Virus record (IMG/VR): IMGVR_UViG_3300009788_000014
Span: 1 to 60,611 of that record
Source: a virus
Taxonomy: Duplodnaviria; Caudoviricetes
DNA: 60,611 nucleotides
Direction: 5' to 3' (one strand)
Below the pieces are notes generated by a model, which saw only the letters and a list, made by a program, of their open reading frames with translations, searched no databases and was not told the DNA's origin. This document shows, one piece after another, positions 1 through 60,611 of the stretch. Position 1 is the stretch's first letter. Every line of letters starts with the position of its first letter. Both the position numbers and the translations under genes were made by a program.

Positions 1-106
1 TCGCAGACGAGGACCTCTCGGGGCGCTACGACTGGAGCCGCGGCGACTCGCCCGAGAAGCGCGCTGCGTCGATCCGCAAGGCGCGCCTCGTTACGCCGGC
101 GCTCAA
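1..106. repeat. Terminal direct repeat, copy 1 (circular-assembly overlap)
   Basis: 1-106 is identical to 60506-60611, and an ORF starting at 60442 reads through the junction. Confidence 0.95.
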
Positions 107-360
107 GATCGCAGACGGTTTTGCGGCGCGATGAAGCGGCCCTTCGCGAAAGCACGGAGGTGACTCATGGCCGACGACAAGCACCGTCATTACCACTTGT
201 GGCCGGACTCCGATTGGGGATGCTGGCTTCTCCTGATCGTGTTACTGCTCTGCCTTTGGGACTGTATGTCTGGCTCAACGCCAGACAACCAGTCGCCGAT
301 CGCTCACGCCATCGCGGAGTGGATCCGATCTTGAGGGCGGGTCCCTTCCCGATCCGCTTT

Positions 361-382
361 CACCAACGAGGAGACGACCATG
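361..382 (+). repeat. 22-bp start-associated direct repeat CACCAACGAGGAGACGACCATG (second copy 593-614)
   Basis: Exact duplicate containing the RBS and ATG of two consecutive small genes. Confidence 0.85.
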
Positions 383-574
383 ACCGCAAACTACGGAAAC
401 GGCGACACGCAATACGCCAACGCTCTGAAATGCCTGGACCGCAACGGCGTCTACGGGACGTGCTCCGAGTGCCCTGCCGACGCAGACGGCTGGTCCCTGC
501 CGGAGGAGTGCAGACACTTCGATCGGTACGATCACCAGCAGAAGGACCCGAAGAGGGAGCGCTTCCGCTCGTGA
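380..574 (+). CDS. Hypothetical Cys-containing protein (64 aa)
   Basis: Strong GAGGAG RBS, ATG start, CxxC motif. Confidence 0.7.
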   Translation: MTANYGNGDTQYANALKCLDRNGVYGTCSECPADADGWSLPEECRHFDRYDHQQKDPKRERFRS

Positions 575-757
575 GACCGGAACCAACCAAACCACCAACG
601 AGGAGACGACCATGGACGACTTCGATAAAAACTTCAGGGATATACTTTGGATGATCAAGGGCGCGTGGGAGGTCACGGCGGCCCCCGGCTGCCTCGGTCT
701 TGTGGTCTTGGCCAGCGGTGTCGCCGCCGTTGCCCGCCCGGCCGGAGCATGGGCGCT

Positions 758-1588
758 ATGAGCACCCTCGGATCCCCGGGGCACCAGGCATGCCTCGCGG
801 AGATCGCAAGCCTCGCGGCGACGGCGGAGCAGAAGAAGGCGCTCGGCGAGCCCCTGGATGCACCAAAGGCCAAGCCCCGGTTGCGATCCGTCGCGCTGGG
901 CAGGCTTCGCCGAATCGTCCAGGATTGGGGCGCGGAGGAGACGGCGGCGATGCTCGCAACGCTCAGGCAGGGGCCGACCGGCGGCAGCGTCGGTGCCAAG
1001 GTCGGCCGGATGGACCCGCCCGCGGCGCAGGGTCCCGTCCTGACCATCCGCCGAGACCAGGAAGACCCGGCGAGCCTCGGGGCGATCGCGGAGCGGAAAA
1101 AGGCGCTCGCCGACAGGAACCCGATTGCCGTCATCCCGGCCAACGCGACACCCGAAGAGGAGGACGAGGCCCACCGTATCGCGGCAGAAAACCGCAGGTA
1201 TCTACGGCGGGAAGCGACCGCGGACCGCTCCGATCCGCCCCAGATGGACATCCTCGACCGTGACCCGGTGACGCTCTCACCAGAACCCGGTCCCGGCCGT
1301 GTCCCGGTCCTGAAGGACGGAGGGGCTCTCTACGCCACGCGGGGACAGGCCCTGGACCGGGCGCTGGCGGCCGGCTGGGAATTGGCGCCGGGCGCGACCC
1401 GCGAGGGCGACGGCGAGCTCGTCGAGGGCGCGCTCCGGAGCGCCATCATTCTGTGGGTCCCGCGCGACGAGAAGCTCCTGGCAGCAGTCCAAGTGGCGTT
1501 TGATCTCAGTGGTTTCGATGAGGAGACGGCCCGCGACCTCTGCGCGCGCTTCCGCGTCGACCCGGAGACGGGCAAAGGGGTGAGCTGA
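758..1588 (+). CDS. Hypothetical protein
   Basis: ATGA-coupled start, protein-like composition, stop overlaps the next ATG. Confidence 0.65.
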   Translation: MSTLGSPGHQACLAEIASLAATAEQKKALGEPLDAPKAKPRLRSVALGRLRRIVQDWGAEETAAMLATLRQGPTGGSVGAKVGRMDPPAAQGPVLTIRRDQEDPASLGAIAERKKALADRNPIAVIPANATPEEEDEAHRIAAENRRYLRREATADRSDPPQMDILDRDPVTLSPEPGPGRVPVLKDGGALYATRGQALDRALAAGWELAPGATREGDGELVEGALRSAIILWVPRDEKLLAAVQVAFDLSGFDEETARDLCARFRVDPETGKGVS

Positions 1589-1878
1589 TGAGCGCCGATG
1601 CGTGGGACCCGTGCCCCAGATGCACGAAGCGGAGAGAAAACAAAGCCCTTGCGGCGCAGGTGTTGGCCGCAGATGCTTACGGCAAGGTGTTGGCCGTCGA
1701 GTGGCAGAAGATGACCGCGGCGGCGGACGCACTCGGCGAACCCGGGGAGCCCACCCTCCGCCAGGATTTCGGCCAAGGCGTCCACCCCGATGGCCATTTC
1801 TACGTGGAATATCGCGCCAGCTGTACGGATTGCGGCTACTCGTTTGAGTTCGAATACGAGAAGGATTTTCCCGAATGA
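1588..1878 (+). CDS. Hypothetical zinc-binding protein
   Basis: CPRC and CTDC motifs; TGATG coupling. Confidence 0.7.
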   Translation: MSADAWDPCPRCTKRRENKALAAQVLAADAYGKVLAVEWQKMTAAADALGEPGEPTLRQDFGQGVHPDGHFYVEYRASCTDCGYSFEFEYEKDFPE

Positions 1879-1971
1879 GCTCTCGCGCCGGCCCTCCGGG
1901 CCGCGCACAACTGAGACCCTTCGGGGGACTGCGGCGCAGCAATCAAGCGGCGCCAAACGAAAGGAAAAGTA

Positions 1972-2355
1972 ATGGAAGTTTCAACAGTTCAAGAACTCGG
2001 AGTCGAAGATCTTCGTCCGGCTGCTGCTCGCAAGATCGGCGATGCCCTCAAGGCCGCCCCGGACGTGTGGCACACCTTGACCTTCGAGGAGTTGACCGAC
2101 CTGCTGATCCAGCCCGGGGCCCGCGGCCTGCCCGGAGACGACGAGACGATCGACGTGGCGAACCGCCTGAACGATGAGAACAAGACGATGAGGTCGACCG
2201 CCTATTATTCAAGGCTGCGAGACCGGAAGCATGAGGTCATCTACTCGAAAGAGACGGAGATACCAAAGAGTGCCACCGCCGGCCCCGCGGGAGTGGTGAA
2301 GGACGGGAGCTGGAAAGTCCCGGGGAACGCGGCCTTCGACGGCATGGAAAGTTGA
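1972..2355 (+). CDS. Hypothetical protein
   Basis: AGGA RBS, protein-like composition. Confidence 0.65.
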   Translation: MEVSTVQELGVEDLRPAAARKIGDALKAAPDVWHTLTFEELTDLLIQPGARGLPGDDETIDVANRLNDENKTMRSTAYYSRLRDRKHEVIYSKETEIPKSATAGPAGVVKDGSWKVPGNAAFDGMES

Positions 2356-2489
2356 TGTTCACGCCTAGGATGATCACCCCGGGACAGATGGCGATGATCG
2401 TAATCATCGTCGGGGGAGGGGTTGGCAACATGGTCCACGTGTACCACACATGGGGCGCCAAAGACCAAGACAAAAGGAGGGGACTTGTC

Positions 2490-2954
2490 ATGAATAACAG
2501 AGTTGAGAACTGGACCCCACATACCGTCCTGCTGGTCCGAGACGGCGGGGAAGATCTTGCGTTCGAGTCAGTGGGGCAATGCCGGGCCGTGAGTCGTCCG
2601 ATGGAGCCGGCGGTAGCGGATACATATCTGGGCCGTATCGTCACCGTTCAGCCGCCTGAACATTCGGCGATCGAGTGGTCTCATCCCGATGGCAAAACGG
2701 CCTGGATGGCGCGGGCGGCGGAGGGCGTCGAGGACTTGCGCCCGGGTACGGTCATCGTTTCCTCTGTCGTGGCGTCGCTCGTCGCCAAGGCGTCGCCAGA
2801 GTTCAGGGTCTGGGTCCCCGACACCGGCCCCGGGTCCGTCGTCCTGGACGAAGACGGCCAGATCGTCGGCGTCCGGCGGATGGTCCAGCACTCTCCGGGA
2901 CGAGGTGGGGAGATCCGCGCCAACTACGTGCCGGATCCCTCGCAGAAGAGATGA
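2490..2954 (+). CDS. Conserved phage hypothetical protein (NxTPH...PDTGP...DEDGQIVGV type)
   Basis: AGGAGG RBS; motif pattern recalled from a widespread uncharacterised phage family. Confidence 0.7.
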   Translation: MNNRVENWTPHTVLLVRDGGEDLAFESVGQCRAVSRPMEPAVADTYLGRIVTVQPPEHSAIEWSHPDGKTAWMARAAEGVEDLRPGTVIVSSVVASLVAKASPEFRVWVPDTGPGSVVLDEDGQIVGVRRMVQHSPGRGGEIRANYVPDPSQKR

Positions 2955-3392
2955 GCTTCGCGCTGGCCCTCCGGGTCCGCCCCGCGGCTCCCGGACCTTT
3001 GCCGGACAAACGCAGGCCGTCCGTGCCTGCGCCCGCGGTTCCCGCCGCCGGTCGTATCGGATCACACCGCCCGAGAGGGCGCCACGCGCCAGCCCGGCCG
3101 GGACGACCGCGGCCGGGCCGGCACTTCCAGGGGAGAATTCGATGCACGAAGAGACGCCCGAAGAAGCCCAGAGCGCCGTGGATGCATGGGTGGCCGAGAC
3201 CAAGAAATTCGCCGGCGCGATGGCGATCGGCAGGCCCGGTATGGCGAAGCTGTTGCACGCCGCGTCGGGCTGCCTGGTCGGCGGCGCCGCCGACGACGAG
3301 CTGGTCCAAGTAGCGGAACGGCTCGCGGCGTCGTGCTTGCGAAGGCTGGAGGTCTTGTCGGCCGCCCCCGCCCCGCTACGGGAGATTCTCAA

Positions 3393-3421
3393 TTGACGCC
3401 GGCCGCCGTGCCTGCTACGCT
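3393..3421 (+). promoter_or_regulatory. sigma70-like promoter P1
   Basis: TTGACG-17bp-TACGCT with extended -10 TG. Confidence 0.65.
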
Positions 3422-3427
3422 TCTCCA

Positions 3428-3511
3428 AACCGGGCCTCGATCCAGGTCCGAGACCATCAGAGCGCCGCGCCTGTCGCCTTCCCTCCCATGACTTGCGCGG
3501 CGCTCGCTTTT
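3428..3511 (+). ncRNA. Candidate small RNA 1 (two hairpins, C-rich loop, U-tail)
   Basis: Follows P1; hairpin CGGGCCT/AGGTCCG; 11-bp stem 3460-3470/3495-3505 followed by GCTTTT. Confidence 0.4.
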
Positions 3512-3521
3512 GGAGTAGGCT
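3493..3521 (+). promoter_or_regulatory. sigma70-like promoter P2 (-35 inside hairpin 3' arm)
   Basis: TTGCGC-17bp-TAGGCT. Confidence 0.55.
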
Positions 3522-3525
3522 CTTC

Positions 3526-3885
3526 GGGTCGGGGTGTCCCCGGTTGGCCCGCCACCGACGAGAGCGCCCGCCTCCGCCGTTCGACTCGGCAGGCGCCTTT
3601 GGATGGGAGACGGAAGCTCTCGGGAAGCGGGACCTGTGATCACAGGGCGGGCCAATCGGCGGCATCACGGCCTCTTAAACCGTCAGGAACCGCCTCCGCG
3701 CAGGCCCTGGCGGCGGGTAGTTCGGCCCATCCCGCGAAGCGGTTCGGGAGAACGAACGCGGCGCGGCGCCCTACCGCTCCGAGGTCTGGCCCGGACCGAG
3801 GGAACCGCAACGAGCCTGCCGGGGAGGGCCTGCCAATCCCCAGGGCCCTCCGGTCATCAGAGCCCCGCCCTTGCGGGGCGCTCGC
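3526..3885 (+). ncRNA. Candidate large structured ncRNA 2 (about 360 nt)
   Basis: 14-bp stem 3540-3553/3646-3659 enclosing nested stems and a T-loop GCCG-TTCGACT-CGGC; further stems 3687-3693/3739-3745 and 3823-3830/3844-3851; bounded by P2 and a terminal hairpin. Confidence 0.55.
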
Positions 3886-3899
3886 CGTTGCGCTACGCT
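3871..3899 (+). promoter_or_regulatory. sigma70-like promoter P3 (leaderless transcript)
   Basis: TTGCGG-17bp-TACGCT, ATG 6 nt downstream. Confidence 0.55.
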
Positions 3900-3905
3900 C
3901 CTTGG

Positions 3906-4100
3906 ATGAGCTGCACCAAGATCAGCCAGGCTCTGGCGGATGAGATACGGCGTCGCCTGATCGAGCGTCTGCGCCGGCAGGCTGTACAGAACACTGAGAA
4001 TGAGGCGCGCCGACTTTTCCACGCCCGGTTGATCCACGATCGGGCCAGGGCCGACATCGCCGCCCTTGCGCTCGAGTATCGGCGCTCAAAAGCGTCCTGA
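3906..4100 (+). CDS. Small basic helical protein, leaderless (64 aa)
   Basis: ATG sits at the predicted TSS of P3; Arg/Leu-rich helical sequence. Confidence 0.55.
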   Translation: MSCTKISQALADEIRRRLIERLRRQAVQNTENEARRLFHARLIHDRARADIAALALEYRRSKAS

Positions 4101-4133
4101 GCTCCTTCGCTTCCATCGGTGGGACCGGCTCGC

Positions 4134-4162
4134 TTGACCCCGCCCTGCCGTCGTGCTACGCT
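4134..4162 (+). promoter_or_regulatory. sigma70-like promoter P4
   Basis: TTGACC-17bp-TACGCT with extended -10 TG; followed by CTTCGGGTCG, same as P2. Confidence 0.65.
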
Positions 4163-4166
4163 CTTC

Positions 4167-4265
4167 GGGTCGTTGAGGCTGGGACGACCCCGGGCTTGCC
4201 AGCCCGATCAGCGACTCTTCAGGTTGGACATCTTCGAGTGCCCCGCGCCTTGCGGGGCGCTCGTC
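4167..4265 (+). ncRNA. Candidate small structured RNA 3
   Basis: Lies between P4 and a repeated hairpin; stems GGGTCGTT/GACGACCC, CGGGCT/AGCCCG and GAGTGCCCCGC/GCGGGGCGCTC; no ORF. Confidence 0.4.
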
Positions 4266-4279
4266 GTCCGTGGTAGGCT
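4250..4279 (+). promoter_or_regulatory. sigma70-like promoter P5
   Basis: TTGCGG-18bp-TAGGCT with extended -10 TG; ATG at 4285. Confidence 0.5.
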
Positions 4280-4346
4280 TCTCGATGTCGAGGGCTCGTC
4301 CCTACTGGGCGAAGACCTTCCCGGTCCCGATCGGACCAACGGAGAA

Positions 4347-4712
4347 ATGATGCGCCAAATTCACCTCGATTCGAACGGCCTCGTAACCAGCGCGACCGAC
4401 CCGCCTGGCCAGGGCAACGCCTGCCACCAGTACCAGGTGTCCAACGGCGAAGGAGAAGTCCTCGTCCACGTCTCGTTCCAGAACGGTCCCGTCGGAGAAG
4501 GGGGCGTCAACGGCGTACAGCACGCCCAGCTCCTGGCGATCCTCGAGGATCGGCTGCGGTCGTTCCAGCTTGGCGCCTACGCCTCGCCCCTCAACGAGCG
4601 AGCTCTCGGCGGCGTCCAGGACGCCATATCGGCGGACGAGGAGCGTACGGCCAGGCGGTCTCTGGCCGGGGCGGAGGGCTTCAACAGGCCCGCCAAGGGC
4701 GTGGAAGGATGA
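4347..4712 (+). CDS. tad1: Tad1-like anti-defence nucleotide sponge (Thoeris anti-defence 1 / Acb2-Tad1 family)
   Basis: PGQGNACHQY...SFQNGPVGEGGVNGV...LLAILEDRLRSFQLGAYAS..N..AL...RTARR..GAEGFN matches the recalled Tad1 pattern ([45 protein letters not shown]..GTN). Confidence 0.8.
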   Translation: MMRQIHLDSNGLVTSATDPPGQGNACHQYQVSNGEGEVLVHVSFQNGPVGEGGVNGVQHAQLLAILEDRLRSFQLGAYASPLNERALGGVQDAISADEERTARRSLAGAEGFNRPAKGVEG

Positions 4713-5126
4713 GGTTCACCAAAGGCGGCGAACCTCCGCCCGGTGCGCCCGGCAAGGGCCGGGGCGGGCGTCTGTCTGAAGACCATCTACGGCGTCATCC
4801 AGCGGCGCACCTGGGCGCAGATCCCGGCCGCTTGACCGCTTGACCTAGCGGCCCTCGACTTCTTCTAAGATGTATGACAAGATCTGCCGATGGAGGGGAA
4901 GTTCAAGACTTCCCGGTGCGTGCCCGAGCCGTGCGCGATGGATGGAGCAGAGCAACCGCGGGCCTCACGAGGAGAGACGACGATGGAGAACGTCACCGCC
5001 GGCGGGGCCGCCCAGACCTCCTGCGCCCCTCCTCGGACCGTCTCTCCGGCGTGTTGGCCTCGGCCCACTGAGTGTGTATGCTGGGCACGCCGCCGGGATG
5101 GACCGGCGGCAAGCTGAGGAGGCCCA

Positions 5127-5783
5127 ATGAAGAAGATTCCCTCCCTGTTCAGGCGCGACTACGACGGCGCCCGGCTGGTCTACGACGAGGTCGTCGAGGG
5201 CGGCGAGTGGGTCACCGCTGGCGAGGGCCGGGCAACGGTGAAGATCGACGGGACGTGCTGTCGGATCCACGAGGGCATCCTCTGGGCGCGGTACGATCGG
5301 AAGCGCCGCCGCGGCGCCACCGGCGAAGACGGCATCCTCGCCGCCTACAAGTCCGCCCCGCACGGCTGGGAACGTGCCCAGGAGTCTCCGGATCGCCAGA
5401 CGGGGCACTGGCCGGGCTGGGTTCCCGTCGGCGACGGGCCGGAGCACCGTTGGCACCGGGAGGGCCTGGAGTGGCTGCGGGATCGCGACAAGATCGCCAC
5501 AGAGGGAGCCTTCATCGCTCGCGGCACCTACGAGCTGGTGGGGCCGAAAGTTCAAGGCAACCCGTACCAGCTCGCAGGGCACGCCCTTTGGGGCCACGGC
5601 CAGAGCTTCGACCTCTGGCGATCCCCAGAGCCTCCGCGGGAGTTCGACCTGCTCAGGGCCTACCTCGTTCGCCATCTAGAGCACGAAGGGATCGTCTGGT
5701 GGCACCCGGACGGCCGGATGGTTAAGATCAAGCGACGGGACTTCGGTCTCGCGTGGCCACCGAAACCACCGGAGCCCGCGTGA
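5127..5783 (+). CDS. DUF5565 / RLIG1(C12orf29)-like ATP-dependent RNA ligase
   Basis: MKKIPSLF start, nucleotidyltransferase motif I TVKIDGTCC, TGHWPGWVP, GTYELVGPKVQGNP, EGIVW, KIKRRDFG. Confidence 0.8.
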   Translation: MKKIPSLFRRDYDGARLVYDEVVEGGEWVTAGEGRATVKIDGTCCRIHEGILWARYDRKRRRGATGEDGILAAYKSAPHGWERAQESPDRQTGHWPGWVPVGDGPEHRWHREGLEWLRDRDKIATEGAFIARGTYELVGPKVQGNPYQLAGHALWGHGQSFDLWRSPEPPREFDLLRAYLVRHLEHEGIVWWHPDGRMVKIKRRDFGLAWPPKPPEPA

Positions 5784-6031
5784 GTCGCCGGCTCCACGTC
5801 TTCCTCTCCGACGAGGTCGACCGGCGGCTCGCCCTCCTCAGGGACGATGGCGGCTTCGCCTCCGACGCCGAGACGATCCGGGCCGCGGTGGCCACCTTCG
5901 AGGTCCTGGTCCGGGCTCGCCTCGAGGCCGCCACCGTGATCGTCCGCGACTGTACCGGGGTCGAGCGCGAGGTGATCGTCCCGGGCGGCGCCGCGGACCA
6001 CGGGCTGCACTGCCGGGGCGTGCCGCGATGA
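5780..6031 (+). CDS. Ribbon-helix-helix (CopG-like) protein
   Basis: RLHVFLSDE..RRL..L......SDAETIRAAV pattern; GTGA coupling. Confidence 0.55.
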   Translation: MSRRLHVFLSDEVDRRLALLRDDGGFASDAETIRAAVATFEVLVRARLEAATVIVRDCTGVEREVIVPGGAADHGLHCRGVPR

Positions 6032-6282
6032 GCGAAACCTTGACCCGTGACGAGGACGACAAAGAGCTCCAGATCCGGAGAGACGCGTCGGGAGAAGTCC
6101 TCGTCTGGGATAGAGCCGGCGACTTCGCCCTCTTCGTCGTCACCGACGCATGGACTAATCAACAGATTTGGGCGATGTACGATCATGGCCAAGGGATGTT
6201 GGCGCGCGGGCGCACCCAAGGCCGAAACGGCGCCCGCAGGGCAGTACTTACAGCGCTGGGGCTCGCGGACGATGGGCCTTGA
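6028..6282 (+). CDS. Hypothetical protein
   Basis: ATGA coupling, protein-like composition. Confidence 0.55.
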   Translation: MSETLTRDEDDKELQIRRDASGEVLVWDRAGDFALFVVTDAWTNQQIWAMYDHGQGMLARGRTQGRNGARRAVLTALGLADDGP

Positions 6283-6842
6283 CACCATGATACGACACGG
6301 AGGGACGGACCGGACCGGGAGCGCCGGGGCGAGGCGGGGCGCCCGGCGCAGACTCAGGGTCCGGGCAAGAGAGAGCGTCTTCGCAATGACGGTCTTCTCC
6401 CGCGTTCCCACCGAGCACTTCTACACGGCCTCGTTCGGGGCGATAGGGTGGGAAAATTGCAACGCCCGGATTCTCCAGGCGTTGGCGCTCGACCCGGCGG
6501 ACTCCGTGGCGAATTCGCTACGAGATATCGCCGAAGCTCTCAAAGAGGTGGGCGAGGCAGCTGCCGCGTGCGTCGCGGCGGTGACGGAGCTCGCCGGCAT
6601 CTTCTACGAGCTCAAGGCGTCGCAGGAAGAGGCCCGGCGCCGCCAGGGATCCGGCTGGCGCCTACCACCGGCCCCAAGGCCGCCAGGTCCCCCGTGCCGG
6701 ACGATCGCCCCGCGACGGAGGGCCGCCCCGCCCCGCAACCGGGCGCGAAGCCTCCCTGGCGGCAAGTGGCGGGCGAGGCGGGCAATGTGAAGGCTAGCCC
6801 ACACCCGGCGAAGATCACGGCGTCTTCCCCCTCGACGAGGGT

Positions 6843-7301
6843 TCAGAACGGGATGTCTTCTTCATCGTTCGCGGCCGGCTTATCGGTGACCCCTTCTCCC
6901 GCAGATTCATCTACGAAAACGGCCTCATAGCCGAATCCGGGGGCGTTGAAGTCGACCTTCGCGCTCATCTTCCCGTTGAATTCTTCGTGTTTCAGGGTGA
7001 CGATAAACGGCGGGCAGGACGTCCAACTTTCGACGTCAGGGATATCCCAGCCGTTGCTGTCCGCTGATCTCGTGGCGATTCCCAGCGCGGAAAGCTTCTT
7101 GATGCCGATGTTCAGGCCGCGGCCTTCGAGCATGATGTTATCCCAAACCAATAGCCCACCCTGGGGATCGGTGATCTTGATCAATACCATGGCCTCTCCG
7201 GTCCTGCACCGCTTCAGGTCGGCTTCGGATATTACCGCTCCCGCGTGTGGTCCTTCTGCCGCCAGGCTGTCGAGCTCGTCGTCGTCAAAGTGCCACATCA
7301 T
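6843..7301 (-). CDS. Single-stranded DNA-binding protein (DUF669-like)
   Basis: Acidic C-terminal tail ending EEDIPF; coupled to the upstream AAA ATPase. Confidence 0.7.
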   Translation of the reverse strand: MMWHFDDDELDSLAAEGPHAGAVISEADLKRCRTGEAMVLIKITDPQGGLLVWDNIMLEGRGLNIGIKKLSALGIATRSADSNGWDIPDVESWTSCPPFIVTLKHEEFNGKMSAKVDFNAPGFGYEAVFVDESAGEGVTDKPAANDEEDIPF

Positions 7302-8308
7302 GCAGCCCCTATAGAAAGATGGTGAGATCTTTCCTTAAAGGATTCTCTCAAGGCGCCAACGTCAGCCTTGATCATTCCCTTTTTCACTTCGGCAGTTAGC
7401 TCATCGGTAACAGCCTTCAGCTCCTCGGAGCTTTCCGCAAGCCGTATTCTTGCGAGGTAGGTTTCCTTCAATTCCAGAGAAGTCCGAACCATCTCAGCTT
7501 TCTTTTCGACTGCGTCCTCAGCGTCGCGTCTTCCGGCCTCCTCGGACGTCTCAATTTGTGCCTGGTCAGTACCGAGAACGATAAGGAAGGGCTCTGCCAA
7601 CTGCTTAAACGTTTCTCCTTCCTCTTGCGTCGGACTGAGGGTGATCGTCTTGCCGGACAGGATTCCCGTTCGGTCTTTCTCAAAGAAAGCCGAGACCGGG
7701 GCGAGCTGAGAGTGCTTTCGAGACACTTCGCGGATCATCCGAATCAGGATATGAGGCTCGTAAGGAGTCTCGCCCTCGGCCTTCATCGTGACGCCTTGCA
7801 ACCTGGTCTCTCCAGTCTCATCTTCCCCGAAGATGTTTTTCTGGCGCCCGGCAATGATGCAGTGGTAGGACCCGTTGAGGAGTAACGCGATCATCTCCTT
7901 GTACGGTTTCTTGATCGTGCCCCATGCATGGAAGGGAATGGTGCCGGCCGAGGTCTGCGCTCCAGAGTAGCCCTCGATAGCGGCCTCCCAGAGGTGCGTA
8001 ATCGAGTCGATGACAACAACCCCATGAGTCGTCGGGTCGATCGCTCTCACCTCTTCAAGTGCCTGCGTTAGGCTTTTCGTGTCCACGCGGTCAAAGTCGA
8101 ATTCGTCCGGGTGGATCGCCCTTTCCTCGATCTCCTTAGCATAGAAGTCGGTGCCGTGCTCCGTGTCAACGTAAGCCACACGCTTTCCCATGAGACCTGC
8201 CAAGCCTTCGGCGATCAGTAGAGAGGTGAACGTCTTGCCGCTCCCGTAAGGCCCGTAGATCCCGTACTTTAGGAACGCTTGCTGAGCCTTTGCTTTGCGA
8301 AATGCCAT
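7298..8308 (-). CDS. AAA_24 / Sak4-like recombination ATPase
   Basis: Walker A GPYGSGKT, YVDTEHG, Walker B VVVIDSITH; adjacent SSB. Confidence 0.85.
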   Translation of the reverse strand: MAFRKAKAQQAFLKYGIYGPYGSGKTFTSLLIAEGLAGLMGKRVAYVDTEHGTDFYAKEIEERAIHPDEFDFDRVDTKSLTQALEEVRAIDPTTHGVVVIDSITHLWEAAIEGYSGAQTSAGTIPFHAWGTIKKPYKEMIALLLNGSYHCIIAGRQKNIFGEDETGETRLQGVTMKAEGETPYEPHILIRMIREVSRKHSQLAPVSAFFEKDRTGILSGKTITLSPTQEEGETFKQLAEPFLIVLGTDQAQIETSEEAGRRDAEDAVEKKAEMVRTSLELKETYLARIRLAESSEELKAVTDELTAEVKKGMIKADVGALRESFKERSHHLSIGAA

Positions 8309-8352
8309 CGCTTTCTCCTTTTAGCTTGCTTGCGTTTCAGTGGTCCGAGTAG

Positions 8353-8790
8353 TTAATCCTTCGGCGGATCGCACCAGGGCACGGCCACCCCGCCTACGCG
8401 GGCCTCGTGGCCCACAGCGTAATATGGCATTCCGCCCGGTAGGACGTCCCACATATCGCGAGGCATAAGACACCTGGCCATTCCCGCCGCCATGCCTAGC
8501 TGAAGCAACATGTCCATCGTCCGATGATCGCCGGTCCACTGCCGGCCATGGCGATCCATGCAGGCGTTGAGGAAGGACATCCCGCCGCCGCGGTCCGCCT
8601 GAAAGTCGTCCGGCAGATCCAGCAGCATTGCCGCGATCTCCGCGGCGTGCGCGTTAAGCCGGCCAGGATGAAATCCCACGGTAGACATGATACCTTCGGC
8701 CGGGACGTGGTCTGACGTGTCTTCGCCCTCGGCGAACAGGCAAGATTCGTATACGGTTACAACCTTTTGCGGTGAAAGCACGACGTTCAC
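8353..8790 (-). CDS. Conserved phage hypothetical protein
   Basis: GAGGAG RBS + GTG; GGGMSFLNAC..R.G.QWTG and LPGGMPYY motifs. Confidence 0.75.
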   Translation of the reverse strand: MNVVLSPQKVVTVYESCLFAEGEDTSDHVPAEGIMSTVGFHPGRLNAHAAEIAAMLLDLPDDFQADRGGGMSFLNACMDRHGRQWTGDHRTMDMLLQLGMAAGMARCLMPRDMWDVLPGGMPYYAVGHEARVGGVAVPWCDPPKD

Positions 8791-9135
8791 GGCTAGTCTC
8801 CTCGTTTGGTCAAGCCCGAGGGCGCCGGGTTGAAAGGTGTGAGTGCGAAGACATTCCCTCATCCGTGGCGCCCCGGGACAAGATCATCTTCGCGCGCCCG
8901 TGATGAAAAGTCAAGCCTTAGGCCGGATTAAAGAGCCGGGATCCGCGGTCCGATAGCCCCATAGCTCCGGCCTGCCGGAAGACGCTGCACGCCACCCGTG
9001 AAATCCGCCAAGGGCTTGCGTCTCCGCCGAGGATCACGCTCGGCGGCGTCGAGCAGGGAGACGGGTACCGTACCCGTCTCCGCAGCTTCCGCCAGGCTGT
9101 CGCCCTGCGCCCTGAGCCTGAGCGCATGCCAGAGG

Positions 9136-11011
9136 TTACTCTTCATGCGGGGCTCCTTGCTTAGGAGCATCGGGAGGATCCGGAAGGGACCGAAGCTCCC
9201 GGTCCCCTAGCTTCTTCGTGATTTCGGCAATTTGTGCGTCCGCCAGCTGGACAATCCGTGCCAGCTCGGCCTCGAGCCTGGTTCGCTCGGCCTCAACTAT
9301 CAGACCGGGCATCTCGCCCATATCGCCCTCTGCCTCGATGAGCATGTGACCAAGGCTGGCCAGGTTCTCGCGGGCGCCCGGGATCTCGTCGAAGGCGGCA
9401 CGGTCTTCCGACGAGTCGAATTTGATCACGATTCCTCTGCGCTCTTTCATGGGTCCTCCTCGGTGAACCGAAGCTGTGATGACCAGCGACTCACGGGCGT
9501 CGTGTCCTGGTCGATGCGGTCGAAGGCGTTGGCGGCCATCGTCTGGCGCGCGTCACGGACTTCGTCGTCCCGGATGGCTGGCGTCCTGGGGACGCTGGCG
9601 GTGGCCTGGTCTGTCGATCTTCTCATGGCTCGCCACCCTGCCCCTCGACGGCCGACCACTCCGGCATCCACTCCCGGCACTCCAGGAGGAGGGCCCGGCA
9701 GGCAGAGCAGGTCGGCCAGCGGCGTTGAGTGACCAGGGAATACTCTACGCTCGAAGCCGAACGAACGGGAACCAGGCGCGCGTCTCGGCCACACGCCGTG
9801 GCGTCGTGGCACAGTGCGCACCACCACGAATTCCCGGCCATCATGACGCACTCCGGCAGCAGGATGCCCCGCATCGCCTCCGCGTCGTCCTCGTTGGGCC
9901 AGAGGGTGCGGATCGCCGTCCCGATGAGGTCCGAATCCATCGGCACGGGAGGGGGTATCCCCTGCCAGCCTTCGCCGCCCCGAAGCTCGCCGTCGGTGCC
10001 CCATCGCCGCACGACCTCTCGGGCGTGCCCGGGGTCCAGGAGTTTCGGCGGCGCGAACTCTTCCGCGATCTCCCGGCGCGCGACGATGAGCTTCTGCGCC
10101 CTTTCGCGATCCCGGCCCTCGTCGGGCCAGAGAGCTTGGATTGCGAGCTCGACCTGGTCGGGTCTCGAGCCCGGATCCCGGACGATCCGCTGGGCTTCCT
10201 GGCGGACTAGCTCGGGCTGTGGGGATCTGAATTTCATGGACCTTCCTCCTCGACCCGGAGAGCCCGCCGTGCCTCGGTCGCGCCGGTGATCCACGCCGCG
10301 AGCCGTTCGGCTTCTTCCCAAGACATCGTCAACGGCGACGCCCCCGGGTCAAGGGCGCTGCCGAGATTTACGGCCCAGTCCCCGTACGGGTCATCTTCGT
10401 TGATCCAGGCGTTGACATCTCCCGCTATCACTTCATCCTCCTCAGCCCTTGCCGAATGTCACCCGCGGCGATCTTTTCCGCCAGCCGCTCCGCCGCTTCG
10501 TCCTCGTCGTCAAGGTCCAGGCCCTCGGCGCCTGGCCACTCGCCGCCCAGGACTTCCCGGGCGAGGCGGGCCGCCGTGCCGGCCCGAGGCTTGACCAAAA
10601 GCTCGTCCGCGTCATACGCAGACGCCAGCGCGTCGTGGGCGGCCGTCAAGGCGTCCGTGATCGCCGTCATGTCGCCCTCCTGAGCCCGCCGCGCTTGCCG
10701 GCCTTGGTGATCGTGTAGCTGATGCCGACGAGGAGCGCAGGAACGATTCGCGCCGATGGCCCGTCACGGGTTAGCGACACGAGTACCCTGCGCGCCTCGC
10801 GGTCTACCTCTTGCTCGTTGTGGACAGGGCCGGCGATCCGCACCCGGGCCGCCTTCTTGCGCCCGCTGGCCACCTTGGGGCGGATGCCGACGGAGAAGGT
10901 CTTGTTCCAGCCCGGGTGCCGGGCCGGGTGCGGCCGGCCGCCGGCTTCCATGATCTCGAACTCCATCGCCACCGGCAGGTCTCGATCCACGTCGGGCTCG
11001 TCCTCTGTCAT
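9136..11011 (-). other. Operon of small hypothetical genes (9136-9450, 9623-10237, 10234-10431, 10428-10670, 10667-11011)
   Basis: Chain of ATGA/GTGA-coupled ORFs with GGAGG RBSs. Confidence 0.6.
10961..10979. repeat. 19-bp direct repeat CTCCATCGCCACCGGCAGG (second copy 11245-11263)
   Basis: Exact match at both positions. Confidence 0.85.
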
Positions 11012-11214
11012 CTCGTCCTCTGGACGGTCATGACCGCTTCGATGATGAGCACGAGGAGGAGGACCGTTGCCACGATGAGGACCGGTATCCACGTCGGGGC
11101 CAGCACCCACCACCAAGACCACGAGATGTGACCCGTCAGCTTCAGGACGATGAAGACGATCGCGAGGACGGTGGTGCAGCCGATCCCGCCGGAAGGGGCG
11201 CTCTTGTTGTCCAT
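11008..11214 (-). CDS. Conserved phage two-TM membrane protein
   Basis: GGIG...IVFIVLKLTG.I.WSWWWVLAP.WI signature. Confidence 0.8.
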   Translation of the reverse strand: MDNKSAPSGGIGCTTVLAIVFIVLKLTGHISWSWWWVLAPTWIPVLIVATVLLLVLIIEAVMTVQRTR

Positions 11215-11266
11215 TGTTGTCGGTCCTCCGGGTCCGTCCGGCGGCTCCATCGCCACCGGCAGGAGG

Positions 11267-11295
11267 AGTGTATGGCAGCCCGCGTGGGAAAGCAA
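11267..11295 (-). promoter_or_regulatory. sigma70-like promoter
   Basis: TTGCTT-17bp-TACACT on the minus strand at a divergence point. Confidence 0.6.
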
Positions 11296-11389
11296 GGGAA
11301 ATCTGGGGCAGATTGGGGTTGACATGGGCAAAAGGACGTGGGAAGGTCATCGGCAGAACGGCGCCACGGCCGGCGCGGAGGTACAAAAG

Positions 11390-12659
11390 ATGGAAAAGAT
11401 CACCGACTACCCTGCCACCCGGGACACCGTGAGCCCCTGGCTCAATCAGGGCATGGCAGGGTTCTACGTGGGCGCAGGCGTGGCCGCACGATACGGCCTG
11501 GGCAGCTTCGATCGGGTCGAGCTGAGGTACGGCAGGGGACACGTCCTGGTGCTGGCGCCCGACGACAGGACGTCGTCGGCTGACCTCTTCACCGTCCACC
11601 ACCGCGGCGGCGCCAAGATCTACTGCCGGCGATGGCTGGCGCGGAAACGGATCGCCAGAGCCCGGGGGGGGTTCCCTGTCGTGCCTGGCGAGCAGCCGAG
11701 CGTGAACGGAGACCGCGGCATCCCGCGGCAGGCGCTTCTCGCCTTCGCGGTGCCCCAGGAGGCGTTCGCGGAGCTGCAGCAGGAGATGCGCCCATGACGA
11801 TCGGCGAGCAGATGGAGGCCGCGGTCGAGCGCTTGTCCGATGAGCACCGCCAGGCCCTGGAGCATTGGTCCGGGGTGGAAGAAGAGCACGCCGCGATTTC
11901 CGGGTTCCTTGACTGGGCCAAATCGGAGGATCTCGTGCTCACGACGCCCGGGGGCGTGCCGGTTGACCCCTGTTCGCTGGTCAATCGCTACCTCGTAGTC
12001 GACGAGGACCTCCTGGACGGCGCCCGCCGGGCGCTCCTGTCCAACGCGGACGCCGAGGAGGTAGGAAGCGCTGAGGATCGGCCCGTCCGGGACCCCAGGG
12101 TCCTGGCCGAAATCGAAGACTTCCGTGCCGGGGGCTCATCGCTGGATGACGAGCAGATTCTTGCCCTTCGCGTCTGTCGAACCGGCGCCTCCGGCGAGGT
12201 GGACGCACTGCTCGACCTGATCGAGAGGATGTCGGGGATCACGATCAAGGCCCTCGACGGGGAGGCGAAAACACCATGACGAGCTATATCGACATCATCA
12301 ACGTGGTCCGTGAGGGACTGACAGAGGACGGGGCCTACCCGGCCGAGGAGACGCTCGACGCGCTGAGGGAGAACGCGCCGAGAGTCGGCGGTTCCGAGCT
12401 CATCCGGATCCTTGAAGTCTACGCCGAGGCATCCACCTACGCCACCATGGAGAGCTGCGGCACAGAGGACGAGCTCTGGTATGCCGCCCAGGACGCCGCA
12501 AATTTCAATCCTGGCTACCGCTTCACCACGGGCGGGTGGTCGGGCGCCGAGGACCTGGTTGACGCCCTCATGCCCTCGCTGGGCTGGCTGCTCCTCTGGC
12601 AGCTCTCGGTACGCGGCGGCGCCTTCTACTTCGCGTGCCCAGAGGGGCCGCCATGCTGA
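11390..12659 (+). other. Three coupled hypothetical genes (11390-11797, 11794-12279, 12276-12659)
   Basis: GGAGG RBS and ATGA overlaps. Confidence 0.6.
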
Positions 12660-13090
12660 TGTCCTTCGCCAAGACGCTGGCCGCGCTCGCGGACGGTTCC
12701 AAGACCGTCACGCGGCGGGAGGGGTGGCAAAAGCTCAAGGCTGGGGATGTCGTGACGCCGGTGGAGTGGTCGCCGCGGGTGGGACCTCGGTGGTTTTGTG
12801 ACCACTGCGACGAGGTCGGTTCCACTCTTAGGGGTGGCGAAGCCGATTGGCTTCTCCGGCACCGTGTTTGCGGACACGCCAGACGATACGGTCCACCGCG
12901 GCGACTTCCTGATATCCGCATCGCCTCCGTCCGCCGCGAACGTCTCGGCGACGTCACGCCGCGGGAAGTGCGGCGCGAAGGCTTCCCGGGCATGAGCCCC
13001 GCCGAATTCGTCGCGTTCTACTGCAAGCCGGGCAAGCCCGATCCGAATCGCTTCGTGACGCGGATCGAATTCAAGAGGATTGAGCCATGA
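12653..13090 (+). CDS. ASCH domain protein with Zn-finger-like insertion
   Basis: GSKTVTRR.GW..LK.GD...IRIASVRRERL.D......REGF...VTRIEF; CDHC...H.VC insertion. Confidence 0.75.
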   Translation: MLMSFAKTLAALADGSKTVTRREGWQKLKAGDVVTPVEWSPRVGPRWFCDHCDEVGSTLRGGEADWLLRHRVCGHARRYGPPRRLPDIRIASVRRERLGDVTPREVRREGFPGMSPAEFVAFYCKPGKPDPNRFVTRIEFKRIEP

Positions 13091-15107
13091 ACGTCAGAAT
13101 AAGGACGGACATAGGCAGCGACCGGGACCACTGGTTTTACTGTGCCGTCCGCGGCCGGTACACCGTAGACAAAGAGGGCCTCCATGAAGGCTCACGGCAG
13201 TACTACGTCGAGGAAGGACCTATCGAAATCGTCCAGGTCCGCACCTGGATCTTGACGCCGAAGGAGGAAACGCCATGAAGATACAACTGCATCCCGTCGA
13301 CGGCGCGCAGCGATTTGCTGACGGTAGCCTCAGAGGATTCGCGCCCTTCGTCGCCTTCGCCAGGGCACAGCTCCTCGTCAAATCCGCACCACCGGGCGAC
13401 CAGGAGAACTTCCTGGCGGTTCTCGACACCGGGGATCACAGCCGGATGGCGGAAGGCTTCCTTCAGTGCTTCGCCCGGTGGCTCGAAGAGCTCCTCTCTA
13501 GGTGGAGATCATCCATCGCACGGCACCGCAGCCAGAGGGCGCTCAGGGAACGGTGGGCAAGGCGTCTTGCGGCCGAAAGCCTCGCCGAGGAGGTGCTGCC
13601 CCAGGTCTTCTCACCCGAAGGCTGTGAACGGCTGGAGTGGGCTATGCCCTACGCCTCTTTGGACGCGGCGGGGGGGGCCGGCGATGAGTGACGTGGTCAG
13701 AGTCGAGATCATCATCCCGGCCGAGGAGCTGTCCAGCGCCCTGGTCGGGGCAATCTTCTCCCGGCGACAGCATGCCGATTCGCCTTTGCAGGAAGCGGTC
13801 GCCTTGGCGGTCCGCGAGGGCCACCTGACGGCTCGAATCCGAGAGGGAATCAAGCTTGCGCTCGAGGATCCTGCGCTTCCGCGGCTCGTCGCGGACGCCT
13901 ACAAGGAGGGCCTCGTCGAGGCGGTGAAGACGCGGGCCGCCGGGCAGGTGAGGAACGCCAAGGCCATAGATTTCCAGCGGGCTATCGATGCCCTTAGGGT
14001 CTCGGAGCACCAGTTTGCACTCGGGGACCCCGAGTGCTCGGCTTCCGGAGCCCGCGGAGAGCGCGAGGGAGCGGATGGCTGAGTTGGACCAGGTGCTTTT
14101 GACTCTCCGGGACATCGACTCCGCGGTGCGCCGGGCGGACTCACCGGAGGCGAAAGACATGGGCTTGTGGGATGAATACCTAGACAGGGCTTTGGGCCGA
14201 ACCCGTGAGCTCCTCGATCACCTCGTCCGCTGGCGCACTCGCGGTTGGCGCCCGCGCGGCTATGTCGACCTGCCGGCACTCGACGCGGCGATCGAGGAAG
14301 CCTGCCGGGAGGACGAAGGATGAAAGCCGCCGAGCGCTACGTCGTCCTCCTGGAGCCGGGGTGCTGGCTCTGCCGAGGAGAAGGTGGCGACCCGCCCCGT
14401 ACCCTCCGGGAGGACTTTGCAGCGCACTGGAACGGGCGGGGTGCCGCAGAGGGCGCCTTGACGCGAGCCCGACGCTTCCGCCCGTTCGCCCATGCCGAGA
14501 TCTTGCCCGTTGACCCGAGGAAGTTCTGACATGACCACCAACGCCCTGATCATCTGGCGCGACCCGGCGGGCCGCCTGCGGCTCGCGGAGACGGATGTCT
14601 CCTGGCAGAGCCTCGCGGCCAGGGCCGGCTCAACCCTGCTCGTACCCCTTGGCTTCGACGAAATGCTCAACGTCACCGCCGAGGAGGCCGCAGAGCGCGT
14701 CCTCTGCCTGGCGGAGCCCGGTCGTCCGCGAGTCGGCGGCCGCGTGTCCTGGTGGCACGACAAGGGCTGGCAGTATGGCGCCGTGACGGGCATCGACGAC
14801 ACGACCCGCGAAGCTGTGATTCAAATCACCGCGGCGGGCACGAGCGCCAAGGTGCGGTTCGGCCGGCTGACGGTCGAGGAGGGCTGACGTGGAAGCAGGG
14901 ACGACATGGGCGATCCGTCCCGCCGAGTGGCGCACCGCGGCCCTTGCCGTCCCCGCCGACGCACGGCGCGCACTCTGCGAAGTTCTGGACGCCGCCGTCT
15001 ACACCCTGGTTCCCCACGGCGACGACGAGCAACGCGGCGTCGCTGCCGCAGAAGCTCTCCGAGATGCCCTCGCACCCTTCTTGCCGCCAGAGTCAGAGAA
15101 CGCCTAA
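13087..15107 (+). other. Run of small coupled hypothetical genes (e.g. 13087-13278, 13275-13691, 13684-14082, 14531-14887, 14889-15107)
   Basis: Overlapping start/stop codons, RBSs. Confidence 0.5.
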
Positions 15108-15132
15108 CGCTCCGTAAACAAAGGAGGACAGC

Positions 15133-16023
15133 ATGAAACCAACCCCACAGCTTTTCACGTCCTACGAAGAGGGCCCCCTCTTCGGGCAAAGGCCGCCGCT
15201 CGGCTTCGACGAAGCGCTCGACGGCAAGACCCCGGGGCTAGCGTCTCGCGGGCTCGCGTGGCGGGTCACCTTTTGGGCCGTCCTTGCGCTCTTTCTCGCG
15301 GCGCTCGCGTTCGGCCTGACGGTGCTCCTGGCCCCTCCGGCCGGAGCGCAGGACCCCGACGACCTGCTCGAAGGACTCTGCGAGCTCTGCGGGGACGCCG
15401 CGCTGTACTGCGAGGCGGAGCCGCCGGACGGGGGGGACCTCCTCGCGACGTGGCCGGCCTTCACCTCGACCGTCGGCGAGCCCTCGGTCGACCTCTGGTT
15501 CCCGCTCGCCGAGACGACCACCTACGAGGAGCTCGAGGTCTCCTTCACCGTCGAGCTCAGCCCGGAGGTCTTCGCGCCGCCGGGTCCCGGGGTCCGGCTC
15601 TACAGCCTGGACTGGCAGTCCACCAAGCTCGTCAGGCCCTGGAACGAGACGGTGGCCTACCTCCAGTTCAAGGAGAAGAACGGCAACTGGTCTCTACAGC
15701 TCGGCTCGATGCGCGGCGTGCCGCGGCGCGGCGAGCAGCTGAAGAAGTCGGCGGAGCTCGGGCGCGCTGTGCCGGAGGGCGCCTACCACGTCCTCCTCGG
15801 CGTCGAGCAGCAACGCGTTTCGGTCCTGGTGGTCGGCCCCGACGGCGAGGAGCGCCGCGTCACCGTCGAAACCCCCGACGGACCCCCACTCGCCCATCAC
15901 GGGGTCTTCGCCCGCTTCGGACACACGGGCAACGAGGCCGGCAACGAGACGCCGTTTCGCCCCGGCGCTACCTGGCGCGACTTCGAGGTGCGGGGCTTCC
16001 CCACCGACGGGGTGGCGCCATGA
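15133..16023 (+). CDS. Membrane-anchored or secreted beta-rich protein
   Basis: AGGAGG RBS; hydrophobic helix ending AGA-QD (signal-peptidase-like site) followed by a beta-strand-rich domain. Confidence 0.7.
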   Translation: MKPTPQLFTSYEEGPLFGQRPPLGFDEALDGKTPGLASRGLAWRVTFWAVLALFLAALAFGLTVLLAPPAGAQDPDDLLEGLCELCGDAALYCEAEPPDGGDLLATWPAFTSTVGEPSVDLWFPLAETTTYEELEVSFTVELSPEVFAPPGPGVRLYSLDWQSTKLVRPWNETVAYLQFKEKNGNWSLQLGSMRGVPRRGEQLKKSAELGRAVPEGAYHVLLGVEQQRVSVLVVGPDGEERRVTVETPDGPPLAHHGVFARFGHTGNEAGNETPFRPGATWRDFEVRGFPTDGVAP

Positions 16024-16234
16024 GCGTGCGGGATAATGCGACTCTGGCCCAGGTACCGGACGCACTCGAGCTTGCGGGAAGGCCAGGAGCAGCGGCCCTC
16101 TTTCTGGCGGTAGACGGCCTCATCAGGATGAACCTGGTGGCGGACGGAGAGCTTATGCAGCTGGCTGAGAGTCTTGCCCACGCGGGGCTCAACAAGATCA
16201 GAGAGGCACAGGGCATCGCGGGCGGGGTGACGCC

Positions 16235-16516
16235 ATGAAGAGGGAGGCCGTTACCATCCGGGGCCTCGTCGCGCTACTTGCCGCGGCGATCTTCGTCAGC
16301 GCGTGCAGCGCTTTGTATGAGGCGCGCTCGCATTTGCGAATCGCCACCCCCGCGAGCGCTGCCCCCGCGAGCGCCGCCCCGGAGACGCTGGCCGCCTGCG
16401 ACGTGCCGGACTGCCCGAGCGGCCACCACCTCCTGCTCTACCGGGTGGAGCGGCGCGACGACGGCACCTTCCGGCACTCATCGAGCTACGTCTGCGTCGA
16501 CGAGGCGGCCCCATGA
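16235..16516 (+). CDS. Putative lipoprotein or secreted Cys-containing protein
   Basis: Basic N-terminus, hydrophobic core, VSA-C lipobox-like site. Confidence 0.5.
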   Translation: MKREAVTIRGLVALLAAAIFVSACSALYEARSHLRIATPASAAPASAAPETLAACDVPDCPSGHHLLLYRVERRDDGTFRHSSSYVCVDEAAP

Positions 16517-16781
16517 TCACCGACAACCGGTTCTCGACGGACTTGAGGGTCGCAACCCTGCTCGACAAGATCGAAGAGGCGGCGAAGCCGTGGAGTAGGG
16601 AGACCCTGTCCTGGAAGGGAACCAAGGTCCCGCGGCACATGAGCTTCCGGGGAAAGAAAATCGGGTGGGCGCAGCACGGGATCCTTCTCGCCGAAGACGG
16701 GTCCCAAATCGGAACCTACATCCGGACCAAGTGCTTCGCCGGACCCGGCAAGGATGAGCACGAGATGGAGGTCACCGCGTC

Positions 16782-17108
16782 ATGAGATTCCTCCTCGCCG
16801 CAAGCTCGAGCGGCATCTACCTGGCGTGCTGGACTCGCTACATGGTTCGGCTCGCTCACGGCGAGGGAGCCTTTGACTTCTGGCCGCTGATGCCGTCGGG
16901 CGGTCCGTTGCCGACGTTCGCCCTTGGGCTTGTCGTCTTCTTCCTTGGGGTCCTGTGGCCGCTGTCGCGGGGGCGGCCCCTGGTCGACCGGATCGGAAGG
17001 CTTCCGCGGACTCCCGGGGAAAAGCGGTCCGATGCGTGGCGCAGGGCCGAGCGGGCCGCCGAGAGGCTCGGTGACGCCTTTGAGTATCTGGGGTCCTTCG
17101 GCCGATGA
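16782..17108 (+). CDS. Membrane protein
   Basis: Two hydrophobic segments; ATGA coupling. Confidence 0.55.
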   Translation: MRFLLAASSSGIYLACWTRYMVRLAHGEGAFDFWPLMPSGGPLPTFALGLVVFFLGVLWPLSRGRPLVDRIGRLPRTPGEKRSDAWRRAERAAERLGDAFEYLGSFGR

Positions 17109-17357
17109 ACGCCAGCCGCACCCACCCCGTCCCGGACCAGCCGCAGACGATCTGCGGCTGGATCGCGGGGCTGCTGCTTGCCCTGTCGAGGCTGCGGGCG
17201 CGCCGGAAGGCGCCGCACAGGAAGGGCGCCTGACAAGTCACTCGCGAGACGCTTCCCACGTCTCCTCTACGCCGGGGCGGTGGCGAGAACGCCGCCTCGG
17301 CGGTTTTTCGTCTCGGCGTGTGCCCCAAACCCTTCGTCCGGCCGGCGCTGCTCCACC

Positions 17358-17642
17358 TCACCGATTCGGTCGCGGTCGACAGACGAAGGCAAGGGAGAAA
17401 ACCCGCGCCGGACGACCGGCGACGGTGATCACGCGTTTTGTCATCCTGGGGTCGCCGCGGCTCACGGCGGCGCCCAGGGCGTTCAGGACCCGCCGCCACC
17501 GGTCGAGGGGGTGGACACCTTGTTCACCAGCCCAGCGCTCGAAGATGGCGTCAAGAAGCCCTGCGTCGCCCCACATAACCCCATCGTTCTCCGTCTCGCG
17601 GAGGACTTCGAGGGCGGCGACCATGCACGTGCGGGAGCTCAT
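17358..17642 (-). CDS. Hypothetical protein, leaderless
   Basis: Extended -10 TGnTAAGCT 6 nt before the ATG. Confidence 0.55.
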   Translation of the reverse strand: MSSRTCMVAALEVLRETENDGVMWGDAGLLDAIFERWAGEQGVHPLDRWRRVLNALGAAVSRGDPRMTKRVITVAGRPARVFSLAFVCRPRPNR

Positions 17643-17768
17643 GCGGAGAGCTTATCACAGGCCGGGGCCAGCTTCCCCGCTTTTTCTTTGATTGTGTGGT
17701 AGGATCGGAGGGCGAGCCAGGGATCGTGACCCCGGCCCGCCCCACCCACTGACACAGGAGGTCAGCAG

Positions 17769-18164
17769 ATGTCCGACAAGCCTAGCACGAAAACCCTCAC
17801 CGTCCGCGGTGCCGGTGACGACACCTTCCAATGGGACTATCCCGGTCAACGAGGAGAGAACGACCACGACGACTGTGCGACAGGGTCCGTCAGGACGCTC
17901 CACGTCGAGGCCGTTGCCCTCAAGACGTGCAACATGGGGCACGAGCACCCCGACCCCGCCCCTACCTCGCGAATGGCGATCACGGGAGTCTACGGTATAC
18001 GCTGCCTCTGGTCGATCGGCATCGCACCAATAGAAGACGACGACCTCCTGCCCTGCTGGCCGATGCACTGGCGCTTCGAGGACTACTCGACTGTCCTGGA
18101 GATCTCGATCCCGGCCGACGCCACGGTCAAGCTGGTCTGGCCGGAAGGGGCTGGCGATGAGTGA
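17769..18164 (+). CDS. Hypothetical protein
   Basis: AGGAGG RBS, protein-like composition. Confidence 0.65.
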   Translation: MSDKPSTKTLTVRGAGDDTFQWDYPGQRGENDHDDCATGSVRTLHVEAVALKTCNMGHEHPDPAPTSRMAITGVYGIRCLWSIGIAPIEDDDLLPCWPMHWRFEDYSTVLEISIPADATVKLVWPEGAGDE

Positions 18165-18704
18165 CACGAAACTTCCTTCCGTTCGCTTCGGAATCGAGTT
18201 TACGGAGCTGGAAGCCCGAAGCCTGCTCCTGCTACGCCCCAGGCGGTTCACCGACGAGCTTGGCGGCATAAACCCTCTCGTCTGTAAGAGCTTAGGCGTG
18301 AACAAGGCTGCGGCACGTCGCGCTGCGAAGAAGATCCGGGGGGTGATGAGGCTTGCAGAGGGGTACGGCAACGAGGAGGATACGCCATGAGCGACGAAAA
18401 GAAGACCGTGGTCGACCTCTCCGTGGACGCGCTCGTCTCCTTTTTATTCCTGTCCCTCTGCATTTTGTTTGCTGGCCTCTTTGTAGCCAGCGGCCTTAGC
18501 GAGATCGCCGACGCGATCAGCTCCTACACGATCCCGGCCGGTCCGTAGACCGGCCGGGGACTCGGTGTGAATGGGTGTCGTAGCTTCTTGCGACGGTCCT
18601 CCTTTCCTTTCGGTTGGTGTCACGGAGACGCTAGCCGCCGCCCGTCACGGCGTCGTCATCGTCATCGTCATCGTTCGGATCTGGCGGATCTCTGTGTTGG
18701 TCTT

Positions 18705-19398
18705 TCATTTTTCACCTCGCGGGGGTAATGGTGACAGTTCCTCTCCCTCGGTGCCGGTGCGGTCAAGGAGGACCTTCTGGTTTGACCTTAGAGTACCGAA
18801 GCGGATCTCCAGGTTGTAGGTTCTTTGGCGGCCCTCGTGTACAGCGTAAAGGAGAACGATCGTTAACGTCAACATGATGACGTTGAGGATCAAAGAAAAC
18901 CAAAGCTGGGTTCTCACCACCTCCATGGTTTGCCGGGTCTCGTGAATTTCTCTGGCTTCTGTCATCACGTCTCTAGCCTTTCCTCAATTTTGCCTAAGCG
19001 GCCCGCCATGTCCTCCACTGCCTGTGTCATTCTCAGCATAGAAATGTCAGACAACTTTAACTGGTCGCTGTGCTCCTCGACACGACGTTCGGTCCGTTCG
19101 AGAACCTCTGCCGCCCGCCCCGTTCTGTAAATCACCACGCCGAGGCTTGGGATAACGAGAATGCCGCCCACTACAATATGGGCTACCATGAGCCCTTCCA
19201 TGAGAGTCATCAGAAACCCGTATCCCTGTCGGTGATCTCGACCAGATGTTCGGTCCTGGCGTCGATCCTGGAAGCCTGTCTGGCCACGGCGCGGATTTCC
19301 TCGCGCGCCTCTTCCAGCTCGCGGCGTAATAGGCGCAGCTGGTGCCAGTGAATGAATGTTACGATGAATAGTCCGGCCACCGGTATGTAAAGACTCAT
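18705..19398 (-). other. Three small single-TM/coiled-coil membrane genes (18705-18968, 18965-about 19210, 19210-19398); holin candidates
   Basis: Hydrophobic segments; position at the distal end of the tail operon. Confidence 0.5.
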
Positions 19399-19400
19399 CG

Positions 19401-19841
19401 CTATTCCCCCTCCAGGTCGCGAATCTTCCGCTTCTTTTTCTGAACGCTCTCGCCCATGGATTCGACTTGCCGACGGAGCCGGCCCACTTCGTTCTGCCTA
19501 CCCTCCTCTTCCGACTTGAGCATTTCCGGCGAGCCTTCTCCCAGATCAGTCTCGAAGGCAGCCAGCACCGCCGTCTCGATGGCGCGCATCTCGGTTGGGG
19601 TTCCCGGCATTGCCGGGTCGGTTCTCGTCCCGACGGGGCCTGCCCGCCACGCTTTTTCTGTGTCGGTCCCTTTCCCGGAGGAAAAGACGTAGTCCCCTGC
19701 GGCGCCCACATCTTTCCCGGCCACGGTGAGAACCGTGTATGGGGTGTCGTCGCCGCGCCACCGTCCGTTGGTTTCTTCTGGGTGGCCAGCGCTGAGTCTC
19801 ACGCTGACTGTTCCGAATCCTGGTACGTTGACTATGGTCAT
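19401..19841 (-). CDS. Tail-associated hypothetical protein with C-terminal coiled coil
   Basis: Immediately downstream of the fibre gene. Confidence 0.6.
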   Translation of the reverse strand: MTIVNVPGFGTVSVRLSAGHPEETNGRWRGDDTPYTVLTVAGKDVGAAGDYVFSSGKGTDTEKAWRAGPVGTRTDPAMPGTPTEMRAIETAVLAAFETDLGEGSPEMLKSEEEGRQNEVGRLRRQVESMGESVQKKKRKIRDLEGE

Positions 19842-19859
19842 CTTTCGATCTACCTTTCT

Positions 19860-21143
19860 TTAAAAGACTAGGGGCACCACGCCGGAACGCGGCCCCGAGA
19901 TTCTGCGAATCCCGAACACGGCTTGAGCAAAATCCAAAGCCTGGTCCCCGTCAAGGTTGCTCGCATACAATGCAACCTTGTCGCCCTCGTTCAAATGTAC
20001 GCCGCCGCCGGTGGATCCGCCGCCGTTTAGCAGCAAGTCGTTTTGAGATATCTCGGTATGCGCCAGGTTGAAGCTGGGGTAGTATATGTTGAGTTCTCCA
20101 GTATCAGCCGTATAGGTACCGTTGCCCGTAGAGGCCACTCGGTTTAAGCTATACAGCTCGATCGTGGTAGATGTACTGGCGTTGATTATCCAGCTCCCGT
20201 TTGCGGCAGTGTTGCCCCCTACGCCCACAATCTCTATCAAAAGACCGTCAGAACCTAACAATCCAGCGATCGTTAACACGATCGGACTTGTGCCGCTGCC
20301 CGTTGCCCCGGTAACCGCGATCGCGGTGGCCAGCTCGACCCCGAGGTTGAGAATAACCTCTCGGGACGCACCGCCTTGCGCCGATAGAGAAGCGAACCAA
20401 CCAAGGTCATAAATGCCGTCAGCGGAACCGACCGTCAGCTCATCGGTCGAGGTGGACCCGGTAATGTGGCCGAACTCGTCACCGAGGCCAACGGCGTTCG
20501 TACCGTCGAACTTTATCATCTGCGCTTGCGTTGCGATCGTTAGGGTATGGTCCGCGATTCCGTGGAAGCGCAAGATTTGATATGCCGGACCAACGATCAA
20601 ATGCGGATCTCCCTGTGCAGGGTCCTGAAACCATAAGGTCCCGTCCGCCACGGGCCAGATTTTGCCAAAGCCGCTATTAGCACCGGGCTCCACGCCCTCC
20701 TTTATGGCAAGGATGCCGCCTCCTCCTACCGTCAAGTCACCGAACGCGCTGGCGGTCTTGATTGAGTGGTCGCCGTTGGAGTGTATTGTAAGCCGATTGG
20801 TATTACTCGTGCGAAATCTCAGGTCATCCTGGCTTGGCCTGTAGATGATCAGTCCGGCGTTGTCGTCCGTATCGCTACCGAAAGCGATTTGGCTGTTCCC
20901 GGTCGTCCCGGAGTGTAGCATGATGCTGACGGCGCTACCTGCCGATGAATCGTTTTGCACGAGCAGGCCCGGCTCAAAGCTCGGCGTGTGCGGCGTTCCG
21001 CCCTGTACCGTGTGCAAAGAAGCCCGGGGCGCTTCGGATCCGTCAGAGCCGATTATGAGACCCTTTAATCCGACCCATACCTTTCGCGTGAGGGTTCCAA
21101 AGGTACCCGCGAAGATCTGCCGCAGCGTTGTGTTACGGGCCAT
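19860..21143 (-). CDS. Tail fibre / receptor-binding protein
   Basis: Gly/Thr/Ser-rich beta repeats (IAFGS..D..AG.I.Y....D.L.F.T....RLTI.S.G); position after tail tip genes. Confidence 0.65.
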   Translation of the reverse strand: MARNTTLRQIFAGTFGTLTRKVWVGLKGLIIGSDGSEAPRASLHTVQGGTPHTPSFEPGLLVQNDSSAGSAVSIMLHSGTTGNSQIAFGSDTDDNAGLIIYRPSQDDLRFRTSNTNRLTIHSNGDHSIKTASAFGDLTVGGGGILAIKEGVEPGANSGFGKIWPVADGTLWFQDPAQGDPHLIVGPAYQILRFHGIADHTLTIATQAQMIKFDGTNAVGLGDEFGHITGSTSTDELTVGSADGIYDLGWFASLSAQGGASREVILNLGVELATAIAVTGATGSGTSPIVLTIAGLLGSDGLLIEIVGVGGNTAANGSWIINASTSTTIELYSLNRVASTGNGTYTADTGELNIYYPSFNLAHTEISQNDLLLNGGGSTGGGVHLNEGDKVALYASNLDGDQALDFAQAVFGIRRISGPRSGVVPLVF

Positions 21144-21146
21144 TTC

Positions 21147-23639
21147 TCAAGGTCCTATGAACAGCACAAGTGCCGTTGCGGCGAAGGTGTCAGGGTGAAC
21201 ATCCAGCCCGGCCAGCGTTCCGACGCGCCCCGAGGCCAGGAACGGATGCGCAGGCCAGGTGACCGTCACTTCGTCGAACGCTACGGATGAGACCTCTGGC
21301 TTGGGAAGGGGGCCGTAGAGCTCTAGCTTATACAGTACGCCATTCGATATGATGTCCTGTAAGGCGTCTGCTGCGGCCTGCGCGTCCGGCGTTTCCAGTA
21401 AAAAGACCTCCCGGATCAACTCGCGGCCCGTGCCGGATGTGACCTCGCGGAATTCGGATCCGATCTCGGCGGAGTACCGGTCCTGGAATGTGTCCGGTGG
21501 TAAGGCCGCCACGTCCGATGTCTCAAATCCCCAGCGCCTGGCATAGCGCATGCGCACTGCGTCGAAGGTCCGAGAAGGCGAGATTTCCGAAGCCGTGCGG
21601 ATTCTGTCCTCGTTCCACGTGAGCGAGGGTGACGTAGGAGTTCTGTCAAAGCCGCGTACGTTCCAGGCACCATCCGATAGCGCCCTGCAGACGACGCTCG
21701 GCGAGTCGTCGGTCGACAACGTCGAGCGGGCCAAGCTTTCCAAGTAGACGCGGGAATTCTCGTTGCCGGCTCCCTGCCATCCCGTCGACGCTAGGTTCAA
21801 GCTCCTTAGGTTTACCTCCGTGGGGGCAGTAGTAGGACCCAGAAATTCGAGGAAAGTAGAGGCCAGCCGTAAAGAAGAGTCGCTCGTCGAGCCGACAGGG
21901 GTAAGGACGACGCGGTCCGTCCGGGTGAAGAGGCGAACCTGGACGGGATAGCCCGGGACCGGTATGTCCGCCGCTACGATCCAGTCTTCGTCGCCCGCGA
22001 TGCTCGAAAGGGTGCCAGCAATCGTCTCCGAGGATATAGACTCCTCTACGATAATAGAGCCTGTGGAAGCGCCGAAAGTCGGATCACTGGTCACCGGATC
22101 GAGGACGACCTGCTCCACGGTCAAAGTGCCCGCGTTAAGGCCAGTACTCCAGTCTAGCTGCTGTCCTACCGCTGGCCAATTAAGCAAAGTTACATCCTCT
22201 AGGGTCCGCGTGGCCGCTACAAAGGTAACGGTATCGGAAGCGGAGAATAGGGGCTTCAGGCGCCCGCCGTCGGCGGCAACCCACAGGGCCGTCTTAACCT
22301 CCGCCCTACCGTCGTAGCCGATAGAATAGTCCTGGAAAGCCACATTGATTGTAATGGTACGGGCGTCAAACGGCCTGCCGATTACCACCGGGGGCCGGCT
22401 ATTGACAGCAGAAGCCTCACCGCTATCCGACGCGATCCATGCCGCATCCGTGTCTAGAAATGAACTAAGCACACCTGAAGCCCCGGCGGTTCCGGCGATA
22501 ACCACGCTGTCGGCGGTGATGTCTCCCACCCCTTCGAGAAACTCCATGGCCATTGTCAAGCTCGTCTCGTTGCGAATGTCGAACGCTGTTCTCGAGCGCT
22601 CGAAAACCTCGCTCGCGGCAAGGTTTCGCGTCCCGTGGCGCGCTGCGAGCCAGACGATATCTCGCGGTGTGCCATCGATACCACCGTTCTGTAAGATGGC
22701 GTCTCCGGTCGCGGTACTATTAAGCCCCCCGGGGGGCTCGACTAGCGTCGTCGTGCCCTGGGAGACGCCATCCACGAACGCTTCTCCCGTCTCCGTCGAA
22801 GCGTTATAGTTGACAAGAAGTCCGATGGTATCTAGCGTGGCCGGGATGCCGGTGGGCGTGCCGATCGTAACCCACTGGCCGCCGGCATTCAACAACTGGA
22901 GCCGGTAGGCATTTGTCTGTATTTGAAGACGGAAAAGAGGAGAACTAAATACCACGAACGGCGTAATCGTAACGCCAACTTCCTGATAAAGGACTAAGGC
23001 GAACCATTGGTCGCCGGTTGTTCGTAGACTGGCTTGGTCCGCGCGTGTTATTTTGGCACCGGGTTCCACAGAAGGTGTTTGAATTCGTATGCCGGTGCCC
23101 AACCCCGCAAGCACTACGGGAGAAGCGGGAACGTTCAAACCCTCTGAGGTCTGCTCGCGAATTCTGATGATCCACGAGTCCTCTTGAAACTGAGCATCGT
23201 TCACGGTGCCGCGGCCCACGATCTCACAGTCCGCCAGGTCCGGCACCGAGTAGGCGCCGGTGGCCGGGTCGAGGATCCAGGCGCATGCGTGCCAGGTCGC
23301 TGGTTGCCGGCGAAAGTCCAGGCCGACCAGGTCGTCGAGGGGCCGGGTGTCGTCCCTCGGGTCGCGCGGGTTGGCGACGTTGAAGGTGTAGGCGCCGTGG
23401 GCCACCACGCCGCCCGGATCAATCCAGCCCTCGGGGCGCCCGCCGTCGCCCGTCTGGTCGGTCCTCACGGCCTTCCAGTCCACCGGGCGCGTGCCGCGCC
23501 TGAGGAGCGGCCTGTAGGGCACCGAGGCCGGGACATCGGTGGACGCGGAGACGCCGGACTCGGTCGAGACGAGAACATCCGTCCCCGCCGAGTCGACAAG
23601 GTGCAGGACGAGGAAGAGGGCTGAGAGGTTACCCGCCAT
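21147..23639 (-). CDS. Tail tip / minor tail protein with LamG/ConA-like domain
   Basis: 830 aa; central YNAS....AFVDGVSQG..RNLAASEV LamG-like pattern; synteny. Confidence 0.7.
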   Translation of the reverse strand: MAGNLSALFLVLHLVDSAGTDVLVSTESGVSASTDVPASVPYRPLLRRGTRPVDWKAVRTDQTGDGGRPEGWIDPGGVVAHGAYTFNVANPRDPRDDTRPLDDLVGLDFRRQPATWHACAWILDPATGAYSVPDLADCEIVGRGTVNDAQFQEDSWIIRIREQTSEGLNVPASPVVLAGLGTGIRIQTPSVEPGAKITRADQASLRTTGDQWFALVLYQEVGVTITPFVVFSSPLFRLQIQTNAYRLQLLNAGGQWVTIGTPTGIPATLDTIGLLVNYNASTETGEAFVDGVSQGTTTLVEPPGGLNSTATGDAILQNGGIDGTPRDIVWLAARHGTRNLAASEVFERSRTAFDIRNETSLTMAMEFLEGVGDITADSVVIAGTAGASGVLSSFLDTDAAWIASDSGEASAVNSRPPVVIGRPFDARTITINVAFQDYSIGYDGRAEVKTALWVAADGGRLKPLFSASDTVTFVAATRTLEDVTLLNWPAVGQQLDWSTGLNAGTLTVEQVVLDPVTSDPTFGASTGSIIVEESISSETIAGTLSSIAGDEDWIVAADIPVPGYPVQVRLFTRTDRVVLTPVGSTSDSSLRLASTFLEFLGPTTAPTEVNLRSLNLASTGWQGAGNENSRVYLESLARSTLSTDDSPSVVCRALSDGAWNVRGFDRTPTSPSLTWNEDRIRTASEISPSRTFDAVRMRYARRWGFETSDVAALPPDTFQDRYSAEIGSEFREVTSGTGRELIREVFLLETPDAQAAADALQDIISNGVLYKLELYGPLPKPEVSSVAFDEVTVTWPAHPFLASGRVGTLAGLDVHPDTFAATALVLFIGP

Positions 23640-23755
23640 GACGTTTATCCAGGGTTACCAGAAAGAACGCGAGACGAGCAAGCCCAGCGCCAAGCCCGAG
23701 GGCGATGGTGATCATTAGCCCGTAGAGGAATAGCTCAGCGGCTGCCTCTAAGACG

Positions 23756-24697
23756 TCAAGCCCCCCCACTTTTCACCTCCTGCCAGGTCTCACAGGACAG
23801 GGTGGCGGAGACCTCGCGGGTCTCTACGCCGTCGACGACGGTGGGGCGACTCTCTGTCCTGGACCACTCCAGCATCCGCGCCAGCCCGCCGCGGAGCGCC
23901 GGGCGCTGGTTCGCCTCCGTGATGAGCCCGGACGTGTCCCGCTGGCCAGCCGCGGGAAAGAAGAAGATTGGGAAGGAGCCGTAACCGGACGTGTCCCAGA
24001 GGAAGTCTATGTGGTCAACGTCCGCGGTCGTCATGTGAGCCCAGCTCATCGACCACTTGTGGCCCGTACCCTCGCGGAGCTCGACCGTCTCGATCGGCAG
24101 GGACGGCGCGTCCCCGGGGAACTCGACCTCGGGCAGGCGGCGGCCGTCCACCCCGATCCCGAGGAAGGACGCTTCCCAGAAGGTGCGGCTCCCTGCGGCG
24201 GACGAGAACTCGATCCGGCCGGAGCGGCAGGCGATCGTGGCGACATCTGGCACGGCCGCCGGGGTGGGGCCCACACCCCCTGAGAAGTCGTCGAAGCCGA
24301 GGAGGACGTTGGGTCGCTGAGGGACTTGGATCTGGAGACCGCCGGAGGTCCAGACGTCCTCTCGGCGCTGTGGCCAGGGAGAGCCACTGTCCAGGGTGTT
24401 GGCGGCGACGAACGGCGTCGCGTTGTCCACAAGCCAGCGGACGTCCTCGCCCGCGTTGGCCCCTGTGTTGGCGACCTCGAAGGCGAATGCCTGGACCTCG
24501 GCCCCGAGGCGGAACTCAAAGCCGCCAGGGTCGGCGGCGTCTGCGGTCCTCCCGTGGAGCATGATCAGCGGGCTGAGGATGTTCGCAAGCGGGAGCCCGC
24601 CGCCGGCATCGCCCGCCAGGTGCGCAACGATGCTGTCCGCCGTTACGAACGGCAGGCACCGTCCGATGACGGGGCGCGTGGGGATCAGGGCGGTCAC
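23756..24697 (-). CDS. Minor tail (distal tail-like) protein
   Basis: GTG start coupled to the upstream ORF; synteny after TMP. Confidence 0.6.
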   Translation of the reverse strand: MTALIPTRPVIGRCLPFVTADSIVAHLAGDAGGGLPLANILSPLIMLHGRTADAADPGGFEFRLGAEVQAFAFEVANTGANAGEDVRWLVDNATPFVAANTLDSGSPWPQRREDVWTSGGLQIQVPQRPNVLLGFDDFSGGVGPTPAAVPDVATIACRSGRIEFSSAAGSRTFWEASFLGIGVDGRRLPEVEFPGDAPSLPIETVELREGTGHKWSMSWAHMTTADVDHIDFLWDTSGYGSFPIFFFPAAGQRDTSGLITEANQRPALRGGLARMLEWSRTESRPTVVDGVETREVSATLSCETWQEVKSGGA

Positions 24698-24960
24698 GCG
24701 TGCTCCTCCACGGCCTCGGCGAGAAGATTCCGGACCTGCTCGGCCACGTCCCGGACAAAGATGGAGCGGTCCCGGAGGCCCAGGAGCGCATTCCATACGG
24801 CGGCGGCGTTCTGGTACTCCAGCGCCGCCGCGAGAGCGCCGTCGACGCTCGCCTGATCCGCGGGGTCAATCGCCCTGACGGCTCCACGGAAGACTTTCCC
24901 GGCGTTGCTCACCGCGCCACGGACGAGGATCGCCTCTCGGGCAAGGTTCAGCGGAGGCAT
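24694..24960 (-). CDS. Stand-alone paralogue of the tape measure C-terminal domain (88 aa)
   Basis: RAIDPADQASVDGALAAALEY...RSIFVRDVAEQVRNLL aligns with TMP RAVDPTDQASVDAALRAAMEY...RSALVRSVEDQIRQLL. Confidence 0.75.
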   Translation of the reverse strand: MPPLNLAREAILVRGAVSNAGKVFRGAVRAIDPADQASVDGALAAALEYQNAAAVWNALLGLRDRSIFVRDVAEQVRNLLAEAVEEHA

Positions 24961-25229
24961 TTTACGCCCCCTGAGGCTGCGAGCTTTCTTTGCCGAAACC
25001 GCGAGACCAAGCGCCACAGGACCCGCGGAATCCAGCGCGGCTTCCCGCTCCAAAGATCCCAAGGGCGGAGGACATCCGGCTGCGTAAGGGGCCGCAGCTC
25101 TATGGAAATCGGCGACGGCACGGTGAAGGGCTCGGGGTCTTGCAGCGACGCCAGGTCCACGCGGTTGACGAAGGGCGTCAGGTCGACGCCGTCGACCACG
25201 AACTTTCCCTTGAACTCGACTACCGGCAT
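24948..25229 (-). CDS. Hypothetical protein
   Basis: AGGAG RBS, overlaps neighbours. Confidence 0.5.
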   Translation of the reverse strand: MPVVEFKGKFVVDGVDLTPFVNRVDLASLQDPEPFTVPSPISIELRPLTQPDVLRPWDLWSGKPRWIPRVLWRLVSRFRQRKLAASGGVKCLR

Positions 25230-25396
25230 CGCATCTCCTTCTTGATCTCCTCGACGAGCGCGGCGTCGCCTTCCCACGATCCGCCCTGGCGGCATCGGGC
25301 TTCTCGCAAGTCGACGCGGCGGACGGCAAGAAATTCCTCAACCTTCTCCAAGACGCGTCCTTCTGCTTCTGGATCTCGCGGTATCATCTCGCTCCC

Positions 25397-25425
25397 TTGC
25401 TTCCCCGCGCCCGCCGCGGTATACT
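25397..25425 (+). promoter_or_regulatory. sigma70-like promoter of the antisense moron operon
   Basis: TTGCTT-17bp-TATACT. Confidence 0.7.
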
Positions 25426-25486
25426 CGGCGGGTGCCCGGCCGTGACTCCGGGTCGCCCACCTAACCAACACGGGAGTAACCCCCGC

Positions 25487-26233
25487 ATGGCTGAGAGACA
25501 CACTACCACAGACCCGGAAGAAGCCTTCGCCGCTGACCTCGCCCGTATCCTGCCTCTGGTCATCGAACTCGCCAAAGAAGCGTCGGCGATGGACGCCGAC
25601 ACGGACGCCGTGAGGATGGCAGAGGTTTGCCTCGGTCCGCCGCCCACGTTTCTCCTCGAGACGCTGCTGCGGCTGGCCCGTGTTCAAGTCTGGACGATCG
25701 CAGAGAACCACAAGAAGGCCCTGGGGGTCCTCGCCCGCGGCGCGTCGGCGATGGCAATCGCCCCCGAGCCACCCGGAGAGACCCCGGAGGACGCCGCGGG
25801 CGGCGCTCTCGTCTTCGGGCTCGCGACCGAGGCCCCGACGCCCACGCCGGCGCAGCTGCGCACCGTGGCATATATGGCCGAGGGCGGCCCGTCCTTCGGG
25901 ACGCCGGCATCGCACCCGGCCGAGGTCGAAGCCCTCGACGCCTTCCGGGCCTGGACCGGGACCGAAGACCGCGACGACCTGGAAGCGGGCGACACGGAGG
26001 CAGCCGCCGCGGTCAAAGCCTTCGACGACCACCATGGGTGGTCGTCGGGGGCGGCCCTTGCAGACTACGCCGAGGTCGGCTGGGTCGTGGTGGAGGGCCG
26101 GCGCTGGAGCCGCGACCGCGGCCTCGTCGATGAGGCCACCGCGGCCGGTCACGACCCTGGGGCCGCTTCCATCACCGCCACGAGAGAGGCCAACCGCCTG
26201 GCCGACGCGATCATCGACCGAAGAGAGGGCTGA
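25487..26233 (+). CDS. Hypothetical protein (moron operon gene 1)
   Basis: GGGAG RBS, acidic helical protein. Confidence 0.65.
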   Translation: MAERHTTTDPEEAFAADLARILPLVIELAKEASAMDADTDAVRMAEVCLGPPPTFLLETLLRLARVQVWTIAENHKKALGVLARGASAMAIAPEPPGETPEDAAGGALVFGLATEAPTPTPAQLRTVAYMAEGGPSFGTPASHPAEVEALDAFRAWTGTEDRDDLEAGDTEAAAAVKAFDDHHGWSSGAALADYAEVGWVVVEGRRWSRDRGLVDEATAAGHDPGAASITATREANRLADAIIDRREG

Positions 26234-26236
26234 GAG

Positions 26237-26905
26237 ATGGCCGACGACACGACACGGCGAATCACCTTCGGTCCCGTGAAGAGCACCGTCGACCGCTTCG
26301 ACGGCTCCGGCACGCACCGGCTCGCCGAAGAGCCGGTCGAATCCGGCTGTCCGGGCCTGGTGTCCGTCGACGCATCCGGGCCCGGGGTCTCGAAAACCCA
26401 TGCCTGGTTCGATCAAGCCGGCAAGCTCTGGGCGCGCCTCCCCGGCGGCGAGGCGTTCGAGGTCAGGGAGCCGGGTACCGTCGTTCATGACGGAGCACAC
26501 GAGGAACTGACGCGCCGAGCCCCCAGAGCGATCGAAGCTGCCGCAAAAATTAACGAGCGCCGGGCAGCGAAAAAAGAGGCGGCGAAGCGGGGGGGAGAGC
26601 CCCGGCCGGCCCCCACGCTGGAGCACCTGCGGCTCTTGTTGGTTCTGATCGACGACGCGCCCGTGTGCATCACGGACGAAGAGGACGAGGCCATCGAAGC
26701 CTTCCGGGCCTACATCCTCGACGACGACCCGGCGGCAGGGCATAACCTGGCGGAGATCGTGCCGGCGCTGGTGAAGATCGGGGAGCTCACGCTGGAGAGC
26801 GAAGCGGGGTTCGCGTTCGGCCGGGAGCTCGAAGCCGCCATCACCGAGTACCGCCGCCGCTTCCCCAACCCCGCGGTCCTGCCCGAGCTGAAGGAGGAGG
26901 ACTGA
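26237..26905 (+). CDS. Hypothetical protein (moron operon gene 2)
   Basis: 3-bp spacing from the previous gene. Confidence 0.65.
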   Translation: MADDTTRRITFGPVKSTVDRFDGSGTHRLAEEPVESGCPGLVSVDASGPGVSKTHAWFDQAGKLWARLPGGEAFEVREPGTVVHDGAHEELTRRAPRAIEAAAKINERRAAKKEAAKRGGEPRPAPTLEHLRLLLVLIDDAPVCITDEEDEAIEAFRAYILDDDPAAGHNLAEIVPALVKIGELTLESEAGFAFGRELEAAITEYRRRFPNPAVLPELKEED

Positions 26906-26908
26906 ACG

Positions 26909-27274
26909 ATGGCAAGAGCGCCGTTCTACGAACTGAGAAATCGACTCCTCGGTGGCGGCATGACCGCTCTTGACGATGCCCTGGCGGATGTGGGGATCGG
27001 CCTGATCGCGTCGGCCGTAGTCCCGGTGATCGACGTCCTCCTCGACGACGAGGAGGAACCCGTAGCGATGATCGTGGCCGCCTTCGCCGGTCCCCGGTTG
27101 TCCTCTCTCCGCGAGCTCGGCGCGCTGGCGGTGAGAGTAGAGCGGGTGCTCGTCGCGCGGATTGCGGCCCCTGCCGATGCCGATACCGGGCGCCTCGAAA
27201 CCGCCATCCGCGACGCCCGCCAAGCCCAGCGGGAGGCCGTCAGGGCGCACGTCCAGCGCTGGCCGGAGGAATGA
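26909..27274 (+). CDS. Hypothetical protein (moron operon gene 3)
   Basis: GGAGG RBS, tight spacing. Confidence 0.6.
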   Translation: MARAPFYELRNRLLGGGMTALDDALADVGIGLIASAVVPVIDVLLDDEEEPVAMIVAAFAGPRLSSLRELGALAVRVERVLVARIAAPADADTGRLETAIRDARQAQREAVRAHVQRWPEE

Positions 27275-27277
27275 GCG

Positions 27278-27571
27278 ATGCCGCGCAAGAAGCTCGAGCC
27301 CGGCGGGCCAAAAATCCACGAAATCAACAATCTGCGGCACGTTCTGTCGATCTCCGGAACGGACAGGAACATCCTGACGCGAGAGCTTCTCCGCGACCAC
27401 GTGCGGCATGAGGGGATTCCCGCAGAGCCCGAAGACCGCGGAAGGCTCGCTCTCGACGCCGTCGACCTCGCGGACAACCTGCTCCTGGCCCTGGCGACGC
27501 CCGGCGAGGAGGAATGCGGCGATGCCGAGAGCGCTGTAGCCTCTCAAAACCCCGCCCCCCCGGACGCATGA
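27278..27571 (+). CDS. Hypothetical protein (moron operon gene 4)
   Basis: GGAGG RBS, converges on the TMP stop. Confidence 0.55.
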   Translation: MPRKKLEPGGPKIHEINNLRHVLSISGTDRNILTRELLRDHVRHEGIPAEPEDRGRLALDAVDLADNLLLALATPGEEECGDAESAVASQNPAPPDA

Positions 27572-30500
27572 GCCGCGAACTGATCGAACGCGGTTTGCGC
27601 AGCCGCCTGGTGGGCGAGGGTAGCCGTCTGGAATTGCCGCTCCCGCACGTTGGCGCCGTCCTGCCCCAGCCGGATGAGCTCGAGGATCTGGTTCGTCTGT
27701 TGGAGGCTCAGGCCCCCGCCGCCCCCGCCGCCAGCGCCGCCCGCTGGGGCGAGCGGGGCGGAGGCCGGAGGCAAATCGGAAAGGTCAGAACCGCCGACCC
27801 CCGGGAGCCCTGCCGCACCAGGCGGCGGCAGCGGCGGCGGCACGATGCTTCCGAGAAGCTGCCTGATCTGGTCCTCTACGCTTCGCACCAAGGCCGAACG
27901 CTCGCCGCCGCCGATCAGGCGGTTGTAGTTGACGAGGAGCTCTCTGTACTCCATGGCGGCCCTGAGGGCTGCGTCGACGCTTGCTTGGTCCGTGGGATCT
28001 ACCGCCCGGGAAGCTTCCCGGAATGCCTCCCTGGCGCTTATGGCGGCCCCTCGCGGCGCCAGATCCGCGCGGGCCGTCCGGTCGAGCTCGTCGAGGAAAG
28101 ACGTCACGCCGGAGAACATCTCCTCCTGTATTTCCTGCCGGCGTCGCGCGAGCTCCGCTTCCGCCAGGGCCTGGGCCTGGAGGCGCTCCGCCGCGGTCCC
28201 GGCGGCCGAAGCGATCTCGTCGAAGAGCTCGGAGAACTGGAACTGCAGCGCCTCCAGGGGGCTCCGTGCGTTCGCTTCGAGCTCGCGGATGATGTCGGCG
28301 AGGGAGCGGCCGAGGGCTTCGGCCGGCGAAGAACCGCCGCCGGCCGCCGGTGGGTTGGATCCACGGAAGGATTCGCCGGCCCTGACCGTGCGGCGCACGA
28401 ACGGCCGGCGCCGGTCCACTTCTTCATCGTCGATCAGGATCCGTACTTCGATCGGCTCAGCCAAATCGTCGCGAATCCCGGCAATCAGCCTCCGCGTCTG
28501 GTCGTCGAGAGCGTTGGCGGCGATCAGCATCTGTTCCCACACCTTGAGCTGCAAAAGGGTGGCCTTACGCTCGAGCTCCTGTTTCTCCGCCTGTAGCTCC
28601 AGGACACGCTGCTCGTCTTCCTTGCTCCCTGTCCTGGCAAAGGCTGCCTGCGCCGACGAGATTGCCAGATCCACCAAGCCCGGCAGGATCCCGCCGCGGA
28701 CATTCGTTGCGACCTGCGCCGCGGTGAGGCCAAGCTCGTCGAGGTGGTCGGCGAGGAACTCGATCTGCCGGACCGCCTCCTTGCCGGCTTGCCGGATGGA
28801 CCGCATCCGGAATCCGAAGCTATCCAGGACGTCCCTGCCCAGCTCACGCAGGCTGGCGGCGAGCCCCCTCTCGATCGCCTCCCGTGCCTGCTCATACGCC
28901 TCGGGGTTGTCTGCCGCCAGGGCCAGGGCTTCGGAGAGCTGTACAGCAAAGCTCTCCCGGAGCGCCCGCATGGCGTTGGAGAGATCCGTCTGGCCGAGCT
29001 CGCGGAGGCCCTCTCTCGCATCGTCGCGGAGATTCCCCAGGTCCAGGGCGGCGAGATTTTCGATCGCCCGGTCGAGCTCTTCGATGCCGATACTCCCCGC
29101 TTCGGCGCGCTCGGTCAGCTGGCGGACCCGGTCGGCATGGGCGAGCTCGGCCGGGGCGAGGCCAGCGAGCGCAAGGGAAACCTCGTCGGCCGCGCGGCGG
29201 AAGTCCTCGGCCGCCCGCCGCCGGCCGCCACCGCCACCCCGTAGCGCGCGACCCCCTCCCGTGGGGGGCGGCGCGCCGGTGGGTGCCCCAAGGATTTCTT
29301 GCTCGTCGAGCAACAGCCGGATCCGGCTCTCCTCGGCCCGCGTCAGGAGCCCCAGGGCGGCGAATTGCTGGACGGTCAGGCGGAACTGGATCAACCGCAT
29401 CCGGTGCTCGAGCTCCAGGGCCTGCGCCGCGAGCTGGGCGTCGCCGGTGAATTCGGCGATCCGGGAGAAGAATCCGGAGCGCTGGCCGGCGCTGAAGGCC
29501 TCGGCCGCCTGTTCCAGCGTCGCGAGGTCGATCCCTTCGATCTCGCCGGCGACGATCTCAAGCGCCTCGCCGAAGGTGGCGCCACCAAGCTCCAGGTCGT
29601 CGAAACGCTCCCTGAGACGCTCGAACCGCTCGTCCGAGAGGCCAAGGGTCTCGGCCAGGTCGCCGAGGTCCATGGCGAAGCCGGTCGTCTCCTGGGACGC
29701 CACGGACGCCGCGGCCGCCGCATCGTCGTAGGCCGCCTGCAAGGCCTCTGTCTGGGCCGCTTGCTCCCGCGCGGCATCGAACTGCGCGAGCCCCGCGGCG
29801 GCTGTCTGGTCAATCCCGGCAAGCTGTAAGGCCTGCGACTCCGCCAGGCGGTTCAGGGCGTTCTCCTCCGCGATCCGGCCGTCAATGACGTCCTGCTGAG
29901 AGATTCCGAGCCGAGAGGTGATCTGGAGCTCCTCCCGGAGCAGGCGGACGCGGGCGGCGAGGAAGAGCTCGCCCTGGGACATCAGGCGCGCGTCGACGAG
30001 CTGGGCCACGGCGAGGTCAGCCGCGAGCTGCTCAAAGGTCGCTGCCAGCGTGTTCTTGAGCGCCGCGGCGACGTTCGAGGACAGGCCCTCGATGTCGGAC
30101 TGCTGGAGCAACCGCTTGATGGCCTCCCCGACGGCCTGGGCCTGGTCGGCAAACTCCGCGATGTCCTTGCCGCCCTGGATGAGCCGGAAGACCACCTTCT
30201 CGCCGTCCTGGCGGAGCTTGATCTCGATGTCGGCCAAGGACGTCACGGTCGCGCCGAGGCTCGTGATGATCGCGTTGAAGCCCTGCGAAACGGCTTGGCC
30301 GAACTGGGAAATCGCCGGCCCCAAAGAGCCCTCCACCTTCCGGGTGGTGCCGGAGATTACCCCGTTCAGGAGCTTGAACGTCTCGATCGCGTCGTCGCCG
30401 CCGCTCTGGAAGATGTTGAGCCCACCGACAAGCTCGCCGATGATCCCGCCGATGATCCCCGCGCCGGGGAGACCCGTCAACGCCCCGAGGCCGCCGAAGA

Positions 30501-32814
30501 TGCCGGAGAGTGCTCCGCCGGCCTGCCCCGCCCCTGTAGAGATCCCGAGCCCGGAGACGAGCCCGCCCGCCGCCTGGCCTACGCCGAAGCCCGCAAGAGC
30601 CCTGTCTGTGCGAGTGGCGAAGGGATCCGCCGCGACCCGCCGGGCTTCCTTCCAGGCGTCACGGAGACGGAGGACGCCGCCGATGAGGTCTCCGAGCAGG
30701 TCTCCCCAGCGTCCGCCGATGGCGTCCGCGACCTCGAAAGCGGCGTCGGCGATGTCGAACCAGACCTCCTCCTGCTCGCGAAGACGATCAGCGGTCGTCT
30801 CGACGTTCTCCTTGATCAGCTTGACGGGCTCTAGGACCTTGTCCATGATCCGGGGAAGATCCTGTAAGTCCCCGAAGAGCGTGATCCGCTCGCGGCCGGC
30901 CCCTCCGAGAGAGCTCACGCGGCCGACGGCAGCCGCAAGGGCGTCGACCCGAATCGCCGCGGCGTCGACCCTGTCGGCGACTTCGTCGGCCGCCTCGGCG
31001 ATGTCGACAAAGCCGGCCTCCGGCCCTGCGCCTTCTGCGCTCTCCTTGAAGCTGAAGGCCGCGAGCTGGATCAGCGACGCCTGGAGTTCTCTGAGCGGCT
31101 GTAACAACTCCTGCGCCGCCTCGCCGCCAAATGGTAGCGCTGCCGCGAGAGCTCCGAGGCTGTTGATCATCGGCGTCAACGCCGTGCTGACGATCAGAGA
31201 AATGATCCCGGGGATGGCTTTGAGCTCTCGAATCATCCTGCCGACCTTGCCCTCGACCAGGGAAATCGCTAGGCCCGCGGCGGCCATGATCGCCGGGATA
31301 TTCTTCATCTCCTCGGCGAAGTCTCGGAAGAAGTTCGTCAGCTCCACGACGTCGGACAACATGCGGGAAATGGGCGGGGCCAGGGCGGCAAACCCCTCTG
31401 CCGCGGCGAGCTTCAAAGCATTCGTGGCGCGCTGTACGTCGAACGCCAGGGTGCTGAAAGCTGCCGCGGCTTCTTTGTTCAGGGCGGTATTCTCCATGGC
31501 TTCGCGGCCCGAAACTTCGAGCCGGTCCCGGACGCGGTCAATCCCTGTCGCAAGCGGAACAAGGGCCTTCGCGGTTCTCTTGGCGTCGAGCCCGACGCCC
31601 TCCAGCGCGATCCGTGCGGCTCGTCCCTTCGTGTTTAGACCTTCCAGAAATTGCAACGCGGCGCCGGTGACGTCGTCGTCGATCATTCGCCGTAGCTCGT
31701 CGGCGGTCACTCCGGCCACTTCCGCCAGGCCTTCGAGTCCCTCGCCGCTGACGGACGCCTTCACCATGGCGTCCAGGAGTTCGGAAAGGGCCGACGCGGA
31801 GCCTTCGGCCCTGGCCCCCATCTCGGCAAGGGCAGCGGCAAAGCCAAGAATAACAGGACTCCCGAGCTTGAGACTCGCGGTAGAGCGCGCGATCTCGTTC
31901 GCGATCGGAATAATCTCTGCCTCTGTTGCCTTCGACGTATTGCCCAGCTTGACTAGCGCAGACCCCAGGCTGTCGATCGACTGTATGCTCTCGCCTTGGA
32001 TGGCAATGATTCGGGCGAGGCTTTTGATGGCAACCTCTCCCGATAGATCCGTAGCCGCCGCCAGCTTGGCGCCCGTTTCCGCCGCCCGGGCCAAACCCTC
32101 CGCCGTTTTAATCCCGAGCTGTCCGGCGACTGCGGCCAGCTCGATCAGTTGGTCTGTCGCAATCGGTACGGTGCTGGTAGAGAGATCTTCAAGGCGCTCG
32201 ACGAGACCTGAAAGCTCCTCGTCCGCCAGCTGGTCGGTAACCTTGCTCAGGCTCACAACGGCGTTTTCCAGCTCCTTGAAGGACTCGAAGCCGAAGCGTA
32301 GCCCGGCGGTCACGAGCTGTATGATCTTGTGGACGCTCAGAGCCGCAGCGGCGAAGCCAAGGAGCGCAACGCCGGCCCTCTTGGCCGCGCCGCCGTAGGA
32401 CGTGGTACCGGTCGACGCGACGCGCTGAGCCCGGGTCAGGGACTTCGTCTCCTTCTTGAGCGCCGAGAGCTGCCGGGTGAACTGTTCCGCCTCTTTTTCC
32501 GCCTTGTCAATATCCTTCCCGTATCTCCTGACGATTTTGCCGGCCGTTGCGGCGTCACTGCCGGTCTCCCGCATGAGCTTATTTATAAGCTTTTGCTGCC
32601 GGATCATCAACTTGACCTCGGCGGCTACATCCTTGTGCGCTTTCCCCGTCTTCCGTAAGCTGTCGTCGACCTTCTCGAGCCGGCCATCCAGCTGGTCGAG
32701 ACGCTTGATCATGCCCGCTATCAGCTTCTCATGCTTCTCGGTGGCGGTATCGAGTTCTTTATGGCCCTTGCCGACCTCAATGTCGAGCCGCGTTGAGAAT
32801 TCTTGCGTCGCCAT
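27544..32814 (-). CDS. Tail tape measure protein (TP901-type core)
   Basis: 1756 aa, Ala/Leu/Glu-rich helical; LSKVT..L..LS..PIA..QL.ELAAVAGQLGI core; follows the chaperone genes. Confidence 0.92.
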   Translation of the reverse strand: MATQEFSTRLDIEVGKGHKELDTATEKHEKLIAGMIKRLDQLDGRLEKVDDSLRKTGKAHKDVAAEVKLMIRQQKLINKLMRETGSDAATAGKIVRRYGKDIDKAEKEAEQFTRQLSALKKETKSLTRAQRVASTGTTSYGGAAKRAGVALLGFAAAALSVHKIIQLVTAGLRFGFESFKELENAVVSLSKVTDQLADEELSGLVERLEDLSTSTVPIATDQLIELAAVAGQLGIKTAEGLARAAETGAKLAAATDLSGEVAIKSLARIIAIQGESIQSIDSLGSALVKLGNTSKATEAEIIPIANEIARSTASLKLGSPVILGFAAALAEMGARAEGSASALSELLDAMVKASVSGEGLEGLAEVAGVTADELRRMIDDDVTGAALQFLEGLNTKGRAARIALEGVGLDAKRTAKALVPLATGIDRVRDRLEVSGREAMENTALNKEAAAAFSTLAFDVQRATNALKLAAAEGFAALAPPISRMLSDVVELTNFFRDFAEEMKNIPAIMAAAGLAISLVEGKVGRMIRELKAIPGIISLIVSTALTPMINSLGALAAALPFGGEAAQELLQPLRELQASLIQLAAFSFKESAEGAGPEAGFVDIAEAADEVADRVDAAAIRVDALAAAVGRVSSLGGAGRERITLFGDLQDLPRIMDKVLEPVKLIKENVETTADRLREQEEVWFDIADAAFEVADAIGGRWGDLLGDLIGGVLRLRDAWKEARRVAADPFATRTDRALAGFGVGQAAGGLVSGLGISTGAGQAGGALSGIFGGLGALTGLPGAGIIGGIIGELVGGLNIFQSGGDDAIETFKLLNGVISGTTRKVEGSLGPAISQFGQAVSQGFNAIITSLGATVTSLADIEIKLRQDGEKVVFRLIQGGKDIAEFADQAQAVGEAIKRLLQQSDIEGLSSNVAAALKNTLAATFEQLAADLAVAQLVDARLMSQGELFLAARVRLLREELQITSRLGISQQDVIDGRIAEENALNRLAESQALQLAGIDQTAAAGLAQFDAAREQAAQTEALQAAYDDAAAAASVASQETTGFAMDLGDLAETLGLSDERFERLRERFDDLELGGATFGEALEIVAGEIEGIDLATLEQAAEAFSAGQRSGFFSRIAEFTGDAQLAAQALELEHRMRLIQFRLTVQQFAALGLLTRAEESRIRLLLDEQEILGAPTGAPPPTGGGRALRGGGGGRRRAAEDFRRAADEVSLALAGLAPAELAHADRVRQLTERAEAGSIGIEELDRAIENLAALDLGNLRDDAREGLRELGQTDLSNAMRALRESFAVQLSEALALAADNPEAYEQAREAIERGLAASLRELGRDVLDSFGFRMRSIRQAGKEAVRQIEFLADHLDELGLTAAQVATNVRGGILPGLVDLAISSAQAAFARTGSKEDEQRVLELQAEKQELERKATLLQLKVWEQMLIAANALDDQTRRLIAGIRDDLAEPIEVRILIDDEEVDRRRPFVRRTVRAGESFRGSNPPAAGGGSSPAEALGRSLADIIRELEANARSPLEALQFQFSELFDEIASAAGTAAERLQAQALAEAELARRRQEIQEEMFSGVTSFLDELDRTARADLAPRGAAISAREAFREASRAVDPTDQASVDAALRAAMEYRELLVNYNRLIGGGERSALVRSVEDQIRQLLGSIVPPPLPPPGAAGLPGVGGSDLSDLPPASAPLAPAGGAGGGGGGGLSLQQTNQILELIRLGQDGANVRERQFQTATLAHQAAAQTAFDQFAAHASGGAGF

Positions 32815-32818
32815 CGCC

Positions 32819-33424
32819 CTACCCGCTCGCCGCCTGGTTCGCCTTTTCCATCGCTTCGGCGTGCGCAACGCGCTGCCCGAGGACGCCCGCCGCGAAGTAT
32901 TCGCGGATGAGCCTGGAGATCATCCAACGATACAGCGGTGCCCGCTTGTGGGCGTGACCATAGAGTTTGAACAAAAGGCGGGTGATTCCTGTGCGGCGCG
33001 GTGAGCCGTTCTCGTCAGCGTCTATCTCGCCGAGCTCTATCGCGTGTTCGAGGACGGCGAGAAGAGGCAGTTCCTCTGCCGGACCCTCCCAGCCGAGAAC
33101 CCGCCACGGGTCACCAGTTTCCGCCGGGCCTTCGCAAACGTGACATATCGATGGGGAGGGCCAGGACTGGCCACAAGACGGGCATTCCCGGTTCTCGTCG
33201 AGGTATTGGCCGCCCGGGACGCCGAACTTTTCTGCGAGTCGTTCCCCGGGGCGATCGCAGCTCCGACACCGCCCCGCGGCCCATGACGTCAGGTTTGGGC
33301 AGTTTCGATCTGCGCAACGCCAGAACCGGGCTGCGAGGCCGGAGGAGATGGAGGCGGTGAATCCGGCCTTGCCTTTGTAGTAGCCTTCCGATCCCCTGCG
33401 GTCTCGGAGGCGCTCGATAAAGGG
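32819..33424 (-). CDS. Tail assembly chaperone -1 frameshift extension (gpGT-like) with Zn ribbons
   Basis: Open -1 frame from the slippery site to just before TMP; CADRNC/CRSC and CPSC/CHVC. Confidence 0.7.
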   Translation of the reverse strand, partial: PFIERLRDRRGSEGYYKGKAGFTASISSGLAARFWRCADRNCPNLTSWAAGRCRSCDRPGERLAEKFGVPGGQYLDENRECPSCGQSWPSPSICHVCEGPAETGDPWRVLGWEGPAEELPLLAVLEHAIELGEIDADENGSPRRTGITRLLFKLYGHAHKRAPLYRWMISRLIREYFAAGVLGQRVAHAEAMEKANQAASG

Positions 33425-34056
33425 ACTAAGCGTTCTTTGAACTTGTGCCGGAGAACCGCCTCGCGTAAAACCGCGGCGGTGAAGGCTACGCCTTCTTTCT
33501 CGTTGGCGAACACCACATGCTCCTCTTTCTCGACGCCGGCCCTTGCGACCAGGATCACTTCCGGCAGGACTTCCTCGTTGGCGAACGTTGCCCCCAATTC
33601 CTTGCGGGTAATCTCCCGTTCCTCCTGGCAGTAGGTGACTTCCCAACACCTGACGACCAGGTGGTCCAGAACCGCCTTCCGCGCCTTGTCGGTCTCGGCG
33701 CGGGAGTAACCGACCCGTGGGTAGGCGCGGGGGAAATCGAAAGCTCTGATTTCCTTGCATTCCTGTGCCAGCCTTTCCGGGTCTTCGTCCTTCGTCCCGT
33801 TCGCCCCTTGGCTGCCGGGTTGTTGTTGCCGCTGAATCTCCCGCATCATTGCCGCATTGAAATCACCGTCCGCCGGGCGCCGGTCCTTGATTCCGCGGGG
33901 ATTGATCTCCAGCGCGAGAAGCGCGGCCTGGTACTCCGGGCGATCGTGGCTGTAGATCTCCATCCGCCAGAGCTGGCCTTCCGGTCCGAACCATGGCAGG
34001 TCGATCTTGCGCGTGACGATCTTGTCAAACGACGCTTTGAGTGCTTCGATGATCAT
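33289..34056 (-). CDS. Tail assembly chaperone (gpG-like)
   Basis: Between tail tube and TMP; contains the slippery heptamer. Confidence 0.75.
   Translation of the reverse strand: MIIEALKASFDKIVTRKIDLPWFGPEGQLWRMEIYSHDRPEYQAALLALEINPRGIKDRRPADGDFNAAMMREIQRQQQPGSQGANGTKDEDPERLAQECKEIRAFDFPRAYPRVGYSRAETDKARKAVLDHLVVRCWEVTYCQEEREITRKELGATFANEEVLPEVILVARAGVEKEEHVVFANEKEGVAFTAAVLREAVLRHKFKERLVPLSSASETAGDRKATTKARPDSPPPSPPASQPGSGVAQIETAQT
33418..33424 (-). promoter_or_regulatory. Programmed -1 frameshift heptamer C CCT TTA
   Basis: X XXY YYZ in correct phase (GTC CCT TTA to CCC TTT ATC). Confidence 0.75.
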
Positions 34057-34523
34057 ACGACCTCGGTCCCCACGGTTACCTGGTCGGTGCCATCGTCTAT
34101 CTCGCTGAACACCGCTTGGATATCGCCGGTTTCGTAGGTGTAGACGGCGTCCTGCTCCATGGGCAGCATCGGTTGAAACACCAAGAAGAACTGGGCGCTA
34201 AACTGGATGTTCGTGGCGGTCGGAGTATCCAGGGTGCCCGCTTCTGCCATGAACTTCAGATGCATAAGGTCCTTGTCCTTCCAATTCTTCGCGAAGGCGA
34301 TGATCTGGGCGGCTGTAAGCTTCTGCAAGCTGACGTTGACCGTAGCCGCAGAGCTGCCGACGAGCTCTTCCCGGTGATCGGTCGAGAGGAACGGTCCGAG
34401 CTGGATCTTGACCCTATCCGTCACCGCGGTCATGACGGTGTAGTTGTCGGAGAAGTCGACGTTCGCGGCGAGATTCTTGACAAGGCTGAATTCGCCTTCA
34501 AACGGGGTATTCGGATCGGGCAT
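34053..34523 (-). CDS. Major tail tube protein (putative)
   Basis: 156 aa beta-rich; immediately upstream of the chaperone. Confidence 0.6.
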   Translation of the reverse strand: MPDPNTPFEGEFSLVKNLAANVDFSDNYTVMTAVTDRVKIQLGPFLSTDHREELVGSSAATVNVSLQKLTAAQIIAFAKNWKDKDLMHLKFMAEAGTLDTPTATNIQFSAQFFLVFQPMLPMEQDAVYTYETGDIQAVFSEIDDGTDQVTVGTEVV

Positions 34524-34537
34524 GGCGTTCTGTGCTC

Positions 34538-35305
34538 CTACGTGTCATGGATGAACATGGCGCCGACCGGGAATCCCGTCCCGCTCGTCCATGCGGTAAT
34601 GCTGATTCTCCACCAATCGTCGGTGATCGGACCGGCGAACGTCTGAACTTCGAAGGATGGCGTGCTCGTCAAGGCGGTGAAGGGAACGCCTTGCACCGTG
34701 GGGGTAGCGAAACCCACGGCGTCGTCGCTCTCTAGCTGTGCCACCCCGCCGGCCACCGTTGGCGCGGGGCTGTGAGGATTCACCCAAATCACGGTAACGC
34801 TTTCCGTTGCCGAGACGGCCCCCACGTTCACCGCGTCGCCGTCCTGTACGGCTGTCACGCCCGTCAGGTTGTTCATCAAGTGATCAAAGAGAAGGCTTGC
34901 CTCGATCCGGGGGATGGAGCCTTCGCCCTGGGCAAAGCCGAGTTCCTTCATCGTCCAGACGTCGACCTCTTGATTATCCGGGTGGGTCGCGATCCGCGAC
35001 CCCTCGCTTATGAATGCCAGGTTTCCCGCCGTCCCGCTAGTAGTGACAAGCATCGGATAGGCCGTCTTATCCTCCAATGCCTTGAACAGCAGGAAGTTCA
35101 GATCTTGGCGGGTTATTTTGACCGTGAAGTCGTCCAGGATGGAGGATCCCGTAACCTGGTAGCGATGGTCTTCCTCAAGAGTCGCCGGTACTTCTATCAA
35201 CGCCCGCTTCGGCGTTCCCCCGGCGGTCGAGCCGATCGCCGAGAGATTGTTGAATCCCCAGAAGATGCGGGCCAGGTTGCCGGTAGTGGCTTCAGGAGTC
35301 GCCAT
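34538..35305 (-). CDS. Tail tube-like structural protein with C-terminal accessory domain
   Basis: GNLARIFWG..NLS N-terminus; synteny. Confidence 0.55.
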   Translation of the reverse strand: MATPEATTGNLARIFWGFNNLSAIGSTAGGTPKRALIEVPATLEEDHRYQVTGSSILDDFTVKITRQDLNFLLFKALEDKTAYPMLVTTSGTAGNLAFISEGSRIATHPDNQEVDVWTMKELGFAQGEGSIPRIEASLLFDHLMNNLTGVTAVQDGDAVNVGAVSATESVTVIWVNPHSPAPTVAGGVAQLESDDAVGFATPTVQGVPFTALTSTPSFEVQTFAGPITDDWWRISITAWTSGTGFPVGAMFIHDT

Positions 35306-35550
35306 CTGGGTTATCCTCGGTGGCGACGGTCATCACGTCACTCGCGTTTGCAGGCTCAGCCGCCGTGCGGTTGGCAGACGCGACCGGTCTACTCCGTGAG
35401 ATAGGCCGGACCCTATTCGGTCTTGGCTTTACTTTGGTATCCTGTCCTCCCGGTGGTTCCGGACTGGAGGTTTCAGGAAAGTCAGCCGCTACAGGCTCGC
35501 CGGCGCGGAAGGCTTCCAAGGTGTGCCTTGTTCTCTTGATTTTCATAGCC

Positions 35551-36012
35551 TCAATCCAGCCAAAGTGGAAAGAGCAAGTCGGCCTCTGGCCACCGGTTGC
35601 GTAGAGCGATGGGTCCTAGCGGCGCGGCGGTTACGGCAAACGCGTTGGCCGTCGACAGGGCCTTGATCCTGTCTTTGATAGCGGCCGCGGCGTCGAGCAA
35701 TCGGTTGTGGGCCGCTTCTCCGGCCTCGGGTTGATGACGTATCGTCAGACGCAGAAGGCCGCGACGGGTCAGGATGTCTCCGGACAAGGCGCGCGGCGGT
35801 TGTTCGATGTAGGTCAGGAACCACGGCGCGCCGGCCACCGGCAAGGCGGGCGACGCGGTCGGCTCCTGAAGGCTCGTGCCCATGTCTTCCTTGGGTCCGA
35901 AGAATCCGCTCCAGCTGTAGAAAGTGTTTAGGGTTGCGATCAGCGTCGCATCGAACCATCCCCGCACGATATCCAGGTCGAAGCGCTGGTAAGTGCTGGC
36001 AGTCTGGTTCAT
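35551..36012 (-). CDS. Tail terminator-like protein
   Basis: Synteny and size. Confidence 0.5.
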   Translation of the reverse strand: MNQTASTYQRFDLDIVRGWFDATLIATLNTFYSWSGFFGPKEDMGTSLQEPTASPALPVAGAPWFLTYIEQPPRALSGDILTRRGLLRLTIRHQPEAGEAAHNRLLDAAAAIKDRIKALSTANAFAVTAAPLGPIALRNRWPEADLLFPLWLD

Positions 36013-36452
36013 GCCGCCGCCTCCCGCATGGCCGCCTTCCACGCCCCGGGCGCTTCCCGCTTGAACACCGCCGGCATGTTGGCGTGGGCCGTCGCGTGGT
36101 TGCCGTCGCGGTCTTCGATGAACACACCATACTTGACGCCGCCCAGGGATTCTGCGTCGTTGACGAACCCCACCGTGTCGTCCCACCGCGAGGCGGCAAG
36201 GACGGCCTCGGCGCGGGCCAATGTTTCCGGGGTGTGGCCAGGGCCGTACGACAGGCTCTTGCCGACGGGCTCGCCGGCAAACGCCGCTTCGGAGGACTGG
36301 AGGGTCCTCGTCTTGACGGCGGTGACCAGCGCCTCGGGGCCGCCGGTCGAGAGGAGGAGCTCCCGCTTCAACGCGGAGGTGTACGCCGGTACCGCGCGCG
36401 ACTGGGCGCCGACGACATGGAAGAGCCGCTGGCGGCTGATCTTGGTCGCCAT
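36009..36452 (-). CDS. Neck / tail completion protein (HK97 gp10-like)
   Basis: VKTRTLQSS...N......YGVFIE pattern; synteny. Confidence 0.5.
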   Translation of the reverse strand: MATKISRQRLFHVVGAQSRAVPAYTSALKRELLLSTGGPEALVTAVKTRTLQSSEAAFAGEPVGKSLSYGPGHTPETLARAEAVLAASRWDDTVGFVNDAESLGGVKYGVFIEDRDGNHATAHANMPAVFKREAPGAWKAAMREAAA

Positions 36453-36766
36453 TAGCCGCGTACCCTCCAGAATCCCGCAGTCTCCGCGGAGCTCTGAATG
36501 GTGAAGGGCGGTCCCCCGTCGAAACTTCCGAAGTGCTCGCCGCCGGCGGGCGGTCGAACCGCTCCCGATACCCTCGGCACGATTACCTCGCCGCTCTGGT
36601 CGGTCCATCGCGCGCCGCCTTCGACGAGCTGGAAGGAGAGCGTGCCGACAGACTTGCAGTCGGCATGGGTGACGACGGCTCCGCTTGACGGCAGCGTGAC
36701 CGTAAAGTCCCGGCCGACCCCGGTTTTCCGGTGAACCCGGGCGGTGATCTTGCCGAAGTCGGCCAT
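36452..36766 (-). CDS. Head closure / head-tail joining protein
   Basis: 104 aa beta-rich; synteny. Confidence 0.55.
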   Translation of the reverse strand: MADFGKITARVHRKTGVGRDFTVTLPSSGAVVTHADCKSVGTLSFQLVEGGARWTDQSGEVIVPRVSGAVRPPAGGEHFGSFDGGPPFTIQSSAETAGFWRVRG

Positions 36767-37621
36767 TTAGGCGAAACTCCTCAGCGGTGCAAGGATGGAC
36801 TCGGGGAAACTCGTGGAAGCTTGGAAATACTCGATCTCAGTCCTGTCGGCCTCTTCCCGCTTCACGTCGCGTTCCTTGTCGCGGAGGTCCTGAAGGTGGG
36901 CCGCGAGGTCCTGGGCCGCCTCTGTGAGGCCGACCGGAAGCTCCCGGGCGGCCCTTGCCGTCCAGGTCACGGATCCGTCTACGACGGTGCCGTCGACCAC
37001 GGTAGGCCAAACGGGCTCCGTGGTGGCGTCCGTGGTGCCGCCCACGGTGGCTTCAAAGCGGAGCGCAACGCTACGAGCCGTAGCCCGAACCCACCCGGGA
37101 TCCTCATCGTAGGCCGCGGATCCTCCGACGTTGACGTCGAGCGCCGCACTCCAGGTCACGATCTGACCCGGCATGAGGTAGCCGGCCGTGTAATTCGCCG
37201 TGTAGTGGTGGGCGCTGGGCGCGGCGACGCGCTCGCCTGTCACGGGATCGCGCTCGGCAGGCCGCTCCCAGCCGTTGCGCCGATAGACGGAGTGCCGGTT
37301 CCTGCCCGTGACACGCGCATCGAGGCGATCAGGGCCAAACTCGACGGCCAGCCCAAAGACGTTTTGGATGGTCGGGTCGCCCTCGATGGGCCATCGCGCC
37401 AGCTGGAGATCGTATTGGTCCACTCCCTCCACCCGCTCTGTGTACGCCTGTCGCCATAGGTCCCGGCCCACCATGTCGCGACGATCGGCCACGAGCTGGC
37501 TTACCCGATCCGCCAACGCGTCCGCCGGCGCTCCGGCGGTGACGCCGAGGGCGCTCACGAGAGCCGACGGAAGCACGATGCGTGTGTCCGTGGCGGGCGC
37601 GGTGACGGTGAGGTCGAGCAC
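36767..37621 (-). CDS. Head-tail adaptor (phiE125 gp8-like) with inserted small beta domain
   Basis: LTVTAPA...YTAGY...LP..L.EAA...L.P.R pattern. Confidence 0.7.
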   Translation of the reverse strand: MLDLTVTAPATDTRIVLPSALVSALGVTAGAPADALADRVSQLVADRRDMVGRDLWRQAYTERVEGVDQYDLQLARWPIEGDPTIQNVFGLAVEFGPDRLDARVTGRNRHSVYRRNGWERPAERDPVTGERVAAPSAHHYTANYTAGYLMPGQIVTWSAALDVNVGGSAAYDEDPGWVRATARSVALRFEATVGGTTDATTEPVWPTVVDGTVVDGSVTWTARAARELPVGLTEAAQDLAAHLQDLRDKERDVKREEADRTEIEYFQASTSFPESILAPLRSFA

Positions 37622-37627
37622 GGTTTC

Positions 37628-38026
37628 CTACTTGGTCTCCGGCGACTCGAACGGCTTGCCCTTCTTCCGACGGCGACGCGGCGGCGGGTCTTCCGCCTCG
37701 TCCGAGTCGCGGTGCTCAACCGCGGCGCCGTCGAGAATGATCTTGCGAGCGACCGACTCGGGGAATCCCCCCACTTCTCCTGTCCTCAGGTGGGCGCCGT
37801 CCTTCATCATCCTGACGAGCACCATCGGCTCCTGGGGTTTTTCTGGCTCAGGAGGGGCGCCGGTGGCAGCGATTTCCTTCTTGGTCGCCAGACGAGCCAG
37901 CAAAGACGCGCCACGGCCCTTCACCGGAGTGCCGCAGAGCTCAACGGCTACGTCCACCGGAAATGCTGCCAGCTCCCCGGCACGGTAGTGAGAGTGATCA
38001 TGGTTGAAGTGGATCATCGTATTCAT
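37628..38026 (-). CDS. Small head-associated protein with duplicated motif
   Basis: Y.AGE.A.FP..VA..L and L.TGE.GGFP..VA.KII repeats; basic tail. Confidence 0.6.
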   Translation of the reverse strand: MNTMIHFNHDHSHYRAGELAAFPVDVAVELCGTPVKGRGASLLARLATKKEIAATGAPPEPEKPQEPMVLVRMMKDGAHLRTGEVGGFPESVARKIILDGAAVEHRDSDEAEDPPPRRRRKKGKPFESPETK

Positions 38027-38036
38027 TTGGTTTCCC

Positions 38037-38516
38037 CTAGGCCTGCGGCTTGGTCTCCGCGCCACCGTAAACCGCGACGACGGAATAGCCGAAGGTGTCT
38101 GTCGCCCCGGCACTCAGAGTCCCCGTCGTCTGGATCCGGATGAATCCGCGGTGTGCCCGAAGATCCTGGAAGCGGACCTTGACCACGCCGGTGAGGGTCT
38201 GGGCGCCGCTGGCCGTCTCCTGAACCGTCGTGGCGAGGGCTCTCGCGATCTGGAAATCCGCGACGCCGGCGCCTCCGACGCTCGTAGCGTCCTGGATGTT
38301 CAGCGCGACGCTGAAGGTCTCCGTGTCCGCGAGCGTAGTGGTGTAATTCAACAGAACGGTGAGCGATTGCGCTCGGTCCGGAGGAGCGTGAAACGCGCCG
38401 TCGTCTTCGACCGCGTCGCCGGCCCCACCGGCGAGCCCGGTAACGTCCTGGCTGGAGAAAACCCCCGTGAGGTACGCCCCGATGTCCTTCATTACTGTGC
38501 TGCTGTTCGCTGGCAT
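38037..38516 (-). CDS. Capsid decoration / cement protein
   Basis: Beta-sandwich pattern ending RGFIRI..T; directly after MCP. Confidence 0.6.
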   Translation of the reverse strand: MPANSSTVMKDIGAYLTGVFSSQDVTGLAGGAGDAVEDDGAFHAPPDRAQSLTVLLNYTTTLADTETFSVALNIQDATSVGGAGVADFQIARALATTVQETASGAQTLTGVVKVRFQDLRAHRGFIRIQTTGTLSAGATDTFGYSVVAVYGGAETKPQA

Positions 38517-38527
38517 GATCTCACCTC

Positions 38528-39802
38528 CTAGTAAGGAACGGCCGTCAACAGGTAGCCGGAGTTCCCTCGAGGCAGCAGGGTCCCGATCTTCTGACGTCCG
38601 CGCAGGACTTCGGTGTCTCGCTCAATCGTAGAAACGAGGCTACCGGCGTCGGTGTAGCTGGCATTCTGAAACCACTGGACGTCGAGCGCCGTCGACTGGC
38701 CGACCAGGAATTGCGACATCGCCTGGTGGATGAGAACGGTTTCGGTGCCGTTCAGGTTCGTTGGGACGTTTGTCGTCGACCCGAACGGAAAGCCCATGAA
38801 CGTGCCTGCTGTCATCTCGGTGAGGAAAAACGGCAGGTCGTTGGCGTCCCGGACGATGAACATCAAGTGGTTTTTTGTCCGCGGAGCCATGATCCAGGCG
38901 CGGCGTGAAATCGGCCGGATGTTCGAGTTCTCGACGCTGGTAAAGATGATCGCCACGTCGTCGAGGACGTTTGCCAGGGTTCCGGTCCCGGTCGCGGCGG
39001 AGGTCGCGGTGATCAGCGTCCGGAGACCGGCGATGATGTTGTTCAAGCCGGATCCGTTGATCAGCCGATCGTCGAACCCGGTGGCAAAGGCCATCCGCAT
39101 CATGTCTTGCAAGCGCGTGAAGATCGCGGGGCTTGCCGATTCCCGGTAATCCGCGGAGACGGGCATGATCGCCATGGCCTTCCGCATTGGCGTCTCGCGC
39201 TCGCCGTCCGCCGGGGTGGTGGTGAGGTCCAAGGTGTTGATCTCTTCGACCCAGGTGATGACGGGGTCGGTCTCCCACCCCGTCACCTTGAACTGGTCGC
39301 CGGTGACGGGGACCATCTCGGGCTGGAGACCGAGAACCACGCTCATCGCCCGAAGGGGTTCGAGCCAGAGCTCTAGGACGGTACCCTCCACCAAGAGACC
39401 GCCTTCGCCGGCGACGGCGAGATTGATCGTCTTGGCCCGGGACCCGGCGGCCTTCTTGAACCGCTCCGCGACGCGGTCGGCTGCGTCCTTGCCTCGCGAC
39501 AGAGACGTCCCTCCGCCCTCGCGGCCTTCCTTCGCCAGGGCCCAGAACAAGGCCCCCAGCACGGGGAACTGTCCGGTCGTGTCCTCGTAGGCCCGCTCGG
39601 CGGCGAGATTGGCCGCGGTTGTCTCAAACTGGGCCTGGAGGAGCTCGTCCCGGTTCTTGAGCTTCTCGTCGACCATTCCGGCGACGTGATCGCCGAGCTC
39701 CCGGTCGACATCCTTGGCGATCTTGTCCTTCTGTGCCTGGGTGAGCGGCAGGACAGGGGCGAGCCCCCCCGCTGGCGCCGCGGTGGCTACTTCGGTATTC
39801 AT
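38528..39802 (-). CDS. Major capsid protein (HK97 fold)
   Basis: EGGLLV, WVEE, DDRLINGSG, AWIMAPRT, GTFMGFP....NVP. Confidence 0.9.
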   Translation of the reverse strand: MNTEVATAAPAGGLAPVLPLTQAQKDKIAKDVDRELGDHVAGMVDEKLKNRDELLQAQFETTAANLAAERAYEDTTGQFPVLGALFWALAKEGREGGGTSLSRGKDAADRVAERFKKAAGSRAKTINLAVAGEGGLLVEGTVLELWLEPLRAMSVVLGLQPEMVPVTGDQFKVTGWETDPVITWVEEINTLDLTTTPADGERETPMRKAMAIMPVSADYRESASPAIFTRLQDMMRMAFATGFDDRLINGSGLNNIIAGLRTLITATSAATGTGTLANVLDDVAIIFTSVENSNIRPISRRAWIMAPRTKNHLMFIVRDANDLPFFLTEMTAGTFMGFPFGSTTNVPTNLNGTETVLIHQAMSQFLVGQSTALDVQWFQNASYTDAGSLVSTIERDTEVLRGRQKIGTLLPRGNSGYLLTAVPY

Positions 39803-40843
39803 CTAGGGGTCTCCTGCTGCTGTGAAGGGGCGCCCGGTGCGGGCGATGAATGCTGATTCTGCGAGCTTGTGGGCACACTCTGCGGCGTAGGCCTCCACAA
39901 GTGCGGGATCTGGTGGTGTCTCTTTGGCGGGTGGCATGGACGCCTCGACCTTGATCTCGGGCAGAAGTGGACGGGGTGCCTTGAGGGTCTCGACGAGCTC
40001 GCCGATGGCCGCCGCTAGCGGATCTTCCTCAGCTGGGTCATGCGTCTGGGTTCCCTCCGGAGCTTTGGCCGGCGAAAGCTTCGTCACCGCGTCTGCCCCC
40101 ATCTGGAAGAGCTTGAGCCCGGTGGACGGCGCCAGGGTCCGCACGATCGCCTCGGCGGTCGCCAGGTCGACCGCGATGGTGCCGCTCTCTGACCGTCGGT
40201 AGCGCTCGGCCCAGTCGGCCACCGGGCCGCACTCGACGCCGGCCGCCTTCATGCGGAGCATAGCGTCCCGGTTGCTGCCGATCGGCACCAAGGAGATCTC
40301 GAGGAGTTCCTGCTTGGCGAAGTCGATCCCCATGCCCCGCTTGCTCTCTTCCAGCGCCCAGGCCCATTTGGTCGGCATGAACCCGACGGAGCACGAGCCT
40401 CCCCTGTCGCCGAGCGCTTTCTGCTCAAGGCGCCAGTCCAGCATCTGTTTCAGGCTCTGCGCCAGAGGGACAGGCCCGAACTTCATGGTGCTCTGAAGCT
40501 TCTCGTCCTCTACGCCGATGGACGTGGAGACGCCGATGGGGCCCAGGGTCGAGTCGTGAAAGGCGAGCCATACGGGCGAGGTCTTGTAGGCCCGGAGGTC
40601 CCAGCCGGCGGGGCTCAGGATGTCCTTGTCGCGGTCGACGGCGCCGGAGGAGCACGTCCAGTCGTAGACCTGGCCGGCTACCTCGTGCCGGGCCTTGACC
40701 TGGACGTCGTCGCCCTCGAAGTCCCGCAGAACGAGGACGCTCGCGGGGTCGAGGTCAGCGTCCTTCTGGACCGCGGCCCGGAAATCATCGAGGGTCAGAA
40801 GCTGGGGCGCGGAGCGCGCGTCGGGGATGGATAGCTGTCCCAT
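39803..40843 (-). CDS. HK97-family prohead maturation protease
   Basis: SSGAVDRDKD...GWDL..Y...PV.L.FHD...PIG; SVGF; ELLEISLVPIGSN. Confidence 0.9.
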   Translation of the reverse strand: MGQLSIPDARSAPQLLTLDDFRAAVQKDADLDPASVLVLRDFEGDDVQVKARHEVAGQVYDWTCSSGAVDRDKDILSPAGWDLRAYKTSPVWLAFHDSTLGPIGVSTSIGVEDEKLQSTMKFGPVPLAQSLKQMLDWRLEQKALGDRGGSCSVGFMPTKWAWALEESKRGMGIDFAKQELLEISLVPIGSNRDAMLRMKAAGVECGPVADWAERYRRSESGTIAVDLATAEAIVRTLAPSTGLKLFQMGADAVTKLSPAKAPEGTQTHDPAEEDPLAAAIGELVETLKAPRPLLPEIKVEASMPPAKETPPDPALVEAYAAECAHKLAESAFIARTGRPFTAAGDP

Positions 40844-40864
40844 GAGGACGTTGTAGCGCAGGAC

Positions 40865-40893
40865 TTGACGGCGGAAAACATACAAGGTAGCAT
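40865..40893 (+). promoter_or_regulatory. sigma70-like promoter
   Basis: TTGACG-17bp-TAGCAT. Confidence 0.65.
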
Positions 40894-40936
40894 GCACAAA
40901 CCGCAATCCCGCGGGAACCTACCAGGAGAAACCGCG

Positions 40937-41203
40937 ATGGCCAACGTCCCTGCCCCATTTCTGATCGCCATGGGCGACGAGTTAACCGATCGGCTCAGCG
41001 GCTTCGGCGGAGTCGTCACCGCGCGCGCGGAGTACAGCACCGGTTGCAGGCAGTACCTTCTTCAGCCCTGCTCTGACGATCCGAGGAAGTACGCCGAGCC
41101 CCACTGGTTCGATGAAGATCGTCTGACGGCCGCCGCCGCTGAGGACTCGCCGGCGGATTCTGTACTTGGTGGGCCGGCGATCCACGAAGCTCCGCGGCGG
41201 TAG
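40937..41203 (+). CDS. Conserved phage SH3-like hypothetical protein
   Basis: GD...D..SGF.G.VTAR.EY.TGC.QYL.QP....WFDE.RL signature; AGGAG RBS. Confidence 0.75.
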   Translation: MANVPAPFLIAMGDELTDRLSGFGGVVTARAEYSTGCRQYLLQPCSDDPRKYAEPHWFDEDRLTAAAAEDSPADSVLGGPAIHEAPRR

Positions 41204-41207
41204 GCCG

Positions 41208-41480
41208 GTGGCTCTCTTTGCACCGCCGGAGTGCTCCGCCTGCGGCTACGCCGAAGGCGATCCGCTGCCGCCCGGGGCTCAGCTGCGAGCGGCGCGGGAG
41301 CGCAAGGGCTGGACCTTGGAAAACCTCCTCGCCGCCGCCGACTCACCCCGGGACACGTCCTGGCTCTCCAGGGTGGAGCGGCGGCCACGAGGGATCCCGC
41401 GAGACTTCGGGGAGTGGGCAGCGCTCTGCCGGGCCGTTGGACTGGATCCGGCGGAGACGGCCGGAGGAAGCGGGCAATGA
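41208..41480 (+). CDS. XRE-family HTH protein
   Basis: GAQLRAARERKGWTL..L......SWLSRVER. Confidence 0.7.
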   Translation: MALFAPPECSACGYAEGDPLPPGAQLRAARERKGWTLENLLAAADSPRDTSWLSRVERRPRGIPRDFGEWAALCRAVGLDPAETAGGSGQ

Positions 41481-41788
41481 GGCGCCCCCCGGGAGCCCTC
41501 AACGAAGCCCGGGCGGCGCGATGCGTCCCGTGGTGGCGGACATGTGTCGGCTGCGGGTATCAATTCCGGTGGGAAGGTTCGTGGCGCGGCCGGTGGGCCG
41601 TGGACCAATTCCCGAGAGTCTGGCTCCGGCGGTGGGTCTGTAGCGTCTGCGCCGCGACCCGCGCAGACGCTCAGAAGTTCTTCGGCCTCTGGCGCCCGCC
41701 GAGGCCTACCGGGCCACCACCACCCAGCCCTCCGCTACGCCGCATCGGGAGAAGCCCGGGTGGAAGCGCGGGTTTCCACCTCTTCTAG
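41477..41788 (+). CDS. Zinc-finger protein
   Basis: CVGC and CSVC; ATGA coupling. Confidence 0.5.
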   Translation: MRRPPGALNEARAARCVPWWRTCVGCGYQFRWEGSWRGRWAVDQFPRVWLRRWVCSVCAATRADAQKFFGLWRPPRPTGPPPPSPPLRRIGRSPGGSAGFHLF

Positions 41789-43090
41789 GAAGTAGCGATC
41801 GTCGCCGCCGTCGATCGGTCTGAGGCCAGCCGCTGTCCTGACGTCGTTCTCCAGGAAGCCCCGAGGCTCGGCCTTCATCAGCTCCACCCTGTCATCCTCG
41901 GGATCCAGGGGCGGCAGCCGGTAGCCCACGATCCAGTCGCCCTCGTACTCGGGGCGGCCGTTCGGGGGCCGAGGCTCGAAGAAGCGAACCTGGAGCCAGT
42001 TCCGGCGGGACTCGAGGTCCGGCGTCACGCGGTTCGTCCTCACGAATGACTCTGCCTCGCGGGCGGTAGCGCGGTTCGAGCTCTCCGTCTGTCCGATGAT
42101 CGCCGGCGGCACGCGCCAGACCTGGAGGATCGCGTCTCTGCGGTTCTTCTGCCCCTCCTCGACCTGGATGTCAGCGGGGCTGTGCGCCAGGTCTTTGACC
42201 ACGATACCGGCGGTTCCGCCTACGCCCGGCTGGAGCGGCGGGTAGCCCACGAAGTGGGTATAACCGGCGTGGCGCGGACCGCTGTGGGCTCTCCAGGCCG
42301 CCTGGAAGCGCTCATCCTCAGCCGGTCCGAGGCCGGGAGCCATGACCAGCAGACCGGGCCTCGCGTTGTTCCTGAACATCGCCGCCTGATACTGCGCGGC
42401 TGATTCGTTGATCTGGATCTCGTGGTCGAGAGCCCCGGCGACGCCGGAACCGGCTCCATAGAAATCATCCGGGCGGGGCTGTCGGTACCAGGCCACCTCC
42501 TCCGGCGGATAGTCAAAGGCGCCGATCGTGAAGAAGGGCAGCCCGGGGCGCGGCGGGACGAGCCAGAGGGGCGAGACCGGCCACCAACGGACCGGGTGGC
42601 CCAGGGACGGATCGCGGAAGAGCACGTAGGCGAAGGAGCCGAGGAGGTCGAGGACGACACGCTCGAGCTTGTCGACCTCATACCCCGGGAGCTCAATCCA
42701 CGGAGGAGCTCCCTGCGTGCCCGCGGCCATCATTTCGAGGAATGGGTGGTCATTTACCTCCTCGAGGTCTCCTGCCTCGAGGGCAGCGGCCATGAGAGCG
42801 TCCTTCTCCCAGGCCCGGGCCGCCGTGATGCGGCGTCGCGCGCTCGACCTGGTCGGCTTGAGGAGAAACCAACTTGCCGCAGCCTCCCGGGCCGCGATGA
42901 CGTCGCCGGCGAGCCGCACCCACGGGTTCGTTGCCCAGAGGCGCGCGAGGCCGAAGCGCGTACGGCTACCGGCCAGTCCAGTGCCGATCGTTGCGCCGGC
43001 CCCGCCGGCGGCGAGGCTGCTGGCGAGCTCGACCGCCCGGGCATCGTCGAAGGTGGCGGCGGTCAAGGCGCGGGTCAGGGTTTGTAGCAT
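41735..43090 (-). CDS. Portal protein (HK97 family)
   Basis: NPWV, HPF, G.F.Y, F.NNARPG, I...WRVPP..IG....SNRAT, NDVR...GL.PIDGGD. Confidence 0.9.
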   Translation of the reverse strand: MLQTLTRALTAATFDDARAVELASSLAAGGAGATIGTGLAGSRTRFGLARLWATNPWVRLAGDVIAAREAAASWFLLKPTRSSARRRITAARAWEKDALMAAALEAGDLEEVNDHPFLEMMAAGTQGAPPWIELPGYEVDKLERVVLDLLGSFAYVLFRDPSLGHPVRWWPVSPLWLVPPRPGLPFFTIGAFDYPPEEVAWYRQPRPDDFYGAGSGVAGALDHEIQINESAAQYQAAMFRNNARPGLLVMAPGLGPAEDERFQAAWRAHSGPRHAGYTHFVGYPPLQPGVGGTAGIVVKDLAHSPADIQVEEGQKNRRDAILQVWRVPPAIIGQTESSNRATAREAESFVRTNRVTPDLESRRNWLQVRFFEPRPPNGRPEYEGDWIVGYRLPPLDPEDDRVELMKAEPRGFLENDVRTAAGLRPIDGGDDRYFLEEVETRASTRASPDAA

Positions 43091-43437
43091 GGCGTGGTCC
43101 TTCTCGGCCTCTTGCGGGTCTGTCGACTAGAGAATCGATGGGCTTCCGACAGGATCAGCCGCGCGAGGGAGGTTAACGCGGCTTCGTACCAGCTTCCTGG
43201 CCAACCGCACCGCGTGATGCGATGGGCGACGACGATCTCTTCGCCCTCTTCCACGTTGGCGGATTCGTAGCGGAGCTCGACGAGCTCAGTGGCGGGGTGG
43301 TACTCGGCCCCCACGAGCTTCGCGTCACGTGCGAGGCCGCCTGTCACTTCGATGATCTCGTCGGGCGCATAGACGTTTCCCTCGGCCGAGAGCTGCCTGA
43401 GAAGCGGCTCGCTCCATCGGACTGTGCAGGTGTTCAT
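43075..43437 (-). CDS. Hypothetical protein
   Basis: GGAGG RBS, overlaps the portal start. Confidence 0.55.
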   Translation of the reverse strand: MNTCTVRWSEPLLRQLSAEGNVYAPDEIIEVTGGLARDAKLVGAEYHPATELVELRYESANVEEGEEIVVAHRITRCGWPGSWYEAALTSLARLILSEAHRFSSRQTRKRPRRTTPCYKP

Positions 43438-43637
43438 CTCGTGTCCTCCGTTGGCGTTTCAATCCATCTTCGGACACCAAGGTACAGCAGAAGGCTCAGC
43501 GGACGCAAGCCCGGCGCGGCGAGGAAGGCGAGGCCCAGGCCCGTAGGCCAGACCCAGCGCCCCAGGAGCTCAGCCGCACCCCAGGTCACCAGGAGCCAGC
43601 CGGCGAGGGCGCAGAGGAGGTAGGCGCGGTGGGTCAT
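43434..43637 (-). CDS. Small two-TM membrane protein upstream of portal
   Basis: Hydrophobic; a common position for such genes. Confidence 0.55.
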   Translation of the reverse strand: MTHRAYLLCALAGWLLVTWGAAELLGRWVWPTGLGLAFLAAPGLRPLSLLLYLGVRRWIETPTEDTR

Positions 43638-44031
43638 CGTCGGTCTTTTTCGATCGCCTTCAAGATCTCGGCGGTGAGCTCCTCGGCCGAACTGCCGGCC
43701 GGCGTGGACACGTGGCAGGCCGCGGCTACCTCTCGGATCATCCGAAGCGGATCTGAGAACCCGGGCTGCGAGAGCGCTGAGAGTCGCTTCGGGCACCATG
43801 GAGCGCAGCCCCGAAACATAGTGCCGCACTCTGGAGCGTGGGGCGGGGTGCTATCCTTCGTCTGCGGCATGGCTTTGGCCCTCCTGGCTGTGCCGTGGGC
43901 GGTCCGGGCTGGTTCCCGGGCCGCCGTTTTTGATCAAACGGCGACGCCGGGCGTCCCTTCGCCCGCCACGAGCCGCCACTCGGACGCTCCTGGGGCAGGG
44001 TCATGCCTGCCACGCCGCCGCGTTCAGCCTA

Positions 44032-45675
44032 TCACAGATCCTCGATCCGGTTGCCCAGCGCCTGCGGCTGCTCGTCCTCGGCCCCCGGCACGCCACCAAT
44101 GTACCAGTCCCGAGGGAGCGCGGTCGCCAGCGCGTTGAAGAGCACCGCCATCGCATCCGGCAGATCGTCGGCGCCGCCGGGCTCGCCGGTGAAAGCGTGG
44201 AGGCGGTCCCCGGCCGGCTCGTTCCAGTCCCCCTCGAGGAAGTCGACAGCGCCGTAGCCGTCGCCGTCAGGCTCAGGGCACTTGCAGACCCCTTGCGCCT
44301 TGAACATCTCGACGGCCTCGGCGGGCACGATCAGCTGCCGGCATCTCCCGCACCGCGCCGCGGCCTTGCCGGCGTGTTGAAGGGACCGGGAGCGCTTCGG
44401 CTCCCGCTGGCCCGCCAGGTGGACGGTGAAGCCGAGCTTGCGGAGGTCGAGGGCGAGCCGCTCCGAGAACGCCTTGCCGACCGCGGGCTCGTTCGGCAGG
44501 ACCTGCTCGACACCCGGGCCGTCGTCGAGGGCGGTGTCGATGACGAGTTGGGCCAGAAGCGCCGCGGGTGGATCGTACTCCCTCGCGTGCTCCCAGCGCC
44601 ACCGGTCGCTCTCGGTCGGGCCACCCTTCGCCGATGCCGTCTTGTCGGCGCCCCCGGCGTTGAAGTCCCAGCCGCGCCCGATGCGGACTAGCCCCGCCAC
44701 GGGACGCTCGACGTCTGGCGGTCCGGATCGTCCGACGATCCGGAACCACGACCGGCAGAAAACGCCTCCCCCGGCGTCTTCGACCGGGTCTTGCTGGTCC
44801 ACGCAGCGGTGCAGAGCGGGGTTGGAGTGCTTCCGCTCGGCGATGGGAGCCATGAGGCCGTCGTCGTTGCAGAGCGGCTCGCCCACCCTTCTCGGGTCCG
44901 GGATCTCCGTCACGCAGCCCGGTAGGACGACGGAAGACCGCTCCGCGTAGCCCTTGAGCGTCAGGAGATGCCAGTCCTCGAGCCCCTCCGCGCCCAGCCA
45001 CTTGAGTAGCCGCCGGATGAGATCGCCGATGCTCAGGCTCTGCTGGAGGATGATCTGGCCCGGCGGGCCTCCCTCTGGCCGCGCCTGCTTCCGCGACAGG
45101 AAGTCGTCTCGGTACCATTCCCAGGTAGTCGTCTGCGCCAGGCTGCGCTGGGCCTCTGCACGGCTCCGGAAGGGGTCGTCCACGACTCCGAGATCCCATC
45201 CGAAGCCCAGCACGGCGGCACGGATCGTGGACGCCTTGAACGTGCCGTTTGCGGCGGTCTCCCAGAGCTCGACCGCTCTTGAGTCGGCTTTCAGTCGCAC
45301 CCCGGACGCCTCGTGGAGCGCCATCGCCCTCGCGTGCCTGGAGTGGTACTTGACGAGCCCGTCGTCAGCACAGCTGACGAAGACCTTGGATCGCGGCTCG
45401 TTCCGCACCCGGCACGACGACCCGCCTTGGACGACGACCCTTGACTTGAATGACCTGGGGGGCGCCTGTATCGCTAGGCGCTCGATGTCTCCGTCCAGCA
45501 CGCCCTGGCAGGCTTCCGCCATGGCCCCGACGTGCCACCAGTCGAGGTGTGGGCCGGGGTCGACCTCGCGCAGGTGTTGCATGAGGGTGACGGGCTCGGA
45601 CTTCTCGCCGGCGCCCAGCGTCGCCTGGACGTCCCGGATCCACTGGTAGTCCGCCGCGGAGGGCTCAGACGTCAT
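44032..45675 (-). CDS. terL: Terminase large subunit
   Basis: WWH, Walker A PPRSFKS, Walker B VVDDP, nuclease RGWDF..ADKTA and DDLPDA. Confidence 0.9.
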   Translation of the reverse strand: MTSEPSAADYQWIRDVQATLGAGEKSEPVTLMQHLREVDPGPHLDWWHVGAMAEACQGVLDGDIERLAIQAPPRSFKSRVVVQGGSSCRVRNEPRSKVFVSCADDGLVKYHSRHARAMALHEASGVRLKADSRAVELWETAANGTFKASTIRAAVLGFGWDLGVVDDPFRSRAEAQRSLAQTTTWEWYRDDFLSRKQARPEGGPPGQIILQQSLSIGDLIRRLLKWLGAEGLEDWHLLTLKGYAERSSVVLPGCVTEIPDPRRVGEPLCNDDGLMAPIAERKHSNPALHRCVDQQDPVEDAGGGVFCRSWFRIVGRSGPPDVERPVAGLVRIGRGWDFNAGGADKTASAKGGPTESDRWRWEHAREYDPPAALLAQLVIDTALDDGPGVEQVLPNEPAVGKAFSERLALDLRKLGFTVHLAGQREPKRSRSLQHAGKAAARCGRCRQLIVPAEAVEMFKAQGVCKCPEPDGDGYGAVDFLEGDWNEPAGDRLHAFTGEPGGADDLPDAMAVLFNALATALPRDWYIGGVPGAEDEQPQALGNRIEDL

Positions 45676-46959
45676 CAGCTATGCCCCGCGTGGCCTTGCA
45701 GGGGGTCCAGAGGCATCGCGCGCTCGAATCCGCCCCTCGGTCTCCGCGACCGACACACCCCAGCCGGCGAGGTGCGAGCGCTTGGCCTCTCGGCCCCGCG
45801 CCGCCTCATGGGTGACAGGCTTGCCTTGCGGCATGTCGGGGTCCCTTCTCGGCTGTCCGAAGTGGTGGCCCGGGTGGATCCGGGCCTCTGCGCATCCTAC
45901 CACAACGACACCCCGGAAGCAGTGCCGCCCGGACCGAAGCCCATGAACTCGAGAAGCCCCAGGTCCGTGGACGACATGCTGCCCGTGACGAGTTTCTCTT
46001 GAGGAAACGAAATCCAAGAAGTCGTCCCGCAGATCGAGCACCGGATTTCGGACTCTGGCAGTGCGTCCTCGGGCGGCTCCGTATCGCCCGTGTGGTGGCT
46101 TATCCAGATCGTGCGGCCCTGGCCGGTGAAGTGCCAGAGATGGGCGCCGGCGACGGGGCACGACTCCGTCGGCAGAGCGGCGAGGGTCAGCAGGGCCATC
46201 CGAGCGCTCGTTCAATACAGAAGGACGTGGTCTTTGGGCCGATGCCGCTTGACCACCTTACCGCTCGCAAGCAGAATCCAGACGGTGAGCTTGTTCAGGC
46301 ACAAGAGATCGCCGGTCTTCCTGGTGCGGGTCTCCGACGAGCGGGACCCGAAGAGAGCGGAGGCGGTAGCGTTGGTGTCGCCGTTCATTCTGCAAGTGTA
46401 GCAGGCTCAGCGCTCCTTGTCTACCACCTCGCCGCGGGACGCCCGGATGCGTGTGGCGCCTCACGGAGATCCTCATTGGGTTGCGGTGCTGAGATCAACG
46501 GAAACCGAAGTTAATCGGCCGGGTCCAAAAGCTCCGACCCGGCCGGGTTGCTCCGCACTCCTGGCACGCGCCGACATGCCCGCCTAGGACTGCACCGCCC
46601 CCGTCTGGTCTATCGCACCGGCACCACCAATGCCCCCGGTCCCACCAACCTCCCCTCAGCAGCCGGTCCCGCCAACGGCTCGGGTTCGTGTGAATCCGTC
46701 GACGCACAGCGGCCGGCAGCTTTTTCAGCAGGTCGAGCTTGAACAGGATCCACTTGCTTCTCATCCTCACGGCTTCATCCCTTCAACGACGACCGGTCTG
46801 CGAGGGTGGCTGCCCCGGGGACGCGCGCCCCGGGGCAGCCAGTGCGTTGCTTGGAGGCGGAGGTCAAAGTCCGCCAACGCGCTGTCAGTCTACGGCGGGT
46901 CGGTCGATGGCGTCAAGGCGAGGTCGCCATCCACGGCCAGAGAGAACGCGCGTTGACGA

Positions 46960-47694
46960 TCACGCCAGGATCGTCACCTCGACGCCGAGCGCGCTCAGCG
47001 TGGTCGCGATGTTCTGCACGGCGGCGCACTTCCACGAGCCGCCGTCCGCCAGGTGGAACGAGATCCGGGGCTCTCCGCCGCTGGTGTCTATGCGCACGAC
47101 GTACGGGCTCGCGGGCTGCACCGCCTCCGGAAACGTCCTCCAGGGCCGCAGGATCGTGTGGGGCTTCGGCAGCCGCGCCCATGCGGAGGTGCCGCCCCTC
47201 TCCGTCTTGACCCTTTGGGCGACTCCGTCGTCCTCGTAGAGCTCGGACTCCTCGGTCTTGAAGTCGAGGAGGATCTCTCTCGTCTGCTCGTGGCTCTCGT
47301 GCCGGCCATCGATCGGCATCGCCTGGAGGGCGGTGATCGCTTCCGGGAGCGACAGCTGCATGGGATCCGAAAGCGTCCACCGGGACGGATCAAGGGAGCA
47401 CCGGATAGGCGTCTCCCTGTGGCGATGCTCGCCCCTCAGCGGCCCCTCCAGCGTGACGCAGTGCGGACCGTGGACATGGACGACGTGCCGGTCAAGTTCG
47501 AGGTCGTCCCGGTTTTCTTTCAGGTAGGCGGCCACGGCGGCGAGCGTCCAAACGTCGAGCGTTTGGGGTAGCGGATCGGGTGGCATCCGAGGCGCCCTGA
47601 ACACGGGACGGCTGAAGGCGGGCGCCTGGTCCGGCTCAAACCTCCTCGTGGTGGTGGACTCGACGAGGTACTGCAGGGCATCTTTCTGGATCAT
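46960..47694 (-). CDS. Conserved phage protein (partner of the upstream gene)
   Basis: DDGVAQ.V..., L.PWRTF.E..QP.S.Y..R, L..ADGG.W....V..I signature. Confidence 0.75.
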   Translation of the reverse strand: MIQKDALQYLVESTTTRRFEPDQAPAFSRPVFRAPRMPPDPLPQTLDVWTLAAVAAYLKENRDDLELDRHVVHVHGPHCVTLEGPLRGEHRHRETPIRCSLDPSRWTLSDPMQLSLPEAITALQAMPIDGRHESHEQTREILLDFKTEESELYEDDGVAQRVKTERGGTSAWARLPKPHTILRPWRTFPEAVQPASPYVVRIDTSGGEPRISFHLADGGSWKCAAVQNIATTLSALGVEVTILA

Positions 47695-48044
47695 GAGACG
47701 GGCTCTCCTTGGGTCGTGTCGAAACTGGTCTGGTGTGGGTCGTGCTCAAAGACGAGGATCGAGCCTCCCCGGTTCATGGCGTGGATTTTGGAGAATCGTG
47801 GCGTCCGCTTGGCCAGCTTCGCTTCGCACTTGTCGATCGCGTACCGCGCAAGATCGCGGTCCCCGTCAGGCCTGAAGACGAGCCTGACGTCGATGTAGCG
47901 CAGAGAATCGGCGGGCTTGTTGGGGTCGTTGATGTCGGCGAAGATCTCCGCGAGGCATGCCTGGAAGCGCTCCTCGAGGGCTCCGTCCTTGAGCGTGCTG
48001 AGTGTCAGATCGGGGGCGATGTCTACGGTCTCGGTCTCGGTCAC
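47691..48044 (-). CDS. Conserved phage protein (often annotated replication terminator-like)
   Basis: GAL.ERF...L..I..DI.DPN.....R.I...L.F.P..DR. Confidence 0.7.
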   Translation of the reverse strand: MTETETVDIAPDLTLSTLKDGALEERFQACLAEIFADINDPNKPADSLRYIDVRLVFRPDGDRDLARYAIDKCEAKLAKRTPRFSKIHAMNRGGSILVFEHDPHQTSFDTTQGEPVS

Positions 48045-48055
48045 GGGTTGTCTCC

Positions 48056-48265
48056 TTAGTTGGGGTCGATAGGTGTGCCGTCAGTGGCGAAATGGGCCGG
48101 TAGCCACTCCCTGAGCGCCTCGGTGACAAGTTCGTAGCTGAAGCATCTATTCGCCGCGGCCGCGTTCCTCAGGTGAAGATAGATGGGCTCCGGCAGGGTG
48201 ATGGTGGTACGGACGGGGTCTGGTTCGGGTTCGAGGTCGGGGGCTGGCCGGTATTTCCTGCTCAT
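48056..48265 (-). CDS. Ribbon-helix-helix protein
   Basis: RTTITLPE.IY..L...A........LVTEALREWL. Confidence 0.7.
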   Translation of the reverse strand: MSRKYRPAPDLEPEPDPVRTTITLPEPIYLHLRNAAAANRCFSYELVTEALREWLPAHFATDGTPIDPN

Positions 48266-48507
48266 GGCTCTTCCGTGGCGAAGACCGATTCGAGGCCGGC
48301 GAAGGTCTCGCGGTCTGCCACGCGGTAGACCTGGGCGCGGCCCAGGCTCGGCGGGAGGTTGGCAGGCGCGCGCCCTTCGGGGACGCGGACGGTTCGGTGG
48401 ATTGTGACTCTGAGGGTGCCTACGGTGATCGTCATCGCTTCCTCCTTGGCGGTACCGAGACTTCAGCGCCCCGGTATCGCGATACTACCGCACCGCGATG
48501 CCAGCCG

Positions 48508-50037
48508 TCAAGTCCACAGGCTCCCCTGCCGCGGGTCCTCGTCGAGGAGGTTCCCGATCGGCGCCGTCGTCTGCCCCTCGGCGATCGGGCGCCAGTACTC
48601 GGCTCGCCGGCGGTTCACCTCCACCCACTGCGCGCTCTGCTCGATCGCCACCACGTGCGGCCAGCCGGCCAGCATCGCGCCGATGTCCTCGGAGCCGCTG
48701 CCGCTGAAGGGGACCAGGACCTTCGCGTCGGGACCGGGCTGCAGCAGGAGCTTGGCCAGGTAGCGGGTGAGCTCGAGGCTCTTGATCGACCCGTGAGGAT
48801 TGCCCAGGGGCGAGCCGTCCTTCTCGCGGGCGTAGTCGTCGGCCTCGCTGCACAGCTCCCAGCCGTCGGGGTGGCCGGGCGCGCGGCGCCAGAAGAGGCC
48901 TTCGCAGCCCGCGGAGCGCTCCCGGCGGGCGGGGCGGGCTTGGAAGTAGTAGCGCGAAGGATCCGAGGGCGCCCCTTTGTCCGCGTAGTAGGTCACGCGC
49001 CTTCGCCCTGATCGCTTTCCCTCGGTCAAAGGGAAAAAACCTTGGACGTTTTGCTCCGGGCCAAGGCTGCCACCACGCCCAGGACGATGGACTCCCGCCC
49101 GTTCCCCCTGCTCCTTGAGCACGGCCGCCGGGCACTCGGGGACGCAGCGATCCGGGTGGCAGTCGGGGGAGTGCTCGAGGAGGACCGTGGACGGGTAGCG
49201 CCCGTTTGGGGAGTAGCCCGAGACCTGCTTCGCGACGCCGGGATCGCCACCGGTAAGGCCGCGCCCGTGGCCGAAGCCCACTACGCCGGAATGAATCGCC
49301 GCCAGGGCCGCGTCATCCTCCGCCCCCGCGGTCGGCACCCTCCCCCCCTCGACGTCAAAACCCGCCACGCCCCACCGCGCCGCGTTCTCCGCGAGGGTCC
49401 CGTCGAAGGGCTTGACCCCCACGCATATGGGTTCCCAGTTGCCGCGCAGGCGGCTGGCGTGACCGTCCCAGAGCTTGGCGAGGGGTGTGGCGGGGGCGGT
49501 GATGTCGCAGCTACTCGTCTCGACCGTGCCGCGGCCCGGAAGGCTTTGATATCGGCTGGGATTCTGGTTTCTCCCATCCTTCGCGACCCCGGGCAATCCG
49601 AGACGGCTTCCCACCACCTCCCGCTCGGCCCCAGCCGCCTTGTCAGCCAGCTTGCCCACGTTGCCGCCGTGGGCTTGAGCTTCTGCGTGGAGCCACGCGA
49701 AGGCCGGCAGGATCTCGAAGCCGCCGAAGCGCATCGCGATGTCCTGGAGCCCGAAGGTGCGGTCTCCGCCGAAGGCGATCACCGTGGCGCCCGGGCGCAT
49801 GACGCGGAGGAGCTCGCGCCAGAACCGCGGCCCCGGCGGCATGCCGTCCCAGGTGCGTCCGAGAAATCCCCGACGCCCTCTCGGCTCTTCCCCGGCGAGC
49901 CACGCGGTGATCAGCTCCGGCGGCGGGTCGTCGCTAAGGCCGTAGGGAGTGTCTGCCAGGCATGCGTGGAACGTGTTGTCCTCGAACTGCGCGAGCGCCT
50001 CCGGGAGTACGCCCACCTGGAGGTCAAGATTCATCAA
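48508..50037 (-). CDS. N6-adenine/N4-cytosine DNA methyltransferase (beta class), variant motifs
   Basis: DTPYGL (motif IV), W.ELLRV.RPG, GRYP..V, VLVPFSGSGS (motif I). Confidence 0.85.
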   Translation of the reverse strand: MMNLDLQVGVLPEALAQFEDNTFHACLADTPYGLSDDPPPELITAWLAGEEPRGRRGFLGRTWDGMPPGPRFWRELLRVMRPGATVIAFGGDRTFGLQDIAMRFGGFEILPAFAWLHAEAQAHGGNVGKLADKAAGAEREVVGSRLGLPGVAKDGRNQNPSRYQSLPGRGTVETSSCDITAPATPLAKLWDGHASRLRGNWEPICVGVKPFDGTLAENAARWGVAGFDVEGGRVPTAGAEDDAALAAIHSGVVGFGHGRGLTGGDPGVAKQVSGYSPNGRYPSTVLLEHSPDCHPDRCVPECPAAVLKEQGERAGVHRPGRGGSLGPEQNVQGFFPLTEGKRSGRRRVTYYADKGAPSDPSRYYFQARPARRERSAGCEGLFWRRAPGHPDGWELCSEADDYAREKDGSPLGNPHGSIKSLELTRYLAKLLLQPGPDAKVLVPFSGSGSEDIGAMLAGWPHVVAIEQSAQWVEVNRRRAEYWRPIAEGQTTAPIGNLLDEDPRQGSLWT

Positions 50038-50966
50038 GGCCGGCTTTCTTCCCGCCTGCTCCTGACGTTCCAGCGAGCCACGATGTCGATCAGCGCGTCG
50101 GCGAAGGGTCGTAGATCTTCTTCATCCTTGAGAAAGTCTAGGAGAAGCCGCTCTATGCGGTTCTTTAGGTAGAAGTGGTCACGTGCGCTCTGCCTTTCCT
50201 TGCTCGCGGGAGTCAGGAACCAGCGCTCGACGGTGAACTCTCTGGCCATGTCCGGCGGCATGCCGGCTAGCCTTCTTTTGGCGCCCTCGCGGGTCAGGAA
50301 GAACGTTTCTCCGTGAGCCGTCTGGGCCGATCCCGGTCGGCTCACCACCAGCCAGCATTCCGTCTGCGTCTTCATACGCCCTCCTCCCCGCCTCCGGGGG
50401 ATCTCGCCGCGTTTAATAGGCGCATTACCACTTGGCAGACTTCGTCCTCCGTTGCCGTCAGGATTATCGGGCTAACCCAATCCCGGCCGCCGGCGTTCAC
50501 TCCGGGCTCCCACAGGGTCACCTTGATTCTGCCGTACACGGGTTCGGCCTCGATGCGTCGTCCCGCCGCCAGCGCGGCATCGACAAGCCCGCCAATCGTC
50601 TGCTTGCTCACGTCGTCATCTCCTCTTTTGCTACATCCCCGAGATCGCCCACCACCTCATTCCAGTCAGGATCGTCCACGGCGGCAAAGGCTCGCATCTT
50701 CGCGACACCGGGAAACCTCTTGCGGTCCGCCGCGGTCGGTAGGCGTCCGCCGATTTCTACGAAGTTGAGAGGCCACTCTTTTGAGAGATGCTCGACTACG
50801 GCGTCCAGCGCTTCCGCCAGGTCGTCGAAGGGCGTCTCTTTCCCTGTCGTCGCCACGAAGGACGCTGCACGGGCGTACCGGAGCCAATCCTCCAGCGTTT
50901 GCCTTGCAGCGCGCAGACGGGCGAGCACTCTTTCAGAATCGGGCAGGGGAACTGGATGGATTACGG

Positions 50967-51830
50967 TCATCGCGTCATCTCCTCGAAGAGGCTCGCTTGC
51001 CTCGGTTGATCGATCGCGGCGGGTGAGATGTCCGTCAGGAAGGCCGGCAGCTCCTGGATCAGCTCGCCGTCGAGGAACGGATCGGCGCCGGGCCTGAGGC
51101 CGCTCGATTGCTTGTAGAAGAACGCCGTCCCGTATCCAGCGCAGACATGGCGCATCTCTCGCGCCCATATTTTCGGATCTTTCGGCGTGCCGCTCGGCCG
51201 CCGCTTCGGTCCGCTTTCGGCGCCATATATACACCAGTCGATTTTGCAAGCCCCGGCTGTCCAGAAATAGTGGTCGGCGAACTCGGCCAGCGGGCCGAGG
51301 GCTGGTTCGTAACTGACGAATCGGGCTGCGGCAGGAAGGTCCTGGAGTATGAATAATCGCTCGATCACCGCCACCCCGAGGTGTGCGTCCTTGTGCTCCA
51401 GTAGGCCGCTCTCTATGCTGGTCCCTAACATGACATTGGGGTAGCCGGCTCCCCAGTCCTTCGGCAAGAGGCCATGAATGTTCTGGGGCCGCTTCGTGAG
51501 GAGCAGCCATTTGAGCCACGGCGTAGCGGCGATCAGCGGCCACAGGTCCGCGATGATCTCTCGCTGTTCCTCGTCTCGGCTTTCTGCCCAGTCGCACATG
51601 GATCCCACGAATACCGAGCGCGGTTTGCCCGCCGCTTCCGCCTTGCGGTTCCAGATGATTGGCTGGCGCCAGTATGCGGCCCCCGTCCTTGGCCGCGGAC
51701 CGTTCGGTCCCCACACGCCGCGGAACATTGCCTCAGCGTAGCAATTCTTGCACCCGGTTGAAACAGCCCCACAGCCTTGCAGCGGGTTGAAGGTGTGGTC
51801 ACACCAGCTGATCCCTGTCTTCTCACCCAT
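50967..51830 (-). CDS. Phage Gp37/Gp68 family (DUF5131) radical-SAM-like protein
   Basis: TGISWCDHTFNP..GC..VS.GC.NCYA, FVGSMCD, LLTKRP, FVSYEPALG, I.GAESG, FFYKQ. Confidence 0.9.
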   Translation of the reverse strand: MGEKTGISWCDHTFNPLQGCGAVSTGCKNCYAEAMFRGVWGPNGPRPRTGAAYWRQPIIWNRKAEAAGKPRSVFVGSMCDWAESRDEEQREIIADLWPLIAATPWLKWLLLTKRPQNIHGLLPKDWGAGYPNVMLGTSIESGLLEHKDAHLGVAVIERLFILQDLPAAARFVSYEPALGPLAEFADHYFWTAGACKIDWCIYGAESGPKRRPSGTPKDPKIWAREMRHVCAGYGTAFFYKQSSGLRPGADPFLDGELIQELPAFLTDISPAAIDQPRQASLFEEMTR

Positions 51831-52542
51831 TTGCTGCTCTCTTTGCGGCCTCTTGTTCGTCGGCGATCATCCCCATGATCTCCGCCGCGCGGTCCGCACA
51901 TTCCTCGTCCTTGCTCCGGAGCAACCGCAACATCTTGTCCCGCTGTTCCTCAACGCCCTCGTTGATCATGCTCTCCATGTCCAATGTCAGACGGTCGCGC
52001 CGGCCCCAGCTCTTGGGGTCCGTTCGTTCGAGCCACCACGCCGCGGCGTTCCAGTGGTTTGGCATTGCCGCTCGCACTTGGCGGGTGGCATAGGCGACGC
52101 CGACCTGTCTCGCTTGTTTAATAGCGGCGGAAAACTCGGAAAACTTGGTGGTCAGCCCCGCGGCTGCGTCCTTCTCGCCTTGGGTGTTCCATACGCCTGC
52201 CGTCTCGTCAGTGATGCCAGCCAGCACCGAGGCAGTGCAGCGGTAGTTTCCTGCGCTTATGATTTCGACCATCCTCCCCTGAAGCTCGTACGTGAGCAGG
52301 CAGGGCCGGCCTCCCGGGTTCTTCTTTTTCTCTTCCGGAGGATCGCTCGCCGCAGCCTCCGCGGGTTGGCACGGTGGCACCTTCTCTGCCCGGAACCATT
52401 CGAAGCCGACCCATTCTCCTTGTCGTCCGAAGCAGTACTCGTAAATGGACGTGTTCGTTTGCTTCTCTTCGTTGACTACGTACCGCCTGAACAGGTCGCA
52501 CACTTTGCAGTGCCCGCTTCCTTTCCATCTGTGCTTGCTCAT
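51823..52542 (-). CDS. Putative terminase small subunit / HTH protein with N-terminal Cys-His domain
   Basis: GGRP.LLT.E.....I.AGNY...A...AGI....W...G...W.AAAWWLER..P..WGR pattern. Confidence 0.6.
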   Translation of the reverse strand: MSKHRWKGSGHCKVCDLFRRYVVNEEKQTNTSIYEYCFGRQGEWVGFEWFRAEKVPPCQPAEAAASDPPEEKKKNPGGRPCLLTYELQGRMVEIISAGNYRCTASVLAGITDETAGVWNTQGEKDAAAGLTTKFSEFSAAIKQARQVGVAYATRQVRAAMPNHWNAAAWWLERTDPKSWGRRDRLTLDMESMINEGVEEQRDKMLRLLRSKDEECADRAAEIMGMIADEQEAAKRAANG

Positions 52543-53279
52543 GTGGTTTCTTCCTTCATGTCCTCAACAATCTTTGCAAGGCGTCTGAATGCCAGCGCAG
52601 CCACGAGCGGAACTTGTCCATCGCCAAGGGCTTCAACGCGGTCCACGTCGTCGGCCATCCCATCCGCCACTCTTGCCACTTGGGATGGGGGATTCCACCC
52701 AGGATTTGCGCTGCGGGTGAGGGCGCACCTGCTCGTAAGCTCTTGCGCAGCCTGCTCACCATAGATAAGCGGGTGTCCATTTTTGCCGGGGTGGGCCAGT
52801 ATCCAGATCCTCTCCCTCTGATGAGGGGCGCCGACGTGGCACGCGCCGATACAATCCCAGACCGCATTATACCCGCTCTCGGCCAGGTCTCCGAGAATTC
52901 TTCCGAAGTACCGGTGAGCAAGGAGAGCTGGAACGTTCTCCAGGAACGCGTAGCGGGGTCGTACTTCGCCAATGATCCGGGCGGTGTCCGGCCACATGTT
53001 TCGGGAGTCATCGGCGCCTCGGCGTTTGCCCGCGGCGGAGAAGGGCTGACAGGGGAAGCCGCCGGAGACGACGTCAACTCGGCCGCCCCAGGGCCGGCCG
53101 TCGAAGGTCCGCACGTCATCAAAGATCTCGAAGGCTTCGAGGTGTCCGTCCCGTTGCCGGGCCCGGATGACTTCCTGCCGGTATGGGTTGTGCTCGACAG
53201 CGCAGACGGTTCGCCATCCGAGAAGGACGGAGGCGAGGAGTCCACCTCCTGCGCCGGTGAATAGAGAGAGCTCATTCAA
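52539..53279 (-). CDS. C5-cytosine DNA methyltransferase, alpha chain (motifs I-VIII and X)
   Basis: SLFTGAGG, GGFPCQPFS, FLENV, GAPHQRERIW, RVEALGDGQVP. Confidence 0.92.
   Translation of the reverse strand: MNELSLFTGAGGGLLASVLLGWRTVCAVEHNPYRQEVIRARQRDGHLEAFEIFDDVRTFDGRPWGGRVDVVSGGFPCQPFSAAGKRRGADDSRNMWPDTARIIGEVRPRYAFLENVPALLAHRYFGRILGDLAESGYNAVWDCIGACHVGAPHQRERIWILAHPGKNGHPLIYGEQAAQELTSRCALTRSANPGWNPPSQVARVADGMADDVDRVEALGDGQVPLVAALAFRRLAKIVEDMKEETT
52556..53275 (-). CDS. Overlapping alternative-frame ORF, putative C5 MTase beta chain (TRD + motif IX)
   Basis: Open 239 codons; WPTP and P.W.EWRMGWP..WT; ATG overlaps the upstream TGA. Confidence 0.65.
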   Translation of the reverse strand: MSSLYSPAQEVDSSPPSFSDGEPSALSSTTHTGRKSSGPGNGTDTSKPSRSLMTCGPSTAGPGAAELTSSPAASPVSPSPPRANAEAPMTPETCGRTPPGSLAKYDPATRSWRTFQLSLLTGTSEEFSETWPRAGIMRSGIVSARATSAPLIRGRGSGYWPTPAKMDTRLSMVSRLRKSLRAGAPSPAAQILGGIPHPKWQEWRMGWPTTWTALKPLAMDKFRSWLRWHSDALQRLLRT

Positions 53280-54159
53280 TGCTGCCTTCCTGACATCTGA
53301 TGGCGCCTGCGGCTTGCACGATCCGTTTGCATTTTGGGCAGGTCACCGCTTCGTCACGGATGGTCCACGATGCGACAGAGAGATCTATCGCGCGCGGCTT
53401 CTTGTAGCATATAGCCGAGACCCGGCCGTCGCTCGTGACGTGCGCGGCGCGGTGGACGATCTTGACCCGTAGGAGCCAGCCTCGTTCGACCGGTTTTCTC
53501 ATGGCCCTTTCCTCATGATCTCGGCTTCCAGTTTCTTGAGTCGCACAACCCACCAGCCGTTGACGCTAACGGTTTTTGTATCTTCGGGCCATCGCCCCGC
53601 TATCTCGTGCTCGAAGCCCTGACCGTTGGGCCCTTTGGATACGACGGGTATGTGCCAGATCTCGCCCCTCGTGTCGGTCAGTTCCATGTGCTCCCTTGAC
53701 TGAATTCTCTTCCGGCGGATGAAGACTCCGAGATGGTGCGGGTTTCCTCCGCCTTCTCCGTCGGGATACGGCGTCGTGCAGCCGTTCCGGATGACGTCTC
53801 CGAAGCGCAAGCGGGTTCCCTTGGCGATGACCGGGTCTCTCATAGCTTGCCCTCGTTCGTCGAGCCAGTCCCTCATTATGAGCGCGACGGCTTCCCACTC
53901 AGCCGCCATGCCTTCGCAATGCTCGATGGAGTCCTGCATCCTTTCGCTGCCGTCGTCCTTCACGTAGAAGACACCTTCCGGGTTCGTCACGTACCGGCCG
54001 CTTTCCTTCTGTAGGGTGCTCACGGGGCGTGCTCCTCGTCTTGGTGAATCGCTTCCATCAAAGCGGCCGACAGAAAGGCGGCCAGGATCATGGCACATCC
54101 GACGAGGACCAGATAGTCCCAGACGAGGACCAGATAGCCCCAGATCTTTTTGAGGATTC

Positions 54160-54369
54160 TCACCTTGCCTCCTTCGGATCGAGAGTCCCGCCGTCGCAAG
54201 GCGGAACCTTCCCGCCGGTCGTCGAATAGTAACAATATCCCCAAGCGATTTTCTCGCCACCGGCAAACATGTTCACCCCGCGGCGCTTCTTCCGCTTCAT
54301 GCCGCACCCGGGACGTTGGCAGGTGGCCTTCGTGCCGCCGGGGCTCCATCGCCATTTGTGTCTCATCAC
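54160..54369 (-). CDS. Small Cys/His protein
   Basis: HKW...C....C...YC...KVPPC. Confidence 0.55.
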   Translation of the reverse strand: MMRHKWRWSPGGTKATCQRPGCGMKRKKRRGVNMFAGGEKIAWGYCYYSTTGGKVPPCDGGTLDPKEAR

Positions 54370-54370
54370 C

Positions 54371-55711
54371 TCACCGGAGAATCGGCTCCGGCCGCTCCTC
54401 TCCTGCCCACTCCGGAGCGGGGTCTGATGACTCCGGCCCGAAAAGGTCCTTGTCGCATTCTACACAGAGGAAGTCCTGTACCTTGGCGCCTCCGAGCTTC
54501 TCGCCGCACAACCGGCACTTGCCTTCTGCCCACACCCGTTCGTGGCGCTCCGCCTCGGCCTCCGGGGGTTCTGCTCCGAGGGTGGGGAAGGCGGGGGGGG
54601 GCCGGCCCCCGTTGCCGCCTCCGGCGTCGTAGGCCGCGAGGTCGTCTTCCCAGGCCCGCTGGTTGACGAAGGGGGCGCCGCCCTTGGCGTAGCCGCTGGA
54701 CCAGCGGCGCGTCTTCTCGGCGCTTCGGATGAACTCTACGACCTCCTCGGGCGAGGGGCGGTCATCGTCGGGGATACGGCACCAGGCGGCGAGCGCTTCT
54801 TTTTTGCCGGTCCGCTTCGGGTAGTCGGTCCACCACACGTCGAACTCGGCCCGGCGCTCCGCCGGCGTCGACTTGGGAGATGCCCGCCCCGGATCGCTCG
54901 CGGCGGTGTCGCCTTTCTCCCCATGCTGCAGCGGGGACAGAGGATCCGGAGCGGGGCTTGGCTCTTCGCCGGGGGCACCGTACGGGTTGGCGGCGTCGTC
55001 CGGGTCTTCCAGCGGTAGGCCGGGGAAGTCGCAGCCCGGGCAAGGCTCATCGCCCTTGTGGTCCCGTGCGCAGCGGGCGGGGCCGGGCGCGCCCGCGCGC
55101 TCTTCTCCTTCTGGATCCTGATCTGGATCCAGGATCCCGGATCCGGACGCGCGCGCGAGGGACAATCGAGAACGCGTCCCCGACGCGTCGACGACGCGTT
55201 CGAGACGCGTTCCGAACGCGTTCGCCATGCGGTCGAAAACCGGGTCCCATCCGGGCGAGTAGCGAGCTCTGAAGTCCGCCCACAGAGCGGACTTGCGGCC
55301 CACGGAGGTGAAAGCGTCCATCATCTTGACCAGGCCCTTGACCTGGTTGCTCTCGGGGTTCGGGGTCTCGCCCCACTCATGCCGGGCGAGCTCCACGACC
55401 CAGAGCATCCGGTAGACGTCATCGACGAGTATGAAAGGCGTCCGTAACGCGTCGTCGACGCGTTCTCGACGCGTTCCGAACGCGTTCGAGACGCGTTCGC
55501 CCGACAGCCTGAAGAGCGCCGACCGGGCCGCTTCTCCGTCGATCCCGAGGTCGTCGCAGATCGTCGGCGTCGCGATCCGGTACAATCCGATCGCGTTGGA
55601 TGCGGGGCAGGTCATCAGATAGAACGCGACGGCGTGCGCCGTCGTGTCGCCCCGGAGGGCCTCGGCGAGATCGCCTTCCCAGTAGGCTTGGGAGACCTTG
55701 CGGTAGGTCAA
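54371..55711 (-). CDS. Phage replication initiator / replisome organiser
   Basis: N-terminal wHTH-like (YL.TCP..N.IGLY.I....I..DLG), DPDQDPE linker, FD.WW..YPKR.GK..A..AW domain; internal iterons. Confidence 0.8.
   Translation of the reverse strand: MTYRKVSQAYWEGDLAEALRGDTTAHAVAFYLMTCPASNAIGLYRIATPTICDDLGIDGEAARSALFRLSGERVSNAFGTRRERVDDALRTPFILVDDVYRMLWVVELARHEWGETPNPESNQVKGLVKMMDAFTSVGRKSALWADFRARYSPGWDPVFDRMANAFGTRLERVVDASGTRSRLSLARASGSGILDPDQDPEGEERAGAPGPARCARDHKGDEPCPGCDFPGLPLEDPDDAANPYGAPGEEPSPAPDPLSPLQHGEKGDTAASDPGRASPKSTPAERRAEFDVWWTDYPKRTGKKEALAAWCRIPDDDRPSPEEVVEFIRSAEKTRRWSSGYAKGGAPFVNQRAWEDDLAAYDAGGGNGGRPPPAFPTLGAEPPEAEAERHERVWAEGKCRLCGEKLGGAKVQDFLCVECDKDLFGPESSDPAPEWAGEERPEPILR
55172..55221. 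repeat. Iteron array 1: five ACGCGT at 11-bp period
   Basis: ACGCGT at 55172, 55183, 55194, 55205, 55216. Confidence 0.85.
55447..55496. repeat. Iteron array 2: five ACGCGT at 11-bp period
   Basis: ACGCGT at 55447, 55458, 55469, 55480, 55491. Confidence 0.85.
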
Positions 55712-55892
55712 AAGATTGCCCTCGGCCGGATGATGATCTCGTACTTGAGGCGACACCAGGCGCACCAGTCGGCAAAGTGAGGATCGCCGGAGGTGTCCGG
55801 CCAATGATGGGCGCAGTCGGGCTGGTCCGGGCGGTCCACTTGTCCGTCGCACACCTTGGGGACAGGCGCTTTCGGGTCGTCGACGCGGTCGC

Positions 55893-56075
55893 TCACTTGA
55901 AGTAGTCTCCCGGCCGCGGCGAGAGTGTCCCATCGGGCCTGACGGGCACGATGGCGACCCAGGGGAGCTTCCCGGAGGTGACGATCACGAACGGCCGTCG
56001 CTCCTCGTGGACGTCCTCCAGGACGGTCTTGAGGGTGTTGCGAAGGGCGGTGATGCCGATGCGGGTGGGTTCCAT
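55893..56075 (-). CDS. Phd/YefM-family antitoxin (DNA-binding domain only, orphan)
   Basis: IGITALRNTL..VL..V.....PFVIV..GK....IVP. Confidence 0.75.
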   Translation of the reverse strand: MEPTRIGITALRNTLKTVLEDVHEERRPFVIVTSGKLPWVAIVPVRPDGTLSPRPGDYFK

Positions 56076-56081
56076 GCCTCC

Positions 56082-56111
56082 AGTGTACGGGGGGCGTACG
56101 CCCGGAGTCAA
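56082..56111 (-). promoter_or_regulatory. Promoter with palindromic operator for the phd-rep operon
   Basis: TTGACT-18bp-TACACT, ATG 6 nt downstream; GGGCGTACGCCC palindrome at 56092-56103. Confidence 0.65.
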
Positions 56112-56193
56112 GGACTTTCTCGGCGATCTTCCCGCTCCCGGGGGTCGAGGAGCTCGAGCGGACCGCCGAGGAGGGGCGCGTCGACGCGGTCGG

Positions 56194-58629
56194 TCAAAAC
56201 CCAACCTCCCAGCCGATAGCTCTGAATTCGTACTCAGTCGCCTCCTGGGCCGTGAAGGGCCAGTGGGGCGCGGGAGCGTCTTCCGCCTTGGCAAGGTCAC
56301 AGTCCCAGCACTCCCACGAGAGGACCCAGTGGTCACGACGGATCTTCTCCTCGTCCCGGCGGCCGGACGATCCGCCGGCGAGCGGGTGCATGGTCTTGCC
56401 GCACCCTGGGCAGGCCGGGACGTCGACGCGGCCGCTCACTCCGCATCCTCCTCGGTGGACGCCGAGGAGGCGACGAGGGCGTCGAACTCATCAGACGAGA
56501 CCGAGCAGGTCAACTCGACCTCCCCGTCCTCATCGTCTAGCGGTGTCCATGGACGAATCACGGCCACGCGGCCCGCCAGGTCGCTGTCCCGGCGAGCCTC
56601 CCTCAGGCAAGCGGCGTGAAAGGCGGTGGGTTTTCTATCGACGAGCCCGAGCACGCCGTGGCCGCCACGCAGAGCACGACTACACCACCAGCACGGCGCC
56701 TTGAGCCGAACGCCCCTCAGGGGCCGACGAGGGCGAAGCCCGCTCACTCGACCTCCTTGGGGCCGCGCACCACGGCCGAGCCGTCCTCTTCTGGAATCCA
56801 GACGGCCCTCTCATCGCCATGGAGCTGCCTGTAGTCCAGTGGGCGTCCGTGCGCCGGGATGAACCGGACAGCGACGCCGGGATTGGCCCTCTTGAGCGCC
56901 TCGAAGGCGTCCGAATCGATCTCGGGTTCTTTGTTCATCGCAGCAAGATCTCCATCATTCGGTCTCGTATCCGAGCCTGGTGGTCGAACTGACGCCCCCC
57001 GTAACGCTCCTCGATGCCGCGGGAGATGGCCCTGCACAAGCAGTGGGCGAAGGCCTCGCCGTCCGTCGCGAAGAGCCGGGCACAGCGGCCGGCCGCTTCT
57101 TCTACCTCGTCCGTGATGATGGCCGACATCTTCTGGTGTTCTAGGTCCACTTCGTCTCCGTGTTGTTCCCCTAGGACGGTCACCGCCCGGCCTCAGCTTC
57201 GTCGGGGTTGCGCGGAACGGCTGGGACCTTGTCGGGGTCTCCGAAATCGTCTGCCGGCCGCTCGGCCGCCTCCGGATCCTCCCACGGCACGATGCCGCCC
57301 TCGTGGCCCTGGGCGTAAATCTCGTGGCGGATCTCGCGCAGGGTGGCGCCTTCGGGGAGCCCTACGATCAGGCGAGCGACGCCTCCGTAGGCGCACTCAC
57401 TGCCTTCGTGACGGTCAGAGACGGGGCACGGTGTATGCCGTCCAAGCTCGCCCTCGTGTCGCGCCCGGGCTTCCGCCCAGACCGCGATACTGAGCGGGTC
57501 CTGCGTGTCGACACCGCCGTCCTTCGGCGGTGTCATGGCGCCCCGCCCCCGTCGCGCAGTGTCGGAGATTCCTCGGCGGGCGGCGCGGCTTCGGCCTCCG
57601 GGAAAAGACTGTGCAGACCGGTACTCCACCCATGTTCGTGGCCAGGTTTCCCTACTTCACAGATGAATCCCCACGGGCCAAGACCAATCCGGTAACCCTG
57701 GTCTTCGATGGCCAGGATTACCCCGGCTTCGCCACTGCACTTTCCGCACGAGCAGGTCCATCCGTCCACCGGCCGGCCGACGTAGCTTTCCCGGGCTTCT
57801 TCTATGCTCAAGATCATGGCTCTTCTCCTACAGCCTCCGCCGCCAGGCGCCGACCGTCTTGGCCTGCCGCTCGTCGGCGCTGGTCTTGATCCTGATCCGT
57901 TTGCCGCCAAGGGCGGCGATCTTCTGCATCTTGACTTGCCCCGGCTGCGCCAGCGCCAGGACCCAGGCGCGGCACGCCTCCCCGTAGCGGATCCACCGGG
58001 CGCCTTCGTCGCCGGCGCCGCGCCCGCGCTGGCGACGGATGGGATCCCGTCGCCCGATCCGCGTCACGAAGTCGGGGTCAGGGCCGAGGTCGCTGAAGGC
58101 ATCGAGGTGGTTCATGCCGATTCCTCCAACAGCGCCACACGCTGGGCTAGCTCGTGGATCGTTGCCAGCGCCCGCGCGAGGAGGCCGGCACGGTCGCCCG
58201 GGTGCATCGCGCCCAGATAGCGACCCCGATCCGTCATAACCAAGTCGACGGCCACTTCGTAGTCGTCGTCGTCGAGCGGCTCGGTTGACAGCGAGCAGCA
58301 ATCCGGCCACGTTCGGCCGGTCTCCGGCTTGCGCCACTCCTTCAGGTCCTCTCGGAGCTTCGGTCCAAACATTGTCTCGTCTCCGTGTTGGTGTCCGGTG
58401 TCCGTCCGCATCAGGCGCAGCTGCCGCTGATGACGACCTGGCACTGACCCGCTGCGGGGTTGATGCCCATCTCGCCGAGGAAAATCCACGCGGCATCGAG
58501 GGCGGTTTGGCCCCGGGGGACGATGAAAGAGGCCGCGTAGACCCGCTCCTCGCCGCCGGCCTTCCGGTCGTAGGCATCTACGGTCGCCCGGCCGTCCCGG
58601 GCGTGGTTCGTGGTGTTGGCGGTGGTCAT
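56194..58629 (-). other. Leftward operon of about nine small hypothetical genes, several with CxxC motifs
   Basis: Chain of GTGA/ATGA-coupled ORFs; first starts at 58629 and 58372 carry the CACCAAC..GGAGAC motif. Confidence 0.6.
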
Positions 58630-58725
58630 GGTCTGTCTCCGGTTGGTGTTTCTTGGTCTCGCCTCCTTCACATGCGAAGAGCGCGCCAGGTTGTGACCGG
58701 AACGACTCTTGCACGGTCTCCGGGC

Positions 58726-59019
58726 ATGGCACGACCGACCTATGACCCCGACGACGTCGCGCTTCTCCGCCTGAAGCGGAAATGTAGCGACCGCACAGCA
58801 AGACGCATCCTTGCCGCACAAGAGGCCGGTAGATCCGCTCCCCGTAAGGCTTTCGGCCCCGAGAGGCAGGTCTCCGACGAGGCGTTCCTGGCGGTTCTGC
58901 GGCGGTTTAGGAAAGCAGAAATCGGTCGCGGGCAGGCCGCCTCGATCCTCGGTCTTTCTTTGACTTCCTGGCACCGCTACCGCCGGCGCATCGAGCCTAT
59001 GCTACGACAAGACGCCTGA
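58726..59019 (+). CDS. HTH DNA-binding protein (resolvase-C-terminal-like HTH)
   Basis: EIGRGQAASILGLSLTSWHRYRR; at the main divergence point. Confidence 0.65.
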   Translation: MARPTYDPDDVALLRLKRKCSDRTARRILAAQEAGRSAPRKAFGPERQVSDEAFLAVLRRFRKAEIGRGQAASILGLSLTSWHRYRRRIEPMLRQDA

Positions 59020-59488
59020 AATGGGCAAGGCCACATAGAAGAGTGTCAAGATGTGTCCACTGCTCGGCAAAGCGTGTCACCCCTCGTAAATCGTTGAAAA
59101 CGCTTGGCTTGTGGTGATTATGCCGCGGTCCGTAAAGCCTGTAGCATGACATTCTGTGTCACGTCGCGTCCGCGACGGGCCTAGCAATGGTCCTCTAACC
59201 CCCGGAATCACTAGACCGCCCGTTCGGACACAACCTGGCACGCCGCTTGCTTATACAATCTCGGTGTCGACAGGGAAGGCAGACAAGGCGCCCTGAGACA
59301 CTCTTTGAAAACGGAAGACCCGGAACGGAGCCCTCGCCGGATAGCGGCCTTGCCAAGCCGCCCAACGTCCGAAGCCTTGAGGCTCTACCGCCAGGACCCC
59401 TTCCCGGAGCTACGGCCCGCGAGGAGGACAGCAGAGGGCAGGCGAGGGACGGATTCACCGTCTCATCGGTTCTCGCAAGGAGTCAACC

Positions 59489-59686
59489 ATGGCTTTTTCT
59501 CCCGGTACCGCCTCTGAGATCTCCATCCCGGCCGGCACGATCGTCTTCGACGAGGATTCCGACCGGGTGACCTTGTTGGCTCCCGTCTACGCCGCCGCGA
59601 TCCGCGAGACCGACGGTTCGTGGGCCTACGAGGTCGGCGGCCGGCGCTACTTTTGCGCCGGTGGTTGCGCGGAGGTCCCGGGCTGA
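59489..59686 (+). CDS. Small hypothetical protein (cassette A)
   Basis: AAGGAG RBS; fits exactly between paired arms. Confidence 0.7.
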   Translation: MAFSPGTASEISIPAGTIVFDEDSDRVTLLAPVYAAAIRETDGSWAYEVGGRRYFCAGGCAEVPG

Positions 59687-59885
59687 GGAACGGCCGAAAG
59701 GCCGCCCTTCGCCTGCCCCCTGCTGAAAGAGACCAGAGAGAGAGCGAGGGGCGACTGAGCCCGCGGGCAAGAGGTTCGCACCGGGCGAGTCGATGGACTC
59801 AGCCCCTCGCTTCCCCCCTGGTCAACACGAGAGCGAAACGGCAAGGGCGGCGGCAATCCAGCCTCGCCCGGTTGGAGAATCAGAC

Positions 59886-60026
59886 ATGAAGACCACCAAG
59901 CGCCCTGTCATCTTCAAGTGCCAAGAATGCGGACACGGGTTCCGGTCCGTCAAGGCCGCCGAGAAGGCGGCCTTCGGCGTAAACGGTTGCCCAGTCTGCG
60001 GCGGCGCCGACATCGGCGCCGCTTAG
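59886..60026 (+). CDS. Small zinc-ribbon protein (cassette B)
   Basis: FKCQECGH.F...CPVCGG; GGAG RBS; between paired arms. Confidence 0.7.
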   Translation: MKTTKRPVIFKCQECGHGFRSVKAAEKAAFGVNGCPVCGGADIGAA

Positions 60027-60155
60027 GCAACCGGACGCCCGCAAGGGCGCCCTTGCCGCTTCGCTCTCGAGACAGGGAGAGAGCGAGGGGCGCATACAGC
60101 GCCCCCCCAGCGCAACGCCTGCGCCGATCGCGCAGAGATGGGATTCTAGAGGACG

Positions 60156-60458
60156 ATGTCTACCGAGATTGCTACCTGCTTCTACGAGTCAACCCCGGGA
60201 GTCAGGCCGAAGCTTCCGGCCGGCCTGGAGTACGCCGAGTACGATGAACCGAAGAGCTGGACGTGGATCACCTGCTATGCAGGCTTCGGCACCGTGTCTC
60301 TACGCGTCAAGAATCGATCCGGGCCGCCCCTCGCTTCCCCCCTGGTCCCGACAGGAAATGAGCAAGGGGCGGATTCACCGCCCCGCAACCGCCTCCGCCG
60401 CCGCACCGTTAAACCGCCCCGCAAACCCGGAGAACACGATCATGAGACCTACCACTAA
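60156..60458 (+). CDS. Small hypothetical protein (cassette C; 3' part reads through the arms)
   Basis: GAGGA RBS; first 53 codons protein-like. Confidence 0.55.
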   Translation: MSTEIATCFYESTPGVRPKLPAGLEYAEYDEPKSWTWITCYAGFGTVSLRVKNRSGPPLASPLVPTGNEQGADSPPRNRLRRRTVKPPRKPGEHDHETYH

Positions 60459-60611
60459 ACGTCTCGAAAAAGCACTCGCCGCCCCCGCGATCTCAGACGC
60501 GATCCTCGCAGACGAGGACCTCTCGGGGCGCTACGACTGGAGCCGCGGCGACTCGCCCGAGAAGCGCGCTGCGTCGATCCGCAAGGCGCGCCTCGTTACG
60601 CCGGCGCTCAA
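60442..60611 (+). CDS. Small hypothetical protein spanning the circular junction (stop at 132-134)
   Basis: GGAG RBS; MRPTTKRLEKAL... stays open across the terminal repeat. Confidence 0.6.
   Translation, partial: MRPTTKRLEKALAAPAISDAILADEDLSGRYDWSRGDSPEKRAASIRKARLVTPAL
60506..60611. repeat. Terminal direct repeat, copy 2
   Basis: Identical to 1-106. Confidence 0.95.

Follow-up and report, generated by a model that had tools for sequence, protein, structure and literature searches.

A tandem array of four small units, each enclosed by a pair of complementary arms, lies near the end of a 60,611-nt viral record (Caudoviricetes; IMGVR_UViG_3300009788_000014), which was analyzed over its whole length and is referred to below as the window. 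The arms themselves, their unit-specific complementarity with compensatory changes, a thermodynamic preference for bracket pairing and the conservation of the design in a distant relative, phage G004, are all established. We tentatively read each pair of arms as a helix that closes a single cistron in the plus-strand early transcript, for processing, insulation or stabilization, and hold this reading with somewhat less than even confidence.

Layout of the array

The four adjoining units with left and right arms that were described in the initial annotation are all present, at 59429–60347. The spacing between successive units, read from the sequence, is 5, 4, 3 and 7 nt, in keeping with the 3–7 nt given there. 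Left arms (L) are 20–24 nt long and purine-rich, and the complementary right arms (R) are pyrimidine-rich. The features of the region and the arm pairs are as follows.

59094–59121, + strand: sigma-70-like promoter candidate, 9/12 hexamer matches with a 16-nt spacer, called from consensus match alone
59269–59292, + strand: L0, solo left-arm-like sequence that aligns with the left-arm family
59429–59452, + strand: L1, unit 1 left arm; 21 Watson-Crick pairs, 2 A.C and 1 G.U with R1
59446–59464, + strand: 7-bp hairpin of the MFE fold, overlapping the inner end of L1
59489–59686, + strand: cargo gene 1, 65 aa; GC3 0.83
59692–59703, + strand: 4-bp hairpin with GAAA loop, abutting R1
59702–59725, + strand: R1, unit 1 right arm, from inverted repeat, duplex energy and pairing probability
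59731–59753, + strand: L2, unit 2 left arm (empty unit); R2 (−36.1 kcal/mol) and R4 (−38.1 kcal/mol) are equal partners
59754–59801, + strand: non-coding insert of unit 2, predicted to form two small hairpins
59802–59823, + strand: R2, unit 2 right arm, inverted repeat with L2
59828–59849, + strand: L3, unit 3 left arm; 21 Watson-Crick pairs and 1 A.C with R3
59886–60026, + strand: cargo gene 3, 46-aa zinc-ribbon protein (Pfam matches below cut-off: DUF7560, E 9.9e-6; Zn_ribbon_8, E 2.5e-5); GC3 0.83
60036–60049, + strand: 5-bp hairpin with GCAA loop, abutting R3
60048–60069, + strand: R3, unit 3 right arm, from inverted repeat and pairing probability (0.88)
60073–60092, + strand: L4, unit 4 left arm, inverted repeat with R4
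60087–60105, + strand: 7-bp hairpin, overlapping the inner end of L4
60156–60458, + strand: cargo ORF 4, 100 aa; GC3 0.75 up to 60320 and 0.69 beyond
60325–60347, + strand: R4, unit 4 right arm, inside ORF 60156–60458; near copy of R2
60352–60384, + strand: L5, solo left arm (arm proper, 60352–60372; the fifth left arm) with its own 7-bp hairpin, upstream of gene 5
60442–60611, + strand: gene 5, 65 aa, unbracketed; crosses the terminal repeat to window position 133

59429–59452 / 59702–59725: unit 1 pair, 24 nt, 88% complementary, 249 nt apart
59731–59752 / 59802–59823: unit 2 pair, 22 nt, 82% complementary, 49 nt apart
59828–59849 / 60048–60069: unit 3 pair, 22 nt, 95% complementary, 198 nt apart
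60073–60092 / 60325–60344: unit 4 pair, 20 nt, 85% complementary, 232 nt apart

In units 1 and 3, and in the unit of G004, both arms lie outside the ORFs: the left arms stop 32–36 nt 5′ of the start codon, and the right arms start 15–21 nt 3′ of the stop. In unit 4, the ORF has no stop before R4, and its frame runs on through R4 and L5. The contig of the sequencing run carries an additional C after 60072 relative to the record; with it, the 5′ extension of L4 equals that of L2 and is therefore complementary to the outer end of R4. The hairpin at 59446–59464 rivals the inner part of the L1–R1 pairing, and hairpins homologous to it follow L4, L5 and the left arm of G004. Since the record is circular or terminally repeated (106-nt overlap), the array forms the head of a plus-strand gene block that continues at position 1. 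Cargo gene 1 had no match in Pfam, PHROG or the phage database, ORF 4 matched no family, and no Pfam family was found for ten further early ORFs. A tRNA scan returned none.

Pairing of the arms

Unit-specific complementarity, as proposed initially, is borne out in units 1 and 3, where the cognate duplexes are far stronger than any other (L1–R1, −46.7 kcal/mol, with other L1 partners at −33.9 or weaker; L3–R3, −45.2 kcal/mol, with other partners at −28.6 or weaker). It does not extend to units 2 and 4, whose right arms are near-identical: L2, L4, R2 and R4 cross-pair at −36 to −38 kcal/mol, L2 being interchangeable with L4 and R2 with R4. The null was drawn from the best partner within 1.3 kb of each of 150 random 25-mers (mean −28.2, sd 4.6, minimum −39.6 kcal/mol). 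Duplexes between each right arm and the neighboring left arm (−25.2, −13.5, −28.6 and −30.0 kcal/mol) fall within this null, the best partner of L0 (−33.4 kcal/mol) is inside its range, and that of L5 (−26.2 kcal/mol) is no better than it. Summed duplex energies are −165.2 kcal/mol for the four cognate pairs versus −97.3 kcal/mol for the four neighbor R(n)–L(n+1) pairs.

Pairing probabilities, taken as the probability mass per arm nucleotide, were predicted in a 1734-nt transcript and amounted to 0.67 for L1–R1 and 0.88 for L3–R3, with the interchangeable arms giving a nested alternative (L2–R4, 0.81; R2–L4, 0.62). The initial annotation had named dominant local hairpins between a right arm and the next left arm as one outcome that would speak against brackets; every such neighboring hairpin has a predicted probability of 0.00, and the bracket is preferred. 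When each unit was folded alone, the MFE structure was closed by its own arms. The z-scores of the sense folds were −4.27, −5.03, −7.94 and −1.96 for units 1 to 4, respectively; the whole of unit 2 folds at −55.2 kcal/mol, with 0 of 200 shuffles as good, and unit 4 folds weakly (6/200 shuffles as good).

The window contains three inverted repeats with arms ≥21 nt, a match of ≥85% and gaps of 30–700 nt, units 1 and 3 being two of them; 20 dinucleotide shuffles gave a mean of 0.2 (maximum 1). Background sets contained 9 inverted repeats with arms ≥21 nt in 1.65 Mb from 159 loci and 26, many of them redundant, in 1.34 Mb from 153 loci; most are not gene brackets. The bracket pattern exceeds chance. 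Other long-range inverted repeats, at 3232/3419, 3527/3646 and 58681/59223, were set aside as lying in ORFs or within the chance rate.

Compensatory changes and the question of strand

The compensatory evolution claimed for the arms is evident when the stems are anchored on their conserved inner core: 16 of the 29 columns differ on both sides between units yet stay Watson-Crick paired. Identity between the left arms of different unit types ranges from 7/22 to 15/22 (18/19 between units 2 and 4), and the Watson-Crick share of positions within units is 82–95%. Each stem comprises 20–24 positions with 17–21 Watson-Crick pairs, and the continuous helix of ~20 bp or more expected of an RNase III stem is present.

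The mismatches are, as first described, transitions at all 11 of 11 non-Watson-Crick positions in the four stems (8 A.C and 3 G.U), and every stem holds at least one A.C. On the sense strand of five stems, including that of G004, there are 11 A.C, 3 G.U and 1 other, counts that are partly dependent on account of the right arm common to units 2 and 4. The antisense duplex is more stable by 3.4–7.3 kcal/mol in every stem, and the antisense z-scores (−4.47, −5.37, −8.35 and −1.81 for units 1 to 4; −6.24 for G004, versus −4.61 in sense) are equal or better in 4/5 units. The signature of selection on a sense-strand RNA, in which G.U is tolerated, A.C is avoided and the sense strand folds better, was not found in these stems. 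The folding signal is that of an inverted repeat and not that of a strand-specific RNA. Because the mismatches favor the antisense strand and the z-scores are strand-neutral, RNA as the folded species is unsupported. Thermodynamics and the G004 bracket support the proposed joining of both cistron ends by long stems; the mismatches and z-scores weigh against it.

A homologous bracket in a second phage

G004, whose terminase is 41% identical, carries one homologous bracket with 29-nt arms and 25 Watson-Crick pairs. It encloses the first early gene, of 121 aa and the first past a divergent regulatory region, which is unrelated to the cargo genes of the array. A 17-mer of the hairpin on the R1 side recurs 5′ of the G004 right arm, and it was an IMG/VR scan with this 17-mer that recovered the phage. 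G004 and the array agree in both inner hairpins, the one 3′ of the left arm and the tetraloop hairpin 5′ of the right arm. This one relative holds a different gene between homologous arms. An inner module common to phages with 41% terminase identity shows that the design has been kept up and did not arise by chance in a single genome. G002, the closest relative examined (terminase 58%), has no analogue of the array. A further genome, G001, was considered as an arm-bearing relative and judged a chance match.

A proposed closing helix for each cistron

Each unit runs from a purine-rich 5′ arm through a small hairpin, a Shine-Dalgarno sequence with a short ORF and a small hairpin with a tetraloop to a pyrimidine-rich 3′ arm. 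In the mechanism that we propose, the 5′ arm of the plus-strand early RNA would pair with its own 3′ arm once the latter has been transcribed, closing the cistron with a helix of 20–24 bp, i.e., two turns, the size needed by an RNase III-type endonuclease. Cleavage within the helices would split the polycistronic early RNA into single-gene messages, and the inner hairpins would cap the new ends, thereby insulating each message from its neighbors and protecting it against exonucleases. Unit 2, which is empty, would serve simply as a hairpin for processing. We infer here that folding takes place in RNA and in its sense strand, that a particular nuclease acts on it and that expression is affected.

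A scan of 58600–60611 found one promoter-like site, upstream of the array, against 0.1 expected, and none at the unit junctions; T-run terminators between units are likewise absent. The promoter-like site, the same-strand ORFs and the lack of T-run terminators would suit a single transcript that contains both arms. Several observations count against the closing-helix reading. R4 lies inside ORF 4, so that cleavage at this arm would yield a message lacking its stop codon; L0 and L5 are without partners; there is no G002 analogue; and no RNase III is encoded by the phage, neither this gene nor a reverse transcriptase gene being found in the window.

RNase III processing is known from sites in the T7 early transcript and from the stems enclosing the 16S and 23S segments of bacterial rRNA operons, although the T7 sites are local hairpins and not brackets. 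Like these systems, the array is predicted to place helices some two turns long around individual units of a single long transcript or between them, and it would leave hairpins at the new ends; like the rRNA operons, it builds each helix from the flanks on both sides of a unit. Unlike both, its units are small protein-coding cistrons, four in tandem, and its mismatches do not favor the sense strand.

A speculative extension concerns RNA ligation. The initial annotation was correct in assigning the protein encoded at 5127–5783 to the RLIG1-like ligases (PF17720, E 3e-14). A double-strand-specific cut through a bracket would leave the 5′-phosphate and 3′-hydroxyl of one cistron adjacent on the remaining helix stub, and this ligase could conceivably seal them into a circular message. 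The outcome would be exonuclease-proof, translatable circular early RNAs, or else rejoined flanks; we regard this as pure speculation with a very slim chance of being right.

Should the arms act at the RNA level, they would constitute a portable holder that gives any small early gene processing, insulation and end protection, and this would help explain how shuffled, fast-evolving ORFan early genes are expressed. The principle of 5′–3′ closing stems, familiar from the operons of rRNA and a handful of individual messages, would be extended to protein-coding arrays, and the designers of synthetic operons would gain an insulator ready for use.

Alternative explanations

The arms may instead function in DNA, as holders of exchangeable cassettes. 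The arm modules would be short homology patches or insertion sites for swapping small ORFan genes, which general recombination machinery would gain, lose and exchange, as proposed for the PeSL cassettes of T4-type phages; the complementarity of left and right arms would be a relic of insertion into a hairpin or be kept by arm conversion. We consider this account doubtful, though well worth weighing, and it is compatible with the RNA reading. If this is correct, the brackets would point to a new way in which phages exchange single genes. Each PeSL unites a promoter and a local stem-loop terminator in a direct repeat; as in the array, these modules recur between genes, on either side of small early ORFans within a plastic region, and such repeats can drive the gain or loss of single genes (PMC2839356). 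Unlike PeSLs, the junctions of the array lack a promoter consensus, local hairpins are disfavored and the constraint lies in left–right complementarity; neither a sigma-70 promoter nor a local stem-loop terminator, the two traits of every PeSL repeat, was found in the array units.

The state of the array itself lends weight to cassette exchange. R2 and R4 have a 21-nt identical stretch in common and are also similar upstream of it, which suggests recent copying, and the stop of ORF 4 is lost exactly at R4. One unit is empty, two left arms stand alone, and the cargo, all of it ORFan, is unrelated in every unit and in G004. The strand-neutral folding signal and the sense-strand excess of A.C mismatches fit as well. 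Homology patches, however, predict conserved left arms, whereas the left arms diverge (down to 7/22) and keep complementarity to their own right arm; moreover, the window has 3 filled brackets and 1 empty one, and G004 has 1 filled and none empty. No joints or alternative forms are seen in the run's contig, the data being contigs only. The arm family is also clustered in the array and not dispersed: four of the seven arm-core matches in the window at ≤1 mismatch are in the array (the others are at 43834, 45731 and 54749), and when 3 mismatches are allowed, matches fall below chance expectation. The dispersed copies expected of a MITE-like element with terminal inverted repeats were not found. 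IMG/VR scans with arm-derived motifs gave chance matches only, in coding sequence or common hairpins.

A very improbable reading, suggested by the bottom-strand mismatch bias, is integron-like cassette exchange on folded single-stranded DNA by a host enzyme. Integrons hold tandem short promoterless genes separated by imperfect palindromic sites of variable sequence in which pairing is kept. The array resembles them in its sequence-variable paired sites between tandem genes and in the better folding of the bottom strand; it differs in that no integrase (PF00589) is present and in that the partners flank a gene, whereas integron partners are local within a site.

A rather improbable alternative is that closure of the 5′ and 3′ UTRs serves as a switch of translation or message lifetime, for which RNase III processing is not obligatory. 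The closed form would be stable and poorly translated; once the 3′ arm is trimmed or opened, the left arm would refold locally and the message would become active. Two messages serve as models. In hok mRNA, the tac/fbi fold-back is a long-distance pairing of 5′ and 3′ UTRs that closes a short message, and the 5′ element has an alternative local partner, as the inner ends of the left arms have a mutually exclusive one, in a four-segment layout like tac/fbi/ucb (PMC9841398). In icaR of Staphylococcus aureus, a C-rich 3′-UTR motif pairs with the purine-rich 5′-UTR of the same message and forms an RNase III substrate (PMC3868564). The initial statement that no such layout was known is too strong as regards the principle, 5′–3′ closing stems being described in both messages; no report of protein-coding cistrons bracketed one after another in an array turned up in our literature search. 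The icaR pairing is short and lies over the Shine-Dalgarno sequence, whereas that of the array spans 20–24 bp, is placed 5′ of the ribosome site and recurs around gene after gene.

When the right arm is removed, the ribosome site is predicted to become more accessible in units 1 (0.28 to 0.47) and 4 (0.18 to 0.43), as a switch would require, but accessibility is unchanged in unit 3 (0.51 to 0.46) and in the G004 unit (0.28 to 0.32). Sequestration is thus inconsistent, with accessibility rising in 2/4 units, and the Shine-Dalgarno sites, ~25–30 nt inside the left arm, are left uncovered by the arms. Unlike the stand-alone hok locus, the array units sit within an operon, and their translations are not hydrophobic, in contrast to small hydrophobic toxins. 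The sense-strand mismatch asymmetry counts against a switch as it does against the closing-helix reading.

Inversion of DNA, in which a site-specific recombinase flips segments of 200–270 bp in a shufflon-like manner and so toggles early genes, is very unlikely. The geometry would suit it, with arms of 20–24 bp around 49–249 bp and one arm family in all units, and invertons of such dimensions have been described in bacteria. However, neither a serine (PF00239) nor a tyrosine (PF00589) recombinase is present anywhere in the 60.6-kb record, while the PF00589 search matched in 14/14 control genomes. Among the sequencing runs carrying the phage, one is listed, of DNA, available as contigs and probably the source of the present sequence, and none is of RNA; its single contig, at depth 35, has no strand-changing joints or rearrangements, which is weak evidence since contigs drop rare variants. 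A common recombinase also predicts a conserved core, whereas the outer two thirds of the arms vary freely between units. DNA exchange or inversion, offered earlier as the alternative to RNA processing, thus finds neither a recombinase in the record nor joints in the one contig-level run.

Ordinary local intergenic hairpins, i.e., terminators or attenuators formed by a right arm and the next left arm, are barely credible: the two arms are 3–7 nt apart and belong to complementary families, but their duplexes (−13.5 to −30.0 kcal/mol) are within the null, their pairing probability is 0.00, no T-runs follow them, and a right arm has its own left arm available before the next one is transcribed.

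Relatives and database searches

Nothing in the phage collection matched the array DNA, and a search of the array and the G004 non-coding region against Rfam gave no family at E ≤0.1, the best hit (0.2) being far below the gathering score. The capsid protein found no match in viral contigs, and a 276-aa early protein found none in metagenome contigs; G002–G005 are without the early protein and the replication protein. Terminase relatives in metagenome contigs reached 32% identity or less among the matches listed, a single match in genome contigs reached 27%, and GenBank phages reached 28% or less. Closer terminase homologues, whose longest contigs measure 34–102 kb, are known as proteins (P0002–P0015), with identities of 42–64%.

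Organization of the bracketed units

The array comprises four tandem units, each opened by a purine-rich left arm (L1 to L4) and closed by a pyrimidine-rich right arm (R1 to R4), and the observation is solid and unusual. All four arm pairs proposed in the initial annotation are present:

Arm pairs and solo modules of the array (all + strand)
Unit 1: L1 59429-59452 and R1 59702-59725; 24 nt, 88% complementary, 249 nt apart, around gene 59489-59686
Unit 2: L2 59731-59753 and R2 59802-59823; 22 nt, 82% complementary, 49 nt apart, both inner hairpins present, no gene
Unit 3: L3 59828-59849 and R3 60048-60069; 22 nt, 95% complementary, 198 nt apart, around gene 59886-60026
Unit 4: L4 60073-60092 and R4 60325-60347; 20 nt, 85% complementary, 232 nt apart, R4 lying inside ORF 4 (60156-60458)
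L0 59269-59292 and L5 60352-60384: left modules without a partner

The inter-unit gaps are 5, 4, 3 and 7 nt. Third-position GC in the enclosed ORFs (0.83, 0.83 and 0.75) is near that of the terminase (0.87), which marks them as real. Inverted repeats of such quality are uncommon: 3 occur in the window versus 0.2 in shuffles, and 9 in 1.65 Mb of loci from terminase relatives. As the initial annotation had it, every mismatch is a transition (11 of 11 non-Watson-Crick positions in the four stems), a pattern partly expected once one arm is purine-rich and the other pyrimidine-rich. The contig of the sequencing run departs from the record in two places, a T>C change at 58439 and an extra C after 60072; the latter makes the outer end of L4 equal to that of L2, and the L4-R4 match thereby grows to 23 positions.

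In every left arm, the innermost 7-8 nt have two possible partners, the right arm and a copy lying a few nucleotides downstream; the right arm begins inside a small tetraloop hairpin, in its 3' half. Folding predicts an outer helix of ~16 bp that leads to a junction carrying a hairpin at either end of the cistron; a fully extended helix of 20-29 bp is the predicted alternative. In units 1 and 3, as in a homologous bracket of the distant relative G004, the arms lie 32-36 nt ahead of the start codon and 15-21 nt past the stop. ORF 4 has no stop before R4, running through R4 and L5 and into the beginning of gene 5. From 60311 on, the sequence is a copy of the region preceding R2, which suggests that recombination removed the original end of this gene; the copy event that created R4 probably took away the stop of ORF 4.

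Compensation between arms

Across unit types, left arms share just 7 to 15 of 22 positions; despite this divergence, each is 82-95% Watson-Crick paired with its own right arm. When stems were anchored on the conserved inner core, 16 of 29 columns were compensatory, i.e., the pairs differed on both sides, the columns being positional rather than proven homologous. R2 and R4 are recent copies, identical over 21 bases and with an upstream extension in common, so that unit 4 is not independent evidence.

Preference for the cognate partner held for units 1 and 3, while the arms of units 2 and 4 proved interchangeable (RNAduplex). L1-R1 reaches -46.7 kcal/mol, with any other partner of either arm at -33.9 or weaker, and L3-R3 reaches -45.2 kcal/mol, with alternatives at -28.6 or weaker; L2, L4, R2 and R4 cross-pair equally (-36 to -38 kcal/mol). 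Compared with the best partners within 1.3 kb of 150 random 25-mers (mean -28.2, sd 4.6, minimum -39.6), units 1 and 3 lie far beyond the chance range, units 2 and 4 about 2 sd from its mean. Duplexes between a right arm and the next left arm (-25.2, -13.5, -28.6 and -30.0 kcal/mol) fall within this null, and their sum is less favourable than that of the cognate pairs by 68 kcal/mol. A partition-function calculation on a 1734-nt transcript from the putative start gives pairing probabilities of 0.67 for L1-R1 and 0.88 for L3-R3. The neighbour hairpins, whose dominance would have contradicted the long stems, have a probability of 0.00; local terminators at the junctions were rejected on the duplex energies and the absence of T-runs. 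The interchangeable arms are predicted to nest at equilibrium (L2-R4 0.81, R2-L4 0.62), although the order of transcription would favour L2-R2 and L4-R4.

A homologous bracket in a distant relative

G004 is a phage of 82 kb whose terminase is 41% identical. The first gene past its divergent regulatory region (38390-38755, - strand, 121 aa) lies between 29-nt arms that form 25 Watson-Crick pairs (unit fold z -4.61). Its left arm terminates in the core and small hairpin common to L1, L4 and L5, and a 17-nt tetraloop hairpin precedes its right arm, as before R1. This bracket is independent support for the compensated design. It also bears out the expectation that homologous arms would hold different genes in relatives, its gene being unrelated; no relatedness was found among the cargo genes, to the other genome's proteins or to known families. 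The terminase relatives G002 (58% identity), G003 and G005 show no analogue.

A near-identical ribosome-site context, in which a run ending in GAGGAGACGACC stands ahead of the ATG, is found before two genes of the window (at 363-382 and 595-614) and before the gene following the G004 bracket (at L303 ~18279-18300, - strand), so early-region expression signals are common to both phages despite unrelated proteins. Elsewhere in G004, an ORF-poor stretch of ~1.6 kb (L303:8400-10100, i.e., G004 28400-30100) contains several long-range inverted repeats and matches no Rfam family; within it, 28590-28875 (286 nt) folds better on the - strand (z -5.40) than on the + strand (z -2.56). This stretch is possibly a large structured non-coding RNA. 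On an unrelated 253-kb viral contig (L049:1622-1987), perfect 23-nt inverted arms surround an 83-codon ORF on the - strand in intergenic surroundings; single gene brackets may occur in other phages.

Possible functions

We tentatively favour, at somewhat less than even chance, a role in RNA. Each cistron of the early transcript would be closed by its own arm helix, of the length needed by RNase III-type enzymes; a cut in the helix would yield single-gene messages with the inner hairpins as caps, and would insulate neighbouring cistrons. Such a role would account for arms that vary freely while still pairing, the conserved inner hairpins, the placement of arms just outside ORFs, the tight packing, the empty unit and the indifference to cargo. 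The sequence features, their thermodynamics and their conservation are shown; that RNA is the acting species, and likewise the strand, enzyme and effect, we infer. Several results speak against a role in RNA. Sense-strand mismatches in the five stems (units 1-4 and G004) are 11 A.C versus 3 G.U, with A in the left arm every time, and the antisense duplex is the more stable in all five. Antisense fold z-scores are equal or better in four of the five units, which makes the signal one of a DNA inverted repeat, with no strand-specific support. R4 also counts against this role, as it sits inside ORF 4 ahead of any stop. Among sequencing runs searched, only one, of DNA, contains the phage. As a check for a hok-like translational switch, in silico removal of the right arm raised predicted ribosome-site accessibility in units 1 (0.28 to 0.47) and 4 (0.18 to 0.43) but left it much the same in unit 3 (0.51 to 0.46) and the G004 unit (0.28 to 0.32).

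A DNA-level cassette-holder role for the arms, which may exist alongside one in RNA, is rather unlikely. The R2/R4 copy event, the empty unit 2, the solo modules and the ORFan cargo speak for it, but a cassette holder alone predicts that left arms are conserved among themselves rather than complementary to right arms. Inversion, also raised initially, and integron-like exchange are disfavoured, as the record has no match to a serine or tyrosine recombinase or a reverse transcriptase and the sequencing run's contig contains no rearrangement joints.

Closing stems between the flanks of a unit are known from rRNA operons and T7 early RNA. The same principle is described for the hok tac/fbi stem (PMC9841398) and icaR (PMC3868564). 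The initial view that no described system has this layout is thus too strong as regards the principle; our literature search uncovered no description of protein-coding cistrons bracketed in a tandem array. PeSLs are likewise repeat-flanked ORFan cassettes of phages, but their modules consist of a promoter and a local terminator (PMC2839356).

Genome setting

The first 106 nt of the 60,611-nt record recur as its last 106 nt, so the genome is circular or terminally redundant. Terminase identity to the nearest cultured phages is at most 28%. The - strand from ~19 to 58.8 kb encodes a portal, an HK97-type capsid protein, the large terminase, a 1774-aa tape measure, two DNA methyltransferases and a DnaD-like/replication initiator protein. 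A + strand ORFan block begins at the array, crosses position 1 and ends at ~18 kb, which places the array at the head of the early block. Inside this block lies an RLIG1-family RNA ligase (5127-5783; PF17720, E 3e-14, 53.1 bits vs a cut-off of 25); RLIG1-type ligases usually repair cleaved tRNA.

The single promoter-like site in 58600-60611 lies at 59094-59121, ~300 nt upstream of the array. Around it are multiple copies of a GTGTC-containing motif (59043-59275) and an inverted pair (59043-59058 / 59226-59241), possible candidate operators for a small HTH-like ORF (58726-59019) with weak Pfam matches. Within the DnaD-like/replication initiator gene (54371-55933, - strand), dense ACGCGT-rich direct and inverted repeats (55166-55496) form two clusters ~250 nt apart and look like an origin with iterons.
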